Shown here piece by piece: positions 1 to 64,000 of a DNA stretch of 64,000 nt. This stretch comes from Sulfolobaceae archaeon. GTDB taxonomy: Archaea; Thermoproteota; Thermoprotei_A; Sulfolobales; Sulfolobaceae. The notes under the pieces were generated by a model, which saw nothing but the letters and a program-made list of their open reading frames with translations, had not been told where the DNA came from and ran no database searches. The position numbers and the translations under genes were made by a program. Each line of letters starts with the position of its first letter. Positions within the stretch are counted from its first letter, which is position 1. The stretch covers positions 64,001 through 128,000 of the forward strand of contig JAWARQ010000001.1 of assembly GCA_038893355.1 (NCBI GenBank), read 5' to 3'.

Positions 1-1
1 A

Positions 2-874
2 CATATTGGTGATGGACTACATAATATTCTCTATACTGGAGATTTTAAGTATGCGAAAACCAGACTTTTAGATAGGGCTACAGACGAGTTTCCAAGAGTA
101 GACACTCTAATCATGGAAACAACTTATGGTGATCATGATCAACAAAGTAGAGAGGAAGCAGAAACACAACTCATTACTATAATAAATGAAACTATAAATA
201 GAAAAGGGAAAGTACTAATACCGGTTTTGGCAGTAGGTAGAGGACAAGAAATAATGTTAGTACTAAATGAAGCAATAAAGAACAAGCTAATGCCAGAGGT
301 ACCAATTTATATAACTGGTCTAGTTGAAGAAATAACTGCAATTCATAATGCTTATCCAGAGTGGCTGAGCAGAGAAGTTAGAGAAGCTATACTTTATAAG
401 GATGAAAATCCATTCACGTCACAGTATTTCCATAGGATAGATGGAATTCGTGAAATAGATGAACCTAGTGTAATAATAGCACCTTCTGGAATGTTAAATG
501 GTGGTCCAGCCTTAGAGTACTTCAAGATGTTAGCCCCTGATAGTAAGAATACAATTATATTTGTAAGTTATCAAGCAGAGGGGACTTTAGGAAGAAAAGT
601 CAGAGATGGTGTTAGGGAAGTCCAAATAATAAATAGGGAAGGCAAAGTAGAGAATATAAAAATAAATATGGAAGTTAAAGTAGTAGAAGGATTCTCTGGG
701 CATTCGGATAGAAGACAATTATTAAACTTTTTGAAAAATATAACACCTAAACCTCGCAATATAATATTAGGCCATGGAGAAAGAAGCGCAATAGCTTCTT
801 TTATGCAATTATTAGAGAAGAATAGAATAAAAGCTAGAGCACCAGAGATTCTTGATAGTATAAGAGTTGTCTGA
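2..874 (+). CDS. beta-CASP ribonuclease aCPSF1/FttA (5'-truncated by window)
   Basis: The frame is open from base 2 ([17 protein letters not shown]...METTYG). It carries the AVGRGQE, SGMLNGG, GFSGHSD and GHGE beta-CASP motifs. Confidence 0.93.
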
Positions 875-1000
875 CTTCCTCCTCACCCTGGAAGGGTGAG
901 GGTTCCCTCCCAGAGGGTTCATCGTTCCCACCATTGATTCGGGTTTACATCTCTCATCTGGTGGGCAGTCGAGAGGGTTAGAGACCCCTCCCATTCAAAT
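851..1000 (-). ncRNA. Putative TnpB omega/reRNA scaffold plus flank-derived guide (ACAACUCUUAUACUAUCAAG)
   Basis: It overlaps the tnpB 3' end and the structured right end, the known position of TnpB reRNA. Boundaries are approximate. Confidence 0.55.
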
Positions 1001-2161
1001 TAACTACAGCGATAACATCCCTATCATTCTCATAACCACAAGACGGACAGCTGAAGTACCTATAACCTACTTCTTTAATCTTTTTACTACACTTAGGGCA
1101 TGAAACTGATGAATAGTGAGGATTAACATATTGAACCAACAAGCCATGCTTCTTAGCCTGCCACTCAATCCAGTACTGAATCCTACGATACTGCATAAGA
1201 TACAGTTCATCCCTAAACTCACGTGGTAGTTTATTAACATGATTAATCAAGTTCTTGAGGTTCTCTAACTTAATAACATTAGCATTAAAACCCTCAGCAA
1301 CCTCAACAACCCACTTCCCTACCTTTCTAGCAAAGTACTCCATGATTCGCTTAACCTTAGAGTGGAATTGCTTAATCCTTGCAAGTATGTGTTTATTACC
1401 CCTCCACCTCTTAGAATACTTTCTCTGCAGAGCTTCAGCTAGAGTCTTCTAATGATGAATCTCATGAAGACGAGTTGGAATCCTAACGTAATGAGTCTCA
1501 TCCTCCCCCACTACTATCTCATTCATGTTAATATCGACAGCAATGCTACCCTTAGCTTCTATACTCCCTTTTGGCTTTTCAAAAACAACCTTTAGAAAAG
1601 CCTTATCACCTTTGACTACTAACCTTGCTTCCTTCATCTTCCAGTTCATATAGTCCTTAATGTTTCTAGGATAACCGAGGATGGGGAGCTCACCGACACC
1701 AGCAATTCTAACAGTCATCCTTTCTAAGTCCACGTTATAGCTTGCTTTTGGTGTTAACCATACAGTTGGCTTATACACTCTAGGAAACCTACCCCTCCTT
1801 GGGTTATTATACCAACCCTTGTATACTGAGAGTGCATCCCTATAACAGTCCTCAGCAACCTTTGATGGTAGATTGTATTCCCCTCTTAACTTATCATATA
1901 ACTCCTCATGGACTTTTCCTAACACACCCTTCTCTTCCGGATTTGGAACATTCTCCTTCAGCCAGAATAGGGTGAAACGTAGTGCCTTAACGTAGTTATT
2001 CGCGAGGGCTAGGAGGGGTTCAGATAAGGCAATCTTCATCGAAACAGTAGCTCTGATCGCTTTAACCCTCCTAGCTATTAGGAGAAAATTAAAAGAGCTA
2101 ACATTTAAACTTTATAAGGGGGCATCCATCCCCGCCTTAAAAGGCAAGGCTTTTCGCCCCC
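871..2161 (-). mobile_element. IS200/IS605-family tnpB-only element (no tnpA)
   Basis: The left-end hairpin (2118-2161) follows TTAA (2162-2165). The right-end hairpin CCTCACCCT-GGA-AGGGTGAGG lies at 881-901 and the element ends in TCAG on the minus strand. It encloses tnpB, is GC-richer than the flanks, and shows no target duplication. Confidence 0.9.
919..2078 (-). pseudogene. tnpB: TnpB (RNA-guided RuvC nuclease) pseudogene
   Basis: ORFs 1449-2039 and 978-1343 share a frame and are separated by one TAG (1449-1451, probably from TGG). RuvC motifs AVDIN, KLENL and DRDVIA and a CPKC..CPSC ribbon are present. The probable start reads ATA at 2078. An apparent 1-bp loss near 985 moves the usual [16 protein letters not shown] tail out of frame. 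Confidence 0.9.
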
Positions 2162-2212
2162 TTAACTCCTATTTTTGGTAAGCCTTTTAGCTTTATTTAT
2201 TAATTACAGCTT

Positions 2213-2854
2213 ATGACGGAAAGTAAAAAAGTTTTGAATTCTAAAACTAAAATTTTTAATTCTATTTTTAAATTAATAATAAGCATATTACTATTTATTA
2301 TTATATTAGCTTTTATAAACGTAGTATTAGTTACATTATTAAAGCAAATATATATTAATATACCTTATTTAATAAATCAAGGCCTTGATATATCGCCTTA
2401 TTTACCTTATATAAATACTGGTATTTCTATATTATTTGGATATCTTATTATTAACTCCTTCTCTGAAGTCATATATTGGAATTTAAGATTGCGATATGAT
2501 CATAGTACTTCACACTCAGTGAGAAATTTAATTAGAATTATTGGAATTGGAGCCTTAGCGGCTACAATTGCTGGAAGTACTGCAGGAGGTACTGCAGGAG
2601 TCGCTCTAGGTGGATTTTTAGGTATTGTAATAGGTTTTGCAACACAACAAATTTTAGGACAAGCCATAGCTGGTCTATTTTTATTAATAGCTAGACCATT
2701 TAAGATAGGAGACGTAGTAACGGTAGCAGGAGATACTGGGAAAGTAGAAGATATAACTACATTATTTACTTTTATAAATAAAGGAGATCAAATTGTACTA
2801 ATACCAAATAATTCAATTATAGGCAATAAAATATATATATTAAATAAAAGATAA
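2213..2854 (+). CDS. MscS-family small-conductance mechanosensitive channel
   Basis: TM helices, GFATQQILGQAIAGLFLLIARPFKIGDVV and IPNN motifs. Confidence 0.9.
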   Translation: MTESKKVLNSKTKIFNSIFKLIISILLFIIILAFINVVLVTLLKQIYINIPYLINQGLDISPYLPYINTGISILFGYLIINSFSEVIYWNLRLRYDHSTSHSVRNLIRIIGIGALAATIAGSTAGGTAGVALGGFLGIVIGFATQQILGQAIAGLFLLIARPFKIGDVVTVAGDTGKVEDITTLFTFINKGDQIVLIPNNSIIGNKIYILNKR

Positions 2855-3017
2855 ATATAATTAAAAATTTAAAAATATTTATATTATAAAAACTGATTTA
2901 AGATTTAATTCTTTATTATCTAATTATTTCAATTAAAGTATCTTATCATTATTTATAAATTTATAAATTATCAGTAATCATAAACTATCCTGCGATAATT
3001 ATAAAGCGGGGAAAGGT

Positions 3018-3239
3018 GTGGTTAATAAGACTTACACATCTGGTGATATAAGAATTCGTGAGGTTAAGGGAAAGTATTATATCTACGTTATAGAGAAGGA
3101 TAATGAAGGTAAGAGAAAGGATCGTTATGTGGGTCCTTTATCTGAGGTCGTGAAATTAGCATTAGCAGTAAAGGGTATGGGGGCAGTGCCCCCCACAATG
3201 GGCCCGCAGGGATTTGAACCCTGGACCACCCGGTTATGA
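3018..3239 (+). mobile_element. SSV-type integrase N-terminal fragment (intN) reading into the antisense of a tRNA (att scar)
   Basis: IRIREVKGKYYIY..DRYVGPL..GPQGFEPWT resembles the SSV1 Int N-terminus. A GC hairpin at about 3179-3194 precedes the tRNA 3' end. Confidence 0.85.
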
Positions 3240-3272
3240 GCCGGGCGCTCTGCCGGGCTAAGCTACGGGCCC
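3199..3272 (-). tRNA. tRNA with CAT anticodon, most likely tRNA-Ile2
   Basis: Cloverleaf GGGCCCGTAGCTTAGCC...CTCATAA...GGTTCAAATCC...CGGGCCCA. The GGGCCC acceptor stem is Ile-like rather than Met-like. Confidence 0.9.
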
Positions 3273-3308
3273 ACTATTAAAAATGTTATCATATTGGATT
3301 TTTAAGAA

Positions 3309-4553
3309 TTACGTACCGTATTTCCATTGCTTTAAGTATTCTATTTGCTCTTTTGTTAATTGCTGTAACTCCACATTCATCGTCTTTAATTTTATTCTAG
3401 CTACAGTTTCATCTATTTCTAAAGGTACATTATACACTTTATTCTCTAATTTACCTCTATTTTTAATTAAATATTCTACACATAGTGCTTGATTAGAAAA
3501 ACTAAGATCCATTACTTCACTAGGGTGTCCTTCTGCATTAACTAAATTAACTAATCTTCCTTCAGCTAATAAATATACCTTTTTACCGTTTTCAAGAGTA
3601 AATTCTTCTAATCCTTCTCTTATTTTTCTTATTTTAACAGCCCTTTTGTATAAAGTTTTTACATCGATTTCCACATTAAAATGTCCTGCATTAGCTAAAA
3701 TTGCACCATTCTTCATTTTTATGATATGCTCATAAGTTATTGCATTTATATTTCCAGTAGCTGTTATGAATATCTCACCTACCTTTATCGCATTATCTAT
3801 AGTGGTAACTTCGTACCCTTCCATAACCGCTTCTAATGCTCTCAATGGATTAGCTTCAACAATAATTACTCGTGCACCCATACCCCTTAGTCTACTTGCT
3901 ATACCTCTTCCGACCCAGCCATAACCTACGACTACTGCAACCTTACCTGCAATTAAAATATTAGTTGACCTAAGTATTCCATCTATAGTACTTTGTCCAG
4001 TACCTAATCTATTATCAAACAAGTACTTTGTAAAGGCATTATTTACAGCTATTACAGGATATCTTAAAATTCCCTCTTCTTCTAATGCCTTAATCCTATA
4101 CACTCCAGTTGTAGTTTCCTCTGTACCACCGAAGATGCCTTCTATTTTCTTTTCATGAACCATAACATGAAGATCTCCCCCATCGTCAATTACTATATGT
4201 GGTTTAAATTCAATTATTTTATTTATGTTCTCGTAATATTCATTAACTGTTTCTCCTCTCCATGCAAATACTCTTATACCATCTTTTACTAATGCTGCTG
4301 CAACATCGTCTTGGGTTGAAAGAGGATTGCTTGCTGCTAATGCAACTTCTGCCCCTCCTATTTTTAAAGTCCTCACTAATGCTGCTGTCTCCTTTGTAAC
4401 ATGGAGAACTGCAGAAATTCTTATTCCACTTAATGGCATTTCTCTCTCAAATCTCTTCCTAATTTCCATTAATGTTGGCATATGAATTTCCGCCCATTCA
4501 ATATTTAGATATCCTTTATCAGCAAGATTTAGATCTTTGATTTTATAGTCCAT
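3309..4553 (-). CDS. ahcY: Adenosylhomocysteinase
   Basis: [27 protein letters not shown] and [11 protein letters not shown] motifs. Confidence 0.97.
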
Positions 4554-4605
4554 AATATATTTAGGGCTTGCTATAATAAAAAACCTTTCAGGATAAATAT
4601 ATTTT

Positions 4606-5106
4606 TTAATTATCTACTAAAAGATGTATATATTTTTTTGATATTTTATTAATAGTTTTTTTAATATAATTATAATTTATATTTAATAAATTTAATATTT
4701 TTCTAAATTCCTTATCCCTATAACCTGCTAAATAGAATGCTACTGCAACCCTTGTCTTTATTTTCCTACCAGATAATATACCTAACTTATTTATATTCTC
4801 ATAAATTTTCTTAACTTTTAAATTTCTCGATACTAAATCTAATGCAATAAGACTATCTTCATGAATAATATGTTTAATTCCATTAATATAAATTATATTT
4901 TTTCTAAATTTATTAAATATAAAATCTTTTGTTTCTTTTCTAATATTATTAAATAAATTAGGCGATATAATAATGTATTCATCTTCAGTATTGATTAAAG
5001 TATTATCGTATATTGTTTCTATAACGAGACCACAATTACTACAGACTATATTTCCATTCTTTCTATCCCAAACTAAGTCACTAGAGCCACAATTTTCACA
5101 TTTCAT
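4606..5106 (-). CDS. tfb3: Truncated TFIIB-type Zn-ribbon factor, likely DNA-damage-responsive TFB3
   Basis: N-terminal CENC..CSNCG ribbon, only 166 aa, and neighbouring hisS/endonuclease subunit as in Sulfolobales. Confidence 0.75.
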
Positions 5107-5128
5107 AAATTATCGTGATTAAAGGATA

Positions 5129-5530
5129 ATGAATAAAAGAAACTCTTTATTACTTACTAGTGTGAGCCAGACGACTGAAAATAATCAAAGCAATGAATTT
5201 ATAAGAAATATTTATAAATATATATATTATAAAATAAAAAACGAAAAAAAAGAAAAATGGGATAATATAGTAGTCTATATAGATCTAAAACTAAGAGGAA
5301 GAAATCCTATTAAGGGTCCTATAGAAAACTCTTGGTTCATTCCAAAGGGTTCTAATAAAGTAGGAACTTTAGTATACGTTCTTAATGAGAATACATCAAT
5401 TAATCCTAGAGATTTTTTTGAACTTTTAGAACTTAGTAAGAGGATGAGAGTTCAATTAGTACTTGCTATAGTTGATATGTACGGGGATATAACTTATTAT
5501 ACCCTTTCAGAAGTTTCATTAGTGAAGTGA
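5129..5530 (+). CDS. tRNA-splicing endonuclease structural (beta) subunit, probable
   Basis: VYIDLKLRGR and the C-terminal LAIVDMYGDITYY beta-strand motif. Confidence 0.7.
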   Translation: MNKRNSLLLTSVSQTTENNQSNEFIRNIYKYIYYKIKNEKKEKWDNIVVYIDLKLRGRNPIKGPIENSWFIPKGSNKVGTLVYVLNENTSINPRDFFELLELSKRMRVQLVLAIVDMYGDITYYTLSEVSLVK

Positions 5531-6837
5531 AGGAAAAAATCTCTTTTGAACCAGTAAGAGGAATGAGGGATCTCTTTGGCGATGAGCTAGCAAAAATTAG
5601 ATATTTAGAATCTAAGTTTAGAAACGTAGTAGAAAGGGCAGGGTATAGTGAGATTGTAACTCCAATAGTTGAAGATGTGAAATTGTTTACATTAAAGGGA
5701 GGCGAAGAGATAAGGAGGACAATATATGTATTTAAAGATAAGGCTGAAAGAGAAATTGCACTTAGACCAGAATTTACACCGAGTGTAGCAAGAGTTTACT
5801 TAAACTATTTTCAACATTATCCTAAACCAATAAGATTTTACTACATCGGTACTGTGTATAGATACGATGAACCACAGTTTGGAAGATATAGAGAGTTTAG
5901 ACAAGCAGGGGTAGAACTATTAGGTTCTGAGTCTATACTTGCAGATATAGAAATGCTACAATTACTTATAGAATTTTTTTCAGAAATAAATTTATATAAT
6001 AAAATTAAAATAAAAATAAATAATATAGCAATATTCAAAGAAATACTAAATAGAAATAAAGTTAATGAAGAAGATCAAGAACATTTCTTGCATCTTGTTG
6101 ATAAGAATAAAGTTAATGAAGCTTTAGAATATTTAAAATCAAAGAATATAAATGAAATTGATCTGGAAATAATACAAAATATGTTGATTAACAAATTAGA
6201 ATATAAAAACTATAATAAACTTGTAGAATATATTAGAGAAAAAAAGAGAGATAATTTATTACCTCATATCGAAAGATTATTTAATATTGTTAATATTATG
6301 AATAATTTAGGTTATAGTGATATTATAGAAGTTGATATAGGATTTGTAAGAGGATTAGCTTATTATACTGGAATTATATTTGAAGTTACACATCCTGAAG
6401 TAAGTTTTAGTATTGCTGGTGGTGGAAGATATGATGAGCTAATAAAATTATATAGTGGTAACGAAAATCTACCAGCAATTGGTTTTGCTATAGGTCTAGA
6501 AAGAACTTCCATGTTAATAAAAGATTCTTATAAGCAAAATACTGCATCGGTTAAAATAGGTATGATTATAATTAATGAAAACGAAAAGATAGTTTCATAT
6601 GCACTTAATGTATTATCGTTATTAAGAAAGCAAAATCTTTCGGTAATTTTAAATTTAAAAGATTCTAATATTTCAAAGTTAATATCATTTTATGCTAATT
6701 TAAATTTTGATTATTTAATAATAATTGGAAATAAAGAATTTGAAAACAAGACAGTTATAATAAAGAATTTGAAAACAAGACAACAGATTGAGCTTCCTTT
6801 TGATAAAATCTCAGAAATTTCCACGCGAGTAGTTTAA
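5527..6837 (+). CDS. hisS: Histidyl-tRNA synthetase
   Basis: [30 protein letters not shown] and GGGRYD motifs. Confidence 0.97.
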
Positions 6838-6851
6838 CTTTTTATATTTAT

Positions 6852-7460
6852 GTGAGTTTGGATAGATTAATGGAAGAATTACCTGCAACTGCATTAGGGA
6901 TAAGAACAAATGAAGGAGTCATATTAGGTGCAGAAAGAAGATTAGCTTATGGAGGATATGTGCTAAGCAGAGCTGCTAAAAAGGTTCATAAGATAGGTAG
7001 ATTTGGAATAGCTGGAGTGGGGTTATTTGGAGATCTCCAACTTCTTACAAGAATTATGAATGTCGAGATAAAAAATTATGAGTTACATGTTGGAAGAATG
7101 ATTCCTGTCAGATCTGCAGCTAAACTGTTATCAGTTATTTTATATCAATACAAATTTATGCCATTTATTTCGGAAATTCTCTTTGCAGGAATTGATGAAA
7201 ACGGACCGCAATTATTCGTTTTAGATCCTATAGGTTCGTTAATTGAAGATGTGTATGCGGCAGTAGGCTCTGGGGCTAAAGTTGCTATAGGTATACTTGA
7301 GAGTGAATACTCACCAGATATAAGCATAGATAATGCAAAAAACTTGGCAATTAAGGCTCTAAGAGCTACCATTCAACGTGATGTAACTTCCGGTGATGGT
7401 ATAGATATACTCGTATTAAAAAAGGATGGTAATAGTGAAGAGAATTTTATTCCTATTTAG
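6852..7460 (+). CDS. psmB: Proteasome beta subunit
   Basis: Ntn-fold motifs ATALGI..AERR, GSGAKVA and RDVTSGDG. Confidence 0.93.
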
Positions 7461-7831
7461 TGCTTAAGACATAAATAAACGTGATCCATCATGTTAAACT
7501 TTTTTGATGCTATTAGACCCTCTTTCGTAGTTATTTTGACAATTAACCCATATAATGATATTAAACTTATATATTCATCTTTATCCTTTCTTTCATAGAA
7601 AAGATAACCATGAGCACAAAAGTCTTTATTGGTATATTGTGGTTTATCCTTTACTACTAAAAATTTAATATTTTCATTCTCCTTAAATATTAATAACTCA
7701 TCTGGAATATCAACTTCTGCATTAAGATTATTACAAGAGATTTTAACTATACTATAACCTCTTAAACTTCCTGCAATTATGGAATTTATCTTACATTCTT
7801 CCGATATCTTACTAGCCTCTATAGTCATCAA
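7457..7831 (-). CDS. rpoG: RNA polymerase subunit Rpo8 (G)
   Basis: FCAHGY and [10 protein letters not shown] motifs, plus synteny with psmB and SmAP3. Confidence 0.85.
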
Positions 7832-7867
7832 TTCATTATTTAAACTTGTACTTAAATAACTAGTTGT

Positions 7868-8305
7868 ATGAGTGTAGGTGCAAGAAAAATCTCAACAGAT
7901 CTTAACATGATGATTGATAAAACGGTAGTTGTAAAGATGATAAACAATAAAACATATACAGGTACTTTGTCCTCTTATGAAACTTCACCGTTCTTAATAG
8001 CATTATCAAATGCAAAAGATGAGAACAATAATGTTTACTATAAAGTGATACTAAATGGATCATTTATACAAGAAATCTTAATAAAGACAGCACCAATTTT
8101 TGATCCCAAAGAATTTGCGGAAATATTAACTAGAACTCTTGGATTAAGAAGTGGAGATGTAAGAGTATATGAAGAAGCTGGAATAGTTACGGTACTTGAT
8201 AAAATAAAAGTTAGTGAAAGTGGAGTAGAGGGTAGCGGTCCATTAGCTCAAAGGATATATGATATATTTAATGATTATATCTCTAAAAAGAAAAAGAGTA
8301 TGTAA
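7868..8305 (+). CDS. Lsm/Sm-like protein SmAP3
   Basis: N-terminal Sm fold plus a C-terminal domain ([16 protein letters not shown]). Confidence 0.85.
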
Positions 8306-8306
8306 A

Positions 8307-9779
8307 ATGATAGGAGACTTTGAAGTAAAACATACTAGCCTTGCTGGTAGAATTGGTGTATTAGAAACGAGACATAGAAAGCTAGAAACCCCCATATTTT
8401 TTCCAGTAATAAATCCATTTAAAAGGGAATTTTCTGTAGAAGATTTAAAAAAATTAAAAATACAAAATTTTATAACTAATGCTTATATTCTTAAAAAAAA
8501 TAATATTATAGGAACATCTGTTCATAAATTCTTTCAATTTGACGGAACAATAATGACAGATTCTGGCGCGTATCAAATATTAGAATATGGTAAGGTAGAT
8601 GTAACTAATGAGGAAATAATAAAATACCAAGAGGAATTATTGTCAGATATCGCAGTGATCTTAGATATTCCAACAGGAAATACTGAAAGTAAGAAGGAGG
8701 CAGAAAAATCTGTTCAAGAGACTATAAAAAGGGCAGAAGAGGCTGAGAAAATTATTTCATCTGATAATGAAATAATTTGGGTATATCCTATACAGGGCGG
8801 AAGATTTTTAGACTTAGTAGAATATTCTTCAAGAAAAATTAGGGAATTTAAGAAGTATAAGATGGTAGCTCTTGGAAGTCCAACTGTAGTATTAGAAAGA
8901 TATGAGTACGAAGTCCTAATAGATATGATATATACTGCTAGGTCTAATTTACCTAGATCTTTCCCGTTACACTTATTTGGTGGTGGTTTACCACATATAA
9001 TTCCTTTTGCAGTAGCATTAGGTGTTGACTCCTTTGATTCAGCCTCGTACATACTATACGCTAGAGATAATAGGTATATTACTAGAAGCAGAGTTAGGAG
9101 GTTAGAGGAATTAGATTATTTACCATGTAGCTGTATTATTTGCCAAAAATATACTAAAGAAGAGCTTCTAGAGATGAATAAAGAGGAGAGAATAAAAAAA
9201 CTAGCAATACATAACTTACTAAAAATACTAGAAGAAATAAATGAAACAAAACAAGCAATAAAAGAGGATAGACTTTTTGAATACCTATATGAGAAATCAC
9301 GAGCGCATCCTGCAATTTATACTGCATATAAAAGATTATTAAATTATTATAAATATTTAGAATTATATGATAGTAGAATAAAAGGTGATATAAGTGGTAT
9401 ATTTCTATATGACATAGACTCATTTTACAGGCCAGAATTAGTAAGATACAAAAATTATCTTGATAGAGTAATTAAAAAGAAAAACTATGCTGTGATACTA
9501 TGTTACGACTCTTTAGATTTTATAAAAGAAAAATATAATTTTATAAAAGAAAAATATAAAGATTATGATATATACGTATATCATGAATTTTTTGGAATAA
9601 TTCCAATAGACTTAATATATACTTATCCTCTCTCTCAACATGAAAAACCAAAAATAATTTCAGAAGATGTCAAAAAATACAGCTATGAAATATTACAAAA
9701 TTTTCTTAACATGAAAAAATATGAAAAAGTAATCTATGAAGAATGCAACGAAAAATTACATATATCCGCCTCTACCTAA
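8307..9779 (+). CDS. tgtA: Archaeal tRNA-guanine(15) transglycosylase
   Basis: MTDSGAYQ, PIQGG, HLFG, DSFDSA and CSC..C/H Zn site. The ATG at 8307 is preferred over 8259. Confidence 0.95.
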   Translation: MIGDFEVKHTSLAGRIGVLETRHRKLETPIFFPVINPFKREFSVEDLKKLKIQNFITNAYILKKNNIIGTSVHKFFQFDGTIMTDSGAYQILEYGKVDVTNEEIIKYQEELLSDIAVILDIPTGNTESKKEAEKSVQETIKRAEEAEKIISSDNEIIWVYPIQGGRFLDLVEYSSRKIREFKKYKMVALGSPTVVLERYEYEVLIDMIYTARSNLPRSFPLHLFGGGLPHIIPFAVALGVDSFDSASYILYARDNRYITRSRVRRLEELDYLPCSCIICQKYTKEELLEMNKEERIKKLAIHNLLKILEEINETKQAIKEDRLFEYLYEKSRAHPAIYTAYKRLLNYYKYLELYDSRIKGDISGIFLYDIDSFYRPELVRYKNYLDRVIKKKNYAVILCYDSLDFIKEKYNFIKEKYKDYDIYVYHEFFGIIPIDLIYTYPLSQHEKPKIISEDVKKYSYEILQNFLNMKKYEKVIYEECNEKLHISAST

Positions 9780-10478
9780 ACTTCCCTTATTAATCTCAGT
9801 CTGTAGAATTTCCATTTGCCTTTGAAGTTCTTCTTCTATCTTTTTTGCATCTTCGTATAGCGAAGATACATCAACTTTAATTGAAAGGATATCAGAAAGA
9901 GCCTCTATAGCTACTGCTGCAGCAGCAGGGTCAGCTCTATCTCTTTCTGCGTAAGGTAGAAGAACTATTGCTGGAATATCCTCAATCTCTGCATAAATTG
10001 TAAGTAATGCTAGTGGTCCTACAACTAAGAGATATTTATCCATTAATGGATAATTTAAATTTATATTACTTTTACTCGTTTTTATCCAAGATAATTTTGC
10101 ATTAGTACTCTTATAATTCTTATCTAAGCCACCAATAAATATTGCATTACTTATCTTTACTCGCTTAAGCCACCTTATTATTCCTCTAGTATATTCATTC
10201 CATTCCCTATGATATGGTAAAATATGATTTAAGAGTAGTAGAAGTTTATTCTCCTCATCTATAAATAACTCAAAAGGTGTTGCAAGACCGTAATCGTCCA
10301 TAAAAGCTACATCCCTTAGATACCTTGTAATTACAAATCCTACTCTTTTCATTCTTCTTTGTAACACTAAGTGTCTAACTGCTAAATAGCCTACTTCCCC
10401 TAAGGTTCTAAAGCCGGTAACGAATCTATAACCTTCTAACTTCATCTCATCTATTCCTTTAAGAATAATCTTCACCAT
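9756..10478 (-). CDS. PAC2-family proteasome assembly chaperone-like protein
   Basis: GFRTLGEVGYLA, DPAAA and a coiled C-terminus, downstream of PAN. Confidence 0.8.
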   Translation of the reverse strand: MVKIILKGIDEMKLEGYRFVTGFRTLGEVGYLAVRHLVLQRRMKRVGFVITRYLRDVAFMDDYGLATPFELFIDEENKLLLLLNHILPYHREWNEYTRGIIRWLKRVKISNAIFIGGLDKNYKSTNAKLSWIKTSKSNINLNYPLMDKYLLVVGPLALLTIYAEIEDIPAIVLLPYAERDRADPAAAAVAIEALSDILSIKVDVSSLYEDAKKIEEELQRQMEILQTEINKGSLGRGGYM

Positions 10479-10992
10479 TTTCTTTTACACCTCTCTTTAT
10501 ATTTACAGCTACACCTCTCTTATATTCCAATAATTCCTCACCAGATATTTTTAATCTTCCAAATCCTATTAACTCATCATTCTTATCAACTACTATTACC
10601 TCATCTCCTGGTCGAAGATTTCTATCCACTTCTATCACATGTTTTGCAAAAACATTATAACCTTTAGATATATATTCTTTTGCCTCGTCTATTATTATTA
10701 CTCGGTACTTTGGTTTATTTGAACATTTTTTAATTCCATTTGCTGAAAGCAAAGTTAAAGAAAATAAATAATCTTGAGCTCTTAATATTAAATATAAATG
10801 TATCTGATTTTTTTCGTTGTCATAAATATAAATGTATCTGATTTTTTTCGTTGAAGGTGATCTTTGTATATATAATACGTCACTGTTCTGTAATATTAAG
10901 CATTCAGCAGTACTATAATCAAACTGGTATTCCGCAACCCACAATAAATGTTCTACTTCTAAATTAGAAGCTTTGTAAATTCCCCTTAACAT
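10459..10992 (-). CDS. PUA-domain RNA-binding protein
   Basis: GYNVFAKHV..LRPGDEVIVVD..G..RGVAV PUA motif. Confidence 0.85.
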   Translation of the reverse strand: MLRGIYKASNLEVEHLLWVAEYQFDYSTAECLILQNSDVLYIQRSPSTKKIRYIYIYDNEKNQIHLYLILRAQDYLFSLTLLSANGIKKCSNKPKYRVIIIDEAKEYISKGYNVFAKHVIEVDRNLRPGDEVIVVDKNDELIGFGRLKISGEELLEYKRGVAVNIKRGVKENGEDYS

Positions 10993-12170
10993 TATGCAAA
11001 TTTCTCCATTCTCTCTTTAAATACTACTTTCTTAGATATCTTCTTTCTTACTATTTCAATACCCCTTTCTAGGTCTTCTTGAGTTATATAATCTCTATTC
11101 TGTCTTATTGCAATGTATCCTGCCTCCATGCATGAATTCTTTATATCTGCACCTGTAAAACCATCAGTAATCTTAGCTAATTTATTAATATCAATATCAC
11201 CTCTAACATTCATTTTTTTAATGTAAATAGAGAAAATCTCAACTCTTGCCTTCTCATTAGGTAATGGTACTTCAATTATTCTATCAAACCTACCAGGCCT
11301 TAATAATGCAGGATCTAATATATCAATTCTATTTGTAGCTGCTATTATTTTGACCTTATCAAGCGGTTTAAAACCATCTATTTCAGCTAACAGTTGCATA
11401 AGTGTCCTCTGAATTTCTCTCTCACCACTTGTTCCTAAATCTATTCTTCTAGAAGCTATTGCATCAATTTCATCAATAAAGATTATAGAAGGCGCTTTTC
11501 TTCTAGCTAATTCGAATAACTCTCTAACTATTCTTGCACCTTCTCCTACAAACTTTTGCGCTAATTCTGAAGCAACAAGTTGTATAAACGTTGCATTACT
11601 TTCATTAGCTACTGCCTTAGCTAACATTGTCTTTCCAGTCCCTGGAGGACCATAAAGTAAAACACCCTTAGGTGGTTCGATACCTATCTTCTTAAATATC
11701 TCCGGGTTCTTTAACGGCAATTCTACTACTTCTCTTAATTCCCTTATTTGCTCTGATAACCCGCCTATATCACTATAAGTCACATTAGGTTTTTCTATCA
11801 CCTCCATTGATTTAAGCATTGGGTCTTCTCTATTTGGAAGTATGTCAACTATTGTAGAACCTCGTTGATTTAAGGCTACTAGCTTACCTACTTTTAACTC
11901 TTGTAATTTTACATTACTTGCAACATTTACTATTAAATTTGGTCCTGAACTACTCTTTACTACAACTCTACCATCTTGTAAAACATCTAGTACTACTGCT
12001 TCAATCAGAGGAGGACTTAATAATTTTTCTAATTCCGATTTATAATAATTCAGTTCTTTTCTTAAATTTTCTACTTCTAGTTGTAAAGCCTTTACTTTCT
12101 CTTCTAAAATTCTGATAATTTCAATATCATTACTTTCATTTTCTTTATATGTATCAACTTCTCCAAACAA
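10992..12170 (-). CDS. pan: Proteasome-activating nucleotidase (AAA+)
   Basis: N-terminal coiled coil, [14 protein letters not shown] and RPGRFDR. Confidence 0.96.
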
Positions 12171-12242
12171 TTCTCTTCAGCTAATAAAATTAGATAAATA
12201 AGCTAATAACGTTTAAGGTAGGTAATAATCATAAGTGAGTAA

Positions 12243-12761
12243 ATGCAAAATGTAGTTAGATATTGTGAAATATGTGGTACAGAATTACGTGGAAGTGGAA
12301 TAACAATAAAGTATGAAGGCTCTATAATTACGGTATGTAATTCTTGTTATTCACGAATTAAAAAATATTCTACTATATATAAAGAAAAAAATGAAAAAGT
12401 AAAATCTAATAAAAAGCAGAGTATAGGAAAATCTAATATGGTTCAAGAATTTGAAATAGTAGATGATTATAGTAGAATCATTAAAAACGCAAGAGAGAAA
12501 TTAGGCATGACTCAAAAAGATCTTGCAAATAAATTAAAAACTTCAGAAAATATTATAAAAAGATTTGAAAGTGGTAAACTCAAACCAACAATATCACAAG
12601 CAAGAGAATTAGAGAAAATTCTCGGAGTTAAATTAGTAGTTCCAGTAGAAATCGAAGAAGTTAAAGAAGAGGCTGAAAAATACGAAACAACATTAGGCGA
12701 TATTGTAAGAATAAGGGGGGAAAAAGATGAAGGCAATAGTGGTAAGTCCAGAAAAGTATAG
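12243..12761 (+). CDS. mbf1: Archaeal multiprotein-bridging factor aMBF1
   Basis: CEICG..CNSC Zn ribbon, HTH and TLGD tail. Confidence 0.92.
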   Translation: MQNVVRYCEICGTELRGSGITIKYEGSIITVCNSCYSRIKKYSTIYKEKNEKVKSNKKQSIGKSNMVQEFEIVDDYSRIIKNAREKLGMTQKDLANKLKTSENIIKRFESGKLKPTISQARELEKILGVKLVVPVEIEEVKEEAEKYETTLGDIVRIRGEKDEGNSGKSRKV

Positions 12762-13773
12762 AGAGGAGGCTATAAGCTTAGCTGAGTCAGCGGATTATAA
12801 GGTACTAAAAATAATTAATATTCCTAAAAGAAGGGATCCTAATTTTTATTTAAATAGAAAAATTTTAGATGATTTAAATAAAGAAGAGTTTGATAGTTTA
12901 ATTATATTTGATCTTTTAAAACCAAGACATTTTACAAACTTACAAAAAATTTTCATAAATAAAAAAATTTTAGATAAGGTATTATTGTTATTAGAAGTTT
13001 TTTCATTGCATTCAAGCTCAATTGAGGCTAAATTACAAATTGAATTAGCTAGAGTTAAATATGAATTACCAATTTTAAAGGATATGTATAAGAAAACGAA
13101 AATAGGCGAACAGCAAGGTCCTTTAGGTTCAGGTGCGTATGGTGTAACTTCAATAGTGAGATTATATCAAAATAAAATAAAAAGGATTATTAATGAGTTA
13201 GAAGAAATAAAGAAATCTAGAGAAACTCAAATAATGAAAAATAATCAGATACCTAGCATAGCTATAGTAGGATATACTAATGTTGGTAAAACCTCATTAT
13301 TTAACGCATTAACCGGACTTAAAAGAGCTGTAGATACAAAAATGTTTACCACGACGATACCTAAGAGGTATTCTATCACAGTTAATGGAAAAAAATTAAT
13401 GCTAGTTGACACTGTGGGCTTTATTAGAGGAATACCACCACAAATAATAGAAGCCTTCTTCGTTACTCTCTCTGAAACTAAATATGCTAATGGAATAATA
13501 TTAATGGTCGATATTTCATATCCACAAGATTTATTCATAGAGTCTATAGAGAGTTCATTTAAAATTCTTAGGGATATAGGGGTTTCTGGAAAACCATTAC
13601 TAGTAGTTGCAAATAAAATAGATAAAATAAATGGAAATATAAATTCTAAAATGGAATTTTTGTCAGAAATAATTAAAAAATATTATGAGCCAGTAATAGA
13701 TATAATACCGGTTTCAGTTAAATTTAATATTAATGTAGATAAAGTGAGGGATTCCTTATACTTACTAGTTTAA
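12727..13773 (+). CDS. hflX: GTPase HflX
   Basis: EAKLQIELA, GYTNVGKTS, DTVGFI and NKID. Confidence 0.95.
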   Translation: MKAIVVSPEKYREEAISLAESADYKVLKIINIPKRRDPNFYLNRKILDDLNKEEFDSLIIFDLLKPRHFTNLQKIFINKKILDKVLLLLEVFSLHSSSIEAKLQIELARVKYELPILKDMYKKTKIGEQQGPLGSGAYGVTSIVRLYQNKIKRIINELEEIKKSRETQIMKNNQIPSIAIVGYTNVGKTSLFNALTGLKRAVDTKMFTTTIPKRYSITVNGKKLMLVDTVGFIRGIPPQIIEAFFVTLSETKYANGIILMVDISYPQDLFIESIESSFKILRDIGVSGKPLLVVANKIDKINGNINSKMEFLSEIIKKYYEPVIDIIPVSVKFNINVDKVRDSLYLLV

Positions 13774-14306
13774 AAGAAATATATGTTCTAAGACTATATC
13801 ATAGGCCAGAAAGAGATAAGAGAGTAACCACACACTTAATACTCGTAGCAAGAGCCTTTGGGGCAAAGGGTGTTTTTGTAAATGGAGACATAAGTAGTAT
13901 TTCTAAAAGTATAAAGAAGGTGCTAGAATCTTGGGGTGGACACTCTTATTTTATACTTCAGGAAGTTAAAGATCCAAAGAAGTTTGTTCTTGAATGGAAG
14001 AGTAAAGGTGGAAAAGTAGTTCATCTAACGATGTATGGAATAAATATTATTGATATTAAGAATAAACTACTTCAAGAACAATCACCATTATTAGTAATTG
14101 TTGGTTCAGAAAAAGTAGAAAGATGGTACTACGAGAAAGCTGATTATAACGTTGCAATCGGCAACCAGCCGCATTCAGAAGTTGCAGCATTGGCTATATT
14201 TTTAGATCGAATGTATGAAGGGAAAGAACTAGAGTTTAAATTCTTTGACGCGAAATATATAATTATACCACAAGAAAAGGGCAAGAAGGTGATAAGAGTT
14301 GAATAG
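13758..14306 (+). CDS. trm56: tRNA (cytidine56-2'-O)-methyltransferase (start probably non-canonical ATA)
   Basis: The conserved [19 protein letters not shown]-terminus lies in frame upstream of the tracked GTG (13920). HLTMYG and [11 protein letters not shown] motifs are present. Confidence 0.9.
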
Positions 14307-14835
14307 TACTGAAGAACTCTTTTTAAAAATTGCAAAAGAATTATTAGGTGATGAGGTTTTAGATGTATTGCAATTTATAGTTTCAAAAGGTTATGAAATA
14401 ACAGATGAAGATATTGCAAAAGAATTAAATGTTAAAGTAAATGAAATTAGGAAAAAGTTATATTTACTAGCGGAACAAGGATTTGTAAGTTATAGGAAAG
14501 TAAGAGATAAAGACACTGGCTGGTATATATACTATTGGAAACCTAATATTGAAAATCTAAATGAAATTTTACTTAATAGGAAAAGAGCTGTCCTTGAAAA
14601 ATTAAAAGCAAGGCTTGAGTATGAAAAAGGTGGTCCATATTATATTTGCCCACAAGATACTACAAGATTTACCCTTGAAGAAGCTTTAGACAATGGATTT
14701 AAATGTCCAAAATGTGGATCACCGTTACAAGAATATGATTCTCAAAAAGTAATTAAATTTTTAGAAGAAAAAATTAAAAAACTGTCTGAAGAAATAGAAA
14801 AGGAGACAATAAGTGAAAAGGCCCGTAGTAGTTGA
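14299..14835 (+). CDS. tfe: Transcription factor E alpha
   Basis: wHTH with RKKLYLL..GWYIYYW and a CPQD..CPKC Zn ribbon. Confidence 0.93.
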
Positions 14836-15787
14836 TTTATTTGCTGGCGCTGGAGGTTTTTCTCTAGGTTTCAAACTTGAATCGTATGAAGTAGCAGTAG
14901 CAGTAGATATAGATAGTGCAGCAGTAAGAACATACTCAGTAAACTTTCCTACTACAATTGTTCTTCAAGAAGATATAAAGTATCTTTCCTCGTCTGATAT
15001 AATGGAAGTACTTAAAAATAGAACGCCAGATGTTGTAATTGGTAGCCCACCATGCGAACCGTTTACTGGAGCAAATCCTAATAGATTTGAAAACGAAATT
15101 GACAGACTATATCTAGATCCAAAGGGTAATTTGACATTAGAATTTATAAGATTAGTAGGTGAATTGAAACCAAAAGTATTCGTGATGGAAAACGTACCGT
15201 CATTAGTCAGTTCAAAAAATTTAAGAAATGCCTTAATTACAGAATTTAGAAAAATTGGATACGATAAAATATACTTTAATATACTAAGAGCAGAAAATTT
15301 CGGTAATCCTTCAAGGAGAACACGTGTTTTTATATCAAATATAAAATTAGATTTAAATGAATTTAAAGTTAAAAAAATTAAGAAAGTATGGGATGTTTTA
15401 TATGACTTAGAATTTAAATTTGATTTACCAAATCATAATATATCTGAAATAAATGAAAGAAAACTTAATAAAATTTCTAAATTGAAATATGGTGATTATT
15501 TAACAATGTATAAAGGTAGCTCTGGTAGAAATATTCCACTATATATTCGTCTTGATCCAAATGATATTGCACCAACTGTTATGGGAAACTCTAGATTTAT
15601 TCATCCTTTTCATGATAGATTTTTAACAGTTAGAGAGCAAGCAAGACTAATGAGTTTTCCTGATACGCATATATTCTTAGGGAGTAAAGATGAACAGTAT
15701 AATCAAGTAGGAGAAGCAGTACCGGTAGTTTTATCACGTGTCATAGCTAAGAAAATCAAGGGTATCTTGCTTGGAAATTCTAGTTAA
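14813..15787 (+). CDS. C5-cytosine methyltransferase (orphan)
   Basis: Motifs [43 protein letters not shown] and X GEAVP. Confidence 0.9.
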
Positions 15788-16226
15788 TATTCATAACATT
15801 ACTAGTGCGCAAAGAGTTATTGAAATTTCTAAGTTAGCCCTATCTCATAAAACTGTAAAAAATCTAGTATTAACAAAGGTTGGAGGAACAGCTGCACAGT
15901 CAGGAATTCCTGAAGTATTTAGATTTGCATATAAACTTGGAAAAAGTATAATGGTTTTACCAGATTTAAAAGATACTATAGAACTACTGAAACCTGATAA
16001 GGTAATCTTAATAAGTTCTAAAAGTAATCAAGTACTTACAAGAGAAGAGATTAAAAAATATGAAAAAGATAATAAAAAAATATTAATAGTAATCCCAGGT
16101 AATGAAGCCGGGTTTACAAAAATCGAGGAAAGTTTAGGTGAAATTTACAGAATTGAAAGTGAAATTAACGTGGAAGTTAGTCCTATTGCCATATTAGGAA
16201 TAATACTTTATTGTATCTTATCATAA
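15771..16226 (+). CDS. Conserved archaeal SPOUT-like protein (COG4080-type, often labelled RecB-family nuclease)
   Basis: [24 protein letters not shown] and G..GFTKIE motifs. Confidence 0.65.
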
Positions 16227-16614
16227 TAAATATTTTTATATAGATTTAAATATATTTAACGAAAATAATTATAGTTAGCAAATATAATTACGTAAAAGAA
16301 ATAGTTGAGGTCCACATTAAGTTTATTAGAAGAAGGACATGAATATCCGTTTATTCCTAAATCCTCATTTTAGAAATTTTATATTCATTCATGATCAAAT
16401 TATAGGAACATAATCTTTAATCATATGGATCATTTCCTTAAATATTGGCCATAGAACTCCTTAGATAAACGACATTTAGACTAGAACTTTTTAGCCTTCA
16501 ACCCATTCTTTTAGGCATAACCTACATTGAGTTGAAAGCTCTCTATTTATTAAACAATTTTTAGTAATAAAACAATATTAAAAAATTTCTGTTAAGTTAA
16601 TGAAAAGATTAAGC

Positions 16615-16693
<79 letters not shown>

Positions 16694-17054
16694 AATTTAT
16701 TGTAAGTTATGAATGTTTATATAGTTATTTATCTTGGGCCAGGACGTAATATTGCTAATCTTGCCCTATCCTATTACAATAAACATGATGAAACTAGTAA
16801 AGGATAATGTGCATGAATACTTTAATAATTATAAACTATAAATATGATTCCTTATATAATTTGAATTATTTTTATTTATTAATTTTAGTATATATAATAA
16901 AAAGAATATTTACGTAATAAATTTTTAGTATCTTATACTAATACATCCTAGATATCAATAGAATTTACACTTTTGCACTGCCTTATATAGATTAGGTAAT
17001 GATAGATAACTTTTTATATAACCACTTCTAATGTGGTTTCGAAGGTGTTATAAT

Positions 17055-18719
<1,665 letters not shown>

Positions 18720-18720
18720 A

Positions 18721-20313
18721 TTAATCAAATTTTTTAATTTTTATAACTATAGGTATTTTTAAATTTGGCGCATCAAGTATTGCCTCTCCTATTTCCAATT
18801 TATCAAGATTTTTATAAAGTTTTTCATCTAATCCTAGAGAATCCCTTATAACTTTCTTATCAATATCTGATTTTATAGAATGTACTATTCTTATACTAGT
18901 ATTTTTAAGTATGCTCGCAGAGATTGAAGAAGGTGACTGTGATATTATTACAAATCCTATTCGATACTTTCTAATCTCTGCTAATAATCTTGTCAAAAAG
19001 CTTTCATCATCTTTAAAATAGTTGTGAGCCTCTTCTATAACTATAATAAGTTGATTTTCTCTTTTCTTTCGAATATAAATTTCTGTAATTAATCTTATTA
19101 AAAAAAGGCTATATATTAATTTTAATTTTAAATTTCTTATCCAACTTAAATCTATTATTATGTTATTATTTATATTTTCAATTAAATTATCAAAATTTTG
19201 AGTACTATCAAATAATTTATTGGCATAAGAACTAAATATTGGTGAGAGTTTTCTCAAGAGTGCAAATTTAGTCTCCCTCATCCAGTATGAGTGATCCTCA
19301 GATTCTAGTAAGGTTGTAACTAGATTCGAAGAATCAAACTTACCTAATCTTTTCATCTTATATAACGTAATACTAAGTAAAAATCTCTGTGGATCAGAGA
19401 GTTGTAGCACATCACCTAATATATCTATCACATCATCTACGTCTATGTTAACAAGGTCTAGAGGATTAATTCTTAAAGGACTATTTGAATTATATACCCT
19501 AAATCCCTTGTTAACTAGATCTAAGTATTCACCATGCCAATCCAATACTAGAATATTAGCACCCATTTTCTTAACTTCATTGATTAATACTTTTGCTGTA
19601 TTACTCTTTCCACTGCCTGTAGTCCCAAAAATACTTACATGCCTAAACAAATCCTCAAATTTTATACCAACTACTGTATTTTGTTGATAACCAATAGGAA
19701 TATCAAATTCCGTAACTACCCTAAATTGTATGGAAGGAGAGTCGTATATCGCATCTTTAATTATCACGTAAGGAAAATTTCCAAATGTAACGGGTTTAGG
19801 TATAAACTTAACATCTGAAACCTTAATGGGAGTTAGTGATATATGTGGGGCTATAACTTCAGCTAAATTTATAATTTCTAAAGCTTCTCTCTCTAGTGTT
19901 TCTTTATTATTAGAAATTATCAGTAGCGTAGATCCAGCTTTCCTTTTAATCTGAGTAAGAATGTATAGTTCTATATTAGACTCCTTTTTAGACAGCATGT
20001 TTATTAAATTCTCTAGTTCTCCTAAATAGCTCCCAACTATCTTACCCTGGTCTAGAGAGTTTTCTACTTTCATGAGCATCTTAAGCGCTATACCATAGTA
20101 TACATCATTTCCCTCTGTATATTCAAATATATTTTTATTTATATTTATTTTATTTATAATCTTTTTTATTCTATATAATCTATTAAATAATAAAATTATA
20201 AATAAAATAAATATTGGAATTACAAAAAGGAAAATAAAGGAAAAGCTTCTAAACATTAATAGGGTTACGCCTAAAAGTATTAGGAAAATAGGCAAAATAT
20301 ATCTACTCTTCAC
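18721..20313 (-). CDS. Membrane-anchored HerA/VirB4-like ATPase
   Basis: Two N-terminal TM helices, RHVSIFGTTGSGKS, LDWHGEY, IEEAH, EIRKY and SQSP. Confidence 0.85.
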   Translation of the reverse strand: MKSRYILPIFLILLGVTLLMFRSFSFIFLFVIPIFILFIILLFNRLYRIKKIINKININKNIFEYTEGNDVYYGIALKMLMKVENSLDQGKIVGSYLGELENLINMLSKKESNIELYILTQIKRKAGSTLLIISNNKETLEREALEIINLAEVIAPHISLTPIKVSDVKFIPKPVTFGNFPYVIIKDAIYDSPSIQFRVVTEFDIPIGYQQNTVVGIKFEDLFRHVSIFGTTGSGKSNTAKVLINEVKKMGANILVLDWHGEYLDLVNKGFRVYNSNSPLRINPLDLVNIDVDDVIDILGDVLQLSDPQRFLLSITLYKMKRLGKFDSSNLVTTLLESEDHSYWMRETKFALLRKLSPIFSSYANKLFDSTQNFDNLIENINNNIIIDLSWIRNLKLKLIYSLFLIRLITEIYIRKKRENQLIIVIEEAHNYFKDDESFLTRLLAEIRKYRIGFVIISQSPSSISASILKNTSIRIVHSIKSDIDKKVIRDSLGLDEKLYKNLDKLEIGEAILDAPNLKIPIVIKIKKFD

Positions 20314-20344
20314 GTAATAGTTAATCCTAATAAGACAGTCTCAG

Positions 20345-20722
20345 CTAAATGAAAGTTACGGCATTTTTTGTAAGTATTAATCTTTCTTCCCTACTTAACT
20401 TGTTAATAATCTCAAATTTTTCTTCACCCTCTTTACAACAATTTATTATATATGCCGGGCTTCCTTCTTTTGCACCTAATTTCTTAATAGCTTCATTTAA
20501 TTGAGATTCACCAGAAATTAAAAGTAAAAAAAGAAGTGTTGGATTATTTATTTTAGTATTTTTATTATTTGATATTATTTTAAAAAATAAATAACAAGCT
20601 TGCCTTACTACTGCATCACTCGGGAGTTTATTTATAATCTGCGTGACGCACTCGTTAGAATACTTAATTAGCGATAAATATTCTTTTTTAAACTCACTAA
20701 TTTCCTTAATTTCTATTCTCAT
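20345..20722 (-). CDS. KEOPS subunit Cgi121-like protein
   Basis: LFLLLISGESQLNEAIKKLG motif and synteny with urm1/rps17e. Confidence 0.65.
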   Translation of the reverse strand: MRIEIKEISEFKKEYLSLIKYSNECVTQIINKLPSDAVVRQACYLFFKIISNNKNTKINNPTLLFLLLISGESQLNEAIKKLGAKEGSPAYIINCCKEGEEKFEIINKLSREERLILTKNAVTFI

Positions 20723-20977
20723 CTACCCACCATGATTTATTGAAATTATTTCTACTATATCATCCTCTTTTAATTCTAATTCATTTAATCCAAAAAGTCT
20801 CCAATCTTTTCCATTTATAAACACTAAAAAATCTGGTCTTAATTTATTATCTTTAAAGATATAATCATAAACTTTTACTAATTTAAATAAATCATATAAA
20901 GAAATTTTCATATTAATTTCTACTTCTTTCTTTCCTATAGCTATAGATAGCGGTCCTCTTATTACTAATTTAGGCAT
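20723..20977 (-). CDS. Ubiquitin-like MoaD/ThiS (Urm1/SAMP) protein
   Basis: Beta-grasp pattern LVFINGKDW and C-terminal HGG. Confidence 0.88.
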
Positions 20978-21188
20978 TTTCTTCCTTCTTCTCTTCTAAT
21001 CTTTTAACTCTTTTTGCATAACGTGTTAGATATCCTGCAATTCTATTCCTAATTTTCTTTGAGCTTACTTCAACATATTTTGATACTAGTTCTTTATTTT
21101 TTTGAAAATCTAGAGTTACTTCGTCCTTAAACTTCTCATATAATTCTTCTGCTATCCTCTTTATATCCCTAGTATAAACGGTACCCAT
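20970..21188 (-). CDS. rps17e: 30S ribosomal protein S17e
   Basis: [26 protein letters not shown]. Confidence 0.96.
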
Positions 21189-21190
21189 TA

Positions 21191-22348
21191 TTACTCCACA
21201 CTCTTAGACTCCTGCTTATGAGTATATATACTCTGTTTTGCCTTAGGTATCTCTGTTTCCTTAACAAATCTATTCTTTAACTTTTCTATTACTACTGGTA
21301 GGGTTGTATATTCCATTTCCGTAGGTTCTAGTCTATGAGGCATAAATGGACCGTGCCTCCTTAAGTAATCGGTAATAATAGCAGCAATTCTTCTGGACTC
21401 ATCAAATATTGGATCATCAAATAGATCTGTAGGACCTATAAGCTTGCCTTCTTTAACATTAAAGCCTAATGCTATTAGTCTCGGTGGTCCATCAAATCTA
21501 GTAGCCCTTGCATCTCTTTGAGAAACTGGCATAAGAGGGCCATAATGACTACCTCTCATCCAACCTGCAACTAAATGTGGAAAAGAAAACGCTTCAAGAA
21601 CTTCTCCTAATGCAGGTAAGCCATGTTGAACTCTAACAATAGCTACCGGATCATCTTTCCCTACATATCTTCCTGCTATTAAGTTTAATCTCTCAACTGA
21701 CACTACAGCAGCAAGTAAATTATCATGTTTTCTATAGATCCTTCTTATAATATATCTACTAGGAGTTCCTATTAGCGCTAATATATCATAAATTTCTTCT
21801 GGTGCTGATAAAGTTACAGATTGACCTTCATATACATCTAAGACTTCAAATTTAAATCCTTCATGCATTGTTGGATCGATTACTAATCCTGCAGTATTAA
21901 ATGGGTCAGCAAAAATTCTATATAACGGTAGGTTAAATGCACCAGGTTCCGTTTTATCAGCCATGAATATAACTATTGGCTCAGAAGGTCTCTCTTCAAT
22001 ATCAAGCTCTGCTACGCCAGGACCTAATCCTCTCACATTTCCAGAAAAAGAGTCACTAAGTAAGTCTTGCCCAGCAGCATATAATCCTAACTCTTTTGCA
22101 ACTCTAGCTGCCTCTTTGAATGCATTCCACGCAACTTCATGTACTGCTGGATTATTTTCACCTTTATTATGAGTCATTATTAATTCTAAATCATCACCTA
22201 CATGAGTAATGAAATAATCAATAATAATATTATTTCTTCTTGCCTCTGCTAATACTTTATTTGCAGCAGCCATTGTATCAGGGTGAACAGTATGATGTCC
22301 CGCTAGGCTGCCAATATCAGCCTTAATTACACTTATAGTAGTTCTCAT
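21191..22348 (-). CDS. fbp: Fructose-1,6-bisphosphate aldolase/phosphatase
   Basis: KADIGS..GH, GQDLL, GKDDP, GWMRGSH and MEYTTL. Confidence 0.96.
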
Positions 22349-22384
22349 AAGCTCTATTATAAAAGTTAAAAATTAAAACTCTAA

Positions 22385-24187
22385 CTACTCTCTAGCATAC
22401 TCTAATGAGTAGTATTCTCCTTTCTCCTTTTGAAGTCTATCCAAATAACTTCCCTCTTTATTAATTCTTGGCCTACCTGTTTCAATATCTCTTCTAAAAG
22501 TTATTTGAACTTCTTTGAGAAATCTATTCATACCTTCTTTTACAGACATTATTTTTGAACCTATACCATAAATAGCAGGAACTCCAGTAAATACCATTAA
22601 TTTATCTGCAATATAATTATGTATTGCAAGATCATGTTCTACTACTATACATATAACGTTTCTCTCTCTCGTCACCCTTTTTATCGCCTTAGCTACAATA
22701 TATCTCTCCTCCACATCCAAGTATGATGATGGTTCGTCAAATAAGTAAATATCAGCATCCCTTGCTAAAGCAGCAGCAATAGTAACCTTCTGCAACTCAC
22801 CACCACTCAGTTCTTTAACATTAGCTTCAAGAAGTCTATGAATCCCTAGCCTTCTTATTACTTCCTCAAAAAACCAAGAAGAGGTAGAAAGTGCGTCTTT
22901 ACTTACTTCTTCTAAAAATTTCTGAACAGTTCCATCATAATTTGGTTCAATTTTTTGTGGCTTATAAGCTAATCTTAGTGGTTGAGGATATATATAGCCC
23001 TCATCAGGCTCTAATTCTCCTGCCAAAATTCTTATAAAAGTAGTTTTGCCTATTCCATTTCTGCCTAGTATACCAATTACCTCACCGCCTTTGGCCTCAC
23101 CTTCTTCTACTTCGAGTTCAAAAGAATCTAATTTTTTCTTTATTTTAGACCATTTTAATAATAATTTATTATTATTATTTATATCAAATTCACTAAAATC
23201 TCTAATTACAAATTTTATTTCATCTTCTCTAATCTTCATATTCTCTGCTGGTAAGAATCCCCTTAGAAAATTATTTATACCACTTCTTGCTGCGTAGGTT
23301 TTTGAAACTTTTCCATAAACTCCTGACTCTCCATAAATAATATTAACATAGTCCACTAAGTAATCTAAGATAACTAGATCATGTTCTACTATGAGAGTAT
23401 ATTTACCTTTAGTGAATTCCTTTATAGTCTTTGCCATATTCAATCTTTCCCTAATATCTAAGTATGATGATGGTTCGTCAAATAAGTAAATATCAGCATC
23501 CCTTGCTAAAGCAGCAGCAATAGTAACCTTCTGCAACTCACCACCACTTAAAGTCCTTATTTCCTTATTCCAAAAATTCTCCATATTCAATGTGACTTTA
23601 ATATCCTTTATTATTCCCCTCTCATCTATTCTAGAAAGAACCGATGAAACTTCACCTTTTAAATACCTTGTTAATGCTTCAACGTACTGTATCTTATGAA
23701 CTACTCTTAATTTTTTAGAATATAATTGCGAGAAATAATTATAAATCTCTCGACCTTTAAATCTTCTTAGAACCTCATCAATCGATGGTTTATATGAAGG
23801 GTCTCCGAAGTTTGGTATTAATTCACCAGAAATTATTTTTAAAATAGTAGTTTTTCCTGTTCCGTTTTTACCAATTATACCAATGATACTTCCGCTTTTG
23901 GGTACCGGTAATCCAAATAACTCAAATCCGTTTATCCTATATCTATGTATTATTTCACCGGAATATTGATCTGGTAAATTAACTATTGAAATTGCTTGAA
24001 ATGGGCACTTCTTAACGCAAATACCGCAGCCAATACAAGTCTCCTCATATATTATTGGCTTCCCTTTAACAATCTCAGAAAGTTCAATAGCTTTAGAACC
24101 GGATCTATTTATTGGGCAAAAATTAATACATTCAATATTACACTTCTGAGGTTTACAAAAGTCATAATTTATAACAGCAACTCTCAA
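22385..24187 (-). CDS. Ribosome recycling factor ABCE1/RLI
   Basis: Two-[4Fe-4S] N-terminal domain (CIGCGICVKKCP) followed by two ABC NBDs. Confidence 0.96.
   Translation of the reverse strand: MRVAVINYDFCKPQKCNIECINFCPINRSGSKAIELSEIVKGKPIIYEETCIGCGICVKKCPFQAISIVNLPDQYSGEIIHRYRINGFELFGLPVPKSGSIIGIIGKNGTGKTTILKIISGELIPNFGDPSYKPSIDEVLRRFKGREIYNYFSQLYSKKLRVVHKIQYVEALTRYLKGEVSSVLSRIDERGIIKDIKVTLNMENFWNKEIRTLSGGELQKVTIAAALARDADIYLFDEPSSYLDIRERLNMAKTIKEFTKGKYTLIVEHDLVILDYLVDYVNIIYGESGVYGKVSKTYAARSGINNFLRGFLPAENMKIREDEIKFVIRDFSEFDINNNNKLLLKWSKIKKKLDSFELEVEEGEAKGGEVIGILGRNGIGKTTFIRILAGELEPDEGYIYPQPLRLAYKPQKIEPNYDGTVQKFLEEVSKDALSTSSWFFEEVIRRLGIHRLLEANVKELSGGELQKVTIAAALARDADIYLFDEPSSYLDVEERYIVAKAIKRVTRERNVICIVVEHDLAIHNYIADKLMVFTGVPAIYGIGSKIMSVKEGMNRFLKEVQITFRRDIETGRPRINKEGSYLDRLQKEKGEYYSLEYARE
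22719..23548. repeat. 89-bp perfect intragenic direct repeat (22719-22807 and 23460-23548)
   Basis: Base-by-base identical, offset 741 bp. Both copies lie within the coding sequence for LSGGELQKVTIAAALARDADIYLFDEPSSYLD. Confidence 0.95.
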
Positions 24188-24234
24188 AGAATTTCCCTTT
24201 TATATAATTACTAAAAAGCGGATTAAAAATTGGT

Positions 24235-24339
24235 TTACCATTCTTCTTCTAATTCTTCTTCTTCCCAATCCTCTTCCTCAAATTCCTCTTCTTCTAATTC
24301 TTCTTCTAACTCCTCCTCTTCCCAATCCTCTTCAAACAT
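24235..24339 (-). CDS. Unannotated 34-aa ultra-acidic peptide MFEEDWEEEELEEELEEEEFEEEDWEEEELEEEW
   Basis: Open ATG...TAA frame, AGGTG SD at 24348-24352, BRE/TATA (AGAAAATTATAAG) near 24375-24387, and mixed GAA/GAG codons. Confidence 0.7.
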   Translation of the reverse strand: MFEEDWEEEELEEELEEEEFEEEDWEEEELEEEW

Positions 24340-24529
24340 TACGCATGCACCTAACAACCCTTAAATTCCTAGTACTTATAATTTTCTATTCCTAAATTCA
24401 AGTTAATTATAATGAAGACTTTATCGTCAAGTTATACTTGATAATAATTTTTTTAAGATATTATTTATATCTTATAAAATATTATATCAAGTATTTTTAT
24501 ATAAATTTTATAATTATAGCATCATTTCC

Positions 24530-24700
24530 TATAAATTGGAAATGTTGAACGGTGAGATAAAGGAAACTTACATCGGCCCTTTAATTGGCGTCGTCGAGAC
24601 TTACATTAAATTGGAAAAATAGGAGCGGGGGTCTGGGGTTGTCCCCCAGTGAGGGTGTCCCCTCACAGCGGACCCGCCGGGATTCGAACCCGGGACCTTG
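24530..24700 (+). pseudogene. Decayed SSV-type integrase intN remnant at tRNA-Arg
   Basis: YKLEMLNGEIKETYIGPLIGVVETYIKLEK*...ADPPGFEPGT matches the SSV1 Int N-terminal pattern. It has two in-frame stops and two tandem GC hairpins. Confidence 0.8.
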
Positions 24701-24743
24701 GGCTCCGCAGGCCCACGCTCTATCCTGGCTGAGCTACGGGTCC
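24669..24743 (-). tRNA. tRNA-Arg (GCG)
   Basis: Cloverleaf GGACCCGTAGCTCAGCCAGGATAGAGC...CTGCGGA...GGTTCGAATCC...GGGTCCG. Confidence 0.95.
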
Positions 24744-24750
24744 CCTATTA

Positions 24751-26664
24751 CTACATCCTCTGAAGGGGTTTTATTCCTAACACTTTTAATCCATTACGTA
24801 AAACTATTTCTACTCCCTTAACTATATGTAATCTTAATTGCCTCTTTGAATTATCTGGTTCTTGTAAGACTCTTTCCTTATCATACCAGCGGTTAAAAAT
24901 ATCAGCAATATTTCTCAGGTAGGAAATAAGATCTTCTGGCCTTAATTCATCAGCAACCTTCTCAAAAACTTCAGGAAATTTAGCTATTTCGATTAGTATC
25001 TTTCTCTTTTCACCTACCAAATCATTAAAATCAACTAAATTTAATTCCAATTTTTCATTGGACTTCGAAAGGATATTATATGCTCTGGCATAAGTATACT
25101 GTAGATATGGCCCACTACTTTGTGATAGGTCTAGAGACGTTTCAACACTGAATGATACCGGCTTATTAGCGGAAACTTGCAATATCGAGTACCTAATAGC
25201 AGAGCTTATTATATGATCAATAATATCACTACTACTCTCTTTATTTATCTTAGTAGTAGCAACTATCTTATATTTATCGTATAATTCATCTAAAGATAAG
25301 TATCTTCCCCTTCGCCCACTCATTTTATATCCTTGTAAACTTACCATCCCATAAGAATAATGTATTAGATTCGAAGCAAATTCTGGATAACCTAGCAAAT
25401 ATAGAGCTGCCCTAAGCTGTATTTGGGGAATATATTGTTGTTCCGCTATTACATTAATAACAACATCTGCCCCATATTTTTTAAACTTGTACAATGTATA
25501 TGCTATATCCCTAACGGTATATAGAGTAGAACCATCTGATCTAAATACTATGAGGGGCGGCACTTCTAACCCTTTAGGTATTCTTAATCTTTCTCTTATC
25601 TCCTCGTCCAGAAAATCGTTTAAGTTTAATGCTAATGTTCCTTTATATTCAATCTTTATTAATGAATTCTTTATCCTATCTAAAACTTCATTCATATATT
25701 CACTCCATACGACTTCGCTTTCATAATCCATTCCATCAAAAGATATGTCAAGCTTAGAGAGACTTTCTAAGAAACCTCTTAAAATTAAATCCACATACTT
25801 TCTTACAATTTTAATAATTCCTTCATTCTTATTTTCGTATAATCTCATAATTTCAGAAATTTCCTCTTCAGCACGATCTCCTCTTATATTTAACTCTTCA
25901 GCCAATTTATCAAATATCTGTGGATCTCTATCTCTTAGTTCTTTTGCAATTACAACTAATTCGTCTAACTTTCCTTGTAATTCCTTAAACTTCTCATTTA
26001 TCTCATTCATTTTTTCTAACTGCTTTTTAATATTCCTGACCTCAAGAAGAACATTTATTATTGCATAAACTAGACCTAACCAATGATCAACCTTAATATT
26101 ACTTGGTGGATCTGGATATCCCAAAAGTTTTAACGCATATATTAAAATTGCTACTTGCCTACCTACATCATTAACATAAAATCTGATAATAACATTATGA
26201 CCCCTATACTTTAGCAATCTAGCAATAGTATCACCTAGCACTGCATTTCTTAAATGACCTAAGTGAAGAGGATGGACAGGATTTGCACTAGTATGCTCTA
26301 CAATATATTTTTTTGGTTTATCAGTCTTATTAATTCCATAATTTTCATTAATATTTGAATAAATATAAAGAAATAACTCTTTTTCATTTATTATAGAATT
26401 TATAAAAATATCTTTAATATCTATTTTTTTAATAAATTTAGTTTTAATAGTTTTTAGTAATTCTAAATTTAAAATATCTTTTTTACCTAATTTTGGAATT
26501 GGTAAAGCTAAATCTCCAAAGGTTTCGTCAGGAGGATATTCTATTAATTTAATTATTGTTTCGCTTTTAACTCCAAATCTATTTGAAATTGCTTCAGCAA
26601 AATCTCTCTTAACTTCCAGTATAGGATTCAAAGTGTTCAATTCACCTAAATTCTTTTTAACCAT
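24751..26664 (-). CDS. argS: Arginyl-tRNA synthetase
   Basis: EHTSANPVHPLHLGHLRN, MSGRRG, GPYLQYTYAR and a C-terminal RM. The true start may be a TTG slightly downstream. Confidence 0.96.
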   Translation of the reverse strand: MVKKNLGELNTLNPILEVKRDFAEAISNRFGVKSETIIKLIEYPPDETFGDLALPIPKLGKKDILNLELLKTIKTKFIKKIDIKDIFINSIINEKELFLYIYSNINENYGINKTDKPKKYIVEHTSANPVHPLHLGHLRNAVLGDTIARLLKYRGHNVIIRFYVNDVGRQVAILIYALKLLGYPDPPSNIKVDHWLGLVYAIINVLLEVRNIKKQLEKMNEINEKFKELQGKLDELVVIAKELRDRDPQIFDKLAEELNIRGDRAEEEISEIMRLYENKNEGIIKIVRKYVDLILRGFLESLSKLDISFDGMDYESEVVWSEYMNEVLDRIKNSLIKIEYKGTLALNLNDFLDEEIRERLRIPKGLEVPPLIVFRSDGSTLYTVRDIAYTLYKFKKYGADVVINVIAEQQYIPQIQLRAALYLLGYPEFASNLIHYSYGMVSLQGYKMSGRRGRYLSLDELYDKYKIVATTKINKESSSDIIDHIISSAIRYSILQVSANKPVSFSVETSLDLSQSSGPYLQYTYARAYNILSKSNEKLELNLVDFNDLVGEKRKILIEIAKFPEVFEKVADELRPEDLISYLRNIADIFNRWYDKERVLQEPDNSKRQLRLHIVKGVEIVLRNGLKVLGIKPLQRM

Positions 26665-26686
26665 ATCCTTTTAAAGCTAAGATTAC

Positions 26687-26881
26687 ATGAAGAAAGTAAA
26701 CATCTTAGTTATTGAGGATTACTTAAGGAGTATATCTGATGAGGAGATAAAAAGTATATTAGAAAAAATTAAAGCAGATAAGATTATAATTTCTAAACTC
26801 CATATACCATCATGGTCTGAGGAGGATAGTGAACAAATCACGGGTGTTTACGTTTTAGAAGAAGAATTAATCAGCACCTAA
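26687..26881 (+). CDS. Small hypothetical protein
   Basis: ATG-initiated 64-aa ORF divergent from argS. Confidence 0.5.
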   Translation: MKKVNILVIEDYLRSISDEEIKSILEKIKADKIIISKLHIPSWSEEDSEQITGVYVLEEELIST

Positions 26882-27187
26882 TTTTGCATATTTACCGTCC
26901 TCTAATAACATTACAGAACCCTTTTCCGCTAAATCTGCAAGAGCCCTCCTAATTTTATCCTCACTTGCTATACCTGAAAGCATACTATGTAATTCTTTTA
27001 AACTCATAGGTTTTTCTTCAAGCAAATCAAGTAATATTTGTTTTAATTCTTCTTCATTAGGTGCCGTCATAACCACAACTTCCTTATCAGAATAAATAAC
27101 CTTTAACTTCTTTTCTACTGGCGTAAAACTTTCATTTTCATCCTTGAGTTGTGCTCTCTTCCTTTTCTTACCCTGTGGATTAGACAT
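26867..27187 (-). CDS. Small winged-helix DNA-binding protein
   Basis: PMSLKELH..SEDKIRRAL..L wHTH pattern and GGGAGTG SD. Confidence 0.7.
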   Translation of the reverse strand: MSNPQGKKRKRAQLKDENESFTPVEKKLKVIYSDKEVVVMTAPNEEELKQILLDLLEEKPMSLKELHSMLSGIASEDKIRRALADLAEKGSVMLLEDGKYAKLGAD

Positions 27188-27388
27188 AATATTTACACTC
27201 CCTAATTAATCTTATAATTACAAATATTTTTAAGCATTAATGAGTAGTATCATATATATTCATGAAATTTTGTTAAATTAGTTTTTTTCATAATTATAAT
27301 TTTAATTAAAGATATATCTATTTCATACATCCAATTAAAAGGAGTTCTTTTATAGGACTTCTAACTTTTAATTCATAGGAGGACACGT

Positions 27389-27751
27389 GTGAGCAGTGCC
27401 CCTGATTTCTTAAGACATATCGTAAGTAAGATATTAACACCGAATTCAATGGATATAAAACGATTAGAAGATGCTAGAAGATTACTTGCAAAAGCTGAAG
27501 CAAAATATAAATTTTCCTCCTATGGAGGAGATCCATCTAAACTTGCAGATTATTTAAAGAGTCCAGATTTTATTGAGCTAGTAATAGTCATAGGAATAGA
27601 TTTGGCAGAAAAGCTTTTACTTACAATTATGAATACATACAAAGATGAAAAAATATTAAGTACTGTAAAAAAAGTTCTTGAAGAGCTTAAAGGATTTGAG
27701 AATACTTCAGAGGAATCCTCAACATTAATTGTATATAATAAAAAATATTAA
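27389..27751 (+). CDS. Conserved hypothetical protein
   Basis: 120-aa ORF with an AGGAGG SD. Confidence 0.7.
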   Translation: MSSAPDFLRHIVSKILTPNSMDIKRLEDARRLLAKAEAKYKFSSYGGDPSKLADYLKSPDFIELVIVIGIDLAEKLLLTIMNTYKDEKILSTVKKVLEELKGFENTSEESSTLIVYNKKY

Positions 27752-27757
27752 TTAATT

Positions 27758-29461
27758 TTAATCAAGCGATGGTGAAGTTCCTCCTCCTTCTCCAGTTCCT
27801 GGCTTACTTTCTTCTTCTCCTCCCTTCTTCTCCTTACCCTTTTCAGACTTTAATGGAGATGCTGCAATTAAGTCATCAATCTTCAATATCGCAGTAGCAG
27901 CTTCAGTAGCACTCTTTAAAACTTGAGCCTTAACTCTAATTGGCTCAATCACATTCAGGCTAAGCATATCATCAACGATTCTTCCATTTACTACATCCAC
28001 ACCAGCATTAACTAATCCTTTAGCATGTCTAGCTCTTAAATCCATTAATGATGCAATTGGCTCTAATCCTGCAGTACTGGCTAATATCATTGGTATTTCT
28101 TCTAAAGCATTTGCAAAGGCTTCTATAGCTAATTGCTCCTTACCACCAACAGTTCTCGCATATTCTCTTAATCTTATTGCTAATTCTTCCTCAATTGCAC
28201 CTCCACCTGGGACTATCATTGGCTCCATTAGTATGTTTCTTAGCGAATGTAAAGCATCATTAATACTTCTTTCAGCCTCATCTAATGCCATATCATTTGA
28301 GCCTCTTAATAATATATTAACAGCCCTTGGATTCTTAGCGCCTTCAATAAACACCATTTTATCATTACCGACTCTTCTTTCCTCAACTAGTTCGGCATAT
28401 CCTAAATCTTCAGGAGTTGCATCCTTTATACTACTTATTATTCTAGCACCTAGTGCCTTTTCTAGCTTCTCGATATCACTTCTCTTTACTCTTCTAACTG
28501 CAAGAATTCCCTTCTTAGCTAAGAAGTGTTGCGCTACATCATCAATACCTTTTTGACATATTACTACATTAGCACCTATACTAGCTAATTTATCAACCAT
28601 TTCCTTAAGATATTTAGCCTCTTCATCTAAGAATGCCTTTATTTGCTCTGGACTAGTTATACTTATTTTTGCAGAGATCTCTGGCTTTTCTACCTCGAGT
28701 GCAGCATCTAATACAGCAATCTTAGCCTTTTCTACTCTCCTCGGCATTCCAGCATGTACAACTTCTTTATCTAAAACTAAACCATGCACTAAGATACTAT
28801 CTTCAATACTTCCTCCTTTCTTCTTATCAATCTTAACAAGTGATAAGTCTACATTATAACCTCCAGTAGGTAAAGGTTCTGCAACTTTAGTAACTGCATC
28901 TATTACTATATCTATTATTTTATTTAAACTTTCAGCACCTTCTGCAATAAACTTACTTGCTATTGTAGTATAAACAATCTTCCTTAACTCTGCTCTAGTA
29001 ACCGGGGAGTTTAAGTCTGATACATCAACTTTTTTACCTATTTGATATAAAATTTCTAATGCCTTATTTAGTGCTTTTTTATATCCTTCAATTATTATTA
29101 CTGGATGTATATTTTGATCTAGTAAACTATCCGCTTTATCTAATAGCAATCCTGCAAGAACTACTGCAGATGTAGTTCCATCCCCTACCTCAGCATCCTG
29201 AGCCTTTGCTGCCTCAACTAACAGCTTTGCTGCAGGGTGTTGTATCTCCATATCTTTTACAATTGTTGCACCATCATTAGTTATCGTTACATCACCAAAG
29301 CTATCAATTAGCATTTTGTCTAATCCTTTTGGACCGAGACTACTCTTTAACATTTCAGCTAGAGTTTTTGCTGCTAGTATGTTGTTCTTTAATGCATCCC
29401 TTCCAGTTGTTCTAGAAGTTCCTTCTTTAAATAATACTACAGGTAATCCAGCCCTAGCCAT
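27758..29461 (-). CDS. thsA: Thermosome alpha subunit
   Basis: [14 protein letters not shown] and GDGTT, with GGTGAAGG SD before the ATG at 29461. Confidence 0.93.
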
Positions 29462-29681
29462 ATTACCTTCACCAACGTTATGAGTCATTAATATTCGGTT
29501 ATATAAAAATTTTTCTATTATCGCTTTAGAGCAATCTGAACTATATCATAAACGTAGAAATAAACCTATTTACTAAATAAAATTAATTTAGAAATTGATT
29601 TATTACATGATAGAGAGCTATGTTTTTATTTTTATGATAAGGATAAGGATATTGATTAGGAAAGAAATAAAAGGGATAGTA

Positions 29682-30392
29682 ATGATTTGTATAAGATGTA
29701 ACAAAAGAGAAGCAGAAGTTATTATTGCAGGGAAAAAATTATGCGAATATTGTGCGAGAAATGAGATTATAAATAGATTAAGAAAAAATATTAATAAGTT
29801 AAACTCTAATAAGATAGTTTTAATTTATTATAAATTTAATTCTGATATAAATAAAATCTTAGAATCAACTGTTAAATATATTAATATCGATAAATATTAT
29901 TTTATGGAAACTTATAATAGAATCGATAAATATTTATGGAAACTTATAATAGAATCGATAAATATTTTAAAAAATAAAAATGATATAAAAATTATAACAC
30001 CATTTACTGCCGATTTCTTAGCGGCATATACAATTTATTCTGCAATAACTGGGGAGTTTAGATATTCACAATTTATAGATTATGAGGTTATAGTAAACGA
30101 AAAAATAAAATTATATCAACCATTTTATAATATAACCCTTTCTGAACTTAATGTAATTGAAGAAGTTAAGATTTTAAATACTGGAGATCTTTTATTCGAT
30201 AAAATTTACTCATGGATTTTATCTAACTTAAAAGATAGTGAAGAATTGCTTAGATCCTTTAGGAATTCCTCATTACTTATAAAGCCTTTTATTAGTAAAA
30301 AATGTAAAAAATGTGGAGCTAATATAAATGATATTAACTCTGAATACTGTGAGAATTGTACAACTCTTGTAACTTCTTTCTTTCAGAGCTAG
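29682..30392 (+). CDS. Hypothetical protein with N- and C-terminal CxxC Zn fingers (degenerate TtuA/Ncs-like architecture)
   Basis: MICIRC..LCEYC at the N-terminus and CKKC..CENC at the C-terminus. No PP-loop is recognisable. Confidence 0.55.
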   Translation: MICIRCNKREAEVIIAGKKLCEYCARNEIINRLRKNINKLNSNKIVLIYYKFNSDINKILESTVKYINIDKYYFMETYNRIDKYLWKLIIESINILKNKNDIKIITPFTADFLAAYTIYSAITGEFRYSQFIDYEVIVNEKIKLYQPFYNITLSELNVIEEVKILNTGDLLFDKIYSWILSNLKDSEELLRSFRNSSLLIKPFISKKCKKCGANINDINSEYCENCTTLVTSFFQS

Positions 30393-31155
30393 TAAGTATA
30401 ATCTCAAACACTAGGCCTTGGGGATTTTTTCTTAAATTGTTATATTCACTTGGTGAAATGATACCCTCTTCAGTATAATAGAAATGGCCACTTTTTACTA
30501 TTTCTAAGAAGCCATTAGGATTTAACTTCATATATTCCCTTAATAATTCTATTATATTTAATTCAGATTTTAAAATTTTCTCGCTCATTACATAATTACA
30601 AACTTTACAACTTAAATCTGGCATTATTGAGTAGAATTGGCATTTAGGGCATTTAATTGGGGATCTTATGCCATATAAGTTCCAATTATTTCTTAGTATA
30701 TCAATAAGGAAATCTTTATTCCTTTTTTTAAGTTCTGAATAAAGATTTCCAATAATATTCGGTAATCCTTTTTTAATATTATATACTATGAATTCCAATT
30801 GTTCGTCACTCATTCTCTCTATCGGTTTAATCATCAATAATTTCATAGCAAAATATTCATAAAGCGAATCTAAATTTGCCTGTAGCCTATTAATTATTGT
30901 CTTAGATTTAGGCTTAGTCTTTACTTCACCAACTGCATTTGAAAAAGGTTCTTTTAAAAGTTCTATGTATTCCTCTTTAGCCAAATTTAGATATGACAAA
31001 CCTAAGCCTAAAATTATCTCTTCTAAATATTCTTCTAATAGATTATCAGGATTTACATATTTTTCCCTACTCTTGCTTTTCCTTTTACCTACATTACTTT
31101 CGGTACTAATTGATTCTTTCTTTTGTTCAACCTTAGTACTCTTTCTTCTCGGCAC
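30334..31155 (-). CDS. Conserved hypothetical protein with basic N-tail and Zn ribbon
   Basis: 273-aa ORF with CPKC..CKVC. Confidence 0.75.
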   Translation of the reverse strand: MPRRKSTKVEQKKESISTESNVGKRKSKSREKYVNPDNLLEEYLEEIILGLGLSYLNLAKEEYIELLKEPFSNAVGEVKTKPKSKTIINRLQANLDSLYEYFAMKLLMIKPIERMSDEQLEFIVYNIKKGLPNIIGNLYSELKKRNKDFLIDILRNNWNLYGIRSPIKCPKCQFYSIMPDLSCKVCNYVMSEKILKSELNIIELLREYMKLNPNGFLEIVKSGHFYYTEEGIISPSEYNNLRKNPQGLVFEIILTSSERKKLQELYNSHSIQS

Positions 31156-31187
31156 TATAATTTATTTATTTTTAAATTATTAAAAAG

Positions 31188-31526
31188 CTAGACATATTGT
31201 GCTAGGTCTTGGAAATCTAGTGGTAACATTCTCTTCTTATCTACTATTTCTTGATACTTTTTCTCTAAAAATGAAATAAATACGTTACAAGTCTCATATT
31301 TACCATCTCTATTACATTTCTCACCCAGTTGTAAAAAACACTTAGTAGTCTTTTTATCGAAATAAGGGCAAAGTTTATAATATGTTTTTGCACTCTTAAT
31401 CATCTTTTCAACCCATTGTTTCTTCTGATCCTTTTTTTCTGCCTCCTTTTCTGCCTTAGCTAAAACCTTATTCATCTCTTCTTCAGATATTCTAACAGAT
31501 CTATTCTTAGTAGACATTAACATCAC
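31188..31526 (-). CDS. Conserved hypothetical protein (four Cys)
   Basis: 112-aa ORF with CPYFD..C..C..C. AGGTGA overlaps the tracked GTG start, so a downstream ATG may be used. Confidence 0.75.
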   Translation of the reverse strand: MMLMSTKNRSVRISEEEMNKVLAKAEKEAEKKDQKKQWVEKMIKSAKTYYKLCPYFDKKTTKCFLQLGEKCNRDGKYETCNVFISFLEKKYQEIVDKKRMLPLDFQDLAQYV

Positions 31527-31717
31527 CTTATAAACTATTATAAGTGTTAGTAGTAACTATTAAAACATTTACTACTATTTCTAGATTTTCCTTTTTTGGT
31601 ATCACTGTATTTCTTAGTTTGTATAATTTGAGCCATAAGAAGGCTTATTTAAAACTTAAAATTAAAATAGTAAGCAACACTAAACTAAATTTTCCAGTAA
31701 AATGGGTAGTAGAAGAA
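31527..31717. other. AT-rich intergenic region beside whiP, possible part of replication origin oriC3
   Basis: oriC3 of Sulfolobales is known to be whiP-associated. The exact origin position cannot be determined from sequence alone. Confidence 0.35.
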
Positions 31718-32446
31718 TTAACAGTTAAGGAGGACTTTAAATTGTTGTGAGAAACCTACCCTTAACCCCAACTTAGGGTCTTGATATAAGTAAATTATTT
31801 TTTTAGTTTGTAAGTTTCTTAAAACTCTAAATAACCAACCCATGTCTGCGTTTCTTAACTCCTCTTGAAGTTGGTCTATATACATGTATGTCGAATTCCA
31901 TTGTTTATATCTGCTTATTAACAATTCAACTACCTCTCTCTCGTCATCATCTAATTTATTTAAAATGTCCTTGACACAATCTTCTGGATCTTTCTTTTGT
32001 TGTTTTTTGAAATCGTTACTAGTTTTTAAGTCAAAAAACAACAAAACTTCTTTTTCACTTTTGCCCTCTTTTTCTATTCTTTTGTTGTTTTTTGACTGTT
32101 TAACATGTTCACTCAAAATTTGTTTTGCTATACCTAACATTTCTTTGAATCGCGAATTTGTAAATGAGTCTAAAATTTCTCTGGCTAAATTTTCTCCTGC
32201 TGCAGTTAGATACCATCTCCCGCCTTCTTGGTAAACAAGCCCCTTTTTCTTCCAATAACTTAGATAACTACTGATGTATTTAGTATCATAACCTAGATTA
32301 TTAGCTATCTCGCTAGTGCGTAATGGTTTAGAAAGCAAGAGTACTAGGATAGACTCTACTAATTTGGATCTTGGCGAACCGCTTAGCCTTAGATTATCAG
32401 TTAATTTTTCGGTGATAATTCTAAAGCTATTATCTTCTTCCATCAT
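31718..32446 (-). CDS. whiP: Replication initiator WhiP (winged-helix initiator protein)
   Basis: Two wHTH domains ([21 protein letters not shown]; LRNLQTK..IYLYQD) and synteny between thsA and argF. Confidence 0.85.
31992..32095. repeat. Three copies of TTTTGTTGTTTTTTGA (two direct, one inverted) inside whiP
   Basis: Direct copies at 31995-32010 and 32080-32095 (19 bp identical including TTC). Inverted copy at 32031-32046. Confidence 0.9.
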
Positions 32447-32526
32447 AAATATAGTCTTTATTTATTATTATACAAGTTATTAATGTGAAAAGGAGTATAC
32501 TTAAAGATTTTCTTAGCAGAGTATTA

Positions 32527-33606
32527 CTAACAAGTCCTTATCCCATAGAACTTATTATAACCTACTATGACCTTATAAATTCCTGAAAATTTCATATCAA
32601 GTTCTGCATCGCCGGTATCAATCCTTAAACAATTAAATGTACTAATTTTCTCAATTGTAGAAACTACTATTATATCTTTTTTATCAATCCTTTTCAAAAC
32701 TTCTGGACCTATTTCTTGATTTCCTCTGCCAATTAAGAAGCCTTGCTTTCCTATTGGTGATAGTATAATTTTAAGCTTGTCGAGTTTAAGGAGATCATAA
32801 TAATTGGCATCTCTGAAAATTATTTTTTTATTCTTTAATACATTTATTGATATGTAATTAACTTTATAACCTAATTTATTTAATATATATTTTACAGTAC
32901 TTCCTGGACCGAACACAAAGTAATATTCTTCATCCTTCTCAAGAATTTGCTCAATTACAAAATCTGCTATTTCGTCTAGGCTTTCTGTACTGGATACTAC
33001 TTCTTGCTTAGTTGGGGTAAGAAATTCACCAAATGAAATAGTTGGTAAATAACCATATAATTTTAACTCGAATTTCCCTGACCTCAATAAATCTTCATCT
33101 ACGTCGATAATTTCAGCCTTTTCGATTTTAGCTCTACCCTTCAAAAATTCGTTAACTAAAATTGCAGCAGCTTCAGGCGTGTTTGCAAAGATTCCGCTAT
33201 ACATTTTTACACCAGCTGGTATGCCTAAAACTGGTAAATTGCTTTCTCCACCCAATCCTTCTAAGAGATCTCTTGCAGTACCGTCTCCTCCTACAAAAAT
33301 TAACAGTTCGATTCCTTCATTTTTAATCATTTTTGCCGCATTTATTGTGTCTATTCTTGATGTAGGTACATTCGATCCAATATCTATTACTGAGTAATAA
33401 AATTCAAATTCTTTAAGATAGATTTCTCCCATCTTAAACCGGGGAGTTATGAAATATATTTCTTCTTTACAACATAACTTTCTAAGAAATCTCCTAATTC
33501 GAAGGGGCAATTCTGGGTTTTCTATTTTAAACTTATCACTACCTTTTAAACCTATTCTACCGCCAGCACCGGCATAAGGATTTACTATTAGTCCAAACTT
33601 TTTCAT
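32527..33606 (-). CDS. ATP-NAD kinase family protein
   Basis: NPYAGAGG..GLKGSD, GGDGT, GVKMYSG and GRGNQ. Confidence 0.85.
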   Translation of the reverse strand: MKKFGLIVNPYAGAGGRIGLKGSDKFKIENPELPLRIRRFLRKLCCKEEIYFITPRFKMGEIYLKEFEFYYSVIDIGSNVPTSRIDTINAAKMIKNEGIELLIFVGGDGTARDLLEGLGGESNLPVLGIPAGVKMYSGIFANTPEAAAILVNEFLKGRAKIEKAEIIDVDEDLLRSGKFELKLYGYLPTISFGEFLTPTKQEVVSSTESLDEIADFVIEQILEKDEEYYFVFGPGSTVKYILNKLGYKVNYISINVLKNKKIIFRDANYYDLLKLDKLKIILSPIGKQGFLIGRGNQEIGPEVLKRIDKKDIIVVSTIEKISTFNCLRIDTGDAELDMKFSGIYKVIVGYNKFYGIRTC

Positions 33607-34220
33607 AGTTTTAAGATCTCTAACGCTACTTTATATGCAATGAGCTTATTTGCTGGTACTAAATATATGATAAGATCAGTATTTTCACAATGTAATTCCC
33701 TACATATTCCTTCAAGTTCTAATAATAAGTCCATGATTTCCTCTTTTTTAAATGGTGGTATTTCTACTTCTCCATTTTCCATAACTCTTGCTATAAGTAC
33801 CTTGTCTGCACCGAATTTAATTATTTGATCTCTAAGATTAATTAATCCTATATTATTTAAAATATAAGATTTTTTCTTTAAAAGTATTAAGTTCCCCTCC
33901 CATTTTATAGATTTCAGATCTTTTTCTACTATCTTAAAATTAGATTTTATATAGTTTAATAATTCTATACCTTTCTCAGAGAGTCTTGCACCACCTATTC
34001 TATCTACTTCAATTATCTGTTCCTTTCTAAGTCTTTTTAAGAGAGTCTTTACTGTAGCTTCCGTTAAATTTAATCTTTTCATTATAGATATCCTTCCTAA
34101 GGGTTGCTCAGTTGATAATAGATCGAGTAATAATAGGACGTGTTGTTTCTCAAAGTTTGGTTTATTACCTTGCTTTGGTGCAGCGAGTATCTCTAGAAGC
34201 TTTAAATAATCCATATACAT
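33603..34220 (-). CDS. wHTH-containing putative regulator
   Basis: PLGRISI..L.LTEATVKTLLKRL..GARLSEKG. Confidence 0.7.
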   Translation of the reverse strand: MYMDYLKLLEILAAPKQGNKPNFEKQHVLLLLDLLSTEQPLGRISIMKRLNLTEATVKTLLKRLRKEQIIEVDRIGGARLSEKGIELLNYIKSNFKIVEKDLKSIKWEGNLILLKKKSYILNNIGLINLRDQIIKFGADKVLIARVMENGEVEIPPFKKEEIMDLLLELEGICRELHCENTDLIIYLVPANKLIAYKVALEILKL

Positions 34221-34249
34221 ATATTTGACATTAAAAATTAATTAAAAGT

Positions 34250-35173
34250 ATGGGAAAAATAAGGCATTTGATCTGCTTACTAGATTATACAAGAAGTGAA
34301 ATAGAATTTCTAATTAATCTCTCATTTAGAATGAAAGAATATGTAAAGACTGGTAATATACCAAAAGCTCTAAAGGGAAAATGCATAGCTCTCATTTTCG
34401 AGAAACCAAGTACTAGAACTAGGGTAAGCATGGAGGTTGCAATTCATAAATTGGGAGGGAAGGTTATAGTCTTAAATAAAGACGAAATACAATTAGGCAG
34501 GAACGAAAGTATTGAAGATACTGCAAGAGTTTTAGGGAGATATGTTAATGGTATAGCTGCAAGAGTTCTAAATCATTCTTCTTTACTAAAGTTAGCAGAG
34601 CATAGCGGGGTTCCTGTAATAAACATGCTTAGCGATAAGTCACATCCATTACAAGCTCTTACTGATATTATGACTATAAGAGAGAAGTTCGGAAGAGATG
34701 TACCAATTGCATTCATAGGAGATGGCAGAGATAATGTACTTAATAGTCTTATGGTAATATCTGCAAAACTCGGTTTAGAGTTAAGGATAGCGTCCCCACG
34801 AGAGTTATGGCCAGAAAAAGACTTTTTAGAGATAATTCAAAGGGAAGCTGAAGAAAGTGGGGGTATAATAGAGATTTATGAAGACCCGTATGATGCTGTT
34901 AAGGGAGTCAGTGTAGTATATACTGATGTATGGGTAAGCATGGGACAAGAAAATATTGCTGCTAAAAAACGAGAATTACTAAGTAAATACAGAGTTACAA
35001 ACGATCTTATGAAATATGCTTCTAAAGATGCAGTTTTTATGCATTGTTTACCAGCGGTGAGGGGAGAAGAAGTTGAAAGTGAAGTGATTGATGGGCCTAG
35101 AAGTATAGTATGGGATCAAGCCGAGAATAGATTATATACAGCGATGGCAGTTTTATCAGCTTTATTAGGATAA
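34250..35173 (+). CDS. argF: Ornithine carbamoyltransferase
   Basis: STRTR, HPLQ, SMG, HCLP and AENR. Confidence 0.96.
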
Positions 35174-36388
35174 ATAATCTGTTATTTGTTTTTGATATAA
35201 AATTCTTTTTATAGATTTTAATTGATATAAGTTTATTTTTATATTAATAGAGTTTTGTATGTAAGCTATAGCATCACTGAGTTTGTCAAAGTGTATTGGA
35301 TTTGTTAAGAATGCGTTCCTCACGGTTTCTCTTATGTGCCAATTTCCAACTGGAGCATAGTAGGATGATGTAATTTCTCTAACTACTATACATCCTGCTT
35401 GTCTTGATATTCGTGAAAGGTACTCTAATACACCAACTCGAGCTGCCATAAATCCACCGTCAAAATATTCATAGTTACCTTTATAATCCTCTTCAAGCTC
35501 TGTAACTACCACTTCGTTAGACCATAGCGAGTTGGGATGCCATATTTCTATCCAGATAAAATTAATTTTAGATGGATAAAGAAGTATAAAAAAGTTATTT
35601 CCTAAATATCCAGATAAAAATAAATTTATTTTTTCTATTTCTTTAAAATTTTTAACTTTCTTATATAACATTTCACCCACAATATTATCTACTGCACTAA
35701 TTGCCCATCTCGTTGGTACGATTTTTCTATTTTTCTTAAACCCTAATAGTCCTAAAGAAAAAGCATTAATGATTGTATAATAATTTTCATTTTTTTGGTA
35801 TAATTCTTTAACAGCTTCAGTAGCTTTTACATCATCAAATATAATTTTATCAAATATTTTTGAAATTTTTGGATTATCTTCAATTTTGATATATTCAGCT
35901 AAGCTTAAAGGTCCAATGGGAGTTATTATACCATCGAATTTTAACTTTAAGTCAAGAATTTTCTCTATCTTTACTTCTGAAGTTACTGAAGATTGTGAAA
36001 TACCAGCTAACGCAATTTCGTTATTGTAAAGAGTTAATGGGTCATTAACGTTGATATTCTTTATTATTGACGATACCATATAAGATCTTAATTTAATAAT
36101 ATCCCCTAGAGATTTTCTTCCCCACCAGCCTTGCGGATTCTCATATTCTTTAGCGGAATCACCGTATATATTTGGCGGTAAGTTAAAAATTATATTTACT
36201 TTCGGGTAGCCTTTTTCTCCCACTATTATACTAGGTGGTGTAGATCCACTAATTATATCTCTATTCTTTACATTAGAAATAGCATCCATCATACTTCTAA
36301 ATCTAATTATAATTGGACAAGCAGAAAGTCCACATAAATATTTATAACCTTTACACCTTACGCATAACTTTGAAGATACTACTCTCAA
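35165..36388 (-). CDS. nreA: Nre-family DNA repair protein
   Basis: [30 protein letters not shown] and a C-terminal PIP box QKQITDYL. Confidence 0.88.
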
Positions 36389-37010
36389 TTTTCCTTTGAA
36401 TATACCATTCCAAAATTTTAACTTTTGTAGTAAATCTTAGCCCATTCTTTACATTTATGATCTTACCTTTACGAATTGCTTCTAGGATCTCTTCTATTCT
36501 ATTCTCTGAAGAATCTATAATATTATATGCAGAACCTAAAGATTCTTTTATATGAGAGTCACTATTACTTAAACCGGGTAAATTAAGTTGTAATGAAACT
36601 TCGTAAGCCTTTTTATTTGCGGAATTAGGAGCTTTAGGATTATATACTTCAATAGCGCTAAATTTATAAGAATAGATAAAATTTCCGATTCCTTTTCTGA
36701 AGATATCAAAAGGATGAGAAGGGAAAATAATACAATTATTTTCCTTTGCATAGTCAATTAGAAATTCAACTTTAGTAGAATTTGGCTGTGGCGGAAATTC
36801 GCATAATAATATAATATGCCCGTGGTTAGAAGTAACTTCAATGCCTGGAATTGCCTCATTTTTCTCTAAACTTTTAAAAGCTCTAGTAGTATCATGATCT
36901 GTTATTGCTATTATATCTACTCCTACTTTTTTAGCGTATTCTATCATTAGCCTTGGTGATTCCTTCCCATCACTATATATAGTATGAGTATGAAAGTCAG
37001 CTGAAATCAT
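36351..37010 (-). CDS. PHP-domain phosphoesterase
   Basis: DFHTHT.YSDG, ITDHD, HP and SDSH. Confidence 0.88.
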   Translation of the reverse strand: MISADFHTHTIYSDGKESPRLMIEYAKKVGVDIIAITDHDTTRAFKSLEKNEAIPGIEVTSNHGHIILLCEFPPQPNSTKVEFLIDYAKENNCIIFPSHPFDIFRKGIGNFIYSYKFSAIEVYNPKAPNSANKKAYEVSLQLNLPGLSNSDSHIKESLGSAYNIIDSSENRIEEILEAIRKGKIINVKNGLRFTTKVKILEWYIQRKIESSIFKVMRKV

Positions 37011-37012
37011 AA

Positions 37013-38065
37013 TTAAATATACCCTAAACTTTTCATAACTTCAGCAGTTAGTATAGTTATTCCTGCAGCACCTCTAACTAAATTATCTCCCAATACTATA
37101 AACCTTATTACATCATTCTGAACCTTTATTCTACCAACACTTATTGCCATTCCATTCTCTAAGGATAAATCTCTAGCTGGTTGCGGTCTATCCTCCTCCT
37201 CCATTACGATTATTGGCCTTTTTGGTGCTGTAGGTAATTCTTTCTCTTGTGGTAGGGATTTAAATGTACTTAACCTTCTTTTTATTTCTTCTATACTCAC
37301 ATCTTCACTAATACCACTTAGCTGGATTACAGCCATATGACCAACTCTAATTGGTACTCTTGTTGCTGTAACAAAAGATTTAATGTCTTCATAAATTAAA
37401 GTATTATTATTAATTTTTCCTAACATCTTATTTATTTCTTTTGAAATTTTTTCCTCTTCTCCTTTAATATAAGGAATTACGTTATCATATATACTCATAA
37501 ATGAGAGTCCATTATATCCTGCACCACTTACGGATTGTAAGGTTGTTATATAAATTCTATCAAATTTCAGGAAATTATGTAATGGTTTCAAAGATAAGGA
37601 GATTATTGCTGCAGTACAATTAGGATTTTTTATCAGTAAACCCTTCCAGTTTTTTGAATCCCTTTGGATCTTTAATAATTCTAAGTGCTGCCAATTAACT
37701 TCAGGATTTATTAGTGGTACCTTATCATCCATTCTATACGGGCTTGCATTTGAGATTACTATTTTACCTTCTTTAACTAGGCTAATTTCAACATTCTCCG
37801 CTATGTCATTAGGTAGGGCTGATAGTATTAGATCTGAATCTTTATGTTCAGCTGGTTCTGTTGTAACCATCCTTAGATCCCTAACTTCTTCAGGTACTTC
37901 TCCACTCTCTACCCACTTAACAGCTTCAATATATTTCATGCCTTTTTTCTGAGGTGATGCACTTAACTTATTTATTTCAAAGTAAGGATGTTTTGCTAGG
38001 ATTTTTACCATTTTCTGGCCTACTATACCCGTAGCTCCTAGTAGAGAAACTTTTATCTTATCCAT
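37013..38065 (-). CDS. asd: Aspartate-semialdehyde dehydrogenase
   Basis: GATGIVG, NPNCT, QSVSGAG and NLVRGAAG. Confidence 0.95.
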
Positions 38066-39379
38066 TTTAATACCACCTCATGTAATTCATTAGCTAGTTT
38101 ATCTCCTTCTTCTTTATTAGTAATAAATGTTATGCTAGTATTTTTAAGGCCTCTTGATAGAAATTGTATTTCGTATTGTGATATAACTTTCATAACTTCT
38201 TTATTAACTTCATTAAACTTTAATCCGCACCCAACGACGCTTACAGCTTCTACATCCGTTAGAGTTATATCTTTAATTAATACTGATTGTAAATTCTGAA
38301 GACTCTTTACAAGTAATTCTGCATCGGATTTCTTTACAACAACTTGTATGCTAGTTTCAGAGGCAGGCTGGGATATTGCTATGATATTAACTCCTGCATT
38401 TTTCGCTTCTGAGAATATTGTAGCAGCAGAACCTACTCTACCAACCATTTTCATACTTTCTATATTTATCATTACCAAATCTTCCAACTTTGCAATTCCT
38501 TTCAATGTATCCTCCTTACTACATTCTCCTTCTACTACAGTAAAACCAGGCTCATATAATCCCTCTATTATTACTTTCATATTTACTCCAAATAACGGTT
38601 CAAAAGTTCTGGGGTGCAATTTTTTTGCACCTAATTGGGAAAGTTCTATTGCCTCTTCTAAAGAAAGTCTAGGAATTGTTCTTGCATTTTTAAACTTTTT
38701 AGGATCAGCTGTCATTATTCCAGGAACTTCTGTAATTAACCTAACTTCTTTAGATCCTATTAATTTGCCTAATAATGTAGCTGTATAATCACTCCCACCA
38801 CGTCCTAGCGTTGTAAATTTACTATGTATACTTTTACCGATGAATCCTGGTAAAACTACTATTTTATTTTTAAGATTTTTAATATTTTCTAAATTCTTTA
38901 GTGTAAGATTTTCAATTACATTAGCTTCACCATAGTTTTCATCAGTTATGAATGGAGGGTCAATTTTACCTTCTACATCAAATCCATAATTCTTTAATAT
39001 TGCAGAAAGAAGAACTACTGACATTCTTTCCCCAAATGATAGTATGTAATCTTTTACTCGTGTCGTAATCTCATCTATTACCCTTACTGACCACATAACT
39101 TTGTACAGCTCATCTACTAATTTTGACAATTCTCTAAAACTAGATTCAAAAATTTTCCCGTTAGTAAATTTTGAAAGTATTTTAACATGTCTATCATAAA
39201 TTTCGGTTATAATATCCATTGCTCTTTCTGGTTCATATATTGCAGAAAGTAAGTTATTAGTGACATCTTTTATTGCAGATACAACAATATATATCTTATT
39301 ATATTTTTTATAATATTCGTCTATTTTATTAATAATTAATTCGTAATCTTTTATATCTTTTTGAATCGAACCTCCGATT

Positions 39380-39393
<14 letters not shown>
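38053..39393 (-). CDS. lysC: Aspartate kinase
   Basis: [18 protein letters not shown] and ACT domains. Confidence 0.94.
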
Positions 39394-40567
<1,174 letters not shown>

Positions 40568-40581
40568 TTTGCCTTCTTTTC

Positions 40582-40606
40582 TTAGTATGTTTCCAACCTA
40601 TTCACC
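40582..40606 (-). promoter_or_regulatory. Candidate thr leader: SD plus uORF TTG GAA ACA TAC TAA (M-E-T-Y)
   Basis: GGTGA (40606-40602) lies 5 nt before TTG (40596), with TATA TTTATAAC at 40640-40633. Confidence 0.5.
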
Positions 40607-40710
40607 AGGCTACTACACATTCTTAGCATTAGGTTATAAATCTTTCTAGATGCATATAAATTACAGATATAATATATAAAATAATTATAAAGTTAGCTAA
40701 TGAATGTAAA

Positions 40711-40995
40711 TCATACTTCTATATCTTCTCTGAGAGTCTGCTCACCTTTAGTAAATATTATACTAATTCTTTTTAACGTTGGTATTAATAAGGGTATTTC
40801 TATCTTAGAATCTGGTTTTAATTCTAAATCCATATTTTGTTCATCAGTGACTGTTCTTAGACCTAGCCTTTCATCAATTGTAGTTACAGTAGTTTCATAA
40901 ACTAAGTATAGCTTTTTAACTCTTAAAGCTAAGCCAGAAGTATTAAGAATTAAAGCCTTATCGCCCGTAATCTTCACTGCAAAGTTTCTTTTCAT
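40711..40995 (-). CDS. Conserved hypothetical protein divergent from the cdvB paralogue
   Basis: ATG at 40995 (MKRNFAV...), beta-rich ORF. Confidence 0.65.
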   Translation of the reverse strand: MKRNFAVKITGDKALILNTSGLALRVKKLYLVYETTVTTIDERLGLRTVTDEQNMDLELKPDSKIEIPLLIPTLKRISIIFTKGEQTLREDIEV

Positions 40996-41073
40996 ACGAG
41001 ATATTTTATTAACAGTATTATAAGCTTTCAACCTTTATAGCTGATTCAAAGAAGCTAGGGAAATGGAAAGGAG

Positions 41074-41730
41074 ATGGGAAACAAGGTTGAAGAATTTATA
41101 AGGAACTGGAATGGGAAACAAGAACCTAGTATTACAGAGAGAATAAAAAGTGTATTTACCTCACAGAAGCCACTTAGATATCGTCTCATAACTGCACACT
41201 ATAAGCTTAAAACAACTATAAATAGATTAGAAAGTTACATTTCAAGATTACAAGAAAGAGATAGAACACTGTTTGAAAGAGTTGTAGAGGCACATATGAA
41301 TAAAGATACAATGAGGGCTGCGATGTATGCTAATGAAATCGCTGAGATCAGAAAGATTACAAAACAATTATTAGTTACTCAGATAGCATTAGAGCAAGTT
41401 GAGCTCCGACTTGAAACGGTAACTGAATTAGGTGATGTATTTACTAGTCTAATTCCAGTAATAGGCGTTATCAGAGAACTTAAGGCAGCAATAAGAGGTG
41501 TTATGCCAGAGCTAAGCTTTGAACTTGCTGAATTAGAGGAAGGATTACAAGAAGTTGTGTTAGAAGCTGGAGAATTCACTGGAAGTAGAATAGATTTTAG
41601 TGCAACAAGTCCAGAGGCTAGAAAGATATTAGAAGAAGCAGCAGTAATAGCAGAGCAAAGAATGAAGGAAAGATTTCCAGAACTACCGAGCATGGTTACT
41701 ACGAAACAAAATCTTTCAGCTCAAAAATAA
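41074..41730 (+). CDS. ESCRT-III/CdvB paralogue (CdvB2-like, Snf7 family)
   Basis: [24 protein letters not shown] and [14 protein letters not shown], adjacent to ppsA. Confidence 0.9.
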
Positions 41731-41812
41731 TGATTTTTTAAACTCTCTAGAAGTATTAAAACTTCACTATATTTTTTAAAGGAGTATTTTTAAAATAACA
41801 TGAGTCAATTTG

Positions 41813-44197
41813 ATGGGTCAAACTATAAAGAAGAGTTTTGTAGTGGATATTTCTGCTGTAAATAAAAGTATGATTGAGGAAGTAGGGGGAAAGGGTGCTA
41901 ATCTTGGTGAGTTAGTGTCAATTGGCATAAGAGTCCCTCCAGGGTTTATTATTACATCTGATGCATTTAAATATTTTTTAGAATATAATAATTTAATAGA
42001 AAGAATATCTAAATTGCTTAATGAGGTAAAAGATTTTGAAGAAATCAGCAATGAAATAAAGAAATTAATTATTAATTCTAAAATACCACCGGATTTAGAA
42101 GAACAAATTCTTAAAAAATATGAGGAACTAGAAAAAATTGTTGGTAAGAATGTTCTCGTAGCTGTTAGATCTTCTGCAACTGCAGAAGATATTCAAGAAG
42201 CAAGTTTTGCTGGCCAGCAAGATACTTATCTTAATGTGGATAAAAAAGATTTGCTTGAATCGATAAAGAAAGTATGGGCTAGTCTTTATAACGCTAGGGC
42301 GTTGGCATATAGGGCAGCTAAAGGCATTGAACATACGAAAGTTCTAATGGCTGTTATAGTGCAGAAAATGGTTAATGCTCGATCTGCTGGGGTTCTATTT
42401 ACTTTACATCCAGCTAATGGTGATAGAAATGTAATAGTTATAGAATCCAGTTGGGGTTTAGGGGAGGCAGTAGTAAGTGGTAAGGTTACTCCTGATGAAA
42501 TAGTAGTAGATAAAAAATCCTTAAAAATTTTAGAAAAAAAGATATCTAATAAAAAACTTAAAATAATATATGATAAAAATGAAAAGAAAAATAAAATAAT
42601 AGAAACTACTCAAGACGAAGCTGAGAGGGCTAGTATTAGTGATGAGGAGGCAATTGAATTAGCAAAGTATGGTATACGTATTGAAGGGCATTATAAGGTT
42701 CCGATGGATATAGAATGGGCTATAGATCAAGATCTTCCGTATCCCGATAATATCTTTATAGTACAAGCCCGACCTGAAACTTTCTGGTCGTCTAAGAGTA
42801 AAGAAGAAAAAAAAGAAACTAAAATACCAGTTGAGAGAAAAGTCTTAGCTAGGGGTCTACCAGCTAGCCCTGGAATAGCATTTGGTAAGGCTAAAGTTCT
42901 TCTTGATGTAAGGGATGCTAAAGATTTCAATAAAGGAGATATTCTAATTACAAAGATGACAGACCCTGATTGGGTACCAATAATGAAGATTGCTTCTGCT
43001 ATTGTTACTGATGAAGGTGGTATGACCAGTCATGCTGCAATAGTATCTAGAGAGTTAGGAATACCTGCAGTAGTAGGTACAGGTAATGCGACTCAAGTAA
43101 TTTCTAATGGTCAAGAGATAACAGTAGATGCTTTTAGGGGGTTAGTTTACGAAGGGAGAGCGGATATATTTACAGAGATTAAGGAAGAAGCAAGAGCTCA
43201 AACCGCATCTGCCTTTGTCTCTGGCCTTAGTAGAGATGTAATACTTAATATCTTTCCAGTGACAGCTACGAAAATTTATATGAATTTGGGTCAGCCGGAT
43301 ATAATTAACAAATATTTAGACTTACCATTTGATGGCATAGGGTTAATGAGAATAGAGTTTATCGTGAGTGAATGGATAAGATATCATCCATTATATCTTA
43401 TAAAAATAGGTAAGCCAAATGAATTTGTAGATAAGCTTGCAGAGGGTATTTCAATTGTAGCTTCTGCAATATATCCTAGACCAGTTGTAGTAAGATTTTC
43501 TGATTTTAAGTCTAATGAGTATAAGAGGCTAGAGGGCGGAGAAGAATTTGAACCGGATGAACGAAATCCAATGATCGGATGGAGGGGTGTATCAAGATAT
43601 ATTAATCCTAAGTATGAACCCGCATTTAGATTAGAAGTTAGAGCAATAAGGAAAGTTAGAGAAGAAATGGGTTTAAGAAACGTTTGGGTGATGTTACCAT
43701 TTGTTAGAACTACATGGGAAGTTCAAAGGGTTATAAAAATAATGGAAGAGGAAGGTTTAAAGAAAACTTCAGATTTTAAAGTTTGGATTATGGCAGAGGT
43801 ACCGTCTGTGGTCTTACTAGCAGAAGAATTTGCTAAGTTAGTAGATGGATTTAGTATAGGGAGTAACGATCTTGCACAATTAACTTTAGGAGTTGATAGA
43901 GATTCTGAATTATTAGCTAATATGGGGTATTATGATGAAAGAGATCCTGCAGTTCTTAAGTCCATGAGAATACTCATTAAAGCAGCACATAAGCATAATG
44001 CGACAGTCTCCATATGCGGTCAAGCCCCTAGTGTTTATCCTGAAATCGTTGAGTTTTTAGTTAGAGAAGGTATAGATAGTATAAGTGTGAATCCAGATGC
44101 TGTAATTCAGACAAGGAGGTTAGTAGCATCAATAGAACGTAAATTAATATTGGAGGGCATTAAAGGCAATAAGAATAAAATAAAAGGAAAATTATAA
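41813..44197 (+). CDS. ppsA: Phosphoenolpyruvate synthase
   Basis: [33 protein letters not shown] and ICGQAPS. Confidence 0.96.
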
Positions 44198-44494
44198 CAG
44201 ATTATTATTATGTAAATTATAGCAAATTATACAAATTCTTTTAGATCCTAAACTTATTGATGTACAATCGTTGCAAATTATTCTTCCGCAAATATTGCAT
44301 ATACCAATACTAAGTTTTCTTCCGCAAATTTTACATAATGTCTCTATACAAATTTCACAAATTCCTCTATCATTGGAAATATGTTTTTCACAAACTCTTC
44401 TATTACAGATTTTACAAGAATATTGGGAATAATTTGTATTACAAATTTCACATCTCAATGAACTTTTTAAGGAGTAAATAAGCATCTTCATCAC
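44192..44494 (-). CDS. Cys-rich multi-Zn-finger protein
   Basis: Seven CxxC plus one CxxH. The start is uncertain because of overlap with ino1. Confidence 0.7.
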
Positions 44495-45533
44495 TTTTTG
44501 TATTTAATGGCGGGTGTTTAAAGTAAAATGCAGAAATCTCAGGGATTACACCGCCTATACCTCTATCAAGTGCTATCTTCACTGCACGTATAACATCAAC
44601 GAGTACAGCTGCACAGTTAGCTTTATCATCAACTTCAAGTATTGCCTCAACTTTTACTGGCATTCCTGCAAAACCAATTCCTTTCACATATATGAAGGCT
44701 ACTTTCGTGTTACCTAAAAAAGGAACATAATCGCTAGGTCCTATTCTTATTCTTCCTTCATTTTCTATTTCCCAACTATTTTCTAAGGTAGTGGTTACAG
44801 CTCTTGTCTTGCTTACTCTTTTGGAATGTAGTCTACTTTCTGTCTTCATGTTTAAGAAATCCGTATTACCGCCAATATTTAATTGATAAGTTTCTTCAAC
44901 TTTAACTCCTCTTAATCTAAATAGCGAGGTAAGGGTCCTATGTAGTATTGTAGCTCCAAGTTGACTTTTTATGTCATCACCTACTAAAGGTAAATTTCTC
45001 TCTTTAAATAACTTTGGATATTTACCCGCAGGGTCACTAGCTATAAAGACTGGAATTGCGTTTATGAAAGCAGTTCTCGCTTCCAGAGAAGCTTCGGCAT
45101 ATGCTCTGCTTGCCTTTTCACTTCCTACAGGAAGTAAATTAATTAAGATTTCTGCGCGAGAAGACTTAAGTTCATCAATTACTTCCTCTATAGTACCGTT
45201 TTCGATTGGATTAAAAATATCTCTCATGTGTTCTGCTACACCATCAAGAACTGGTCCCTTTTTTACTATTACACCTTTTTTCTCTATATCAACAATTTTT
45301 GGCACAATATTCGGCTTTTCAAAAATTGCCTCTGTTATATCTTTTCCTACTTTATTCCTAGAAACATCGAATGCCGAAACTATTTCTATGTCACTTATTT
45401 TATACCCTTTCATATTTGGAGTTATTAATCCTTCACAATAATCATCACCTTTTTGTTTATAGTATTCTATGCCTTGAATTAACATTGAAGCGCAATTACC
45501 AATTCCTGCTATTGCGACCCTTATTCTTCCCAT
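44448..45533 (-). CDS. ino1: myo-Inositol-1-phosphate synthase
   Basis: [23 protein letters not shown] and GGNTDFLNM. Confidence 0.94.
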
Positions 45534-45571
45534 AACATTTATAAACAATATCTTCTATTTAAAAACACTTG

Positions 45572-45628
45572 TAAGTGATGAAAAGGAGAAATCTGAATAT
45601 AAATGTAGAAGTGGAGCGACTCTGAAAG
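45572..45628 (+). ncRNA. Candidate C/D-box guide sRNA
   Basis: C box GTGATGA (45575-81), D' CTGA (45593-96), C' ATGTAGA (45603-09) and D CTGA (45622-25). The guides are 11 and 12 nt, and a TTATAAA lies about 30 nt upstream. Confidence 0.75.
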
Positions 45629-45639
45629 AGGTGAAGTAT

Positions 45640-45912
45640 ATGCTGAAGAGATTACATGTAAAGGTTTATGGTGTTGTTCAAGGAGTAGGATTTAGGAGAT
45701 TTGTCCAAATTCATGCGAGAAGATTAGGATTAAAGGGTTATGCAATGAATCTTCCAGACGGTACTGTAGAGGTTGTTGCAGAGGGTTATGAGGAAGCTTT
45801 AAAGAAACTACTAGAATATTTAAAGATTGGTCCTCCTTTAGCTAAGGTTGAAAAGGTAGAATACAGATTTGAGGAATATAAAGGAGAATTTATAACTTTT
45901 GAAACTTATTAA
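45640..45912 (+). CDS. acyP: Acylphosphatase
   Basis: VQGVGFR and [13 protein letters not shown], with GAGGTGA SD before the ATG at 45640. Confidence 0.95.
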
Positions 45913-45997
45913 TTTCTAATAATTAAAAATATTTTTATAGTTTAATAAATAGCTACAAATCAAGAATCTTTATAAGCTAGAACTCTCATTTATCACA

Positions 45998-46023
45998 AGG
46001 TGCTTTTGATGCACCAATGGTAA
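45998..46023 (+). promoter_or_regulatory. Candidate trp leader: SD plus uORF ATG CAC CAA TGG TAA (M-H-Q-W) and an SD-masking hairpin
   Basis: AGGTG (45998-46002), ATG (46009), GGTGC/GCACC stem (45999-46015) and TATA TTTATAAG (45969-45976). Confidence 0.55.
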
Positions 46024-47297
46024 TGAGTGAAGATATAATTCCTAAATACTGGTACAATATTATACCAGATTTACCTAAACCATTACCACCGCCTCGAGAT
46101 CCACCAAATGCGGAGTTTTCAAGAATTGAGTTATTAAGGCAAATAATTCCTTCAGAAATTCTAAGACAACAATTTACTGTTGATAGATATATAAAAATTC
46201 CTTCAGAGGTAATTGAAAGATATCTAGATATTGGAAGACCAACTCCTTTATTTCGTGCAAAGAGATTAGAAGAGTATCTAGGGACTCCTGCGAAAATTTA
46301 TTTTAAGTATGAGGGTGCAACACCTACTGGTTCTCATAAAATTAACACTGCAATACCACAAGCTTATTATTCAATGAAGGATGGTGTAGAAGGTGTGGTA
46401 ACAGAGACAGGAGCTGGACAATGGGGTACTGCTGTGGCATTGGCAGCAAGTATGTATAATTTATCTTCTACAATATTCATGGTAAGAATAAGTTATCTTC
46501 ACAAACCTATGCGAAGAACTATAATGGAAATGTATGGCGCAAAAGTCTATCCTAGTCCTAGCGAAATTACAGAGGTCGGTAAGAGTTATCTTAAGATTAA
46601 TAAAGAACACCCTGGATCACTAGGGCTAGCTATTAGTGAAGCGATCGAATATTCATTAAAAAACAATTATAAGTATTTAATTGGCAGCGTTTTTGATGTA
46701 GTAATTCTTCATCAGAGTATAATAGGTCAAGAAACCATTAGGCAATTAGAACTCATAGGTGAAGAGCCTGATGTCTTAATAGGTTGTGTTGGCGGAGGAA
46801 GTAATTTTGGAGGATTTGTTTTTCCATTTATAGGTAATAAAAAAGGTAAAAGGTATATTGCAGTAACTTCTGCAGAAGTTCCGAAATTTAGTAAGGGTAA
46901 TTATATTTATGACTTTCCGGATTCTGCAGGTTATTTGCCAATGATAAAGATGCTATCATTAGGTAAAGACTATGTTCCACCATCAATATATTCTGGTGGT
47001 TTAAGATATCATGGTGTTGCGCCTTCTTTAAGCCTTCTAATAAAGGAAGGAATAATAGAATGGCGTGAATACTCAGAAAGAGAGATATATGAGGCTGCTA
47101 AAATATTCATGCAAACGCAAGGAATAGTTCCGGCACCAGAATCAGCACATGCAGTGAAAGCCGTTATTGACGAAGCTTTAAACGCAAGAAAAACCGGAGA
47201 GAGGATGACTATTGTATTTAATTTAAGTGGACATGGTCTTCTTGACTTAAGTAATTATCAAGAGATGAGGAAGAGATGGGAGATAATAAGCTCTTAG
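46017..47297 (+). CDS. trpB: Tryptophan synthase beta chain (TrpB2 type)
   Basis: [29 protein letters not shown] and LSGHG. Confidence 0.95.
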
Positions 47298-48022
47298 TAG
47301 TGTATAATACAGTAGGTTTTCCTGATATAGAGAATTACAATAAGGCAATGAAGATAGTTCAGGAAGAAGGTGCTGACATTGTAGAGTTAGGAATTCCACC
47401 GTTATATGCTAAGTATGATGGCCCAATTATAAGAGCTAGTTACCAAGTTGTGAGGAGTAAGTATAAGAGTGAGGAGTTATGGAAAATAATATATAATACT
47501 CGAAAAGATTTAGGAATTCCAGTGGTTTTGTTAACTTATCTTGAAGAATGGATATATAAGATTAATGAACTTTTAGATAATCTGCATAAATACGAAATTG
47601 ATGCAATATTACTTCCAGATCTTTTAATTGACTTCATTGATGAATATGAAAAATATATAAATTTATTAAAAGATAATAAAATAAAAACAGTATTATTTGT
47701 AACACCTACTATTCCAGACCATATAATTTCAAAGGTTCAAGGCCTTTCTGATTTATTCCTATATTATGGAATAAGACCAACTACTGGTGTTGAAATTCCA
47801 ATAGACATATTTACTCTTTTAAGGAGAATTAAGGGTTTCATTAAAAATAAACTTGTTGTTGGATTTGGATTAAAAAGTGAAGATGAAATTAGAAATGCAG
47901 TAGTGGCTGGTGCTGATGGAGTTGCCATAGGTTCTCTAATTATAGAATATATTAAAAATTACAATTTTAATGTTTTAAAGGAAAAAATTAAAAAAATTAG
48001 GTTGATTTTAAATGAGCTATAA
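47276..48022 (+). CDS. trpA: Tryptophan synthase alpha chain
   Basis: ELGIPP..KYDGP.I, VGFG and ADGVAIGS. Confidence 0.92.
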
Positions 48023-49052
48023 AACAATCTTAGAAAAATTAATAAATAGACAAAATTTAAGTGTAGAAGAAAGTGAAGAGATTGCAAGGGAAATAATACT
48101 TGGAAATCTACCCGAAACAATAGTTTCAGCAATCTTAGTCCTTTTAAGAGCTAAGAGAGAGACATCTGAAGAAATTGTGGGTTTTGCTCGAGCTCTAAGA
48201 AATTCTATGATCAGGGTCATTTTAGATAAACAGGCTATAGATACTGCAGGCACAGGTGGTGATGGTTATAATACCATAAATGTAAGTACAGTAGCTGCAT
48301 TACTTTTAAGTAAAGTTATTCCAGTTGCAAAACACGGAAATAGGGCAGTTTCAGGAATAAGCGGTAGTGCTGACTTTCTAGAAGGACTAGGTTATAATAT
48401 TTTAGTAAGACCAGAGGTTGCAAAGGAGCTTATCAATAAATGTAATTTTGTATTTTTATACGCACCGTTATATCATCCTGCAATGAAAAATGTAGCAAAC
48501 GTAAGGAAGCAGTTAGGTATAAAGACTATTTTTAATATACTTGGGCCTTTAAGCAATCCCGCAGAGGTAAAAGTTCAAATGAGCGGAGTTTTCTCATTAG
48601 AATACGCAGAAAAAATAAGTGAAGCTGCAAGGGAATTAGATTACGAAAGACTTTTAATATATCATGGAGAGCCTGGAATTGATGAAGTAAGTCCTATAGG
48701 AAATACTTACATATTTGAAATAAGAAAAAAGAAAGTTGAAAAATATTTAGTTAATGTAAAAGAATTTGGTATTGAGCCATTTCCTATACAGAAAGTAATT
48801 GTTAATTCCGTCGAAGAATCTATTATTAGAGTATTAAGGGCATCGCTAGGCAAAGATGATGAGGCAAGTAAATTTATATGTATAAATACTGCAATTGGGC
48901 TTTATTCTATTAATAAATGTAAAGAATTTAAAGATTGTTATGAATTATGTAATATATTGTTATCAGAATTAATAAATATAATAAGAAATATTATAAATTT
49001 AAACGGAGATTCTAATAAATTAAATAATTTATTGGTGAAAGTTAATGGTTAG
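48012..49052 (+). CDS. trpD: Anthranilate phosphoribosyltransferase
   Basis: DTAGTGGD, NVST, KHGN and GSAD. Confidence 0.96.
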   Translation: MSYKTILEKLINRQNLSVEESEEIAREIILGNLPETIVSAILVLLRAKRETSEEIVGFARALRNSMIRVILDKQAIDTAGTGGDGYNTINVSTVAALLLSKVIPVAKHGNRAVSGISGSADFLEGLGYNILVRPEVAKELINKCNFVFLYAPLYHPAMKNVANVRKQLGIKTIFNILGPLSNPAEVKVQMSGVFSLEYAEKISEAARELDYERLLIYHGEPGIDEVSPIGNTYIFEIRKKKVEKYLVNVKEFGIEPFPIQKVIVNSVEESIIRVLRASLGKDDEASKFICINTAIGLYSINKCKEFKDCYELCNILLSELINIIRNIINLNGDSNKLNNLLVKVNG

Positions 49053-49671
49053 ATTGAAAATATGCGGAAATTCTACGTTAAGTGATATAATTAATCTTGA
49101 TAAGTTTGAAGGGGTAGACTATATAGGAATAATCATTGAGGAGAATAGTCCAAGATTTACAAAGCCCGAATTTATTAATATAGTCAAAAAATTTATTAAA
49201 AAACCAATAGTAGCAGTAAAAGCTAAAGGTAATGTAGAAGAAATAATTAAGAAGGCTGAAGATGCAGATTATATTCAAATACATAGAGTTCTTCAAGATT
49301 ATGAGTTAGAACTTTTAAGTAGTTATTACTCTAACAAGAAAATCATACTTTATGTTCCTGCTGACATTTCATATAAAAATTATTTAAATAAAGTTATGAA
49401 ATTAGATTTTAAAATACTAATTGACGTATTAATTAAGGGTAGATCTATAGAAGTTTCCCAAATACGATCATTAGTTGGAGATAAGATTGCAGACGAAAGA
49501 GTAGGAGTAGCAGGTAAGATTGAGATTGAAAATATTGGCAAATTTCTTGAGTTAGAACCGGGATGGATAGATATATCTAGTAGTGTAGAAATCTACCCAG
49601 GTAAAAAGGATATTAATAAGATTAAAAAACTTATTGAGGTGATAAAAAATAGAAATTCATCCAATTTCTAA
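49045..49671 (+). CDS. trpF: Phosphoribosylanthranilate isomerase
   Basis: KICG, SPR, QIH and DISSSVE..PGKKD. Confidence 0.92.
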   Translation: MVRLKICGNSTLSDIINLDKFEGVDYIGIIIEENSPRFTKPEFINIVKKFIKKPIVAVKAKGNVEEIIKKAEDADYIQIHRVLQDYELELLSSYYSNKKIILYVPADISYKNYLNKVMKLDFKILIDVLIKGRSIEVSQIRSLVGDKIADERVGVAGKIEIENIGKFLELEPGWIDISSSVEIYPGKKDINKIKKLIEVIKNRNSSNF

Positions 49672-50953
49672 TTTTGCCCCACCTTACGAAGTTTTTAGAT
49701 GTATAGAGGAAAGAGAAAACATAGCAGCATTGTTGGAAAGTGGTGAGGGACCAGAACATATAACTAGATATAGTATTATAGCATGGGGAAGTAAAGAATA
49801 TATAAAGTTTAAGAATGGTAAAGCATATGGTTCTATTTTGGGTGAATTCGATGATCCTTTAATACCATTATTTAAATTATTGGAAAAAGCTCCATATGTT
49901 ACTTCTCTACCTGGAATATTTAGAGGTGGAATAATAGGTTACTTTTCATATGATATGGTAAGATATTGGGAAAGGTTACCAAATATTACAACTGATCTTG
50001 ACAATTGGCCTGATTTTGAATTCTTTATTCCACAGAATTTTATTATTTATGATCATGCAGAGGGTAAAGTATATACTTATGGTGAAATTCCTCAACTTTC
50101 TTCATGTAGAGAAATTGGTGATATTAAATCAAAATTAATTGAAGAATCTCTAAATAGGGAAGAATATGAGAAAGCAGTAGCTAATGCATTAGAGTATATT
50201 CGATCTGGATATATTTTTCAAGTAGTAATTTCTAGATTTTATAAATATGAAATTAATGGAGATCCAATGAAATTCTACTATAGATTAAGAAAGACAAATC
50301 CTTCACCTTATATGTTTTATTTAAAGTTTAATGAAAGAAGTCTTATTGGATCTAGTCCAGAAACTTTATTTAGAGTTAAAGGCTCTATTGTTGAAACATA
50401 CCCTATAGCAGGCACTAGACCAAGGGGACGGGATGTAGAAGAGGATCTTAAATTAGAGGCTGAGTTAATTAATTCAGAAAAGGATAAAGCAGAGCATTTA
50501 ATGTTAGTTGACTTAGCAAGAAATGATTTAGGTAAAGTATGTGTAGCAGGCTCTGTAAAGGTACCAGAATTAATGTATATTGAAAAATATAGCCATGTCC
50601 AACATCTAGTAAGTAAGGTAATAGGAATTTTAAGGAAGAATAGTAATGCATTTGATGTTCTAAAAGCAACTTTTCCTGCTGGAACAGTTTCTGGTGCACC
50701 TAAACCAATGGCGATGAAAATAATTGAAGAGTTTGAAAATTATAGACGTGGACCTTATGCAGGCGCAGTAGGGTTCTTCTCAAAAAATGGTGATTCTGAA
50801 TTTGCTATTTTAATCCGTAGTGGTTTTATAATTCATAATATACTCAGAATTCAAGCAGGTGCAGGAATTGTATACGATTCTGAACCTTATCTGGAATATC
50901 TTGAAACAGAGCATAAATTAAAAGCATTAAAGGTAGCATTAGGTGTTGAATAA
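49649..50953 (+). CDS. trpE: Anthranilate synthase component I (apparent ATA start)
   Basis: The conserved (M)[20 protein letters not shown]-terminus lies in frame upstream of the tracked [25 protein letters not shown] and [10 protein letters not shown] are present. Confidence 0.95.
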
Positions 50954-51534
50954 TGGATTTAACTCTAGTAATAGATAATTATGATAGTTTTGTATATAAT
51001 ATAGTTCAATATGTAGCTGAGCTGGGGTCTAGACCAATAGTTATTAGGAACGATGAAATTTCATTAAGCGGTGTTGAAAGGATTGAACCAGATAGAATTA
51101 TAATTTCTCCAGGTCCAGGAACTCCAGAGAAGAAGGAGGATATTGGGATAGTAATTGATGTTATAAGAAAGCTTGGTAAAAGGATTCCGATTCTTGGAAT
51201 ATGTTTAGGTCATCAGGCGATAGGTTATGCTTATGGTGCTAGAATAAGAAGGGCTAAAAAAATATATCATGGCAAAATTAGTAAAATAAAACATTTTCAA
51301 AATTCTGTATTATTTACTGAAATACCAGAGATATTTGAGGCAACGCGTTATCATAGTTTAGTTATAGATAATCCTACTGAATTGTTAAAAATTACTGCAA
51401 TATCTTTAGAGGATAATGAAATAATGGGAATAGAACATAGAGAATATAAAATCTTTGGCGTCCAGTTTCATCCAGAAAGTATAGGAACCTCAGTTGGTTA
51501 TAAAATATTTTACAACTTTTTTAATAGAGTATAA
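50953..51534 (+). CDS. trpG: Anthranilate synthase component II
   Basis: DNYDSF, SPGPG, GICLGHQ and QFHPES. Confidence 0.95.
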
Positions 51535-51535
51535 T

Positions 51536-52288
51536 ATGCCTAGATATCTTAAAGGTTGGCTAAGAGACGTAGTTGAAAATGCAATTAATAGAGAATATAT
51601 TTCTAAGACTAGGGAGAGACCAATTTTTTCTCTATCATGGAGCATTAAAAAAAGGGTTAACGAGGGAAAAACTGCAGTTATAGCAGAGTATAAGAAAAAA
51701 TCACCTTCATCAGGTCAGATATCTAATATAGATCCTATAGAATATGTGAAATTTATGGAAAAGGCAGGAGTTGCTGGAATAAGTGTTGTAACCGAGCCAA
51801 AATATTTTGGTGGTTCTTATTATGTATTTGAAAGTATATCAAAAATAGTAAATATACCAATATTATTTAAAGATTTTATAGTCACAGAAAAGCAGATAGA
51901 TACTGCATATAACCTAGGAGCGGATGCTGTACTTCTAATAGTCAAGATACTTACAGAGAGAGAATTATTTAATTTAATTGAATATTGTAAAACTTATAAG
52001 ATCGAAACAATTGTAGAAATTAGTAATAAAGAAGAGCTCGAAATAGCACTTTCAGCAGGTGCTAAAATAATTGGGGTAAATGCTAGAAATTTAGAGACAT
52101 TTGAAATTAATATAAATAAAGTAAAGGAAATTTTAAGTGAAATACCTAAAGATGTGATAAAAATAGCAGAAAGCGGAATAACTTCACGTGAAGAAATAGA
52201 AGAATTAAGAAAAGCAGGGGCTGACGCCTTTCTTATAGGTACATCTTTACTCAGAGAACCTAAAAAAATAAAAGAGTTTATTAGTTGA
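51536..52288 (+). CDS. trpC: Indole-3-glycerol-phosphate synthase
   Basis: MPRYLKGWL, IAEYK.KSPS, KDFI and AESGI. Confidence 0.96.
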   Translation: MPRYLKGWLRDVVENAINREYISKTRERPIFSLSWSIKKRVNEGKTAVIAEYKKKSPSSGQISNIDPIEYVKFMEKAGVAGISVVTEPKYFGGSYYVFESISKIVNIPILFKDFIVTEKQIDTAYNLGADAVLLIVKILTERELFNLIEYCKTYKIETIVEISNKEELEIALSAGAKIIGVNARNLETFEININKVKEILSEIPKDVIKIAESGITSREEIEELRKAGADAFLIGTSLLREPKKIKEFIS

Positions 52289-52298
52289 ATAAATTGGT

Positions 52299-53501
52299 AT
52301 GAAACCAATTCAGAGAGTAAATAAGAGCTTTAATCAGTTAACTGGAGAAAGTACTTTACTTTACAACGAGATAGCAAGAGAAGTAAGTAAAAGTAAAGGT
52401 TTAAAAATAATTAATTTCGGAATCGGTCAGCCTGATATTCCAACTTTTGTGAGAATAAGAGAAGCTGCAAAAAAGGCTTTAGATGAAGGTTTTACTGGCT
52501 ATACTTCTGCCTATGGTATAGAAGAGTTAAGATATAAGATAGCTGAATATATTACATCTCGAACTGATCAGAAAATATCTAAGGACGAAGTAATAATTAC
52601 TGCAGGTGCGAAGACAGCACTGTTTATGACCTTTCAACTTTATATAGAACCAGGTGATGAGGTAATTCTCTTTGATCCCACATTTTACTCTTATGCAGAA
52701 GTTGTTAAGTTATTAGGTGGAATTCCAGTATATTCTAAACTTCGTTGGGGAGAAGATGGTTTCCATATAGACTTTGATGATCTATCAAGTAAGATCTCTA
52801 ATAAGACGAAAATGATTGTTTACAATAATCCACACAATCCTACTGGTTCTGTATTTAGTAAGTCAGAAACTAGAAACTTAGTAGAATTATGTAGAGAGAA
52901 GGGTATAATTTTAGTTTCTGACGAGATATATGATCATTTTGTATATGATACAGATTTTTATAGTGTTCTAAATGAAAGTGATTGGAGAGATTTTATAATT
53001 TATATTAACGGATTTAGTAAAACTTTTTCAATGACTGGATGGAGATTAGGATTTATAATTGCATCGAGCGATGTAATAAAAAAATTAGGAGTATTAGCTG
53101 CAAATATTTATACTTCACCAGTCAGCTTTGTACAAAAAGGTGCTTTAGAAGCCTTCTTCTCTATTGAGGAAGTAAAAAATATGATAAGGTTATTTAGAGA
53201 GAGAAGAGATATTATGTATAATGAATTAAGTAAGATTAATGGTATAAAGGTAAGTAAGCCGAATGGGACTTTTTATATGTTTCCTAATATCTCTAAGGTT
53301 CTAGAAGCTGCATCTCTTTCATCATCTAAAGAATTTTCAATAAAACTTATTGAAAGTAAAGGTGTTATAACAATACCGGGTGAAGTTTTTCCTTTAGATG
53401 TAGGTAAAGTTTTCATTAGATTAAGTTATGCAGTGGATAAATCTACAATAATTGAGGGAGTATCTAAAATTAGAGAGTTTATTGAAGAGATTACTCAGTA
53501 A
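52299..53501 (+). CDS. aspC: Aspartate aminotransferase (class I PLP)
   Basis: [13 protein letters not shown] and [13 protein letters not shown]. Confidence 0.88.
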
Positions 53502-55935
53502 AAACTGAAAGTTCTATCTTTAATTCATTGGATTCATGAATTTCTAAATTTACTATCTTATGAGTTTTCATTAGATCATCTTTTACTTTCATTATATTTC
53601 TTATAAAATCTTTAGTTGCAAATAATTTTATATTAACTTTTGTATTCATAGATAATTTATTCTTTATCTTTTCAGTTCTAATTATAGAATTGAATTTAAT
53701 AATACTATCTCCTAATTTAAGAGATTCTTCATCATCTTCAATATCATCAAATGTAGGAAATGTCTCTAGGAGTACACTTATTTTGTCACCAAATAATCTA
53801 GAATAAATTTCCTCGGTAATATGCGGGGCTATGGGATGGAGTACTACTATTATATCCTTTAAAATTCTCGAAAAAGTATAATATACTGATTGATCCTCGT
53901 TAAACAATCTATGTTTAATTAATTCCACATATTCATCTGCTATTTTTTCCCAGAAGTAATTATATAATTGTTCAATTACAATATGAAATTCAAAATTATC
54001 ATACGCATCTTTAACCGTCTTTAAGAATTTCTTATGCTCTTGTAATATCCACCTATCAATAGGATGTAAAATACTTGGCTTACTAACTTTTTTACCATAG
54101 ATGAAAGGATATGCCAATCTACATACGTTCCATATCTTCTGTAATAATAGTTTCTTGCTTCTTACTACTTCCCATCTAAATGGAAAATCTTCGCCTACTG
54201 AAGAACTCAATAATGCCATTCTAATTGCGTCTGCTCCATATTCGTCTATTTTATCCATTGGTGAAACCACATTACCCTTACTTTTGCTCATTCTAGTACC
54301 ATCTGGTCCAAGAACTTGTCCATTAACTAGAACTTCCTTAAATGGTATATTGCCAGCTAACATTAAAGTTCTAAAGAATGTGTAGAATAACCATGTTCTT
54401 ATTATATCAGTTCCCTGTAACCTTAATGAAGCTGGAAATAGCATCTCATGCCTTTGCTTATTCTCATAAAATCCAGTTAGATATAGTACTGTTACACTTG
54501 AATCTATCCATACATCAGCTACGTCAGTTACTGGTTTTAGAGAAAGACCACAATATGGACATTTCTCTGTAGGTGGTTTATCCTTTGTAGGATCTACTGG
54601 TAGGTTCTCCTCATTTGCAGGAACTAAATGATTGTTATCACAGTACCAAAATGGTAGTGGAGTTCCATAAACTCTTTGTCTTGAGATATTCCAATCCCAC
54701 TCTAATGCTCTTATCCATTCCTCTAAGTAGTACGACATTCTAGGTGGATAAAATTTCATCTTTTTATATTCTTCAAGTAACTTATCCTTATAGTCTAAGA
54801 CCTTTATATATAATTGCCTCTTAACTAGGAACTCTATTGGTGATAAACAGTCACTTCTCTCAGTATGAGAAAGTACATTATGTGTTATATTTTCTACCTT
54901 TATTAAATATCCTTTTTCTCTTAATAATTCTAGCATTCTTTTCCTAGCCTCTTCAATTGTTAAGCCATCTAAGATGCCATTAGTATTTTTCATTTTTCCT
55001 TTTTCATCTATTACTTCAGTTATTGGTAATCTATATTTTAGTTGCCATTTAACGTCTTGTACATCACCATATGTACATATCATTACAGCACCAGTTCCAA
55101 AATTTATATCTACTTTTTCATCTTGCAATATTTCAATTTCTTTATTAAATAAAGGAACTATAACTTTTTTGCCTACATATTTTTTATATCTTTCATCATT
55201 AGGATTTACTGCTATAGCTTGTATTGCGGGTATTAGTTCTGGTCTAGTGGTAGCTATAACTATATATTCATTCAAATCTTTTATAGGGAATTTTATATAG
55301 GCTAATATTCCCTTCTTCTCTATATAACCAACCTCGCTTTGTGCTAGGGCAGTTTCACATTTAGGGCACCAATAAACCGGACCTTCTCTCATTTCTATTA
55401 ATCCCATTTTAAACATATGAATTAGACTCTTTTGTATAATTTTTCGATAGGATGGTTCATACGTTCTATATTCAAACCTTTCCCACTCTGGCCTATAACC
55501 TAACCTTATCATTGCAGATTTCATTTTTGTTATCATTTCTTCAGTCCATTCTCTACATTTTTGTAAGAAAAGTTCTCTATTTTCCTTAGGTATTCTAAGC
55601 CTATATTGAACCTTTAGCTCCGTAGGTAAACCTTGAGTATCCCACCCTTGGGGAAGTAGAACATTATATCCTTCTAACCTTTTCAATCTACCAATGGTAT
55701 CAGCTAATGTTACCCAATAAGCATGTCCCATATGTAGCTCTCCACTTGTAAATGGAGGCGGTGTATCAATTACATATATTGGCTTCTTTCCGATTTCCTC
55801 TTCTTTAAACTTAAATACTTTTTCCCAATATTCCTTACTTAACCATATTTTTTGCCATTTTTCTTCAATTAATTTCGGATCATAATGTTTAGGCCATTCA
55901 TTCATTTTAGCTTCTATAACCGACTGATCTAACAA
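53491..55935 (-). CDS. valS: Valyl-tRNA synthetase
   Basis: [19 protein letters not shown] and RMSKSKGN. Confidence 0.95.
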
Positions 55936-56000
55936 TAACGCATCACCAAATTATATTCAAATATCTAACAAGGTTTTTATAAACATTATACTACTAAATT

Positions 56001-57023
56001 ATGAAGTTGAAGGTAAAGATTATAGGTGCAGGCGTAGCGGGTTCTTTATTAGCTTATATGCTAAATAATATGAGAGGAATAGAGGTTGAGTTATTGGATC
56101 TTAAGCCTTCATATTTTAAACCTTGCGGTGATGTTGTACCGAATATCTACTCACCCCCAGTAGAATGGAAGATTAAGTATAGAATAAGAAAATTTAAATT
56201 TTATATCGATGGTAAGGAAATCTATGATATTGAATATAAAAATACAAAGTGGGTAGTAATAGATAAGTGGGAATGGATAAATAGAATGAGAAGTAAAATT
56301 AAGAATTTTAAGAATTCAATATTTTCTAATAATTTTTCATATATAAATAATAAAAACAAGGATGAAAGTTTGATAGTTTATTCTATAGGGCCTTATTTTT
56401 TAGATAGAGAGGTTGTATATACTACTCGTGCACTAGTAAAATCAGAAAACTTTAGTGATGAAGCTATAATAGAATTTGATACTTCAAAGGTTGGATTTTA
56501 TTGGATTTTCCCTGAGGAAGAAGGAGTTTATAATATAGGCGCAGGTTTTATTGAAGATAAAAACTCAAAAGAAATTTTATTAAAATATTTAAAAGAAAAA
56601 CTCAAAAGAAATTTTATTATACTAGATGTTCGTGGTGCACCAATCTCAATAGGTGATGTAAGGAGCAAGAATTACAGAATAGGCGAAGCAAGAGGCTTAG
56701 TTTTTCCTCTAAGTGGTGAGGGAATCAGACCTTCTGCAATTTCTGCAGAGGTAGCTTTTAATGCTATAACTAAAAATAAAAATCTTGATGAATACTTAAA
56801 TAATAATCTGAAAAGTATTGAGTATAAAATTAGAATCCAAAGATTTTTATTAAATTTATATAAAAATTCAAATATTAGTTTACGTAAAAATTTATTAAAT
56901 ATATTCTTTAAAAATGAGATTTTAATTGACGCTTATTTAGAAGATAAGCTGGATGTTGAAGGTATAGTAGATTCTATAAGGAAAATTAGAGGTGGGGAGT
57001 ATTTACTCCGATACAATAAATAA
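56001..57023 (+). CDS. Geranylgeranyl-reductase-family FAD-dependent oxidoreductase
   Basis: [19 protein letters not shown] and GEARG..PLSGEGI. Confidence 0.8.
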
Positions 57024-57429
57024 TAATGATGATATTATACTTAATATCGAAAATAGTAAGAGTAAAACTTCAAAGCATGCAATTAGGACATTACTATTTA
57101 GAGTAATTGATAGTAAGAATTGTAGTTTTGAACAAGTAGAGAAATTCAATATTGTAAGTAGACTTAAGCCAACGTATTCGATAGGTGAATCAATAAATAT
57201 AACTTTAGATAAAAATAATTTATATATTTATTTAAGATTTATTAAGAATATAAAGAATAAAGTATATGGTCAAATTATTGTTATAGATCAAGGTAAAATT
57301 GTCTTGCAGTTAAAATATAGAAAATTAAAGATAAAAAGAATATCTGGTGATGCGAGATATTATGAGGAATGTGTTAAAAATGTCCTATACTCTCTTAAAA
57401 TACCAATAAAAAGAGTTAATTTAAAGTAG
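56992..57429 (+). CDS. Hypothetical protein
   Basis: 145-aa ORF coupled to the upstream gene, with a [12 protein letters not shown] motif. Confidence 0.6.
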
Positions 57430-57439
57430 GTGATATAAG

Positions 57440-57781
57440 ATGTTTACAAAGGACTTTATAATTATAAGTGACGATCTATCAAAGTTGAGAGAATTTATCA
57501 TGAAAATTGATGAACAGTTATCTGAAATTTGTAAAGTAGAGAAGATAGGAGCATCATATCTCTGTGCACCTGACAATTCTTCTCTAATTAGTATTTATAT
57601 AGAGAGATTAGATTTTAAGAATCTATTTTTGGAGAGTATTGATGTAAGGAATAATATAAGTATAAGAATAAGAATAGAATCAGAGAACTCGACTACTTTA
57701 GTTAATATTGCATCACGTTTGAATAAAAAAATAAGGGATTTAGGATTTCACATGACCATTTTTACTGCTTCTAAAATTTGA
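57440..57781 (+). CDS. Hypothetical protein
   Basis: 113-aa ORF with AGGTGA SD. Confidence 0.65.
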   Translation: MFTKDFIIISDDLSKLREFIMKIDEQLSEICKVEKIGASYLCAPDNSSLISIYIERLDFKNLFLESIDVRNNISIRIRIESENSTTLVNIASRLNKKIRDLGFHMTIFTASKI

Positions 57782-58044
57782 TTGTAATATTTGATTATGA
57801 TTTCTTTATTTAAATTCTCTCCTTTTATTAATATTCCACATATATAATTCTTAATTCTAGTCCTACATAATTGTATTTTTATAATTTCTATATTATTATT
57901 TATATGTATTTTTATATCTTTGTATTCTACTTTTCTAGATAATGTTATATTTACAGGTATATCAACATCTAAATATACTATTTTACTATTTATTATAACT
58001 ATAAACCTATTATTATATAAAAATCTTTCAATATTTTCTTTCAT
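57748..58044 (-). CDS. Hypothetical protein
   Basis: 98-aa ORF coupled (ATGA overlap) to the upstream Zn-finger ORF. Confidence 0.5.
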   Translation of the reverse strand: MKENIERFLYNNRFIVIINSKIVYLDVDIPVNITLSRKVEYKDIKIHINNNIEIIKIQLCRTRIKNYICGILIKGENLNKEIIIKYYNQILEAVKMVM

Positions 58045-58274
58045 ATTACAGGTACCAATTCAGTTAAGCAATATGGACACTTTCCCTTTAGTCCTCTCTT
58101 ATCTGCTTCACAGAAATAGGCATTATATCTTTTTTCACATTTAGGACATTTATATACGATATCTGAGTCGATTCTCAATTTTCTATTACATATTCTACAA
58201 TATACTGTAAACCATCCACTATGGCCATAAGCGTTAGAGCCTTTAATTTTTATACTCATAAGAATGGTTAGCAT
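58041..58274 (-). CDS. Small Cys-rich Zn-finger protein
   Basis: CRIC, CPKC, C..D and CPYC motifs. Confidence 0.7.
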   Translation of the reverse strand: MLTILMSIKIKGSNAYGHSGWFTVYCRICNRKLRIDSDIVYKCPKCEKRYNAYFCEADKRGLKGKCPYCLTELVPVI

Positions 58275-58363
58275 TATTTAGTAATATATAACTAACTCTG
58301 AATGTTGTTTTGTTAAGAATTTGTTGGAGAAGAATTTATTTATGTTGTACACATTAGTACTCT

Positions 58364-58906
58364 GTGGAAGGTAAAAATTTAGAGTATATCTATAGTGAAA
58401 TTTTGGAAATTTCTGGTATTCATCTTATTACCGCAAATAGAATCGAAAGATTAAATTCGTTTAATTCTTCTATTTTAAATAATTTTGAAGAGATTTTTGA
58501 AAAAGATAAAATTGTTAAAATTGTTAACTCTAACGAAACTTATTTAAATTTCTCTAAACTATTTGAAGATTTTTTTATCTTTCCAAAACCTATAGAAGTT
58601 AAAAGAATACTAATTCCAGATAAATTTGAAAATGAAAGTGCTAAGCTAGTTGAGGTGGGTAAAGGTAGTTATATAGTTTTCGGTGTTAAGTTTCCTAATA
58701 CAATACCATTTATAGTTCTTGAGACTAATGATGGTACTAAAATAATATCTAAAGATGATATATTTATAATAAATAAAAAACGACATCATGAAGATGATAA
58801 AGGAAAAAGTAAAAGGAGTAGGAGGTCAAAAGGTAAAAGGAAGAGCAAATCTAAGAAGTCTACTAAGAGACAAAAGTCTAAGAGCAAGAATATTAGAAAG
58901 AGTTGA
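58364..58906 (+). CDS. Hypothetical protein with Lys/Arg/Ser-rich tail overlapping ogg
   Basis: 180-aa ORF whose tail is encoded in an alternative frame of the ogg 5' end. Confidence 0.65.
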   Translation: MEGKNLEYIYSEILEISGIHLITANRIERLNSFNSSILNNFEEIFEKDKIVKIVNSNETYLNFSKLFEDFFIFPKPIEVKRILIPDKFENESAKLVEVGKGSYIVFGVKFPNTIPFIVLETNDGTKIISKDDIFIINKKRHHEDDKGKSKRSRRSKGKRKSKSKKSTKRQKSKSKNIRKS

Positions 58907-59465
58907 AGAATTTATTTTAAATAGAAATGCTGGAAAGGAAGTATGGTTTAGGGAGTTAATACTATGCATCTTAACTAGTAACTCATCCTTTATCTCAGCA
59001 TATATTGCACTTACGAACTTAATAAATTATCTGATGGATTCTGATGAGAAGAAGATATCAGAAATTCTCAGAAAGAGTGGTTATAGATTCTATAATATAA
59101 AAGCTAAGTATATTGTTGAGGCAAGGAAATTTTATGATAAGTTAAACGTAATAAAAGATATTGCAGAAAAGAATGTATTCGAGGCTAGAGAGTACTTAGT
59201 AAATAATATATTAGGATTGGGAATGAAAGAGAGTAGCCATTTTTTGAGAAACGTAGGATATTTCAATTTAGCAATAATCGATAGGCATGTTCTTCAATTT
59301 CTGAGGGAGAATAATATAATTACTGACGATCTAAAGCACTTATCTAAGACGAGATATATAATATTAGAGGGAGTTTTAAGATCGATAGCTAAAAGGTTTG
59401 GATACGAAGTAGGCGTTTTTGATCTATTCATATGGTATTATACTACGAATACTATATTGAAGTAA
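58788..59465 (+). CDS. ogg: 8-oxoguanine DNA glycosylase/AP lyase
   Basis: ELILCILT, GYRF, HhH GLGMKESSHFLRN, AIIDRH and C-terminal LK. The start is uncertain. Confidence 0.93.
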   Translation: MKMIKEKVKGVGGQKVKGRANLRSLLRDKSLRARILERVEEFILNRNAGKEVWFRELILCILTSNSSFISAYIALTNLINYLMDSDEKKISEILRKSGYRFYNIKAKYIVEARKFYDKLNVIKDIAEKNVFEAREYLVNNILGLGMKESSHFLRNVGYFNLAIIDRHVLQFLRENNIITDDLKHLSKTRYIILEGVLRSIAKRFGYEVGVFDLFIWYYTTNTILK

Positions 59466-59641
59466 AATATATATACTAGTTTTGTGAGAAAGCTATGACT
59501 CATATGAATTTAAGGTATGTACTAAATTTTGTGATAAGTAAGGAAGAAAAAATTATGTTAGTTAATACTATTTCTACTACTTCTTTTCTTTCATTTTCAT
59601 CATCATCATGTTAACTTAATTATATTCTAAAAGGTGAGAAA

Positions 59642-60622
59642 ATGAAAGAGGGGACACTATATTCTAGTTTTAGTATATTAATATCGGATCCAATAGATAA
59701 TACAGTAATTAATAAATTAATACAGAAAGGATTCCAAGTTAATTATAATCCTACAATTACTAGAAATGAAATTTTAGAAATAATTGAAAATTACGATATA
59801 CTAATAGTTAGAAGTAGGACGAAGGTAGATAAAGAAGTAATAGAGAGGGGAAAAAGATTAAAAATAATAGCTAGGGCTGGAGTAGGGTTAGATAATATCG
59901 ATGTAGATGAGGCCGTTAAGAGAGGGATTAAGGTAATTTACGCCCCTGGAGCCTCTACAGATTCTGTGGCGGAATTAACTATTGGGCTAATGATAATAGC
60001 GGCTAGGAATTTATATAATTCTATAACTTTTACAAAAAACGGAATATTTAAAAAAGTTGAAGGTTTTGAGCTAAAAAATAAAATATTAGGGATAGTAGGA
60101 TTAGGTAGAATAGGCACGAGAGTAGCTCAGATAGCAAAGGCATTAGGAATGAGGATAGTAGCATATGATATAATAGATGTTTCAAGTAAAGCAAGAGAAT
60201 TAGAAATTTCAATTACAAATTCTTTAGATGAGTTATTAAGTATTTCTGATATTATATCTTTACATGCTAGTGTTACTAATAAAAAATCTATACCAATAAT
60301 ATCTGAGAGAGAGTTTAAAATTATGAAAGATGGAGTTATTATAATAAATACAAGCAGAGCATCTCTAATAGATGGCAAGGCTCTATTACGTTATTTAGAA
60401 CTAGGTAAAGTAGGGTTTTATGCAGCTGATGTTATGTGGAATGAGCCACCTAAAGAAGATTGGGAATTAAAGATTATATCCCACGATAGGGTAATAATTA
60501 CCCCACATATAGGTGCTCAAACTAAAGAAGCACAAAAGAGAATAGGTGAAGCGATATTTGAAAATATAATTAAGGCAGTTGAGGAGATAAGGAATGTTAT
60601 TATTAATACCGGGTCCAGTTAA
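59642..60622 (+). CDS. serA: D-3-phosphoglycerate dehydrogenase
   Basis: RAGVGLDNID, GLGRIG and TPHIGAQT. Confidence 0.85.
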   Translation: MKEGTLYSSFSILISDPIDNTVINKLIQKGFQVNYNPTITRNEILEIIENYDILIVRSRTKVDKEVIERGKRLKIIARAGVGLDNIDVDEAVKRGIKVIYAPGASTDSVAELTIGLMIIAARNLYNSITFTKNGIFKKVEGFELKNKILGIVGLGRIGTRVAQIAKALGMRIVAYDIIDVSSKARELEISITNSLDELLSISDIISLHASVTNKKSIPIISEREFKIMKDGVIIINTSRASLIDGKALLRYLELGKVGFYAADVMWNEPPKEDWELKIISHDRVIITPHIGAQTKEAQKRIGEAIFENIIKAVEEIRNVIINTGSS

Positions 60623-61724
60623 TGTACCAACATCAGTTTTAGAATATTCTAAGATTGTAGTAAATCATAGATCAGAGGAATTTAAAAAAGTTGTGAAGGA
60701 GCTAGAAGACAATTTAGTTAAAATTCTAGGTGCAGAAAGAGTTGGTTTACTCTCGGGATCTGGAACCTTAGCAGTAGAAGCCATGGTTTATTCTCTGACG
60801 AAAAGGGGACAGAAAGTAATAGGAATTAGTTATGGTGATTTTGGAGATAGAATGATAGAATCTATGAAGAGAAGAGGATTGAAAGTTGTTGAACTTAGAA
60901 AAAAGATGGGGGAGGATATAAATTTAGAAGAGGTTAAAAAGGTAATAGACGAGAATAAGGATGCAGAATTATTAGCATTAGTACATAATGAGACTAGTAC
61001 TGGTATTGCATTAAGAAATTTAAGAGAGTTTGTTAATATAGGAAAGAGAAATGGTTTAGGAGTACTAGTTGATTCTGTTTCGGGAATGTTTGCTTATGAA
61101 ATTCTTATAAATAAGTGGAAAGTTGATGCTGTGGCTTCTGCTAGTCAAAAGGCTCTAGCTTCTATTCCAGGTTTAGCAATAATTGCAGTGTCGGATGAAG
61201 GATTAAATAGACTTAATAATTACGATGTACCAACTTATCTTGATCTAAAGCTGCATTTGGATTTTCAAATTAGAAATGAAACTCCATTTACACCTAATAT
61301 TTCTGCGTTTTATGCTACGTATAGGGCAGTAGAGTTATTATTATTAGAAGGTATCAATAGAAGAATAAGAAGGCATGAGAGCTGCTCAAGATTGTTAAGA
61401 AAAATTCTAGAGAAATTTAATTTCAGTCTGCTTGGTAACGAGAATAATTTCTCAAATACTGTTGTTGCGGCATTTCCTTATAAATACTCGCCTAGTGAAT
61501 TAATACTTAAACTTAGAGAGTTTAATATCGAGATTGCTAAAGGAATGGGAGAATTAAGAGAAAAAATTGTAAGATTTGGAGTTCTTGGAATGATAGATTA
61601 TAGAGCATTAACTTATCTCAAGAATAGCCTTGAGAAGATATATGATAAAAAGATTGATGAAATAGAAATTTATGGGGAATGTAAATTACCTGAAGAACTT
61701 GAGAAGGAAGTTATCTGGAATTAA
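60594..61724 (+). CDS. Class V PLP aminotransferase (serine-pyruvate/phosphoserine type)
   Basis: IPGP, HNETSTG, DSVS and ASQKAL. Confidence 0.88.
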   Translation: MLLLIPGPVNVPTSVLEYSKIVVNHRSEEFKKVVKELEDNLVKILGAERVGLLSGSGTLAVEAMVYSLTKRGQKVIGISYGDFGDRMIESMKRRGLKVVELRKKMGEDINLEEVKKVIDENKDAELLALVHNETSTGIALRNLREFVNIGKRNGLGVLVDSVSGMFAYEILINKWKVDAVASASQKALASIPGLAIIAVSDEGLNRLNNYDVPTYLDLKLHLDFQIRNETPFTPNISAFYATYRAVELLLLEGINRRIRRHESCSRLLRKILEKFNFSLLGNENNFSNTVVAAFPYKYSPSELILKLREFNIEIAKGMGELREKIVRFGVLGMIDYRALTYLKNSLEKIYDKKIDEIEIYGECKLPEELEKEVIWN

Positions 61725-61944
61725 CTTAAGAAAAAGAAATTTATTATTTAACAATTATAAAATTCTTAAAATATACTTTATTAATTTAAATAGATATATT
61801 TAATCTTTTATATATAAAGAACTATTTTATTAATTTGTTTATTATTAATAATAATACCTAGTAAATTCTAAGTTAATGGAGGATGCGAATCTAACGTTAA
61901 TGTTTAAGATTAGCTTTTTCTAGTCACTTAATGAATATCTTTTA

Positions 61945-62223
61945 ATGTCAGAGAGAAGTAAAGCTGAAGAAGTATATAATCCTTCTTATGTCGAAGCCTG
62001 GTCTAATAGATTAACTCGCTATGAAAGGGCTAGAATAATAAGTGCAAGGGCTTTACAATTAGCAATGGGTGCCCCGCCGTTAATAGATTTAAGTAAATAT
62101 AATGGTCCACTCGATCCTATAAGTATAGCAGAGGAAGAGTTAAAGTTAAAGGTATTACCAATTACTATAAGGAGACGTTTTCCTAATGGCATAGTCAAAA
62201 AGATATCAATAATGGAGAGATAG
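61945..62223 (+). CDS. rpoK: RNA polymerase subunit Rpo6 (K)
   Basis: [22 protein letters not shown]. Confidence 0.96.
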
Positions 62224-62225
62224 TA

Positions 62226-64000
62226 TTGTCTCTCTGTAATCTTAATTTTCCATATGTTTTAATAATTGCAGAAAAACCAAAGGCAGCGAAGAAGATTGCT
62301 GAGGCTTTAAGCGAAAATCCTAAGGTTTGTGTAAAAAATAAAGTCTCATTTTGGGTTTTTACGATTAATAATACAAAATATGTAGTAGCACCTACAGTAG
62401 GTCATTTATTTACATTAAGTGGTAATGGAGGATTTCCAGTATTTGAAGCCGAATGGAAACCAATATGGGTAGAAGATAAAAAAGCTAATTTTGCAAAAAA
62501 ATATTATACTTTATTAAGTGAACTATCTCGAAAAGCGGAGTTATTTATAAATGCATGTGATTATGATATAGAAGGTTCTGTAATAGGTTATTTAATTATA
62601 TTATTTTTTGGAGATATTAAAAAAGCAAAAAGAATGAAATTCTCATCTTTAACGAAATATGAAATATTAAATTCTTTTAAAAATTTATCTGAACTTGACT
62701 ACAATATGATAAATGCAGGCTTGCTTAGACATAAAGTAGATTGGTTATGGGGTATTAACGTAAGTAGGGCTCTAATGAAAGCAATCTATGATGTAGTAGG
62801 TAAAAAAGTTGTATTAAGCGCAGGAAGGGTTCAAAGCCCTACACTTATAAATATAGTTAATAAAGAAAATGAAAGATTATTATTTACTCCAGAACCTAAG
62901 TTTAAGCTATTATTAACTATAGAATTTAAAAATAAATTAATAAAAATATATTTAAGTAAATTATTCGATAATATTAATGATTTAAATAAATTAATAAAAA
63001 ATATAATTGGGAAAAAAGCAATAGTTAAAAAAGTTATAGAAAGAGAGTTAGTTGTTGAAAGACCACCCCCTTTTAATTTAGGCGATTTACAAGCAGAAGC
63101 TGGGCGAATTTTAAATATTTCTCCATATAAGACTGAAAGAATAGCAGAAGAATTGTATCTTGAAGGCTTAATAAGTTATCCTAGGACAAATAGTCAACAG
63201 CTACCATCTAGTATAAATTTAAATGAGATTATAAGAGAATTATCAAAAGGACCTTACTCTAAATTAATAAAGTTATTAAATTCTCTAGTAATAAGTAATA
63301 AATATGTACCTAAGCAGGGAAGTAAAACCGATCCAGCACATCCTGCAATACATCCAACTGGTATATCGCCTAAAAGAAATTTATCTACTACAGTGAGAAA
63401 GGTCTATGAATTAATTCTGAGAAGGTTTTTGGCAAGTATTTCCAGAGATGCGATAAAAGAAGTTAAAACGTATATTATAGAGGTTGAGGGTTTAAACGAA
63501 AAAATTCAACTTACGTCATCTAGAATAGTAGAAAAAGGGTGGCTATTATTGTATCCTTACACAAATATATCAGAAGAAGGTAAGGATTATGATCTTAAGG
63601 AAGGTGAAGAGGGAAAGGTAATTAGTGCTAAAGCTATTCTGAATACCTCTAGACCGTCCAGCAGATATACTAAGGTATCGCTCTTAAAATGGATGGAGGA
63701 TGTAGAAATAGGTACAGAATCTACAAGGGCAAAAATTATTGAAACATTATTTAAAAGGGGATATGTAAGAAATATCAGAGGTTATATAGTACCTACTAAG
63801 TTAGGAATTATAGTTGCTAATATTCTAGAAAAATACTTTAAGGATTTAACAGATGTCAGTTTGACTTCAGAACTTGACAAGAAGTTAAAGGAGGTTCAAA
63901 TTGGCAAAAAAAGTAGTGATGAAGTTTGGAGATATTATTTAAATAAGATAAATGAATATATTTATAAATTTAATAATAATAAGAATGATATAGGAATAAA
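62226..64000 (+). CDS. topA: Type IA DNA topoisomerase (3'-truncated by window; absent from the ORF track)
   Basis: TTG at 62226 opens MSLCNLNFPYVLIIAEKPK..GHL..ACDYDIEG..SAGRVQSPTL..ISYPRT..AHPAIHPT, open to the window end. Confidence 0.93.
   Translation, partial: MSLCNLNFPYVLIIAEKPKAAKKIAEALSENPKVCVKNKVSFWVFTINNTKYVVAPTVGHLFTLSGNGGFPVFEAEWKPIWVEDKKANFAKKYYTLLSELSRKAELFINACDYDIEGSVIGYLIILFFGDIKKAKRMKFSSLTKYEILNSFKNLSELDYNMINAGLLRHKVDWLWGINVSRALMKAIYDVVGKKVVLSAGRVQSPTLINIVNKENERLLFTPEPKFKLLLTIEFKNKLIKIYLSKLFDNINDLNKLIKNIIGKKAIVKKVIERELVVERPPPFNLGDLQAEAGRILNISPYKTERIAEELYLEGLISYPRTNSQQLPSSINLNEIIRELSKGPYSKLIKLLNSLVISNKYVPKQGSKTDPAHPAIHPTGISPKRNLSTTVRKVYELILRRFLASISRDAIKEVKTYIIEVEGLNEKIQLTSSRIVEKGWLLLYPYTNISEEGKDYDLKEGEEGKVISAKAILNTSRPSSRYTKVSLLKWMEDVEIGTESTRAKIIETLFKRGYVRNIRGYIVPTKLGIIVANILEKYFKDLTDVSLTSELDKKLKEVQIGKKSSDEVWRYYLNKINEYIYKFNNNKNDIGI

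Follow-up and report, generated by a model that had tools for sequence, protein, structure and literature searches.

The thr and trp operons of the window (the whole stretch of DNA analyzed here, 64,000 nucleotides in length) are each preceded by a tiny leader open reading frame (uORF) that contains a codon for the operon's own end product and that is placed so that the first gene of the operon lies in its −1 frame. We consider it likely that the translated leader mini-ORF is a sensor of charged tRNA, which would report by a −1 slip in the P site at a hungry cognate codon. In this model a strong Shine–Dalgarno sequence (SD; GGTG) would set the ribosome onto the leader start codon, and one to three codons further on a NAN codon (for Glu, Gln, or Asp) that follows the same base N (G-GAA, G-GAT, or C-CAA) would occupy the P site, with the end-product codon, ACN for thr and TGG for trp, then in the A site. 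When Thr-tRNA or Trp-tRNA is ample, the codon would be read and a stop reached zero to five codons later, yielding a peptide of only about four residues. If cognate aminoacyl-tRNA runs short, the A site would stand empty and the weakly paired P-site tRNA would slip by −1 (GAA to GGA, CAA to CCA), perhaps pulled back by the SD/anti-SD duplex 9–12 nt upstream. Translation would then proceed in the −1 frame, which is that of the enzyme gene, so that enzyme output would rise as the amino acid falls.

With somewhat more reserve, we lean toward a broader reading, namely that such leaders are ancient, order-wide "frameshift attenuators" in which one cognate sense codon in a leader ORF of 3–16 codons senses charged tRNA and directs a −1 P-site slip into a biosynthetic gene. 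So read, they would control the thr, trp, and aro operons at the least (with Trp, Phe, and Tyr read in turn by the aro leader), would be the sole route to threonine synthase in several lineages, and would be both a functional counterpart of bacterial attenuation achieved by recoding and the first natural hungry-codon metabolic sensor. We know of no leader-peptide amino-acid sensor described for crenarchaeal-type archaea, and we found no earlier description of these leaders in the literature.

The thr leader and the genes behind it are laid out as follows.

40634..40640, minus strand: TATA box TTTATAA of the thr operon promoter, read from the sequence
40602..40606, minus strand: Shine–Dalgarno sequence GGTGA of the thr leader ORF, read from the sequence
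40582..40596, minus strand: thr leader ORF, TTG GAA ACA TAC TAA (M-E-T-Y-stop), from the sequence and comparison
40594–40591, minus strand: thr slip context G-GAA
40590–40588, minus strand: Thr sensor codon ACA
40568..40597, minus strand: stop-free linker in the thrC frame from the slip site to the thrC ATG, GTT GGA AAC ATA CTA AGA AAA GAA GGC AAA
39380..40567, minus strand: thrC, the operon's first gene, for a threonine synthase with a zinc ribbon at its N-terminus (NCBIfam TIGR00260, 287.7 bits, cutoff 167.1)
38053–39393, minus strand: aspartate kinase (NCBIfam asp_kinases, 291.6 bits, cutoff 208.7)
37013–38065, minus strand: aspartate-semialdehyde dehydrogenase (NCBIfam asd_EA, 470.9 bits, cutoff 301.2)

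The thrC gene is in the −1 frame of its uORF, and that frame is open from the GTT at 40597 to the ATG at 40567 and closed on its 5′ side by an in-frame TAG (40600–40598). Downstream of thrC, the aspartate kinase and aspartate-semialdehyde dehydrogenase genes overlap each other (37013..39393). Among the 46 thr loci of the window's family, a conserved AAAGCTTATAWTT-like box starts 32–37 nt 5′ of GGTG; by the promoter geometry of Sulfolobus, the transcript would start a few nucleotides 5′ of the SD. The GGTG(A/G) lies 5–8 nt 5′ of the uORF start in 46/46 family loci, and GGTG stands 8–13 nt ahead of the P-site codon in 74 of the 76 thr leaders. The claim of an earlier note that neither downstream ATG has a comparable SD is weaker for thrC, on the minus strand: a partial SD-like GAAGG occurs 6–10 nt 5′ of the window's thrC ATG, and independent initiation of thrC is therefore possible.

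The trp leader and its operon are arranged in the same manner on the opposite strand.

45969..45975, plus strand: TATA box TTTATAA of the trp operon promoter, read from the sequence
45999..46002, plus strand: GGTG, the SD of the trp leader ORF, read from the sequence
46009..46023, plus strand: trp leader ORF, ATG CAC CAA TGG TAA (M-H-Q-W-stop), from the sequence and comparison
46014–46017, plus strand: trp slip context C-CAA
46018–46020, plus strand: Trp sensor codon TGG
46017..47297, plus strand: trpB, of the TrpB2 type, heading the trp operon (NCBIfam PRK12391, 642.7 bits, cutoff 366)
47276–48022, plus strand: trpA (NCBIfam model above cutoff)
48012–49052, plus strand: trpD (NCBIfam model above cutoff)
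49730–50953, plus strand: trpE (NCBIfam TrpE model above cutoff)
49045–49671, 50953–51534, and 51494–52288, plus strand: further candidate trp-operon ORFs, from the ORF layout

The genes downstream of trpB span 47276..52288 (plus strand). The trpB ATG (46017–46019) lies inside the uORF, as CA[ATG]G, and trpB is in the −1 frame of the uORF. Since NAA followed by TGG creates an ATG automatically, this ATG is uninformative. The first base of trpB codon 2 is G in 95/95 leader-bearing loci versus 22% of crude gene calls in the window genome. A TATA-like hexamer starts 27–34 nt (mostly 28–32) 5′ of GGTG in 45/47 family loci, and the trp transcript probably starts at or beside GGTG. Such a start would place the SD at the extreme 5′ end of the message, which counts against the model; the GTG within GGTG is in frame with the uORF, so that a leaderless GTG start is possible. 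It is the TATA spacing, too, that suggests that the leader uORFs lie inside the mRNA. The trp GGTG does not vary, and it stands at a fixed distance from CCAATGG in 47/47 family loci; in the 83 of 95 leaders that have GGTG it is 11–17 nt ahead of the P-site codon. Through compensating changes, the trp leaders retain a start in frame at −7 or −10. All elements of the shared layout described in the earlier note (TATA box, GGTG, four-codon ORF, and cognate codon) are thus found in their places in both operons.

How often does this arrangement recur? We defined a strict design as an SD, a start codon, N-NAN, a short uORF, and a −1 ORF 100 or more codons long, with the −1 frame closed and start-less just upstream. 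The whole 1.4-Mb assembly contains nine matches (eight uORFs), of which the thr and trp leaders are two. We also carried out a generic scan (SD, start codon, and N-NAN, in all registers) before thrC and trpB across the archaeal order. In register 0 a Thr sensor was found at 75/104 thrC loci, along with 16 other matches, and a Trp sensor at 95/105 trpB loci, along with 6 other matches, whereas registers 1 and 2, which served as controls, gave 2 and 4 matches before thrC and 1 match each before trpB (the loci come from related genomes, and the counts are not independent). The earlier note had worried that two cases might be chance; with control totals of six and two, that worry is removed, and by comparison of sequences the thr/trp leader design is far from chance. 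None of the scanned thrC leaders had a Trp sensor and none of the trpB leaders a Thr sensor.

The leader-bearing thrC and trpB loci belong to at least ten families and keep a constant register; the leader is missing before thrC in f10, parts of f9, f12, and f13, and before trpB in f10. A three-frame motif search for start-GAR-ACN before thrC gave matches at 67/104 loci, including 46/46 within the window's family, and their distance from the codon for ThrC's first Cys equals 2 mod 3 in every case. The thr leaders hold the −1 register although this distance ranges from 23 to 74 nt and falls into 13 classes. The conservation check that the earlier note had proposed, now run across the order, finds SD, uORF frame, and cognate codon kept before thrC and trpB, and the same leader stands before the aro operon at the loci of the window's family. 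Every sequence-level prediction of its model of a −1 slip at a hungry codon is supported by these comparisons. The shift itself would be made by the ribosome, would depend on hunger, and may be stimulated by the SD.

The slip site obeys a simple rule: a start codon, zero to two codons, N-NAN (G-GAA, G-GAT, or C-CAA), and then the cognate codon. In all leaders the base 5′ of the P-site codon is the same as that codon's own first base. The trpB contexts are C_CAA (92) and G_GAA (3, with CTG or TTG as the preceding codon); the three leaders of the latter kind change CC-AA to GG-AA jointly, that is, by covariation, and there are no CG or GC intermediates among the 95 trpB leaders. The contexts observed are G_GAA_ACA, G_GAT_ACG, C_CAA_ACN, C_CAA_TGG, and G_GAA_TGG. 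The canonical slippery heptamer X XXY YYZ is absent from them, and the P-site rule N-NAN alone holds. Re-pairing after the slip would be imperfect: G-GAA would leave a G·U at the middle position and C-CAA a C·U mismatch there, and G-GAT would have a wobble mismatch in addition.

The sensor codons are likewise constrained in meaning. The thr sensor is ACA in 63 leaders, ACG in 12, and ACC in 1, and the thr leader start codon is TTG in 66, GTG in 6, and ATG in 4. Because the sensor codons are synonymous and the starts TTG, ATG, and GTG interchangeable, decoding is favored over a nucleotide motif. All 76 thr and 95 trp leaders contain a single sensor codon. Three lineages have a trp-type scaffold, M-X-Q-T, before thrC, as ATG CGC CAA ACA, ATG CTC CAA ACG, or ATG TTC CAA ACC. 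An A-TTG-ACA variant is present at seven thrC-side loci. A point against the model is that ARAGORN did not find tRNA-Glu(UUC) or tRNA-Trp in the 84%-complete assembly of the window organism.

The earlier note had also held that after a slip the ribosome would run without a stop into the first gene. This is borne out in the window, and in 67/67 strict thr leaders the −1 frame is open through to the ThrC zinc ribbon. Moreover, 17 of these 67 lack any ATG, GTG, or TTG for thrC; they belong to families f2, f3, f5, and f11 and, within the window's own family, to four genomes of two genera. Three more start-less thrC loci have the C-CAA-ACN form. It is to these 17 + 3 loci that dependence on the shift would apply, and not to the window, trpB, or tkt. 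Since trpB, tkt, and most thrC genes of the family retain an in-frame ATG, frameshifting is not required there; the window's thrC and trpB are among those with an ATG, and re-initiation or direct initiation may therefore provide a basal level of enzyme.

The stretch between slip site and thrC varies in the manner of coding sequence. Where an initiating Met ("M1") would stand, thrC has Leu codons in genera g14 (TTG, TTG, CTG, and TTA), g7 (CTA), and g12 (TTG and TTA). Read in the thrC frame, the differences between G023 and G013 (GAG/GAA, TTA/CTT, and TTG/CTG) are all silent. Within f5 the linker changes length by multiples of three, and the linker reads ..[IV]F[KR][ED]GV.L[RK]C in f5, f9, and f11. 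Pairwise differences 3′ of the uORF stop number 56, 95, and 212 at codon positions 1, 2, and 3 (the pairs are not independent). By these comparisons the thrC linker is conserved as protein. In the start-less relatives, public gene calls cut ThrC short, to 350–363 amino acids, or start it inside the zinc ribbon.

An alternative to a frameshift is translational coupling only, in which the uORF terminates, the ribosome re-initiates at the enzyme ATG, and the cognate codon tunes the flux. In the majority of the family's loci the thrC ATG either follows the uORF stop at exactly 8 nt or shares bases with it as ATGA, and such an overlap alone imposes the −1 register; a GG is found 6–8 nt 5′ of the thrC ATG, and the trp uORF stop falls 1–4 nt after the trpB ATG in 85/95 leaders. 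Coupling, however, cannot yield ThrC at the 17 (+3) loci that have no start codon in the thrC frame, and it leaves unexplained the synonymous Leu codons at "M1," the conservation of the linker as protein, its multiple-of-three lengths, and the N-NAN rule with its CC-to-GG covariation. Its logic is also inverted: a ribosome stalled at the hungry codon would cover the start and make less enzyme in starvation. We therefore regard coupling as an unlikely explanation of the leaders.

The start-less loci could instead be explained by non-canonical initiation, with the enzyme frame beginning at a near-cognate codon of the linker (ATA, ATT, CTG, or TTA) and the uORF acting as a competing decoy. Such initiation would suit the ATA or ATT that f5, G021/G059, and the window have at offset +8, the place of ATG in other genera; the public ThrC model P0008, which has M where the genome-derived frame has Ile; and the seven A-TTG-ACA loci, which are equally readable as having an ATT start. 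We judge it decidedly improbable. There is no ATN at that position in g14 or in g16/g76 of f3, where the sole candidates, CTG, TTA, and CTA, vary as synonymous Leu codons, and in f5 the ATA arises simply because TAA comes after ACA. From the near-cognate codons the SD is 13–15 nt away, versus 5–8 nt from the leader start, and conservation at the protein level starts exactly at the slip site (G-N...). Nor would a decoy explain why the uORF constantly ends in the cognate codon.

Least probable of all, and very much so in our view, is that the element is a protein operator or an RNA hairpin (GGTGC...GCACC, hiding the SD) for a Trp- or Thr-responsive regulator, with the mini-ORFs incidental: although it lies at the predicted transcript start, a typical location for archaeal repressors, and although 89.6% of cells in the family trp leaders are pairable in a 5-bp helix GGTGN/NNNCC, with several changes G·U-compatible, no compensatory change was found in the helix, 354/500 shuffled controls reach the observed pairing, the paired columns are already accounted for by the SD, start codon, and slip rule, this helix cannot form in the f5 leaders or in the trp variants with G-GAA, the spacing between SD and start in thr ranges over 5–8 nt, the start and sensor codons vary synonymously, and the register of the gene, which is irrelevant to an operator, is invariant.

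The frameshift model invites comparison with known systems. Like the bacterial attenuators trpL, thrL, pheL, and hisL as commonly described, the archaeal leaders have a short, presumably translated ORF with end-product codons, and in both the speed of the ribosome at those codons would report the supply of charged tRNA. The bacterial systems, as so described, control transcription through terminator and antiterminator hairpins and contain runs of regulatory codons, whereas the archaeal leaders have a single sensor codon (three in aro) and their output would be a change of frame into the enzyme gene. There is no room for a terminator in the archaeal leaders, because the uORF overlaps the gene or ends at most 14 nt before it (in the window, the trp uORF overlaps trpB and the thr uORF ends 14 nt before thrC). 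No terminator/antiterminator pair is seen between leader and first gene, the one helix examined (SD with the CC of the slip site) being without covariation.

In the +1 frameshift of prfB (RF2), a slow codon in the A site, a P-site tRNA that slips, and help from an upstream SD-like sequence combine to give feedback on a decoding factor. The proposed leaders resemble prfB and antizyme in that the rate of slippage would report the level of whatever decodes the A site and so act as a feedback sensor. The prfB and antizyme shifts, however, are +1, sensing in them falls to a stop codon that RF2 reads, or to polyamines, and the site lies inside the regulated gene and not in an operon leader. An RF2-type +1 stop-codon sensor was ruled out as a candidate here: the register demands −1, and the sensor is a sense codon.

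Slippage by −1 of one tRNA while the A site stands empty is described as an established mechanism (PMC8211752), and a natural or physiological use of hungry-codon frameshifting is called unclear in a major review (PMC5009743). In E. coli, −1 frameshifting at hungry codons is known as an error or laboratory phenomenon and not, as in the archaeal leaders, a conserved, positioned element with a gene in the −1 frame. The fucA1 gene of Saccharolobus solfataricus, for an α-L-fucosidase, is given as the only −1 frameshift reported in Archaea, and repositioning in the P site only is discussed for it (PMC8211752). It is like the shift proposed here in being ribosomal, in its −1 direction, and in coming from the same lineage of archaea; fucA1 differs, in the account given there, in that a slippery heptamer midway through a split gene joins the halves of the enzyme, with no leader ORF, sensor codon, or link to an amino acid. 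The cysteine-responsive leaderless sORFs of mycobacteria (bioRxiv 10.1101/834739) are similar in being very short ORFs at the 5′ end that tune an operon for the same amino acid. They are described there as attenuators of operon expression, have poly-Cys runs, and are not known to involve a frameshift into the structural gene.

If the frameshift model is correct, recoding would turn the level of charged tRNA straight into enzyme synthesis, through about 25 nt of RNA and with no protein factor or RNA switch, and hungry-codon frameshifting would have a natural function. Many public genomes have ThrC annotated as truncated or with odd starts; on this model the annotation would need correction, its true N-terminus beginning in another frame. 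The element would be tiny and modular, with a swappable sensor codon, and, occurring as it does in genetically tractable relatives of Sulfolobus, it would be easy to test and might provide a portable amino-acid biosensor for thermophiles.

Finally, we note that the leader of the aro operon has the same design at 30/30 family loci. Among these 30 loci the contexts are C_CAA_TGG at 30, C_CAA_TAT at 27, and G_GAA_TTC at 13, so that an aro leader contains up to three sensor codons, each for one amino acid (Trp, Phe, or Tyr).

The thr and trp operons of the window are preceded by leaders of one layout, in which a TATA box and a GGTG SD are followed by a four-codon mini-ORF (uORF) carrying a codon for the end product of the operon (the sensor codon), ACA for threonine and TGG for tryptophan. 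All of the elements listed in the earlier note could be read in the window, where genes were assigned with NCBIfam:

40640-40634, minus strand, TTTATAA before the thr operon
40606-40602, minus strand, GGTGA before the thr operon
40600-40598, minus strand, TAG closing the thrC frame
40596-40582, minus strand, thr leader ORF, TTG GAA ACA TAC TAA
39380-40567, minus strand, thrC, thr operon
38053-39393, minus strand, aspartate kinase, thr operon
37013-38065, minus strand, asd, thr operon
45969-45975, plus strand, TTTATAA before the trp operon
45999-46002, plus strand, GGTG before the trp operon
46009-46023, plus strand, trp leader ORF, ATG CAC CAA TGG TAA
46017-47297, plus strand, trpB (TrpB2-type), which opens the trp operon

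Beyond the TAG, the thrC frame runs without a stop through GTT GGA AAC ... AAA to the ATG at 40567, and the ATG of trpB is composed of the A of CAA and the TG of TGG. The window sequence bears out the claim that both genes lie in the -1 frame of their mini-ORFs (an arrangement we call register 0). Downstream of trpB are trpA, trpD, trpE and three ORFs without a family test. A 106-amino-acid ORF (40711-41031, minus strand) with a TTG start and no Pfam match lies just before the thr promoter, in the same orientation.

The best-supported reading of this layout is that the leader is translated and serves as a switch. When the cognate aminoacyl-tRNA is ample, the ribosome would terminate after a few codons. 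When it is scarce, the A site would stand vacant at the cognate codon, and the Glu, Gln or Asp tRNA in the P site would slip by -1 into the frame of the enzyme. Slippage of a single tRNA while the A site is empty is well established (PMC8211752), and we infer that the shift in these leaders is ribosomal and dependent on hunger.

Conservation across the order, which the earlier note had proposed as a check, spoke in favor of the leaders: SD, uORF frame and cognate codon recur at 75 of 104 thrC loci and 95 of 105 trpB loci. The trpB gene was present in 184 of 325 genomes of the order (E <= 1e-120), and 105 of the 112 5' regions fetched were analysed. An SD, a start codon, one or two codons and N-NAA-TGG preceded trpB at 95 of them, including all 47 operon copies in the family of the window's organism (hereafter the family) and loci in families f2, f3, f5, f8, f9, f11 and f13. 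Ten loci had no leader: two TrpB2 paralogues of the family that lie outside the operon, which are useful negative controls, six loci in f10, and one each in f7 and f8. The leader peptides read M-[HSYFRP]-Q-W, M-[EQ]-R-Q-W or M-L-E-W, with no codon between TGG and the stop in 46 of the 95 and one codon in 39. Every leader keeps an in-frame start: ATA at -7 is offset by ATG at -10 in three loci of genus g4, TTC at -7 by TTG at -10 in genome G049, and TTA at -10 by ATG at -7 in genome G056. Conservation of the trpB ATG is uninformative about initiation of trpB, since this ATG arises automatically from NAA and TGG. The first base of trpB codon 2, a G that is part of TGG, is present in 95 of 95 loci while the amino acid varies (V, A, E, D or G); only 22% of crude gene calls in the window's genome have G at this position.

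The thrC gene was present in all 41 close relatives, in every one of the 47 family genomes and, across the order, in 181 of 325 (E <= 1e-80); 112 of its 5' regions were fetched, 105 had an N-terminal match, and for 104 the first Cys of the zinc ribbon of ThrC served as anchor. The pattern (ATG|TTG|GTG)GA[AG]AC[N], sought in every frame over the 140 nt upstream of thrC, was found at 67 of the 104 loci, among them all 46 family loci analysed and loci in f2, f3, f5, f8, f9 and f11. Every match lay at a distance of 2 mod 3 from the Cys codon, in 13 distance classes (23, 26, 29, 35, 41, 44, 50, 53, 56, 59, 62, 68 and 74 nt); that twelve further classes should share the register of the first has a chance probability of about 2e-6, the classes not being fully independent. 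Variant leaders were TTG GAT AC[A/G] (M-D-T) in family f2 and GTG TCG GAA ACG TAG (M-S-E-T-stop) in one genus of f5, together with ATG CGC CAA ACA.. in f3 genus g77, ATG CTC CAA ACG AAG TAG in f8 genus g21 and ATG TTC CAA ACC TAT TAG in f3 genus g28. In the last three, the trp-type scaffold M-X-Q- carries one of three synonymous Thr codons where TGG would stand, and the thrC that follows has no start codon. The variants show that it is the design and not the string that is conserved. Seven f9 loci (L084-L088, L117 and L120; genera g33 and g38) have A-TTG-ACA instead, with Thr as codon 2, which would call either for slippage of the initiator tRNA (TTG to ATT) or for a start at ATT; here SD-N5-TTG ACA.. 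lies upstream of thrC, and ATTGACA is invariant in 7 of 7. In one family genome thrC is interrupted by one TAG (G008:C1:1845577-1846693, minus strand), and its matches are split between residues 1-73 and 68-375.

The enzyme frame itself bears on how thrC is entered. All 67 thr leaders with the GAR-ACN pattern have a -1 frame without stops between GGA AAC and the zinc ribbon, and at 17 of these loci ATG, GTG and TTG are all absent from this stretch (G021, G059, G013 and G042, all family genomes, plus members of f2, f3, f5 and f11). At the position aligned with Met-1 of ThrC, genus g14 has TTG, TTG, CTG and TTA, g7 has CTA, and g12 has TTG and TTA, which are evidently synonymous Leu codons, not starts. 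Genomes G023 and G013 differ at three places in the linker, the thrC-frame stretch between slip site and zinc ribbon (GAG/GAA, TTA/CTT and TTG/CTG); all three differences are silent in the thrC frame, and two of them alter the uORF peptide. Linkers in f5 span 56-74 nt and differ in length only by multiples of 3; the encoded peptide ..[IV]-F-[KR]-[ED]-G-V-x-L-[RK]-C is conserved in f5 and common to f9 and f11. Within the family, pairwise differences past the uORF stop fall 56, 95 and 212 times on thrC codon positions 1, 2 and 3 (209 pairs, which are non-independent). We take this coding signature to speak for translation of the linker in the thrC frame. Public ThrC calls look like the product of systematic mis-annotation from the missing start codon: a protein identical to the G028 product was called at 357 amino acids and starts after the zinc ribbon, calls from start-less lineages (P0001, P0003, P0039, P0092 and P0100) are 350-381 amino acids long, with starts that fall within or beyond the N-terminal zinc ribbon, and the first residue of P0008 is an M at a place read as Ile in the genome-derived frame.

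The main rival to slippage is termination-reinitiation, or direct initiation, at the enzyme's own ATG. In the window's organism and most of its family the thrC ATG is 8-14 nt past the uORF stop and has GG upstream, an arrangement that may allow such initiation to add a basal level of synthesis, but it cannot serve the start-less lineages, and its logic would be inverted under starvation. Non-canonical initiation of the enzyme frame is a weaker rival.

The codon just before the sensor (the P-site codon) is NAN, with its own first base repeated just ahead of it, in every one of the 76 thr and 95 trp leaders. The contexts are G_GAA in 67, G_GAT in 5 and C_CAA in 4 of the thr leaders, and C_CAA in 92 and G_GAA in 3 of the trp leaders. 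The codon before CAA (CAC, TAC, AGC, TCC, TTC, CGC or CCC) always ends in C, the three trp leaders with G_GAA (genomes G180, G182 and G149) have CTG or TTG there, and no CG or GC intermediate between the CC and GG contexts was found among the trp leaders. This rule is what re-pairing of the P-site tRNA one base backward would require (GAA to GGA, CAA to CCA). An operator or hairpin, also a weaker rival, would not predict it, and although a 5-bp helix GGTGN/NNNCC could form in the trp leader (pairing possible in 89.6% of cells), it displayed no compensatory change and no excess over shuffles, a lack of covariation on which an SD-sequestering hairpin or palindromic operator there was rejected.

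In a register-blind scan, SD, start codon, at most two codons, N-NAN and a short uORF were sought in all three registers over 130 nt upstream of each gene.

Amino acid at the sensor position (register 0) and numbers of control matches in the register-blind scan
thrC, register 0 (gene in the -1 frame): T 75, stop 11, G 2, Q 1, N 1, L 1
thrC, controls: register 1, 2 matches; register 2, 4 matches
trpB, register 0 (gene in the -1 frame): W 95, others 6
trpB, controls: register 1, 1 match; register 2, 1 match

The scan found no thrC leader with Trp and no trpB leader with Thr.

In the family, a TATA-like hexamer begins 32-37 nt before GGTG in thr leaders and 27-34 nt (mostly 28-32) before it in 45 of 47 trp loci. 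Given that the TATA box of Sulfolobus promoters is centred near -26/-27, transcription is predicted to start a few nucleotides upstream of the SD for thr and at or beside GGTG for trp. In family loci the trp uORF shares its frame with the GTG of GGTG, and hence a leaderless GTG start would feed the same frame. The end of GGTG is 8-13 nt (thr) or 11-17 nt (trp) from the P-site codon, spacings at which, in the case of dnaX, an SD/anti-SD duplex stimulates -1 slippage, and the SD may likewise stimulate the shift here. Assembled RNA contigs from 24 runs, for an 8.6-kb stretch of a relative with both leaders, bridged or broke at uninformative places and yielded no transcript 5' ends.

In what they sense, the leaders resemble bacterial leader-peptide attenuators, whose terminator and antiterminator hairpins and codon runs are absent from the archaeal leaders, so that structurally the two do not correspond. 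In how they report, they resemble the feedback frameshifts of RF2 and antizyme, which differ in direction and sensor, the archaeal ones being operon leaders. The frameshift of fucA1, which PMC8211752 gives as the sole -1 event reported for Archaea, is of the same lineage and direction but has none of their anatomy. The earlier note had not seen the design described, and full-text searches of the literature gave us no description of it either, nor did passages of PMC8211752, PMC5009743, PMC3711429 and a preprint from 2026 that deals with trpBA of S. acidocaldarius. We rate the leaders as a new form within two known kinds, regulatory recoding and leader-ORF sensing; hunger dependence, if confirmed by experiment, would make them a regulator class in their own right, and a new one.

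Within the window's genome (an assembly of 1.40 Mb in 17 contigs, 84% complete), few sites show the design, which is very rare there. A strict rule called for an SD word 3-10 nt before ATG, GTG or TTG, zero to two further codons, a P-site codon NAN after the same base N, a short uORF, and a -1 ORF of 100 codons or more whose frame is closed, and has no start, immediately upstream; it gave 9 matches (8 uORFs) on both strands, thr and trp included. A looser rule limited to first genes of transcription units gave 29 matches, which, judged by eye, were leader-like only at thr, trp and aro; no comparable leader was seen among them at other amino-acid operons in this 84%-complete assembly.

At the aro operon, TTG TTC CAA TGG AAA TGA overlaps the ATG of the first gene (locus L207, G000:C2:43000-53500 in the window's own assembly; positions within the locus):

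10346-10340, minus strand, aro TATA box, 30 nt before GGGG
10316-10313, minus strand, GGGG
10305-10288, minus strand, aro uORF
10297-10295, minus strand, tkt ATG

By NCBIfam the gene order is split transketolase, chorismate mutase/prephenate dehydrogenase, DAHP synthase, aroB, aroE, aroC, shikimate kinase, aroA and aroD. CCAATGG before tkt is kept in 30 of 30 family loci from 13 genera (relatives' loci L208-L237). In 27 of the 30 the uORF, 13-16 codons long, overlaps the N-terminal coding region of transketolase in the +1 frame and closes with ...C_CAA_TAT-X-stop, and 13 of the 30 also have G_GAA_TTC, as in L-R-Q-W-V-S-V-M-E-F-Q-Y-L-stop. Because the operon feeds Trp, Phe and Tyr, slip contexts before codons for these three amino acids lend independent support to the sensor idea.

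Loose genome-wide scans for an SD and mini-ORF matched mostly within coding regions and were left out of the counts, which rest only on the stricter filters. Among such matches, ATG GAG ACA TAA (window 13882-13893) falls within what reads as a longer coding frame, and GTG CAC CAA CAT TAG on contig C5 sits inside a long ORF. Three further sites deserve mention. At locus L205 (G000:C2:177050-178000, minus strand), an ABC-transporter ATPase (Pfam ABC_tran, ORF 104-814) is preceded by TTG GAA GAA TCT TAG with the -1 frame open; the 19 codons upstream of its first ATG read like a usual ABC N-terminus, and the TTG has a TATA-like box only ~20 nt ahead of it. The site could be a further frameshift leader in which Glu is sensed, or the start may have been set wrongly. 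At locus L204 (G000:C4:31300-31900, ORF 139-537, plus strand), ATG GAA TGG overlaps the ATG of a 132-amino-acid membrane-like protein without a family match, giving the G_GAA_TGG context of the rare trp variant with an SD that is too close. Finally, beyond the window, near 161807 on the plus strand of G000:C1, an ORF without a canonical in-frame start is preceded by a +1-frame TTG GAA AAG...; its N-terminus reads like what we take to be a KsgA/Dim1-type methyltransferase.

Follow-up and report, generated by a model that had tools for sequence, protein, structure and literature searches.

Why should the first gene of a tryptophan operon begin inside a four-codon open reading frame that ends on a tryptophan codon, and could this arrangement be the switch by which the operon responds to its end product? 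Archaeal trp operons are controlled by TrpY in Methanothermobacter and by Tar in Thermococcus, the latter acting also on aro operons, and these differ from the arrangement described here in being protein regulators of transcription. The Trp-2 codon of TrpY is said to have been proposed once as a translational sensor. Both regulators are reported to be nearly missing from Crenarchaeota, where a third mechanism has been postulated (PMC6737238). From sequence comparison we propose, with a probability of roughly 70%, that the trp operon is switched on when tryptophan is scarce by a -1 frameshift gate at a hungry codon. If true, this would supply the missing trp and aro control of the Sulfolobales and their relatives, which have neither TrpY nor Tar (PMC6737238).

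Architecture of the trp Operon Head

The window, that is the whole stretch of 64,000 nucleotides analyzed here, comes from an AT-rich Sulfolobaceae genome of 1.40 Mb that is 84% complete and whose closest named records include Caldisphaera, Stygiolobus, Metallosphaera and Sulfolobus. Its trp operon (46017-52288, + strand) reads trpB-A-D-F-E-G-C, which is the order given for S. solfataricus in PMC1854888; trpB, A, D and E were confirmed by profile, whereas trpF, trpG and trpC were identified by gene order and sequence, without a profile scan. The first gene, trpB (46017..47297, +), is of the TrpB2 type by profile match. Upstream of it a Shine-Dalgarno (SD) sequence, AGGTG at 45998..46002 and complementary to the 16S 3' end of the same genome (GGATCACCTC), is followed after 6 nt by the upstream open reading frame (uORF) ATG CAC CAA TGG TAA (M-H-Q-W, 46009..46023, +). 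Its TGG lies at 46018-20 and its TAA at 46021-23, and the trpB ATG (46017-19) is in the -1 frame. A first-pass annotation had described this arrangement, including the reading of the TGG as trpB ATG in the -1 frame, and every base is as it stated. It had also pointed to a second in-frame trpB ATG over the uORF stop (TAATG, 46023..46025); this overlap is present but private to this genome, occurring in 1 of 164 distinct loci that carry the element. Spare in-frame uORF starts are possible at TTG 46006 and GTG 46000. A leaderless uORF from GTG 46000 would suit the Sulfolobaceae trpB genes but fails at loci led by GGGG or GAGG, so that GTG 46000 is not the conserved start. An N-terminal extension of the trpB frame itself was also rejected, since what is conserved is the nucleotide sequence and not the residues it would encode, and since that frame has no start in the upstream regions of relatives.

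Where does the transcript start? A TATA box (TTTATAAG, 45969..45976, +) lies 22 nt 5' of GGTG and is similarly placed in relatives. In this genome the TATA-to-ATG distance of leaderless-type starts peaks at 28-31 nt, and transcription of the trp operon is therefore predicted to begin at 45998-45999, 29-30 nt after the first base of the TATA box and on the SD, which would give a leader of 18-19 nt. Among the 164 element loci the usual position of the TATA box is 45-55 nt before the main ATG, with a peak at 47-49 nt and just six matches at 26-31 nt. A leaderless transcript beginning at 46017, raised in the first-pass annotation as the counter-case, is opposed by this computed spacing. The distances from the SD are equally regular. 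The usual GGTG-to-ATG spacing in this genome is 5-8 nt, 14 nt being found in 2 of 117 cases. Across the element loci the SD lies 5-7 nt from the uORF start (144/148), 13-16 nt from the main ATG (157/163; 14 nt in the window), which is outside the norm of the genome, and 10-14 nt from the putative shift site (160/163; 11 nt in the window); for SD-stimulated -1 shifts PMC5009743 gives a spacing of 9-14 nt. Judged by these spacings the SD is placed for the uORF and not for trpB.

The SD and the uORF start could in addition be occluded by a weak 5-bp hairpin (45999..46015, +), in which GGTGC (45999-46003) pairs with GCACC (46011-15); its folding energy at 37 C lies between -8.6 and -8.8 kcal/mol, with a z of about -2.0 to -2.3. 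The pairing proposed at the outset thus exists, but it is marginal at growth temperature, with -1.0 kcal/mol left at 75 C and the hairpin unfolded at 85 C, and the 4-bp SD stem is complete in just 90 of 157 loci, in 0/8 trpA heads and in 0/4 trpD heads, so that the hairpin is accessory at most. SD-to-CCA segments fold with a mean energy of -4.2 kcal/mol as compared to -3.1 kcal/mol when codon 2 is randomized, a difference among kin that are not independent. A longer hairpin spanning 45985-46030 was dropped; it needs a transcription start upstream of the predicted one and retains -1.2 kcal/mol at 75 C. Within 45999-46040 nothing folds 3' of the shift site, and no Rfam model matched 45800-46200 at gathering score.

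Conservation of the Element

Is this arrangement kept in relatives? The pattern DTG-NN-CCAATGG-stop occurs once in the 1.40-Mb genome, at trpB, and together with an SD it is found in 102 of 201 genomes of the order, as compared to 24 matches in 19 genomes for the reversed pattern, which were tallied by hand from the results table. The best TrpB matches were drawn from these 201 genomes and from 401 genomes of the phylum. All 40 trpB operon heads among them (27 Sulfolobaceae, our genome included, 3 from family f9, 9 from f5 and 1 from genome G464) carry an SD, an in-frame start and C-CAA-TGG. The start codon itself is exchanged freely: at position -8 the first 30 trpB heads have TTG (20), ATG (4) or GTG (3), the remaining 3 having ATG or TTG one codon upstream, and across all loci the uORF starts with ATG (83), TTG (59) or GTG (6), a start at -11 being found in the 16 loci without one at -8. 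The script that collected the 164 loci demanded a start, whereas the gene-centered sets show one in 40/40 trpB and 46/46 transketolase (tkt) heads. Of the 77 other trpB2 loci, none of them of the operon-head type, 44 passed the element filter and 33 failed. The element was not found at six Ignicoccus-type trpB2 loci (L040-45), at any of the five non-operon trpB2 paralogs of Sulfolobaceae (L046-50) or at trpB2 of Thermococcus, methanogens and bacteria; loci without it also include operon-internal copies.

The first-pass annotation had cautioned that any gene beginning ATG-G yields TGG in the +1 frame and had regarded the SD-led upstream ATG and the immediate stop as the informative parts. The caution is answered by the base at +4, which is G in 40/40 trpB and 46/46 tkt heads as compared to 199 of 898 starts in the genome, although the headed genes can have any of the five GNN amino acids at codon 2. 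Of the 898 ATG starts just 2 are preceded by CCA, and the full element stands at two places, the head of the trp operon and that of the aro operon. As to the informative parts, upstream start and SD are conserved, but the stop is not immediate: it follows 0-12 codons after TGG, 0-1 in most sets and 9-12 in 34 of 37 transketolase loci. There is strong support for the view that the M-x-Q-W uORF, with its SD and its overlap with the start of trpB, is a conserved control element linked to tryptophan, and on the evidence of its conservation we conclude that the Trp element is a real regulatory element, the relatives compared here not being statistically independent.

In several lineages the element appears in a decayed form or an unexpected place. 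Sulfolobales-type trp operons in genomes labeled Nitrososphaerales or Conexivisphaerales (L068, L071, L073, L074) keep remnants of the motif, have lost the TGG and look leaderless. In genus g12 the element is decayed (L152, L154, L170), codon 3 of L154 being TAA, which leaves a uORF of two codons with a stop that overlaps the ATG of trpB2. A locus labeled Methanobacteriota (L069) holds a Sulfolobaceae-type acyP-trpBADFE block with a full element, and its label or bin may be wrong.

Other Operons Headed by the Element

A scan of the genome for a TATA box, an SD and a short out-of-frame uORF lying across a gene start gave four matches, two of which are the element, namely those at trpB and at transketolase. 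The latter (C2 about 53290-53345, - strand, locus L364) heads an operon that also holds chorismate mutase/prephenate dehydrogenase, DAHP synthase, aroB and aroC. A transketolase orthologue is present in 46 of 47 Sulfolobaceae genomes, and all 46 have C-CAA-TGG and a start at -8 or -11 upstream (45 passed the stricter script). Moreover, 70 loci around pattern matches were read, which revealed the element, besides trpB2, before trpD (4 loci), before a cluster with a PaaK-like CoA ligase (17 loci: L236-L245, L247-L249, L257-L259, L263) and before a ferredoxin-like subunit with an aldehyde:ferredoxin oxidoreductase (10 loci: L232, L234, L235, L246, L250-L255). A sodium symporter lies behind the ligase where the locus reaches that far, L236 stopping at a contig edge past the gene start, and an SNF transporter follows the oxidoreductase in L235 and L255; some loci of the oxidoreductase type sit in genomes without a TrpB match (e.g. 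G015). In a second order, that of G315 and probably Thermoproteales, the loose pattern is overall no richer than the control, and only eight loci in which it heads trpA were counted. The trpD, trpA, ligase and oxidoreductase sets were all found through the pattern itself. About 15 matches were dropped as chance, being gene-internal or without a gene behind, among them ones that lie inside HMG-CoA-reductase-like, chorismate-synthase-like and other genes (e.g. L208, L214, L226, L229, L231, L264-L271, L273).

Constraint on the Putative Shift Site

Why is the codon before TGG preceded by a base identical to its own first base? In 158 of 164 distinct loci the site reads C-CAA and in the remaining six G-GAA. 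This site and its distance from the SD are informative features that the first-pass annotation had not highlighted. Codon 2 codes for seven different amino acids, and it ends in C wherever CAA follows (158 loci) and in G wherever GAA follows (6 loci), C-ending codons making up some 20% of the codons in this genome. CAG was never seen as codon 3 among the 164 loci, and there is one C-CGA variant (L399). The G-GAA form belongs to one clade of nine trpB2 genes in a quick tree and would thus represent a single event. A search for a base other than C before codon 3, in which 30 loci were read, gave no trp-gene heads except the G-GAA trpB2 genes; most of these loci were dropped, for example L283 (T-CAA, no gene behind) and L380 (internal). 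L283 and L284 have an SD-led GTG TAT CAA TGG after an AT-rich stretch with no gene on the same strand downstream, which is probably chance. The CC of the site can in part be explained by pairing with the SD.

Further evidence comes from 20 loci (3 trpD, 17 ligase) in which the next gene starts 95-184 nt downstream of the element. In these leaders 6 stops fall in the frame of the overlapped ATG as compared to 56 and 70 in the other two frames; the former is open throughout in 15 of 20 loci, with 2.5 expected, and in 17 of 20 the resulting relay ORF ends within 13 nt of the next start. The relay ORFs are 16-64 codons long and their peptide sequence is not conserved. Such a pattern is what selection on the passage of ribosomes would look like at the level of sequence.

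A Threonine-Codon Twin at thrC

A scan of the genome for the same layout with any codon in place of TGG gave nine matches, five of them with a TATA box, and in three of these five the codon matches the pathway: Trp at trpB, Trp at tkt-aro and Thr at thrC. The twin element of the thr operon (40582..40606, region to 40640, - strand) consists of an SD, GGTGA, and TTG GAA ACA TAC TAA, with G-GAA at 40594-40591 and the Thr codon ACA at 40590-40588 (both -). The thrC gene (39380..40567, -; TIGR00260 above cut-off) lies in the -1 frame of the twin uORF, open from 40594, and is followed by an aspartokinase-like and an asd-like gene, both named from sequence. TTG-GAA-AC was found in all 30 loci fetched of 47 matches, the SD being 10 nt from the site in 29 of the 30; in the window this spacing is 8 nt, below the 9-14 nt range. 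In the shifted frame the twin reads GGA AAC, so there is no ATG at the shift site. In four of the 30 thrC loci neither ATG, GTG nor TTG occurs ahead of the first conserved Cys; the earliest of these start codons is codon 51, 51, 24 and beyond 60, and three of these four have a possible ATT or CTG start, whereas the other 26 loci, including the window, have a normal start 2-9 codons downstream. The other any-codon matches (C1 276113 (+), 327051 (+) and C2 177917 (-)) carry Tyr, Ile and Glu codons without an evident match of codon and pathway and are probably chance. Divergent from the thr operon the window holds a 218-aa ORF (41074-41730, +) that we take to resemble a CdvB/ESCRT-III protein.

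Proposed Mechanism and Alternatives

How could such an element sense tryptophan? The trp mRNA would start at its ribosome-binding site and ribosomes would begin at the four-codon uORF, finishing at its stop as long as tryptophan is plentiful. When charged tRNA-Trp runs short, the ribosome would pause on TGG, slip back by one base on C-CAA and enter trpB, the putative shift site and sensing codon (46014..46020, +) then reading CCA ATG G. It could be imagined that a single tRNA slips in the P-site, tRNA-Gln moving from CAA to CCA with its first and third positions still paired, and that the same SD, now 11 nt behind, assists the slip. The product would be a TrpB with three extra N-terminal residues, the MHQ extension already listed in the first-pass annotation, and the signal would presumably reach trpA and the genes beyond by translational coupling, possibly also by polarity. 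Since a ribosome stalled on TGG covers the trpB AUG, induction by starvation requires that this very ribosome enters trpB. Moreover, XAA followed by TGG automatically creates the overlapping ATG. The variable distance of the stop fits a simple exit better than a signal for re-initiation. Against a frameshift it has to be said that re-pairing on CCA leaves a central U:C mismatch, that the site is not a standard X-XXY-YYZ heptamer, and that the -1 frame begins with ATG in every Trp element, which makes initiation there possible at trpB; the argument against such direct initiation is borrowed by analogy from the thr twin.

Alternatively, the uORF may sense tryptophan through a stalled ribosome that sheds its peptide and restarts at the overlapping AUG, yielding TrpB with its annotated N-terminus. 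The ATG always lies under the stall site, and very short peptidyl-tRNAs drop off easily. Re-initiation at overlaps is furthermore frequent among archaea, and genomes of the Sulfolobus type employ SDs for it (PMC6728339). We nevertheless hold this explanation to be unlikely. It leaves unexplained the X-XAA constraint and why CAG-TGG is not found, a combination that would provide a GTG to start from; the SD favors the uORF start over an AUG 14 nt away; and the thr twin has no start codon at its shift site. With a -1 slip in the P-site the X-XAA rule is explained along with the distance of the SD, the open relay frames and those thrC genes that lack a start, whereas re-initiation explains only the A of the overlapping ATG. 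A mechanism resembling attenuation, in which translation of or stalling on the uORF sets the SD hairpin or the access of the termination factor aCPSF1 to the nascent RNA, while a separate initiation at the trpB AUG produces TrpB, appears quite improbable to us. The hairpin is present and the SD-to-CCA segments fold somewhat better than randomized ones, albeit among related loci, and aCPSF1 acts on promoter-proximal complexes in Saccharolobus (PMC8448881). A ribosome stalled on TGG would, however, cover the trpB AUG and thus cause repression, the opposite of what is needed; nearly half of the loci and all trpA and trpD heads lack the full stem, which is marginal at 75 C; and a leader of 18 nt is too short for alternative structures. 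No Rfam model reached its gathering score either. Beyond a frameshift gate, polarity may still play a part.

Could CCAATGG instead be the binding site of a tryptophan-responsive DNA- or RNA-binding protein, the uORF being incidental? CCA-A-TGG is palindromic, and the palindrome is extended by the next base pair in 43 of 158 loci as compared to 32 in shuffled sequences (p 0.0075, with kin not independent). Crenarchaeota also are without the known regulators TrpY and Tar (PMC6737238). There is no extension at further positions, however, the G-GAA variants break the palindrome, and an operator would call for none of the other features, namely start codons that are exchanged, an SD at a set distance, relay frames kept open and a Thr-codon twin, all of which makes this explanation very doubtful. 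That the arrangement is due to chance, or is a constitutive initiation context without a sensing role, is hardly credible to us: it is true that any start of the form ATG-G brings a +1-frame TGG with it and that AT-rich DNA is full of stops, but neither accounts for the rarity of CCA before ATG starts, for the placement of both full elements before the trp and aro operons or for the lack of the element at all five non-operon trpB2 paralogs of Sulfolobaceae.

Extending the frameshift reading beyond trpB, we suggest with moderate confidence that Thermoproteota run amino acid biosynthesis through a modular hungry-codon -1 gate, composed of an SD, a start, an imperfect X-XAA and one sensing codon. 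It would comprise a Trp regulon (trp, aro and the salvage and transport of aryl acids, some reached through relay ORFs) and a Thr gate at thrC; annotated starts would be by-products and the enzymes trans-frame fusions.

Relation to Known Systems

Which known systems come closest? The autoregulation of prfB shares a short first ORF, a slow sensor codon in the A-site, an SD-stimulated slip in the P-site and a product that relieves the shortage (PMC5009743). It differs in that the shift predicted here is -1 and not +1, occurs at a sense codon for the end product of the pathway and not at a stop codon, and has an SD 10-14 nt and not 3 nt upstream, which doubles as the SD of initiation. The link of the A-site sensor to the downstream product is one of association, Trp codons standing at trp and aro and Thr codons at thrC, and the Trp/Thr layout is met again at many operons, the codon being exchanged. 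In sites of the dnaX/IS type (E. coli dnaX, IS elements) the SD precedes the shift site by 9-14 nt, and in one IS element a single SD serves both initiation and shift (PMC5009743 and PMC8211752), but the heptamer X-XXY-YYZ is absent here, X-XAA allowing two of three pairs for one tRNA. One-tRNA slippage at hungry codons likewise involves a P-site slip with an empty A-site under starvation (PMC5009743 and PMC8211752), and the 2016 review knows of no example of hungry-codon shifting that makes starvation-specific proteins (PMC5009743). The gate would, if true, be a natural and productive use of such shifting. In the same archaeal family a -1 shift occurs in fucA1 of S. solfataricus, for which P-site slippage is proposed as one route; this site differs in being a heptamer inside a gene without known signal, and as of 2021 no other archaeal -1 case was listed (PMC8211752). 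The present elements, if confirmed as shift sites, would add many to this single case.

Similarity is also found to leader-based control, of which short leaderless ORFs that sense Cys in mycobacteria are one instance, likewise having codons of the regulated amino acid (10.1101/834739). Overlaps for termination and re-initiation (ATGA/TGATG) are not what is found here, since the stop lies 0-12 codons past TGG and TAATG occurs in 1 of 164 loci; relay ORFs, by contrast, do end at the start of the next gene. In attenuation of the E. coli trpL type a short leader ORF with codons of the regulated amino acid precedes the biosynthetic operon. The Trp element has in common with it the leader ORF with a codon of the pathway, but this is one Trp codon and not a run, the uORF overlaps trpB, there is no terminator or antiterminator in the predicted leader of 18-19 nt with its one weak hairpin, and the predicted output is a change of frame. 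The Trp element thus works like prfB autoregulation joined to a trpL-type leader, yet it falls outside both definitions and outside that of the dnaX-type heptamer.

A description of the Trp element or of such control was not found in the literature searched, which left most subscription journals outside. Supplements of genome-wide studies of frameshifts or start sites may list such sites; a trpB entry is absent from three supplement files of PMC8448881, and the main text of PMC3711429 does not mention tryptophan or threonine synthase.

The Element as a Search Pattern

The element is 25 nt long, and the family across which it is present has genetically tractable, harmless members. Used as a search pattern, it would correct the annotation of start sites and predicts roles related to tryptophan for uncharacterized clusters of CoA ligases, oxidoreductases and transporters. 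That tryptophan is tied to the ligase and oxidoreductase clusters is presumed from pathways of aryl-acid salvage; no paper linking these clusters to tryptophan was found in the literature searched. The PaaK-like ligase with its symporter is accordingly a candidate locus for the salvage of indoleacetate, a substrate suggested by this presumed tie. In two of the ligase loci, L257 and L258, the relay ORF holds a second, decayed copy of SD, start and CGC CAA, followed by TAT instead of TGG, which is possibly a second gate tuned to Tyr.
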